Below the pieces are notes generated by a model. That model worked only from the letters and a program-made list of their open reading frames with translations. It did no database searches and was not told the DNA's origin. A stretch of DNA of 20,011 nucleotides. Source: Candidatus Jordarchaeia archaeon (GTDB lineage Archaea > Asgardarchaeota > Jordiarchaeia > Jordiarchaeales > Jordiarchaeaceae). Of this stretch, positions 1-20,011 are shown in pieces; position 1 is the stretch's first letter, and the number at the start of each line of letters is the position of its first letter. The stretch covers positions 1 to 20,011 of the forward strand of contig JAHQXB010000072.1 in NCBI GenBank assembly GCA_029856435.1, written 5' to 3'. The translations under genes were made by a program, and so were the position numbers.

Positions 1-140
1 CCCCCATCCCATAGAGCTCGTTACCCTATGGGCTATATTTTTACACACGCATTCAGGTCTCTGTCGTATTTTCTGCAAGGGAACATCCCAAAAACTTTTT
101 AGATTGTAAGAGTCATTTAAGTTTAACCACAATTCATCCC

Positions 141-247
141 GTTGATGCAGATTTATTCGGTTCCATCTCCCTAATAATGCTCCAAATCGTGAAAGAAGCC
201 CTATAAACACCCCTTTTTGAGGCGAAACCGAACGATTCTACATCACC
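141..247 (-). mobile_element. MITE-like non-autonomous element, copy A (107 bp)
   Basis: Imperfect TIRs GTTGATGCAGATT (141-153) and ATTCTACATCACC (235-247). Exact 9-bp direct repeat ATTCATCCC at 132-140 and 248-256 (TSD). The reverse complement aligns to 1559-1666 at about 72/108 nt (hand count). No coding capacity. Confidence 0.85.
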
Positions 248-253
248 ATTCAT

Positions 254-273
254 CCCCTCCCTTTCGGAAGGGG
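254..273 (-). other. GC-rich GNRA-tetraloop hairpin
   Basis: The minus strand reads CCCCTTCC-GAAA-GGGAGGGG, an 8-bp stem with one G.U pair. The plus strand has a C/A mismatch there, so the minus strand folds better. Confidence 0.5.
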
Positions 274-523
274 TCTTCTTGCGAAGTGTAGATAAAGAAG
301 GGCGACAATTTTTCACCCAGTAGTCAATATGTAGGAGATATTTGCAAGAATATAAATTAAAGTTCTCGCAAAAGAGGAGTACATAGCGGCAGGTTTTGGA
401 ACAACATTTTTGAAAACTAGTGTTAAAGATCCTTTTTTACAATACAAATATTAAGAATGTAGATCAATGTCACATTATTACCACAAGGAGAGAAGGTTTG
501 TATCCATACACGAGGTTATGATA

Positions 524-1507
524 ATGAGTAGTGCAAAGGTAGGAGCTCTTTTGGGGAGTTTTCAAGACAAAAGGTACAAGGTGCGCCGCGAAGCTCTGTT
601 TGAAACAGCTAAATACGCTTCTAAGGGCGAGTTTAACAAGAATGTGCTAGTTTTTCTGACTAAGTTTCTAGGTGACGAGGACAAAGCCGCAAGAAGCACA
701 GCTGCTTGGACCCTGGGCAAGTACGCTCAAAATAAGCTTTATACTAAAAGCGCCATAGGTTACCTCACAAAAATGTTAAAGGAAGAGGGAGAAAGAGACA
801 TAATCACCAATGCAACCTACGCCCTAGCCAATTACGCTCAACTGGGACTCTTGGACAAAGGAGACTTGAGCAGAGAAGTTCTCATAAAACTTCTTAGTAA
901 CAAATTCGAAAAGGTCCGGGCAAACGCCGCAATCATAATCGGCTTCTTTGCGGAGGAAAAATTTTTGATTGAGGAAGCCTTCGACCAGCTTGTTAAACTG
1001 TTGGAGGATAGGGATGGAAGTACACGTAGAAATGCATCCTACGCAATCCTAAGCTACGCCGACCAAGACATGTTGGATGCAAAAATACTAGATAAGCTGG
1101 TTAGGGGACTCACAGACATGGAGGCAGGGGTGAGAATGAACTGCGCAATAGCCCTAGGAGTATACGCCCAAAAAGGAATCACAGACGAAAAAGCAGTGAA
1201 GCTACTAGCCCGACTACTCAAAGACAGAAACGAGCACGTGAGAGAAAACGCCGCAGAAGCACTAATAATCTACACCAACAAAAATCTCACAGACGAAACA
1301 GTCCTAGAAAACTCAGTAAAACTGTTAAAAGACAAAAACAAAAATACCCGCAAAGCCGCAGCCAGACTACTCGCCCTATACGCCAAAAGGAAACTGATGC
1401 ACAAAGAAGCTATAAAACCACTAAAAGACGCCCTAAAAGACGAAGAAATATCAAGAGACGCAGCACTAACCCTTAAACGCTACAAAGAGAGCGGCTTCCT
1501 CCAATAA
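524..1507 (+). CDS. HEAT/PBS-lyase-like repeat protein (about 9 repeats of ~38 aa)
   Basis: Recurring L..D....(V/T)R..A...L..YA units: DKRYKVR, DEDKAAR, NKFEKVR, DRDGSTR, DMEAGVR, DRNEHVR, DKNKNTR, DEEISR. The ORF opens at 467, but GAGGT (512-516) favours ATG 524 (or 518). Confidence 0.85.
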   Translation: MSSAKVGALLGSFQDKRYKVRREALFETAKYASKGEFNKNVLVFLTKFLGDEDKAARSTAAWTLGKYAQNKLYTKSAIGYLTKMLKEEGERDIITNATYALANYAQLGLLDKGDLSREVLIKLLSNKFEKVRANAAIIIGFFAEEKFLIEEAFDQLVKLLEDRDGSTRRNASYAILSYADQDMLDAKILDKLVRGLTDMEAGVRMNCAIALGVYAQKGITDEKAVKLLARLLKDRNEHVRENAAEALIIYTNKNLTDETVLENSVKLLKDKNKNTRKAAARLLALYAKRKLMHKEAIKPLKDALKDEEISRDAALTLKRYKESGFLQ

Positions 1508-1558
1508 AACCTCACCGGAAAACACACCGTACACAAAAAATCGGAACAAACAAAAAAG

Positions 1559-1666
1559 CGCGGTGTAGATTCATTCGATTTCGCCTCCGAAGGAAGCTTT
1601 CATAGGGCTTCTTTTCTGATTCAGAGCCTCGAAATGAGGGGTAGAATCGGGCTAATCTACATCACC
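1559..1666 (+). mobile_element. MITE-like non-autonomous element, copy B (~108 bp)
   Basis: Ends CGCGGTGTAGATT and AATCTACATCACC. Flanked by direct repeat AACAAAAAAG at 1549-1558 and 1667-1676 (9-11 bp depending on where the left end is placed). Homologous to 141-247 in the opposite orientation. Confidence 0.85.
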
Positions 1667-1909
1667 AACAAAAAAGCTTCGAAAGCTACTCACATTGAAA
1701 TTAAAGCATATCCAGACAGAGAAAGGTAAAACATTTGTGAAACAAACCCACCCGCTTTACGTATTAGTGAAAAATGAAAAACCTAGATTTTTTATGGTGA
1801 GCTAAAGTTCAGCCCAGACAAATTTAATTTCCAGTTGATTTCAACTATCAGGTATTAAGTACTCGAAGCCTCCGCCCATATTCTCTTAAGAATCCCCTGA
1901 CAAACATAT

Positions 1910-2041
1910 GACAGAGAGGGCAGAAGTTGGCATTGGCTTAAAGGCTCGTAGCCGCGGCCACATATCTTGGCTCTCCAGAGGCGATTGTTCTCCACGGCTC
2001 GAGCTTTACCTCCCCCCCGAGAACTTCTGCCTCTCTCTGTC
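1910..2041. other. Long imperfect inverted repeat / structured element (possible ncRNA or MITE relic)
   Basis: 1910-1928 pairs with 2022-2041 (19 bp, one bulge). 1939-1954 pairs with 1995-2008 (14 bp, two bulges). No flanking TSD. Confidence 0.55.
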
Positions 2042-3019
2042 CTCGACCCCCAACCCGATAAGCAAGAATATAAATGCCACAAAATTCCGCATAAAACACA
2101 CCATGTTTACCACATTTAAAGGCAAAAGTTTTTTTGGTTTTGCATATTTTCTTGGGAGATTCCCGCTTCATGCAAAAAGTATACGCTAATCCTCGCTTGA
2201 AGGAAAAAGTAGAGTAATTATTCCCCCCTCCCCCAGCATACCCTTTAACATAAAAGATTGTTGCTGAATTTCGAATAAAAACTTGATTTACACTTTCGGA
2301 AACAGATAATTCAAAGCTAACAATGATTGTTTCATTCCGGGTTGTGGTGGCTTCAGCTGAAATTGATTCATTTTCGCGTCTATGACTCTTGGGAACAGGA
2401 TAACCTATACAGAAAACGCATCCATGCAGGCAAAAGTGCCCCTGTTTTTGATAAGTGTGGCAGAACTTTTGGACCATTTTGTTGAAAATTGTGGGATTTG
2501 CGAGTTTATACTCTTTGGTTTGGGAAAAGGAGTTGGTGTGCGTATGTTTTGACCAAGAGTGGGGCTTAACGAGTTTCCTTGGAGACAAAGGGATTTTATG
2601 TTTATATGTGCTGTTTTTCGAATTTGGCTGGCTCATTTCTCAAAACATCCTTTTCCCATAAATATGGGGCGTATTTTTCTTTTAATTTTATGTTTATGGT
2701 TACAATATTGAGTATATTTATGATTTTATGTTTTTATGATTATTGTACAAGAAATTTACTTTTTTTATGTTTCTTAGTGTGCGGGCGGCCTATTAAATAT
2801 TATTATTCGTGCATAACCATCGAGATTTACTAGAATCCAAACAACCCTTTTTAGGCTTTAAAATTGGGAAAAACAGTCTATAATTGCTCCCCCTTTTTTT
2901 GAGAAAATCGAAAATATCTCCATTCTGCCGCATAGTAAAACATAAAAATTATGTTGCCCTCAAAATATAATCTAAAGCGAAATTTCGACCAAAAAATTTG
3001 GAAGGGAGTTGAAGGAGAG

Positions 3020-4105
3020 TTGGCTAAAGAGTGGAGACTTCTTTATCTTCCAGAATGCGACATGCTAGACACGGTAGCACTCGGGGGCCCCGCCGTGGAA
3101 TTGCAGAAAAATGGCCCCATGGGAATGTCCATTGTAGGCTTTAAGGAAACGGGGGTGAGCCTAGGCTTTTTCCAAGACATAGACACCGAAGTAGACCTAG
3201 AAAAGTGTAAAGAATTTGGAGTCCGGGTAATAAGAAGGCTGGGAGTTGGCGGTGGCACAATATTCGTAGACGAGAACGCCAGCATGGCGGTAGGTCTATT
3301 ATACTATGACAATTTCTTCCCAGACATGGACACCGCCTTCCAAAAATTTGGAAAAGTTATAGTTGAAGCCTACAAAAAGCTGGGAGTAAAGGAACCATGG
3401 TATAAACATATCGGCGATGTGAAGGTGGGTGAGAGGAAGATTACGGGGTTTGGTTTTGCGCAGGTTTTTGAAATCATTTTAGGCAACACTATTCTTAGTA
3501 TTGGCGAGCCGGATATGGATTTGTTCTCCAAGGTGGCTAAGATTCCTCCAGAAAAGTTTTCGGATAAGAAGGCTAAGAGTGTTTCTGAGTGGGTGACCAG
3601 TGTGGAGGCAGAGACCGGGCGTCTTCCAAGTAAGGAGGAGGTGAGGGATGCCTTTGTAGAGGCCTTCGAGCAGGAGATAGGAGTTAAGCTGGTTGAGGGA
3701 GAGATGACTGAGGAGGAAGAAAAGATAAGGCAAAAATGGAGGGCGATGGCTTCTTCACCTGAACATACATTCAAAGTTTCCAGCAAGAAAAGATTCTCCA
3801 AAATAGGTGGAGACCAGGAGCTGCTCTTCAGTAGATACAAGGGAAGAAAGCTGATTGTAACCCACTTGCTGCTGAATAGTTCGGGAATAATTGATGACAT
3901 AATGTTTTCCGGCGATTTTTATGCCAGGCCAGACGCTTACCTTTGGGATATGGAAAAGTCGCTGATAGGTTTAGACGCCACAGATGAGGAAAAACTTTTG
4001 GAAAAGATTAAGGAGACCTACAGGAAACCCGGCTGGGAAATCCCCATGGTTGAGCCAGAAGACTTTCTTAAGGGCATAAGTATAGCTGTTAAGGAACGCA
4101 AGTGA
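3020..4105 (+). CDS. lplA: Lipoate-protein ligase A family protein (catalytic domain plus C-terminal LplA/LplB-like domain)
   Basis: Motifs SLGFFQ..EVDLE.C, VIRRLGVGGGTIFVD and GDVKVGERKITG (catalytic Lys), plus C-terminal IDDIMFSGDFY. The ORF opens at 2951; TTG 3020 follows the RBS-like GAAGGAGAG. Confidence 0.8.
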   Translation: MAKEWRLLYLPECDMLDTVALGGPAVELQKNGPMGMSIVGFKETGVSLGFFQDIDTEVDLEKCKEFGVRVIRRLGVGGGTIFVDENASMAVGLLYYDNFFPDMDTAFQKFGKVIVEAYKKLGVKEPWYKHIGDVKVGERKITGFGFAQVFEIILGNTILSIGEPDMDLFSKVAKIPPEKFSDKKAKSVSEWVTSVEAETGRLPSKEEVRDAFVEAFEQEIGVKLVEGEMTEEEEKIRQKWRAMASSPEHTFKVSSKKRFSKIGGDQELLFSRYKGRKLIVTHLLLNSSGIIDDIMFSGDFYARPDAYLWDMEKSLIGLDATDEEKLLEKIKETYRKPGWEIPMVEPEDFLKGISIAVKERK

Positions 4106-4125
4106 TTGACATTGTCGCGTTCAAA

Positions 4126-4140
4126 ATTTTTTTTCTTTTC
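4126..4140 (+). terminator. Oligo-T tract, likely archaeal intrinsic terminator of the lplA-like gene
   Basis: TTTTTTTTCTTTTC-type tract about 20 nt after the stop, in a T-rich convergent intergenic region. Confidence 0.45.
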
Positions 4141-4310
4141 TATGGCTTTGTAAAATTTTGTTTTTCTCGGTTTTCTTAATTGTTTTGACGATTTTTTGTA
4201 ACTTTTGGGAATGATGCAAAAAAGTTTAATTTTTACTATGGGGTGTAATAATTTTTGGTGGGTTAAGGAGAAAAAAGGGGAAAAGGGGATGCGTTTTTAT
4301 TTTTAGGAGT

Positions 4311-6014
4311 TTATTCGGGAGGTATTTCTTTGAATATTGTCTCCATGTCTACGCCTGCTTTCTTGTTTCGCCTCTTCATTGTGAAGTAAATGGCAGCTCC
4401 AACTATATACACTATTAGAGTAATTATTAGTGAGCCAAGGTTAAAAGTTGAAAGTGCGGCTAGGAACAGTGGGACAAGAGATATAAATGCTAAAACTCCG
4501 CAGATTCCAAGCACTGGAACCCTTCCAATCCTTGGAAAATATGTTCTTTCAGCCAAGTCTCTTCTTCTAGCATGGAATCTTAGTCCCGCTATGATGGTAA
4601 GGGCTATGACAATGACTGCCAGAAAAATAATGTTTAATGCCTGTTGGAGCGCACTCCAGTAGCTTAGAACAACGCCCAACATAGATATGGCCATTGAAAC
4701 AGCTATTGCATTTACTGGCGTGTTGCTTCTTTCACTCAGTTTGCTTAACCTCGTGGGCATCAGCCTATCGAAACTCCAAGCGAAAATGTATCTCGAAGTT
4801 GTTAGGAGGCCGGGCATAATATAGTTAATAAGCCATAGGGTACCGCCAGCAATTATGAACAAACCTAGCCAGTTCAGCCCAGCTAGAGGAGCCGCAAATA
4901 GGGGGACACTGGCCGGTATGGGCGTTGGAAGTTTTCCTAGATAGAGCCAAGCCCCGTACTGGATCCAGTATTGAAGGTTCCCTTGGTTTAGCTGGTTTCC
5001 CCACAGCCACCAATAGAAAAAGTTGCCACTCTTAAGATATATGAGATAGTTGTAAGCTGTGATAAATGGACCGTAGTTGGCTTGCAGGGGGTATAATATG
5101 CCAACGTAAAATAGGAAGATGAAGAAGAGACCCACCACCATAACATAGAAAAATGTTCTCCTTGTGTCTCTAACCTCACCACCTACATAAGTGAGACTCA
5201 TGTACCCCGAGAATGCAAACATAGATACTATAACTGCCCCCATAGTGTCACTGAGCCCGTTCAGGGAAGCTCTTAGGGAGAAGAGCCACCACCAGTTCTG
5301 GTAAGCTACACGGAACAGGTCCCCGTACGCTCCAAGGGGAATTCCGAAGAGGCTCTGTCCCTCCCAGCCGAAAATGGTGTTCCAAGCCCATATCATATCG
5401 AGTGGAGAGTGTGTTGCCAGAATCCAGATTGTTGCTAAACCAGCCAGAAGGGGTAGAAAGAAGAGAATGCGTATCAGCCAAAGGGAGCCTCTCATACTAG
5501 CCATTAGCACCACACTGAACAAGAAAATGAGGACTATGCCGAAAATGACCCCCCAAATGGGATCAGTTAACTGGATTGACCAGCCCAGCAGTCCTAAGTC
5601 CCAAGTCCAGAGGCTATAGTACATAGTGAAGAGACTTATGAAGGAGACTGCTTGGAAACACAGGACTCCTATAGTGAACATGGTAATTATCCATGAACCC
5701 CAAGAGGCGATGAAGCCCCATCCAGGACCCAGAATTCTGCTAATGTAGACGTAGTCACCGCCACTTCTGGGCATCGCCCTAGCGAGCACGGCGTAAACCA
5801 CTGCTATTGGTAGCATAAGAAGCAAGCCGCCTATGTAGGACATTGGAAGGTTGGCTCCGGGGAAGTATCCCGGGGAGAGAGACTGGACTGATAGAAACAT
5901 TATGCCGCCGGCGATGACGAAGGAAAATGTTATAGTAACCGCATCCATAAGTGAAATTTCTCTGACCAGCCCCGTAGCGTCACGGGTGAAAACAATCCTC
6001 TTTCCGCTAGACAT
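4311..6014 (-). CDS. APC-family amino acid/polyamine permease
   Basis: N-terminal FTRDATGLVREIS motif typical of archaeal APC permeases; MPRSGGDYVYISRILG; GGEVRD; RYIFAWSFDRLMP; about 12 hydrophobic segments. Confidence 0.9.
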   Translation of the reverse strand: MSSGKRIVFTRDATGLVREISLMDAVTITFSFVIAGGIMFLSVQSLSPGYFPGANLPMSYIGGLLLMLPIAVVYAVLARAMPRSGGDYVYISRILGPGWGFIASWGSWIITMFTIGVLCFQAVSFISLFTMYYSLWTWDLGLLGWSIQLTDPIWGVIFGIVLIFLFSVVLMASMRGSLWLIRILFFLPLLAGLATIWILATHSPLDMIWAWNTIFGWEGQSLFGIPLGAYGDLFRVAYQNWWWLFSLRASLNGLSDTMGAVIVSMFAFSGYMSLTYVGGEVRDTRRTFFYVMVVGLFFIFLFYVGILYPLQANYGPFITAYNYLIYLKSGNFFYWWLWGNQLNQGNLQYWIQYGAWLYLGKLPTPIPASVPLFAAPLAGLNWLGLFIIAGGTLWLINYIMPGLLTTSRYIFAWSFDRLMPTRLSKLSERSNTPVNAIAVSMAISMLGVVLSYWSALQQALNIIFLAVIVIALTIIAGLRFHARRRDLAERTYFPRIGRVPVLGICGVLAFISLVPLFLAALSTFNLGSLIITLIVYIVGAAIYFTMKRRNKKAGVDMETIFKEIPPE

Positions 6015-6063
6015 TTTTTTCAGCCTCTGCCAAAATTTGTGAATTTATATTACCTTTAACTTG

Positions 6064-6071
6064 TATATAAA
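6064..6071 (-). promoter_or_regulatory. Candidate TATA box for the permease gene
   Basis: TTTATATA on the minus strand, 50 nt upstream of ATG 6014. Confidence 0.45.
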
Positions 6072-6384
6072 CATTTTACAGCGGGATTTTACACAACATC
6101 AGTTTGCATTTTTTTACTGAAAACTTATGTTAGATTTGTTGGAGAGGATGACTCATACCACCCTTGCGGGTAGCTAGCGAACCAAGGGTAAATTCCCAAA
6201 TTCCGAAAATGCATATTACAGTGACTCAATATTGTCAAGTGTTGTCTAAAAAATCGTAACATCATAAATAAGGTTTTACCCTTTTTATAATTTAGATTGA
6301 ATTGGGTGTAATGGGTTTAGACGAATGTTTTATATGTTTGATGTGTAGAAGAGTTTGGTTAAGAATCTGTGTGAGGTATTTCAG

Positions 6385-7311
6385 ATGTCTGAGGTATATG
6401 TTATTGGTCACAAGTCGCCGGATACTGATTCTGTTTGTGCTGCTATTGCCTATGCGAATTTTAAGAGGTTGACAGGAGAGAATGCTGCAGCTGTGGCTGC
6501 GAGAGCGGGCGAGATTAATCCCGAGACAGAGTTTGTACTCAAGCACTTTGAAGTCGAACCCCCAAAACAGCTTGACAATGCTGCGGGAAGAAAGTTGATT
6601 CTAGTGGATCATAACGAGTTTGGACAGATGGTTGATGGAGCTGACAAGGCGGACATAATTGAAGTTTTGGACCATCACCGCATAGAATTCAAACTGGCAA
6701 ATCCCATCTTGTTCCACACTGAACCCGTAGGTTCAACTTCTACTCTAATTGCGGAGAAATATTTTGAGAAGGGAATAAAACTGGACAAAAAGATGGCGGG
6801 GATACTGCTTGCCGCTATACTTTCAGACACTGTGGTTTTCAAGTCCCCCACATCCACGGAACGAGACAAGAAAGTGGCAGAGAAGCTAGCCAAAATGGTG
6901 GGTGTGGATCCGTTGAAATTCGGTGTTGAGGTGAAGAAGGCGAAGGCCAGCTTAGCGGGCAAGAGTGCCAAGGACATAATATTTTCGGATTTCAAGGACT
7001 ACAATTTTGGAGGTAAAAGGGTAGGCGTGGGACAAGTCGAAATAGTGGACATAGAGGAAGCTAGAAGCAGGAAAAAGGATATCCTAGGCGAAATGGAGAG
7101 GATGGTGAAGCAGGAGGGCTACGACATGATCTTTATGATGCTCACAGACATTATAAAGGAGGGAACAGAACTCCTAGTAGTAGGAGACAAGGAGGGAACA
7201 GTTACCAAGAAAGCCTTCAATGCGGTGTTAAAAGATAACTCAGTATACATTGAAGGTATGATGTCTCGCAAAAAGCAGGTAATACCGCCACTCGAAAAAA
7301 CCTTGGGATAA
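6385..7311 (+). CDS. ppaC: Manganese-dependent inorganic pyrophosphatase (family II, DHH/DHHA2)
   Basis: GHKSPDTDS, LVDHNE, LDHHR, ILSDTVVFKSPT, DFKDY, GQVE and C-terminal MSRKKQVIP motifs. ATG 6385 follows GAGGT (the ORF opens at 6355). Confidence 0.95.
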   Translation: MSEVYVIGHKSPDTDSVCAAIAYANFKRLTGENAAAVAARAGEINPETEFVLKHFEVEPPKQLDNAAGRKLILVDHNEFGQMVDGADKADIIEVLDHHRIEFKLANPILFHTEPVGSTSTLIAEKYFEKGIKLDKKMAGILLAAILSDTVVFKSPTSTERDKKVAEKLAKMVGVDPLKFGVEVKKAKASLAGKSAKDIIFSDFKDYNFGGKRVGVGQVEIVDIEEARSRKKDILGEMERMVKQEGYDMIFMMLTDIIKEGTELLVVGDKEGTVTKKAFNAVLKDNSVYIEGMMSRKKQVIPPLEKTLG

Positions 7312-7315
7312 AAAT

Positions 7316-7337
7316 TGGAAGCCTAAAAAAGCTTCCA
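7316..7337. terminator. Hairpin between convergent genes (possible bidirectional terminator)
   Basis: TGGAAGC-CTAAAAAA-GCTTCCA, a perfect 7-bp stem in the 34-nt gap between two stop codons. Confidence 0.5.
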
Positions 7338-7345
7338 GCTACTCT

Positions 7346-7939
7346 TTATTTTTGTGAAATTAGGTTTCTTATCATATTTGCTGCTCTTGCCTTGTTAAAA
7401 ACACCACAAATGCAGGGTTTAGAGAGTTCTTCAGCTGCATCTTCGGGTGTTATTTTGTTCTTAAATACTTGCTCTACTAAATTTTTGACTAGGTTGGGGG
7501 ACACGCAGTGGTGCCCACACATGGAGGTTATTTCTAATATTTTTTCTGAGGGGAGCAGTTCTTTCTTTCCAAATACTCCTAGGGAAAGGTTAATCGTGTG
7601 TAGCTTTAGACCAAGTTCCTCGGCAATTTCCCTAACTTCAGATAGTAGTCCACTTACCGTTATTGAAATTCCCAAGTCTTCCTTTTTGAGAAGCTTCAAG
7701 GCCGTTTTAAACGAATTTTTGTCGTCGTAAACTGCTTGTATTGCTGGTGTAAAGTTCCAAAGAAGTTCATTTATCATGTTTACCGGTCTCTGAGATTTCA
7801 GTATCTCAGCTATTCTCAGGAGTTTGCCCCGCGAATCTGGTTGATTGTCATTTATTCCATGAGCATAAATAGCCACCACAACATAGTCTTTTTTTAAGTT
7901 GTCCTCATCACCCAAACGGTGCAGAGTGTGCGTCACCAT
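7346..7939 (-). CDS. Conserved hypothetical protein with Cys/His motifs (MCGHHC ... CICGVFN), probable metal/Fe-S binding
   Basis: 197-aa ORF with MVTHTLHR.G N-terminus and TSMCGHHCVS and PCICGVFN motifs. Its ATG overlaps the upstream gene's TGA (ATGGTGA) and is preceded by GGAGG. Confidence 0.8.
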   Translation of the reverse strand: MVTHTLHRLGDEDNLKKDYVVVAIYAHGINDNQPDSRGKLLRIAEILKSQRPVNMINELLWNFTPAIQAVYDDKNSFKTALKLLKKEDLGISITVSGLLSEVREIAEELGLKLHTINLSLGVFGKKELLPSEKILEITSMCGHHCVSPNLVKNLVEQVFKNKITPEDAAEELSKPCICGVFNKARAANMIRNLISQK

Positions 7940-8661
7940 GAACCGCCTCCAGACCTTTTTCCCAAGCCCAAGTTGATTTTTGCATTAGGCCGCACTTTGA
8001 AGCCCTCACTTTCAATTAGGGGAAGCACAGGAATGGAACCATCAGGATTAAACCTTGAAATTACCCCCACTGTAAATACGGTCTCGACTTCACTTTCAAG
8101 GCTCCTTAATGTTCTGAGTATTTCTGGGACATTTTCTAGATTGGTTTTGAATTCAATCAAGCATGAAATAACCCTCTCCTCACCAATGTTGAATCTCAGT
8201 TTTCCGGATTCATCTATCAGATGTGTATAGGGATTTTGCTTCTCAAACTCCACCCCTTTTCCAGCCAAAGCTATGGAAACCTTTTCTGCCTCCTTAAAGC
8301 TTGTTCCCAAACCCGGTCTTCCCAGCTCCACACAAAAGCCAACCTCTCCCCAGCCGTACCTATCTGTAACGTCGTTGGTTTTCATTTCTTCAGTACCTCT
8401 CCCGGGAATACCAGTCACTTTATGACTGCTTGCAACATCGCTAAAGGCGTTCCGAATTTCTCTGGGCCACCCTAAAGCAGTCGTTCGAATCGCGTCCTCC
8501 GGACAAACACCAGAACGGTAACAGGTATAGCACTCCACACACCTAGCCTCATCTATTCTTGCCTTACCTCTCTCCAATGAAATGGCGTTAACCGGGCAGT
8601 AAAGCACACAAACACCACACCCCACACATTTTTCCTCATCAACTATCACTTTTAATCCCAC
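7933..8661 (-). CDS. 2x[4Fe-4S] ferredoxin-domain protein with uncharacterised C-terminal domain
   Basis: CVGCGVCVLYCP and CVECYTCYRSGVCP dicluster motifs, followed by TGIPGRGTEEMKTNDVT and ELGRPGLG blocks. GTG start. Confidence 0.85.
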   Translation of the reverse strand: MGLKVIVDEEKCVGCGVCVLYCPVNAISLERGKARIDEARCVECYTCYRSGVCPEDAIRTTALGWPREIRNAFSDVASSHKVTGIPGRGTEEMKTNDVTDRYGWGEVGFCVELGRPGLGTSFKEAEKVSIALAGKGVEFEKQNPYTHLIDESGKLRFNIGEERVISCLIEFKTNLENVPEILRTLRSLESEVETVFTVGVISRFNPDGSIPVLPLIESEGFKVRPNAKINLGLGKRSGGGSW

Positions 8662-8710
8662 ATCCTAACTTTTATCATTATAATTTTTGTTGGAGACTTC
8701 TGAAGAGTGA

Positions 8711-8727
8711 TAAATATTTATATATAG
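8711..8727. promoter_or_regulatory. Divergent promoter: palindrome TAAATATTTA fused to TATATATA
   Basis: Lies between the divergent starts at 8661 (-) and 8774 (+) and reads as a TATA box on both strands. Confidence 0.55.
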
Positions 8728-8773
8728 AAAACAAAGAATATTTAAGTACCTCCAATTTTTTGGGGGAGAACTA

Positions 8774-9727
8774 ATGGGTAGAGACAAAAGGGTTGAAGAA
8801 GCCTTAAATAGGCTGGAACAGGGCATTGAAAAAATTGCGGAAGTTTTTGACCAGTACACAGAAACCGTGAGGCAAGAAATCGCCTTCATAAATCAAAGAA
8901 TTTTAGACCTAGAGAGTAAAATCGACAATATTGAAAATTGGCACTCCTTCTCAGGAGAAACACCAAAACACTTGCCTCTGAGACCTGAAGCAGCCCCAGA
9001 AACCACTTCTCAAATGGGAACAAAACCCACACCAATGGTCAGTAGGCCCACCCCAATTGAAGATTACACCCAACAAATGCAAGAAGAGCCCACACCAGCA
9101 GAAGAAAGTTACTCACCACCAGCGAGAACACCTCCCCCTAGGCAACCTGCAAGACGAACAATAGAACCCGCTAGTTTCATTTCCAAAGAAGACCTAGGAT
9201 TGGGAGGAGCACCGTCACAGGAAGAAGAAATCGGAAGATACCGCCCCTCCCGAGGAGGAATAGTGGAGGAGAAATTCGTTAAACCCTCAGTATTTTCAAG
9301 AGAGTTGAATAAACTACAGGAAGCTGCGGCCACCGCACCCCAGACACTGTACGGTCCCGGAGGAGTTACACCCCCACCCTCGATGCAGCTCAGACAACAA
9401 ATTTCAGCCGTTTTAGGAAAAATAAGGCCAGAAGCCCAAGTACGGGCTCCCCGTCCCTCACCAGTCCAATATGGTCCGACCGCGGGCTATCACGCTCCAA
9501 CCCCGCCCACAGATGTAGGAACGTATGGTCCGCCTCCACCTCAACCAGCATACGCAGCAGAACCACTTCACACTGCTGCGCCGGCCCCAGCTGGAGAAGT
9601 TAAGACCATTAGTGTGCCTGATAACTGGCTTCCTGAATCCTCTAGGGCAAAATACTATAATCCCAAGCAATTAAAGAAGGGCGACCTTAAAGAGATGGAA
9701 AAGAAAACTAAAGATATATTCAAGTGA
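8774..9727 (+). CDS. Hypothetical protein: N-terminal coiled coil, long Pro-rich disordered region, short C-terminal helices
   Basis: Heptad pattern over about aa 5-55; many PxxP/PPP tracts (GPPPPQP, PPPRQP, TPPPS); long uninterrupted ORF with ATG after GGGGGAG and a TATA box upstream. Confidence 0.8.
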   Translation: MGRDKRVEEALNRLEQGIEKIAEVFDQYTETVRQEIAFINQRILDLESKIDNIENWHSFSGETPKHLPLRPEAAPETTSQMGTKPTPMVSRPTPIEDYTQQMQEEPTPAEESYSPPARTPPPRQPARRTIEPASFISKEDLGLGGAPSQEEEIGRYRPSRGGIVEEKFVKPSVFSRELNKLQEAAATAPQTLYGPGGVTPPPSMQLRQQISAVLGKIRPEAQVRAPRPSPVQYGPTAGYHAPTPPTDVGTYGPPPPQPAYAAEPLHTAAPAPAGEVKTISVPDNWLPESSRAKYYNPKQLKKGDLKEMEKKTKDIFK

Positions 9728-9835
9728 AAAACAGGAGGGCTTCCACAATATAGATGCTTTGATTAGCGAATTTGCAATAATAGAGTGATAAAGTTTATTA
9801 TACTATTTTTCAAAAAAAGAAAGAGGAGGGAGAGT

Positions 9836-10783
9836 TTAGAAGTTAACTTTGTCTATCCCTTTAAGTCCCAACATTTTTCTGGCCTCATCGGGGGTAGCGA
9901 TTTCTCTGCCCAAATCCTCAATGATTCTCCTCATTTTCTCAACTAGTGGTGCATTACCGGGCGAGAGTTCTCTATACCTAATAAATAGGTTGTCCTCTAA
10001 ACCCACCCGCACATGGCCTCCCATAACTGCAGCTACAGCGCCGAGGTGGAATTGTGCCGGGTAGCCGACTCCAATTACTGACCATGTGAAGTTGTTTAGG
10101 CCAAGTATTCTTTGGGCTTCAGTATACATGTGTATTAGTTCGTAGGGAGTGTTTCCAGTTCCTCCCAAAACTCCTAGAACGAATTGCATATGTGCAGGGA
10201 GTTTTACCCATCCGAACCTTATCATTGCCATAAGGTTCCAGAGGCCATTGGGACCATAGCACTCAAATTCGGGTTTAACATTATTTTCATACATTATGCT
10301 CATAAATCTCTCTACGTCTGCGAAGGTGTTCTTAAATACGTAATCCTTTGTAGACATTAGGATTGCGTACATTAGCTGGTCGTCTTTGAATCTCTCTGCG
10401 AGGGGGAACATGGAGAAGTTCATTGTTTCAGTGTTGCAGGAGCACATTTCGGGAGCGAACTCTGCAGCCACGGCGATTCTTTCATCGGCAGTCATGTCTT
10501 TGCCTCCGCCTGTTGTACAACAAACTATGAGGTCGTCAGCCTTTTGCTTAATTTTTTCTAGGGTTTCTCTCCAGACTTTTAAATCCGCTGTTGGAAACCC
10601 AGATTTGGGATCCCTCACATGAACGTGGACTATTGCTGCGCCTGCATCACGAGCCTTTTTGGCCTCGTCAGATATCTGATCTGGTGTTATGGGTATGTAT
10701 TTTGACTGGGCGGGGAAGGTTGCACCTCCGGTAAGTGCACATGTTATAATGCATTTCTCTCGCCAAGCAGTTAGTGCGGCCAT
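9836..10783 (-). CDS. Beta-keto acid cleavage enzyme (BKACE / DUF849, Kce family)
   Basis: IITCALTGG, AGAAIVHVHVRD (HxH Zn site), KPEFECY and GGHVRVGLEDN motifs. Confidence 0.92.
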   Translation of the reverse strand: MAALTAWREKCIITCALTGGATFPAQSKYIPITPDQISDEAKKARDAGAAIVHVHVRDPKSGFPTADLKVWRETLEKIKQKADDLIVCCTTGGGKDMTADERIAVAAEFAPEMCSCNTETMNFSMFPLAERFKDDQLMYAILMSTKDYVFKNTFADVERFMSIMYENNVKPEFECYGPNGLWNLMAMIRFGWVKLPAHMQFVLGVLGGTGNTPYELIHMYTEAQRILGLNNFTWSVIGVGYPAQFHLGAVAAVMGGHVRVGLEDNLFIRYRELSPGNAPLVEKMRRIIEDLGREIATPDEARKMLGLKGIDKVNF

Positions 10784-10939
10784 AAAAATTTACCTCCAAA
10801 AAGCTGTTTTGACATTTTTAAAATTATGGTTTACTCTGGAATTATATTAATTTTTGGGTAAAAAAGTAATTATACCAATAAGGGAGCGAAATATTAAAGA
10901 GTTTAAAGGCTCACCTACCGATTAAGGGGGGATGCAGCT

Positions 10940-11812
10940 TCAGGTTTTTATTAGGTTTTCCATTGCCTTTTTGGCCTCTAAAGCGGCCATTTCCGGGTCT
11001 TTAGAGCCCCATACCTCCAGTGTGATTAGACCGTTATAGTTGGTTTTTTTCAGGGCATCCACAATGGGTTTAAAGTTGATTTTTCCCTCTCCGGGAATTT
11101 TGTGGGCGTCAAATGTGCCGTCATTATCGTGTAGGTGGATATTGATGAGGCGTTTTCCCAATTTCTTTATTGTTTCTGCTATTCTACTTTCCGGGGAAAT
11201 GTTTGATCTCGTGGGGTTTTGAAGTTCCAGATATTTTGAAACTATGTAGGCGTGGGCGATGTCCAGTGTCGCGTTCACGTTTTCGAAGTTGGCGATGTAC
11301 TCTAAGAGGTCTTCTAAGGTGAAGCAGTAGCTAATGCTTATGGGAATATTCTCCAAACCTATAAGGACTCCGGTCTCAAGTGAGTAATCCATTAGAGTCT
11401 GAAGTGATTCGAGAAAGTTCCTTTTCCCCTTTTCTCTCAGTGATGGTATGAATGGGTAGGGTGGCATGTGTCCAGGGTGGAATGTAACTAGTCTTGAACC
11501 CAGTTTTCGAGCCAGATCCATGGACCATTTCACCTGATTCACGGATTCCCTTCGAAAGTTGGTAATGTGGGATGCGATGTTTATGTCCCAGATGGGAGCG
11601 TGTATTGAACTCTGGAACCCGAATGAGTTGAGAGTATCTGCCAATTTTTGCTGCTCTTTTTCTTCAAAATCACCCGACCATTTTTGAGGCACATCGGCCC
11701 AGATTTCTATGGAGGAGTAACCATACTCTGCAGATTTTTCAACAATTTTTTCCAAACTAAGATCAAGAAATAAGGTACTCGAAAATCCCACAGGCACCAT
11801 AATTCTTCTCAC
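10940..11812 (-). CDS. Sugar-phosphate isomerase/epimerase (xylose isomerase-like TIM barrel, AP endonuclease 2 family)
   Basis: SIHAP, TFHPG, GLEN, LDIAH, IHLHDNDG.FDAH.IPGEG and TLEV metal-binding motifs. The start may be ATG 11800. Confidence 0.85.
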   Translation of the reverse strand: MRRIMVPVGFSSTLFLDLSLEKIVEKSAEYGYSSIEIWADVPQKWSGDFEEKEQQKLADTLNSFGFQSSIHAPIWDINIASHITNFRRESVNQVKWSMDLARKLGSRLVTFHPGHMPPYPFIPSLREKGKRNFLESLQTLMDYSLETGVLIGLENIPISISYCFTLEDLLEYIANFENVNATLDIAHAYIVSKYLELQNPTRSNISPESRIAETIKKLGKRLINIHLHDNDGTFDAHKIPGEGKINFKPIVDALKKTNYNGLITLEVWGSKDPEMAALEAKKAMENLIKT

Positions 11813-12121
11813 TTCACCAATTCTAACATTCCATTCTTGAGTAAAAATAATCCTAATAAAAGTTTATGCCCTACAACTCCTTTTAAATTCTCAGTATAAT
11901 CCCACCAGCCTATCCCAGAAGATTATACACACAATTAAGCTTCAACGCCCTCACAGGAGCAGAAATCAAGATTAGTGCAATATTTATCCGTGAAATTGGG
12001 AGAAGATTGTTTAGGTGAACAATGACCCAACAGGTTGGGTGGCTTCTTCAGCAATGTAGGAGTCAGGGTTAGTTAAGGTTTACATTTATCTGTGGCTTGG
12101 CCTGTAGCTTGGTGGAGGTTT

Positions 12122-12721
12122 TTAAATTTTGATATTCATTTTTTCCAGTAAATTTTTTAGGGATAATATGTCTTTTTCCATTTCTGTTTTTATGGCGGGA
12201 TTGTATAGGATTACTGCGGGGTGATATGTTTGGAAATATGTGATCCCATCTTTTTCGATGGGGTTCCCTCTCAGCTCACCAATAGAACCCGCTTTCCCCA
12301 ACAGGGTTAGGCGGGCTACATCTCCTAGAATGCAAATTATTTTGGGTTGGATTAACTCTATTTGTCTTTTGAGGTAGGGCCTACACTTTTCTAATTCTTC
12401 TTTTCTGGGCCTTCTATTTTTGGGTGGGCGGCACTTCACAGCATTTGTTATGTAAACCTTGGATCTCTCAAGACCCGCCAACTTTAGCAGTTGATCTAGG
12501 AATTTTCCCGCTCTTCCCACAAAGGGACGACCTTGCAGGTCTTCCTGTTCTCCAGGCGCTTCTCCCACAAAAACAACTCTAGCGTGGGGTTCGCCTTCCC
12601 CGAATACGACTCTGGTTCTTGTTTGGCACAGCGGGCAACGCACACAGTCCTTAGCTATTTTGTGCACATCTTCCAGTGTTAAATTTTCTGCGAGTTTTTT
12701 CATTAAAGGATCTTCACTCAT
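12122..12721 (-). CDS. udg: Uracil-DNA glycosylase, family 4 ([4Fe-4S])
   Basis: CVRC..., VFVGEAPGEQED..GRPFVGRAG, YITNAVKCRPP.NR.P, EKC and YHPA motifs. Confidence 0.95.
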   Translation of the reverse strand: MSEDPLMKKLAENLTLEDVHKIAKDCVRCPLCQTRTRVVFGEGEPHARVVFVGEAPGEQEDLQGRPFVGRAGKFLDQLLKLAGLERSKVYITNAVKCRPPKNRRPRKEELEKCRPYLKRQIELIQPKIICILGDVARLTLLGKAGSIGELRGNPIEKDGITYFQTYHPAVILYNPAIKTEMEKDILSLKNLLEKMNIKI

Positions 12722-12858
12722 TTTTATCCCTGCTACTTGAAAGTGTTAGGGTTTGTACAAACTTGCTAAGCCACTTTTTGGAGAAACTATTTTTGTGCGT
12801 ATTATTTTTGAAGATTCTTCTATTGTAGTTTTGTTTGGATATTTGTTGAAATTATTGG

Positions 12859-13908
12859 TTAACCTATCATGTGTTCGTAGGGTGTGTACCAGCAGTGTTT
12901 TGCTGATTGTGAAAAGTCGAATTTGGAGAGGGGTTTTATCATTTGGATGTCTTCGGCGACTTTGCTGAAGCCATTGGACTCGAGGAATTTGGATTCAAAA
13001 TCGCAATTACTACTTATGATGCATAGGGCCATGGAGCAGCCCTTCATTTTTGCTTCTTCCAATAGTTTGGATAGAATAATTTTAGCTGTGCTTGTATCCT
13101 TCGGCTTGGTGGTGAACATGTATTCTAGGAGTGCAGTTTTCACATTTGACCCGAAGGCAACAATTTCTCTTATCCTTAGAGTTCCTCCTCCCATAATTTC
13201 TTGCTTACTTCTGAATATCCATGTTTGGCTTGGAAAAGCTTTTTCCGATTCAAAAAGCCTCCAGTTAAGCACATCGATACCTAGGGGATAGAAGGCCTCC
13301 ATTCTAGTGTATGCTTTGTTAAACTTCTCCGCATACTCCTTCAGATTTTCTTTGGTTAGCAGCTTCAAGACTCCACCATTATGTTTCCTTTCACTTTCCT
13401 CTTCACCAACTAAAGGTTCATCTTGGCTGAGTGTTTTGATGTAAAAATGGAAGGTTTTGGCATCTACAAAACCGTACTTCAAATATATTTTGTGAGCATG
13501 GCCCTCAGGATCTGCATAGAGAGTGAGACCATCAAGGCTTTTTTGCTCTGCATACTTTATGGATTCTTCTAACAGTTTGCTTGCTAAACCTTTACCCCAC
13601 AATTCCGGCTGAGTAGACACATCGTCTATCACCCCCAAATTGAGGACTTCCCCTCCTAATTTCGCCTTTCTAAAAGTTTCTATCACAGAGGATACAATTC
13701 TGCCCCCTTTTTCCAAAATGAAAACTCCTTTCGGATCGAAACCCGGCATTTCAAGGTAACGCCAAACCCAAAAATCTAAGCTTCTGGGGGTAAATACACT
13801 ATTCCTTCCAAAAGCAGCGTTAAACAAACTGTTAATCTGAAACTCGTCTCCGGGCTGATAATTCCTCAACTTGTAATCCGAACTCGGAACCAAATCACCA
13901 ACCACCAA
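12859..13908 (-). CDS. GNAT N-acetyltransferase with tandem GNAT domains (Eis-like layout)
   Basis: LRNYQPGD N-terminus; IDDVSTQPELWGKGLASKLL acetyl-CoA motif; AHKIYLKYGF; a degenerate second domain ending FLESNGF. TTG start. Confidence 0.85.
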   Translation of the reverse strand: MVVGDLVPSSDYKLRNYQPGDEFQINSLFNAAFGRNSVFTPRSLDFWVWRYLEMPGFDPKGVFILEKGGRIVSSVIETFRKAKLGGEVLNLGVIDDVSTQPELWGKGLASKLLEESIKYAEQKSLDGLTLYADPEGHAHKIYLKYGFVDAKTFHFYIKTLSQDEPLVGEEESERKHNGGVLKLLTKENLKEYAEKFNKAYTRMEAFYPLGIDVLNWRLFESEKAFPSQTWIFRSKQEIMGGGTLRIREIVAFGSNVKTALLEYMFTTKPKDTSTAKIILSKLLEEAKMKGCSMALCIISSNCDFESKFLESNGFSKVAEDIQMIKPLSKFDFSQSAKHCWYTPYEHMIG

Positions 13909-14056
13909 AACATCTATGAAACTACCTTTTAAACCTGTTAAGCAGCCAATTGAGGTTCAAACACCTAGGAATAGTGAGTTTTGCAGATTCAAAAACTTAT
14001 GGGTAATTCAGCAAAGCTTTATTAAAAAGAAGTGAGAAAAGTAACTATCAAAACTT

Positions 14057-14638
14057 TTGTGGCGTTTTACCTTGCCAGACATTTTTACTATACTGGCCGC
14101 ATTCTTAACAATGGTTATTCAGTTCTCGGGGGTTGTGGTGCCCGTCTTAGTCCTAATGCTAAGTTCAGGCATGAATATATACCATATTACGGCAATCTGG
14201 CTGGCGTCGCACACCGCCGCTATCACAATAGCCTACTTCTCAACAAGATTTTTGAGGAAAAAGAGTGGAAGAGTATCAGACTACTTGCAGAAAAAATTAG
14301 CGGAGGCTGAGGCCTATGTGGGATCCCTCGGTCTTTTTATTGGTTTAATTTTGTTTAATTTCTCGGTCTGGATTTATATCTCAGTTCCCATCATGGTTTT
14401 AATGAATGTAGACTGGAAAAAAATATACTTAACCTCAATTATTGGACACACCTTTTATTACCTGATAATGCTCTCGAGCATATTCTGGCTTTACACGTTA
14501 TACTCCAACATCCTAATCACAATAGTAGCAACCTTGCTAATCGCTTTCGCCACTTCAGTTATGGTCTACCACACTTTTAGAAAAATTAACGGTAAAAAAA
14601 TTCAAGTAGAAAAGCCTAGAAGTGAAAAGCCCCAATGA
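14057..14638 (+). CDS. Integral membrane protein, possibly DedA/VTT-like
   Basis: 193 aa with 5-6 hydrophobic segments split by a basic amphipathic helix (RFLRKK...QKKLAEAEAY). The family call rests on topology only. Confidence 0.6.
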   Translation: MWRFTLPDIFTILAAFLTMVIQFSGVVVPVLVLMLSSGMNIYHITAIWLASHTAAITIAYFSTRFLRKKSGRVSDYLQKKLAEAEAYVGSLGLFIGLILFNFSVWIYISVPIMVLMNVDWKKIYLTSIIGHTFYYLIMLSSIFWLYTLYSNILITIVATLLIAFATSVMVYHTFRKINGKKIQVEKPRSEKPQ

Positions 14639-14659
14639 CCTCGGGTTTCACATAATTAT

Positions 14660-16198
14660 CTAGTTTCTCACGAAAATTTTTACTGGTCCGAATTGTGCCA
14701 CCATCGTTGTGGAAACTGTAGGTGGTGGTGAAGTGAAGGGGGGGCCTATTACATAAATTGTTCCACTATTCGTATAGTAGTATTCCACAAATATTGAGAG
14801 TAGTAGATTCATAACTTCGAGCCACATACCATTTGTGGTGGGTCTTCCTGAGAAAGCGGTAATTGCAACAGAGTCTACACCCGCCCTACCGCCCAACACA
14901 CATATTGGTTGTTGGGGTAATGTGAACAGATCTATCCAGAGAGAGGCGAGATAGTAGAAAAAGGTGTTTCCAATAGGATCAATGTTTCCCGTTGGGTCAA
15001 AATTTATTGGTGTTAACCCCCTATACAGGGTTGGCCAAAATGCCAGATAACTGAAGGCGGAAGGCTCAAGATAAGGCGGAGTGTTGGGAGAATAAATGAA
15101 GACCTCTAAACTCTTCCCTACCGCTGGGGTTAGAGTTACCGCAGATAATCCCAAAATTAGGATTATTACTACTTGGGCTTTTCTCCATTTTCCGTGCTTG
15201 GACCCAATGAATCTTGACACGTTGACTCCCGTATAGAAAGATAACGGGATTAGTATGTATATCCAAAAACGGTGACCATACGAGATGAACATAGGAAGTA
15301 GAGCTAACGCAAATATGGCGAAAATGAAACTATTATTTTTATAGTATTTGAAGGAGTAAAGGAGACTAGGGACTCCCAAAACCCAAGCCAAGAGAGGAAT
15401 GTGGAGTCCCAGTGGCGTGCCCACTGACGAGAGCCAGTCAAAATTGGCTAATACGTGGATTAGCCAGGGAGCGTACACCAGCAGTGAAGCCCCCAAAACC
15501 TTTACAAAGAATGGAAGATAACCTTCATCCCTCCTCACAATGGAAAAGGCTCCCAAAACGATTATTATGAGTAGGGGCATGGATATGTGCATCCAAAGAG
15601 CCAGTGATAGGAGGGTAATCGAGGTTACCATTTTTTTCTGTGTAAAAGACCAAAAAAGAATAAGGGAAAATATCAAAACAAGGCTTACTGGAGAAGTCTC
15701 ATAACAATCTGTAAAAGTGGTAAGCACAGCAATGTAACAGGTAAAGGTGTAGAAGGCTGCTTTGAAACCAACAAATTTTCGGGTAGTCCACCACAAGCTA
15801 AGAACCAAAAGGGGATAAGTTAAAACCTTAACGAGCTTGACGGATAGAAGAACATTTCCCCCGCTAACTTTCATGGTTAAAGCCATCAAAACATGCAGTA
15901 ACGGCGGATAGAGATTTGGCCTACCAACCGGTGCGAATTCCCAGAAATCCCATGTGGGAACAAAGCCCAACCGGTAAATTTGTTGTGCTACCGACATATG
16001 GTAGAAATCATCATAAACTATGGGCGGACCAACTATCCACAGTCCAACCCCAAAAAAAACTATTATAGCAAAGACTAGAAAATCAAACAGATGTAAGGGT
16101 CCCAGGAAAACATTGTCCAGAATACTAGGCAATTCAGTAGGCAACTCTTTTTCAAATTTTACTCCGCATATAGTTACTCCGCGCATAGAACTGAACAT
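14660..16198 (-). CDS. GT-C fold membrane glycosyltransferase-like protein (STT3/AglB- or PMT/ArnT-like N-terminus)
   Basis: First loop YDDFYH...G.VP.WD.....P.GRPNLYPPL resembles the AglB/STT3 EL1; about 11-12 TM segments; small C-terminal soluble domain; no WWDYG. The true start may be a downstream TTG near 16144. Confidence 0.7.
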   Translation of the reverse strand: MFSSMRGVTICGVKFEKELPTELPSILDNVFLGPLHLFDFLVFAIIVFFGVGLWIVGPPIVYDDFYHMSVAQQIYRLGFVPTWDFWEFAPVGRPNLYPPLLHVLMALTMKVSGGNVLLSVKLVKVLTYPLLVLSLWWTTRKFVGFKAAFYTFTCYIAVLTTFTDCYETSPVSLVLIFSLILFWSFTQKKMVTSITLLSLALWMHISMPLLIIIVLGAFSIVRRDEGYLPFFVKVLGASLLVYAPWLIHVLANFDWLSSVGTPLGLHIPLLAWVLGVPSLLYSFKYYKNNSFIFAIFALALLPMFISYGHRFWIYILIPLSFYTGVNVSRFIGSKHGKWRKAQVVIILILGLSAVTLTPAVGKSLEVFIYSPNTPPYLEPSAFSYLAFWPTLYRGLTPINFDPTGNIDPIGNTFFYYLASLWIDLFTLPQQPICVLGGRAGVDSVAITAFSGRPTTNGMWLEVMNLLLSIFVEYYYTNSGTIYVIGPPFTSPPPTVSTTMVAQFGPVKIFVRN

Positions 16199-16298
16199 CC
16201 AAGTTTTGGTTCAAAAACCATCACGAAACATACTAATATACTTTTTCGTGAAAAAAATTCAAAAATAGTTTTTACCTTTACAATTTCACTAAGTACGG

Positions 16299-17069
16299 TC
16301 ACTTCATTTTTTTTATCTTATCTACCAGTTTGGGGAGAAACTCGCCTGCGCTGGCATAGACTCTCACATCTGCGATCTCCTCCATTTGAGTTTCACCCAA
16401 ATTTATTATTACTATTTTGGCCCCATGTCTTTTTGCAATGAGCGGGAACTGGTTGGCAGGAGACACACTAAGCGAGGAACCTATCACCAGCATGATGTCG
16501 CATTTCTGTGCCTGCTTAAGTGATTCCTGCATTTCCCGCTCAGGCATCGGGTCGCCAAAGTTTACCACTGAGGAAATAATTCTACCTGAACACTTGGGAC
16601 AAACTGGTTGATTGGGAACCGGCTGCTCAGTTCTGTAGCCCTTGCCAAATAATAGGTCATTCCACCCTATCTCCTTCTTCGAAAAACGCGCATCACAATT
16701 TATACACTTCATCAAAGTGTAGTTACCGTGAAGCTCGGAGAGAATGTTGGAGGGAATACCTGATTTTAAGTGGAGATTATCGACGTTTTGAGATATAAGA
16801 TATTTCAGTATACCCATACGGTAAAGCTCAACAAGAGCATAGTGACCCGGGTTAGGCTCAATCTGATCCATGGGCTTGGCTGGCAACTTGGGCTTCAAAC
16901 CCTTTGCTTTAAGTGTCCAAACCCCCTCCGGACCCCTATAGTCAGGAAGCCCAGACTCAGTCGAAATACCCGCCCCAGTAAACGCAACCAAATAGGAAGA
17001 ATTAATTATAAGTTCCGCAACCTTTTCCAAATCTTCCACGGTAAACGACAAAAACACTCCATCCTCCAA
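16299..17069 (-). CDS. sir2: NAD-dependent protein deacylase, Sir2 family (SIRT6/7-like N-terminal half)
   Basis: TGAGISTESGLPDYRG, SQNVDNLH, ELHGN, CxxC...CxxC, VVNFGD, GSSL and IINL motifs. The start could be GTG 17057, after GGAGG. Confidence 0.95.
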   Translation of the reverse strand: MEDGVFLSFTVEDLEKVAELIINSSYLVAFTGAGISTESGLPDYRGPEGVWTLKAKGLKPKLPAKPMDQIEPNPGHYALVELYRMGILKYLISQNVDNLHLKSGIPSNILSELHGNYTLMKCINCDARFSKKEIGWNDLLFGKGYRTEQPVPNQPVCPKCSGRIISSVVNFGDPMPEREMQESLKQAQKCDIMLVIGSSLSVSPANQFPLIAKRHGAKIVIINLGETQMEEIADVRVYASAGEFLPKLVDKIKKMK

Positions 17070-17208
17070 TCAATCACTAAAGTTCCAATAACTACACTAA
17101 TTAAAATATTTTTCAGAACCAAATAAACTAATTTCGCTTTCCCCCATCTGTAAAAGACGTGCAATTATACCTCCTATCTCAACACATTCATTGATCCACA
17201 TTTTCATG

Positions 17209-17224
17209 GCACAAAAATTTGTGC
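17209..17224. promoter_or_regulatory. Palindrome GCACAAA-AA-TTTGTGC, candidate transcription-factor site
   Basis: Perfect 7-2-7 inverted repeat midway between the divergent sirtuin and DsbA-like genes. Confidence 0.45.
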
Positions 17225-17325
17225 AGAAAACAAAATAAGAGAAAAAAGGTTTAACCACTTACCGTCTTAAGGTCAGCATGGTAATGTTATGTTGCGTTAA
17301 AAAACAATTAAAAAGAGAATAGCCA

Positions 17326-17351
17326 TTAATATAAATTTCAAGGGTTGAAAT
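17326..17351 (+). promoter_or_regulatory. TATA box followed by a 7-3-7 operator-like palindrome
   Basis: TTAATATAAA (17326-17335), then ATTTCAA-GGG-TTGAAAT (17335-17351), ending 3 nt before TTG 17355. Confidence 0.6.
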
Positions 17352-17354
17352 GCT

Positions 17355-17984
17355 TTGGCTGAAAAAAGTTCCCCTCTCGAAATCATTGTTTTTTCGGATT
17401 ACATTTGCCCATTCTGCCTAGTAGGATACCTCACCCTAAAAAAACTTAAGGAAGAGTACGGTGACAGAATTAGCTTTACCTGGAAGCATTATCCCCTTTA
17501 TCCGGGAACAGTCAAACCCTACTTTTCCGACGAGTACATTCTAAACATTTTTGAGCGTGTAAAGAAACTGGTTGAAGAGAGAGGACTAGAATTTGAGATT
17601 GTTCCCCCCGAGCTTCCTTTTACGCTTCCTGATTCACTGAAGGCCTTTGAGGCCAGTGAGTGCGCCCGAGACCAAGGCAAATTTTGGGAGTTTCACGAAA
17701 AAGTTTTCGAGGCTCTATTCAGGAAACACAAAGACATTGGTAGCACAGAAATCTTGAAAGAAATAGCTGCCAGCATTGGAATAGATGCAGAAAAGTTCGA
17801 AAAATGTCTGAAAAACGGTTCCAAGAAGGATATTATAAAGCAACACTTCCGTGAAGGAAGAAACAGAGGAATCCCCGGAGTCCCCACCTTCATAATAAAG
17901 GGACACGCAGTCATTATTGGAGCCGAACCCTACTCACTCTTCAAAGAAGAAATTGACAGAGCCCTAAGCCTGCAAAACAAATGA
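17355..17984 (+). CDS. DsbA-family (FrnE-like) thioredoxin-fold oxidoreductase
   Basis: FSDYICPFC active site, helical insert (AFEASECARDQGKFWEFH) and cis-Pro loop GVPTF. No signal peptide is evident. Confidence 0.9.
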   Translation: MAEKSSPLEIIVFSDYICPFCLVGYLTLKKLKEEYGDRISFTWKHYPLYPGTVKPYFSDEYILNIFERVKKLVEERGLEFEIVPPELPFTLPDSLKAFEASECARDQGKFWEFHEKVFEALFRKHKDIGSTEILKEIAASIGIDAEKFEKCLKNGSKKDIIKQHFREGRNRGIPGVPTFIIKGHAVIIGAEPYSLFKEEIDRALSLQNK

Positions 17985-18091
17985 AGAAGAATAGACTGGT
18001 ATAGATAAGTAGATGGATCTTGAGAGTTTATTCTCCTTAAACCTACATGGGACTGTTTAGATAACTGTTTATGAATAATATACTATCGAAT

Positions 18092-19399
18092 TTATTCTCC
18101 GTAGCGGCGCCCTAGGGTTTCCGATTTCTCTGCATACTTGTAGCCCCACCTGTCCAGAGCCTTTTTCAGTTCAGGATGAGTCTCTGCATATTTCTCTAGG
18201 GGGATTTTTATCATGGTAGCATCGATGGCCTGTCTCATTGCGGCAGCCCCAGCTCTAGTACCGTCTGGATGGCCATGTATACCACCTCCCGCATTGATCA
18301 CGAGATCCGTACCCAACAATTCAATATTTTTGGGAACTAACGCTGGGTGAATTCCCCCCGAAGCCACGGGCATTACTGGTTTAATTTTGCCCCATTCTCG
18401 AAGTAACACTTCCCCAGACTCCTTTGCTTCAACTACTTCCTCAGGAAGCCCCATTTTTCCAGCCGCTGTTCCACTGTGCAACTGATCCCCTCCCGCAAGT
18501 CTGGTTAATTTGGCTATCACCCTCATATGAACTCCGTGAAGAGGATTCCTAGTGAAGGCGGCGTGAAATGTTCTATGGCAGTGAATAGGAAGCTTCACTG
18601 ATGGATCTTCAGCCAAGTGTTGCAACGCACCTAGGCCAGAGAGCAATATGTCAAGCATAATCATGTTTGCTCCGTTCTCCACCGCATAATCTGCAAACTC
18701 CAACAACCTGTTTAGATTCCCAGTAATGTTTAACGCGTAAAAGACGGTTCTCCCAGTTTCCTCCTTTACCAAGTCTATTTTCTCCATAACCTTAGACAGC
18801 CTCTCCTCCAAGGGGCAGAAGCTCTGAGAAACTAGAGTTTCATCGTCCTTGATAAGATCCACTCCCCCCACTGCCGCTTCGTAGGCCACCTCGGCAGTCT
18901 GTGAGGGATTGAGTCCAACCTTGGGTTTAATTATGGTCCCCAAATGAGGCCTTCTATCCTTCTTGGTGCCCACAATTTCCCGTACGCCCTCTAAACCAAA
19001 TTTTGGTCCCGGAAAACAGGCTAGCACAGATTGGGGGAATTCGGCATCCAGCAGTCTCACATTTTTCAGAGCGGTGAGGCCAAACAGGTTACCCATAATC
19101 ATACTCATTATGTTGGGGATACCCCCATTTTCCAAGTCAAAGAGTTCAACTGGAAACGCTATCTTAACTAGGCCAACCCCCTTCTTCCCTTTCTCTTCGA
19201 ATTGAAAAGCCTTAGCAGCAAGTCTCCGCTGAATATCATTAGTCACAGTTCCAATGTCGGTCCAAGTTCCTATGGATTCTTCTGCTGCTATAGCCTCACC
19301 GGCACCCTCAAGGCTGCCATCAGTCTCCACATAGTAGGTGCAGATAATATGATTTTCAGGATCAATACCAGAAACATCAGAAAAAAATATTCCTTCCAA
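18092..19399 (-). CDS. rbcL: RuBisCO large subunit, Form III-like (catalytic residues retained)
   Basis: AEESIGTWT, GNLFG, IIKPKVG, DLIKDDE, HCHRTFH, DQLHSGTAAGKM, VASGG and AGGGIHGHP motifs. TTG start. Confidence 0.88.
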   Translation of the reverse strand: MEGIFFSDVSGIDPENHIICTYYVETDGSLEGAGEAIAAEESIGTWTDIGTVTNDIQRRLAAKAFQFEEKGKKGVGLVKIAFPVELFDLENGGIPNIMSMIMGNLFGLTALKNVRLLDAEFPQSVLACFPGPKFGLEGVREIVGTKKDRRPHLGTIIKPKVGLNPSQTAEVAYEAAVGGVDLIKDDETLVSQSFCPLEERLSKVMEKIDLVKEETGRTVFYALNITGNLNRLLEFADYAVENGANMIMLDILLSGLGALQHLAEDPSVKLPIHCHRTFHAAFTRNPLHGVHMRVIAKLTRLAGGDQLHSGTAAGKMGLPEEVVEAKESGEVLLREWGKIKPVMPVASGGIHPALVPKNIELLGTDLVINAGGGIHGHPDGTRAGAAAMRQAIDATMIKIPLEKYAETHPELKKALDRWGYKYAEKSETLGRRYGE

Positions 19400-19458
19400 A
19401 ACTATTCCACCACCACATATACTAAAATACAGCTTGTCAAAAATTTTTCGGATGCAAA

Positions 19459-20010
19459 CTAGGATTCCTTTCCTATTACTAGGTCTATGTTTTTAACTTT
19501 TGCCATTCTCCTCATTTCTTTGGCTACGCTGCTGGGTGCGGTTAAAACCCTTAGGAACAGGTATCGGGGCTCCTTTTTGTACTTTCTCTTTGCCGCCTCA
19601 GCCTTCCTCAAAAGCTTGGATACTTCTTCAACACTCTCGGCATGGGCGGTAACCTCACCTACAACTAGGGGCTCCTCACTGAAAAGATTTATCTCCTCCC
19701 CATCCACCACCGCCCTCTCCAAACTGACCCCCACGGGAAGAATTCCCCGCTCCCTGAGAGAGCCACTCATCCAAACCCTCACAAACTCCTCCAAACTCAC
19801 CCCAGCAAACACCCTCATGGAATCAAAACCCACAAAAAGCTCAGACCTAAGATCTACATGACCCTTCTCCAGAGCCTTAATCCTCTCCAACATATCGTTG
19901 AAATCCTTCCTCAACTGCTTAATGTCCTCTTTAATGCCTCTAATCTCTTCCCAGATTTTGAGCTGATCCTCCTTGATGCCCCTAATGTCCTCTTTAATGC
20001 CTCTAATCTC
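19459..20010 (-). CDS. Heptad-repeat coiled-coil protein with C-terminal PD-(D/E)xK-like domain (DUF3782-type architecture), 5'-truncated by the window edge
   Basis: The frame stays open past the called start (19914) to the window end: EIRGIKEDIRGIKEDQLKIWEEIRGIKEDIKQLRKDF... The C-terminus contains EINL...VVGEVT. Confidence 0.75.
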   Translation of the reverse strand, partial: EIRGIKEDIRGIKEDQLKIWEEIRGIKEDIKQLRKDFNDMLERIKALEKGHVDLRSELFVGFDSMRVFAGVSLEEFVRVWMSGSLRERGILPVGVSLERAVVDGEEINLFSEEPLVVGEVTAHAESVEEVSKLLRKAEAAKRKYKKEPRYLFLRVLTAPSSVAKEMRRMAKVKNIDLVIGKES

Positions 20011-20011
20011 T
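19921..20011. repeat. Coding tandem repeat (21-nt heptad units, 63-nt higher-order period)
   Basis: The 28-nt AATGTCCTCTTTAATGCCTCTAATCTCT occurs exactly at 19921-19948 and 19984-20011, with a degenerate unit (GGCATCAAGGAGGAT on the minus strand) between them. Confidence 0.9.

What the first reader, a model, noticed from the sequence alone, without database searches (positions are those of the whole stretch)
16299..17069. Archaeal sirtuin with eukaryotic class IV (SIRT6/SIRT7)-like architecture
Seen: PDYRGPEGVWT-LKAKGLKPKLPAKPMDQIEPNPGHYALVELYRMGILKYLISQNVDNLHLKSGIP..LSELHGN. Recalled human SIRT6: [71 protein letters not shown]. Only 23 residues separate GVWT from the conserved His (22 in SIRT6), so the ~40-residue helical module of typical archaeal/bacterial CobB/Sir2 is missing. 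The C-terminal half (VVNFGDPMP, GSSLSVSPA) looks prokaryotic rather than SIRT6-like (ILDWED). Established: class IV sirtuins were defined as eukaryotic chromatin deacylases. Inference: a prokaryotic sister or precursor of class IV that may act on archaeal chromatin proteins or long-chain acyl groups. A GNAT gene lies about 2.4 kb away.
Basis: partly seen in the sequence, partly recalled or inferred. Interest (0 to 1): 0.72.

Follow-up and report, generated by a model that had tools for sequence, protein, structure and literature searches.

The report
SIRT6-like sirtuin of an Asgard archaeon
This is an intact gene of a Freyarchaeum-type Asgard archaeon for an NAD-dependent protein deacetylase built like human SIRT6; the resemblance is real, but the Asgard link was published in 2022 and its Lokiarchaeum counterpart was assayed on histone tails in 2026, so it is sound but not new.

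Summary
Window 16299-17069 (-) is an intact 256-aa sirtuin (probably 250 aa from a TTG at 17051). All catalytic, NAD-binding and zinc residues are present, and the helical module is as short as in SIRT6.

- **Within the genome:** it is the only one of six sirtuins with this short form.
- **Structure:** the AF2 model (pLDDT 91) fits human SIRT6 best (Z 29.1, rmsd 2.0 A) and Sir2-Af2 less well (Z 27.1, rmsd 3.7 A).
- **Trees:** three careful ML trees, two of them without the helical-module columns, join the prokaryotic short forms to a eukaryote clade. That clade holds a vertebrate SIRT6. Support is 100/96 to 100/99, and every full-module sirtuin sampled is excluded. An AU test did not reject a nearby alternative (p 0.20).
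- **Distribution:** the family is common in Asgard archaea. A Chloroflexota/Desulfobacterota clade is nested inside it.
- **Prior work:** the gene is the reciprocal best hit (53% identity) of LoSIR2b of Lokiarchaeum ossiferum B35. A 2026 preprint reports LoSIR2b as an NAD-dependent histone-tail deacetylase. The Asgard/class IV kinship was published in 2022.
- **GNAT gene:** the neighbouring GNAT is not conserved even within the genus.

This scan has reached the same verdict before on other Asgard genomes. It is a new member of a known family.

The parts
16299..17069 (-). Sirtuin ORF (256 aa from the first in-frame start, stop codon included). It is the SIRT6-like short-module type and the ortholog of LoSIR2b.
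17049..17051 (-). TTG (residue 7), the probable true start, giving a 250-aa protein. A GGAGG lies at 17063-17067 just upstream. A GTG at 17055-17057 is another candidate.
   Evidence: Sequence read. Homologs are mostly 250-252 aa, and their consensus N-terminus (M-x-F-x-x-x-D-x-x-x-V-A) lines up with residue 7. This is an inference.
16962..16976 (-). GAGIS NAD-binding (Rossmann) motif, residues 32-36.
   Evidence: Invariant in the alignment of 34 homologs.
16854..16916 (-). Shortened helical module / cofactor-loop region, residues 52-72. It is 16-28 residues shorter than in full-module sirtuins and the same length as in SIRT6.
   Evidence: In the model it is one short helix (50-55) followed by coil.
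16779..16790 (-). QNVD motif, residues 94-97 (NAD ribose and nicotinamide pocket).
   Evidence: Q94, N95 and D97 are invariant. LoSIR2b has the same residue numbers.
16728..16730 (-). Catalytic His114 within ELHGN.
   Evidence: Invariant E112-N116. Aligned to the catalytic-His block (ELHGN) of human SIRT6.
16590..16706 (-). Zinc module, C122-x2-C125 ... C157-x2-C160. The spacing from Cys2 to Cys3 is 32 residues, about 10 longer than in the full-module outgroup.
16455..16481 (-). GSSLSVSPA, residues 197-205 (second half of the NAD-binding Rossmann fold).
   Evidence: G197, S198, L200, V202, P204 and A205 are invariant.

Best explanation
The gene encodes an active NAD+-dependent protein lysine deacetylase (sirtuin). 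It belongs to the compact 'short helical module' clade that is widespread in Asgard archaea (the SIR2b clade of the 2026 preprint). This clade is the closest prokaryotic relative of eukaryotic class IV (SIRT6-type) sirtuins.

**Mechanism (inferred from the family):** NAD+ binds in the Rossmann fold (GAGIS, QNVD, GSSLS). The acyl-lysine enters the cleft next to the Cys4 zinc module. His114 acts as the general base, and nicotinamide and O-acyl-ADP-ribose are released.

**Substrate (inferred by orthology):** the most likely substrates are lysine-rich tails of chromatin proteins. Its Lokiarchaeum ortholog LoSIR2b was the one of three paralogs that efficiently deacetylated Lokiarchaeal histone-tail peptides.

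**What is shown here:** the gene is intact, all catalytic residues are present, the architecture and fold are SIRT6-like, it sits within the Asgard clade, and it is orthologous to LoSIR2b.

**What is not shown:** activity of this particular protein and its substrates in this organism.
For: - **Gene and family:** intact ORF with a Pfam SIR2 match. The invariant catalytic, NAD-binding and zinc residues are all present.
- **Structure:** AF2 model pLDDT 91, pTM 0.88. Human SIRT6 is the best match: Foldseek TM 0.81 against 0.74 for Af2, and VIA-align Z 29.1 / rmsd 2.0 A / 235 residues against Af2 Z 27.1 / 3.7 A / 225 residues.
- **Within the genome:** it is the only short-module copy among six sirtuins.
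- **Trees:** short forms plus the eukaryote clade are united at 100/99 (106 rows). With the helical-module columns removed, support is 100/98 (76 rows) and 100/96 (85 rows with bacteria). The eukaryote clade contains reedfish SIRT6.
- **Shared indel:** both groups share a rare deletion in the helical module, and these columns were left out of two of the trees.
- **Orthology:** reciprocal best hit with LoSIR2b, 53.5% identity and 266 bits against 160 or fewer for the paralogs. The preprint's supplementary table gives the LoSIR2b sequence, which matches the ORF I took from genome G137 (6,035,313 bp, three sirtuins). The preprint reports NAD-dependent deacetylation of Loki histone tails by LoSIR2b.
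- **Distribution:** 220 of 400 genomes of the phylum match at E <= 1e-40. Most of these score E < 1e-75.
Against: - No assay exists for this protein.
- This genome shows only one histone gene, with short Lys-rich extensions rather than a long tail, and five Alba genes. The substrate here may therefore differ from that in Lokiarchaeum.
- By sequence score Sir2-Af2 (class U) is marginally ahead of SIRT6, 175 against 169 bits.
- The C-terminal half keeps the canonical CxxC and FGD motifs.
- An AU test did not reject a tree in which the prokaryotic short forms group with the nearest full-module bacterial sirtuins and exclude eukaryotes (delta lnL 14.3, p 0.20).
- Class I, class II and SIRT7 reference sequences could not be included in the trees.
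Confidence: 0.8

Rival explanations
1. Convergence. The prokaryotic short forms are class U sirtuins that lost part of the helical module independently of eukaryotic class IV, so the SIRT6 likeness is architectural and not ancestral.
For: - The AU test does not reject a tree that holds the prokaryotic short forms together with the nearest full-module bacterial sirtuins and excludes eukaryotes (p 0.20).
- The top sequence hit in the PDB is Sir2-Af2.
- The C-terminal half is prokaryote-like (CxxC, FGD).
- The 19-residue spacing from Asn to His is also found in full-module bacterial relatives, so it does not mark class IV.
Against: - Three ML trees unite the short forms with the eukaryote clade at 100/96 to 100/99, even with the indel columns removed.
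- The deletion has the same position and length in both groups (40-43 residues).
- SIRT6 is the best structural match, with rmsd 2.0 A against 3.7 A for Af2.
- Long-branch attraction would pull the long eukaryote stem toward the long outgroup branches, not toward the short Asgard branches.
- An independent published tree also places an Asgard clade next to class IV.
Confidence: 0.1
2. Reverse transfer. The short form arose in eukaryotes (class IV) and was later transferred into Asgard archaea and sediment bacteria, so it is not a precursor.
For: - The careful trees give reciprocal sister groups or an unresolved base, and the root is not inferred.
- Grau-Bove et al. state that their topology is compatible with transfers to or from Asgard archaea.
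- Transfer of this gene does occur, since a bacterial clade is nested inside the Asgard diversity.
Against: - The gene is present in most Asgard families surveyed: 220 of 400 genomes, 46 of 85 genera.
- Its named homologs span about ten Asgard lineages.
- The prokaryotic forms keep the ancestral CxxC and FGD/FND motifs and lack eukaryotic extensions.
- Asgard branches are short, whereas the eukaryote stem is long (0.78-1.19).
Confidence: 0.1
3. Different job. In this organism the enzyme is mainly a defatty-acylase or mono-ADP-ribosyltransferase, or it deacylates Alba or metabolic enzymes rather than histones.
For: - SIRT6 is a better defatty-acylase than deacetylase in vitro (stated in PMC10652111).
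- JGI names some orthologs 'mono-ADP-ribosyltransferase sirtuin 6'.
- The genome has one short-tailed histone but five Alba genes.
- With six sirtuins in the genome, division of labour is likely.
Against: - The only assayed ortholog is a histone-tail deacetylase.
- The JGI name is an automatic transfer from SIRT6.
- No conserved gene neighbour points to a metabolic partner.
Confidence: 0.3

Closest known systems
LoSIR2b (GNAMCCOK_01652) of Candidatus Lokiarchaeum ossiferum B35, in the Asgard 'SIR2b' clade of bioRxiv 10.64898/2026.07.02.735847
   Same: - Reciprocal best hit at 53.5% identity.
- Same length class.
- Same short helical module (spacing 42).
- Identical numbering of Q94-D97 and E112-G115.
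- Same clade of Asgard short forms.
- Each is the single short-module copy among several sirtuin paralogs in its genome.
   Different: - It comes from a different Asgard lineage (the Freyarchaeum genus rather than Lokiarchaeum).
- Identity is only 53%.
- This genome has six sirtuins rather than three.
- Only one short-tailed histone was found, so the natural substrate may differ.
- This protein has not been assayed.
Human SIRT6 (class IV sirtuin; PDB 3K35, 3PKI, 8G57)
   Same: - Short helical module of the same length, with a near gap-free alignment over residues 16-251 (169 bits).
- Best structural match: Z 29.1, rmsd 2.0 A over 235 residues.
- It groups with the clade containing vertebrate SIRT6 in ML trees.
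- The total length of the zinc module is similar.
   Different: - Only 34-40% identity.
- A canonical CxxC second zinc pair, where a vertebrate SIRT6 has Cx10C.
- FGD instead of WED.
- No N- or C-terminal extensions.
- It falls outside the eukaryote clade, which is monophyletic at 100/100.
Sir2-Af2 of Archaeoglobus fulgidus (class U; PDB 1MA3, 1S7G)
   Same: - Highest sequence score in the PDB (175 bits).
- Archaeal, compact and single-domain.
- Very similar C-terminal Rossmann half, including the FGE/FGD and GSSL motifs.
   Different: - Af2 has the full helical module, so about 21 gap positions are needed.
- Af2 has a shorter zinc module.
- The structural fit is worse (rmsd 3.7-4.2 A).
- Full-module sirtuins lie on the other side of the 100/96-99 branch.
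Asgard sirtuin clade sister to SIRT7 in Grau-Bove et al. 2022 (bioRxiv 10.1101/2021.11.30.470311)
   Same: It reports Heimdall- and Lokiarchaeota sirtuins as the closest prokaryotic relatives of a class IV sirtuin.
   Different: That paper places the Asgard clade next to SIRT7, with SIRT6 among other eukaryotic sequences. My trees hold SIRT6-type sequences only, so I could not test SIRT6 against SIRT7. I could not check that its clade is the same set of proteins.

Membership tests
Sir2/sirtuin superfamily (Pfam PF02146) | Score above the curated cut-off, and the catalytic core present: GAGxS, QNxD, catalytic His, Cys4 zinc site. | tested here: met
   113.7 bits against a cut-off of 24. G32-S36, Q94/N95/D97, H114 and C122/C125/C157/C160 are all present and invariant among homologs.
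Asgard SIR2b clade (LoSIR2b orthologs) | Orthology to LoSIR2b: reciprocal best hit, and the same clade rather than the SIR2a/c paralogs. | tested here: met
   Reciprocal best hit at 53.5% identity, 266 bits against 160 or fewer. The LoSIR2b sequence in the preprint's supplement matches the ORF from G137. The window protein lies inside starred Asgard-only clades.
Asgard SIR2b clade (LoSIR2b orthologs) | NAD-dependent deacetylation of histone-tail peptides. | not testable with these tools
   Reported for LoSIR2b only. It needs a bench assay of this protein.
Class IV sirtuins (SIRT6/SIRT7; Frye 2000) | Phylogenetic grouping with SIRT6/7 to the exclusion of classes I, II, III and U. | tested here: inconclusive
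   ML trees unite the prokaryotic short forms with the clade holding vertebrate SIRT6 at 100/96 to 100/99. Three things keep this open. The protein sits outside the 100/100 eukaryote clade. An AU test leaves an alternative open (p 0.20).
Class IV sirtuins (SIRT6/SIRT7; Frye 2000) | Truncated helical module / cofactor-binding loop. | tested here: met
   Spacing is 42 residues, against 41 in reedfish SIRT6 and 57-70 in full-module sirtuins. The alignment to human SIRT6 has one gap residue here. The model shows one short helix in this region.
Class IV sirtuins (SIRT6/SIRT7; Frye 2000) | SIRT6-type details: a split second zinc pair (Cx10C), a WED motif in place of FGE, and N- and C-terminal extensions. 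| tested here: not met
   CPKC at 157-160, FGD, and a single-domain protein of 250-256 aa.
CobB equivalog (NCBIfam NF040867 prot_deacyl_CobB) | Score above the curated equivalog cut-off. | tested here: not met
   223.3 bits against a cut-off of 320. All other NCBIfam sirtuin models also fall below their cut-offs.

The most novel reading that the evidence does not exclude
The short-module sirtuin arose once in the Asgard lineage, passed vertically into the first eukaryotes as the ancestor of SIRT6/7, and spread sideways to sediment Chloroflexota and Desulfobacterota. In Freyarchaeum-type archaea, which show one short-tailed histone and five Alba genes, it would act on Alba or another non-histone chromatin protein, or use a SIRT6-like defatty-acylase activity, rather than on long histone tails.
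Probability: 0.2. Interest if true: 0.45.

Novelty: new member of a known kind. Interest (0 to 1): 0.25.

Why it matters
Class IV sirtuins (SIRT6/7) are central chromatin and genome-stability enzymes of eukaryotes. An Asgard relative bears on how histone-based regulation arose before eukaryotes. That point has already been made in print (2022), and an ortholog has been tested at the bench (2026 preprint).

What this copy adds is modest:
- It extends the family to the Freyarchaeum genus.
- It shows the short form as one of six sirtuin paralogs in one genome.
- Together with the bacterial clade nested among Asgard sequences, it cautions that the direction of inheritance (Asgard to eukaryote) is likely but not proven.

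Tried and rejected
1. **Asn-to-His spacing as a second class IV marker.** I rejected the 19-residue spacing between the Asn of QNxD and the catalytic His. Nine of 22 full-module outgroup sequences have it, and so does nearly every full-module bacterial relative fetched.
2. **GNAT linkage.** The GNAT gene (12859-13908) is missing from the otherwise syntenic Freyarchaeum deiterrae locus. None of the window's neighbours recur near the ortholog in 12 other Asgard loci.
3. **Eukaryotes nested inside Asgard diversity.** A FastTree overview placed them there. The careful trees give an unresolved base or reciprocal sister groups, so I do not claim it.
4. **'Bacteria, commonest Myxococcota'.** The ESM Atlas gave this label for the nearest cluster. 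I found real bacterial short forms, but in Chloroflexota/Dehalococcoidia and Desulfobacterota. None of the 80 loci kept by the genome scan is labelled Myxococcota.
5. **Long-contig 'bacterial hits'.** The hits on closed Desulfobacterales chromosomes and on an alphaproteobacterial (Parvibaculaceae) chromosome turned out to be full-module sirtuins (spacing 58-60), not the short form.
6. **Reference sequences.** SIRT7 and class I/II sequences could not be obtained by reference, so they are absent from the trees.
7. **Divergent P0149/P0204 group.** Naming it through a second homolog search gave only unnamed metagenome proteins.
8. **CobB equivalog models.** All score below their cut-offs.

Full report
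**The gene.** Window 16299-17069 (minus strand) is an open frame of 256 codons that starts at a TTG. There is no in-frame ATG upstream of the Rossmann motif. Homologs are mostly 250-252 aa, and their consensus N-terminus lines up with residue 7. That residue is a TTG at 17051, preceded by GGAGG at 17063-17067. The real protein is therefore probably 250 aa, which is an inference. Residue numbers below count from 17069.

**Family and catalytic residues.** Pfam SIR2 matches at E 1.3e-32, but in two stretches, with profile positions 24-56 unmatched. All NCBIfam sirtuin and CobB models score below their curated cut-offs. In an alignment with 33 homologs the following are invariant:
- GAGxS (32-36)
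- Q94, N95 and D97
- ELHGN, with the catalytic H114
- four zinc cysteines (122, 125, 157, 160)
- the GSSL block

The enzyme is predicted to be active.

**The architecture claim.** phmmer against PDB sequences gives Sir2-Af2 175 bits and human SIRT6 169 bits. SIRT7 gets 114 bits, and class I and class III sirtuins get 80 or fewer. The SIRT6 alignment runs over residues 16-251 with a single gap residue in the N-terminal half, whereas Af2 needs about 21 gap positions in the helical module.

The spacing from G-x-W to QNxD is as follows:

| Group | Spacing (residues) |
|---|---|
| This protein | 42 |
| Prokaryotic short forms (119 of 129) | 41-42 |
| Eukaryote clade (most members) | 40-43 |
| Full-module sirtuins (21) | 57-70 |

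The module is thus shortened by about 16-28 residues, not wholly absent.

The same genome (3.54 Mb, 181 contigs, 97.8% complete) has six sirtuins. The other five have the full module, and one of them carries a class III-like Y-x-x-R signature.

The AF2 model is confident (pLDDT 91.1, pTM 0.88). Its best PDB matches are human SIRT6 chains:
- Foldseek TM 0.80-0.81, against 0.74 for Af2.
- VIA-align Z 29.1, rmsd 2.0 A over 235 residues. Af2 gives Z 27.1 and 3.7 A over 225 residues.

The C-terminal half keeps the canonical CxxC and FGD motifs where a vertebrate SIRT6 has Cx10C and WED.

**Who has it.**
- The closest proteins (55-97% identity) come from Jord-, Frey-, Loki-, Thor-, Hod-, Heimdall-, Odin-, Hermod-, Hel-, Kari- and Borrarchaeal MAGs. 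JGI automatically named some of them 'mono-ADP-ribosyltransferase sirtuin 6'.
- In 400 genomes of the phylum, 220 match at E <= 1e-40 (46 of 85 genera). Most of these score E < 1e-75 with 48-98% identity.
- The window's GTDB genus includes a closed 3,576,204-bp chromosome titled Candidatus Freyarchaeota (CP147778).
- That locus is syntenic with the window. RuBisCO, DsbA, the sirtuin, a 512-aa membrane protein, UDG, an AP endonuclease-type TIM barrel and BKACE match at 63-84% identity. The contig is therefore a genuine Asgard contig, not a eukaryotic one or a contaminant.

**Phylogeny.** An exhaustive search of 50%-identity representatives returned the Asgard proteins first. After them came mainly long single-stretch proteins that proved to be eukaryotic: Diversispora, Synchytrium, Pelomyxa, Mantamonas, Pyxidicula, MMETSP transcriptomes, and reedfish SIRT6.

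I built three careful IQ-TREE trees (LG+C20+F+G4 by PMSF). The 'short forms + eukaryotes' column gives support for the branch that joins them and excludes full-module sirtuins.

| Tree | Rows | Helical-module columns | Short forms + eukaryotes | Other results |
|---|---|---|---|---|
| 1 | 106 | kept | 100/99 | 21 full-module sirtuins excluded, including the five same-genome paralogs; base of the short-form group unresolved |
| 2 | 76 | removed | 100/98 | Asgard short forms 97/88; eukaryotes 100/100 |
| 3 | 85 (with bacteria) | removed | 100/96 | eukaryotes 100/100, sister to a prokaryotic short-form group at 91/94 |

The window protein sits with Jordarchaeum and Freyarchaeum sequences in starred Asgard-only clades in all three trees.

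Limits of this analysis:
- An AU test did not reject a tree that holds the prokaryotic short forms together with the nearest full-module bacterial sirtuins and leaves eukaryotes outside (delta lnL 14.3, p 0.20).
- The group for that AU test was chosen after I had seen the tree.
- The root is not inferred.
- Class I, class II and SIRT7 sequences could not be added.

The shared deletion is independent of trees 2 and 3 and favours a single origin. The kinship with class IV is therefore well supported but not proven beyond a nearby alternative, and 'precursor' is not shown.

**Bacteria.** Prompted by an Atlas label and by earlier notes of this scan, I scanned species-representative genomes.
- Twenty-six loci from Chloroflexota/Dehalococcoidia and Desulfobacterota MAGs encode 232-248-aa proteins. 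They are 43-48% identical to the window protein, and most have a spacing of 40-42.
- Their contigs reach 74, 88 and 637 kb.
- The 15 of these loci that were put into tree 3 form one 100/99 clade nested among Hel- and Promethearchaeal sequences. This suggests transfer from Asgard archaea to co-resident sediment bacteria.
- The hits at 37-41% identity, including those on closed Desulfobacterales chromosomes, are full-module sirtuins.

**What is already known.**
- Grau-Bove et al. (bioRxiv 10.1101/2021.11.30.470311) report a well-supported sister relationship between SIRT7 and a clade of Heimdall- and Lokiarchaeota sirtuins.
- The preprint 10.64898/2026.07.02.735847 describes three sirtuins of Lokiarchaeum ossiferum B35. 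[quoted passage not shown] Loki and Hod sirtuins fused to the yeast targeting domain restore silencing. The authors compare the LoSIR2b model with the SIRT6-nucleosome structure.
- Genome G137 of the survey is one contig of 6,035,313 bp with exactly three sirtuins. One paralog gives N106/H123, the LoSIR2a mutant positions.
- The short-module copy in G137 gives Q94-D97 and E112-G115, the LoSIR2b numbering.
- The preprint's supplementary table prints both sequences, and they match these ORFs.
- LoSIR2b and the window protein are reciprocal best hits: 53.5% identity, 266 bits, against 160 or fewer for any paralog.

**Function here.** By orthology the protein is most likely an NAD-dependent lysine deacetylase acting on chromatin proteins. 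This genome, however, shows only one histone gene, with short Lys-rich ends (N-terminus MPRKKSET), and five Alba genes. The natural substrate may differ from the long-tailed Loki histones. Long-chain deacylase or ADP-ribosyltransferase activity is untested.

The GNAT gene 2.39 kb away is absent from the syntenic Freyarchaeum locus. No neighbour is conserved in 12 other Asgard loci, so I treat the GNAT proximity as coincidental.

**Verdict.** Several earlier follow-ups of this scan reached the same verdict on other Asgard genomes. I found the papers and identified LoSIR2b before reading those notes, and I tested their bacterial claim myself. This is a new member of a known family, of low to moderate interest.

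Noticed in passing
own genome G000: C49:13388-13918, C27:8825-9358, C147:2744-3274, C109:23478-24026, C59:4496-5011 (loci L001-L005): There are five further sirtuin paralogs, all with the full helical module. The C59 copy has a class III-like W-E-x-Y-x-x-R signature. Six sirtuins in a 3.5-Mb archaeal genome is a notable expansion.
   Followed up: partly
L047-L071 and L106 (Chloroflexota/Dehalococcoidia and Desulfobacterota MAG contigs): These bacteria carry short-module sirtuins of 232-248 aa. The 15 included in the tree form one 100/99 clade nested among Hel- and Promethearchaeal sequences, which looks like transfer from Asgard archaea to sediment bacteria.
   Followed up: partly
L033, L034, L038, L042, L046: Five short contigs (2.4-26 kb) are binned as Proteobacteria, Enterobacterales, Actinomycetota, Pyrinomonadaceae and Rubrobacter. 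They carry short forms 48-54% identical to the window protein and fall among Asgard sequences. L038, L042 and L046 form their own 100/100 clade. They may be mis-binned Asgard contigs or further transfers.
   Followed up: no
proteins P0125 (408 aa), P0140 (481 aa), P0145 (537 aa): These members of the short-module clade have N-terminal extensions of 165-300 residues. JGI names one of them 'SIR2 ... / vacuolar-type H+-ATPase subunit H'. I did not examine the extra domains.
   Followed up: no
protein P0130 (273 aa, one 1.36-kb Logan contig): This sequence sits inside the short-module clade but has a spacing of 64. It may be a re-insertion, or a chimeric or mis-assembled contig.
   Followed up: no
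window 14660-16198 (-): A 512-aa multi-pass membrane protein with no Pfam match lies directly downstream of the sirtuin. The syntenic Freyarchaeum locus L015 has two tandem copies (63% and 50% identity).
   Followed up: no
L015:3825-4450 (Freyarchaeum deiterrae ortholog of the window's DsbA gene, 17355-17984): The DsbA-like gene matches in two overlapping pieces in different frames in the closed Freyarchaeum chromosome. This suggests a frameshift there. The window's copy is intact.
   Followed up: no
own genome G000:C3:51886-52131 and the five Alba loci: Only one histone-fold gene was found (80 aa, with short Lys-rich N- and C-terminal extensions), against five Alba paralogs. This is unlike the multi-histone Loki and Hod genomes described in the 2026 preprint.
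   Followed up: partly
window 18092-19399 (-), 467-1507 (+), 9836-10783 (-): The window also holds a RuBisCO large-subunit homolog, a HEAT-repeat protein and a BKACE-family enzyme. I read them only by Pfam.
   Followed up: no
G306, G307, G308 matches: The orthologs in one Asgard family are flagged with one to three in-frame stops inside the match, while their open frames are 248-251 aa. This is probably the alignment running past the gene ends. I did not check.
   Followed up: no
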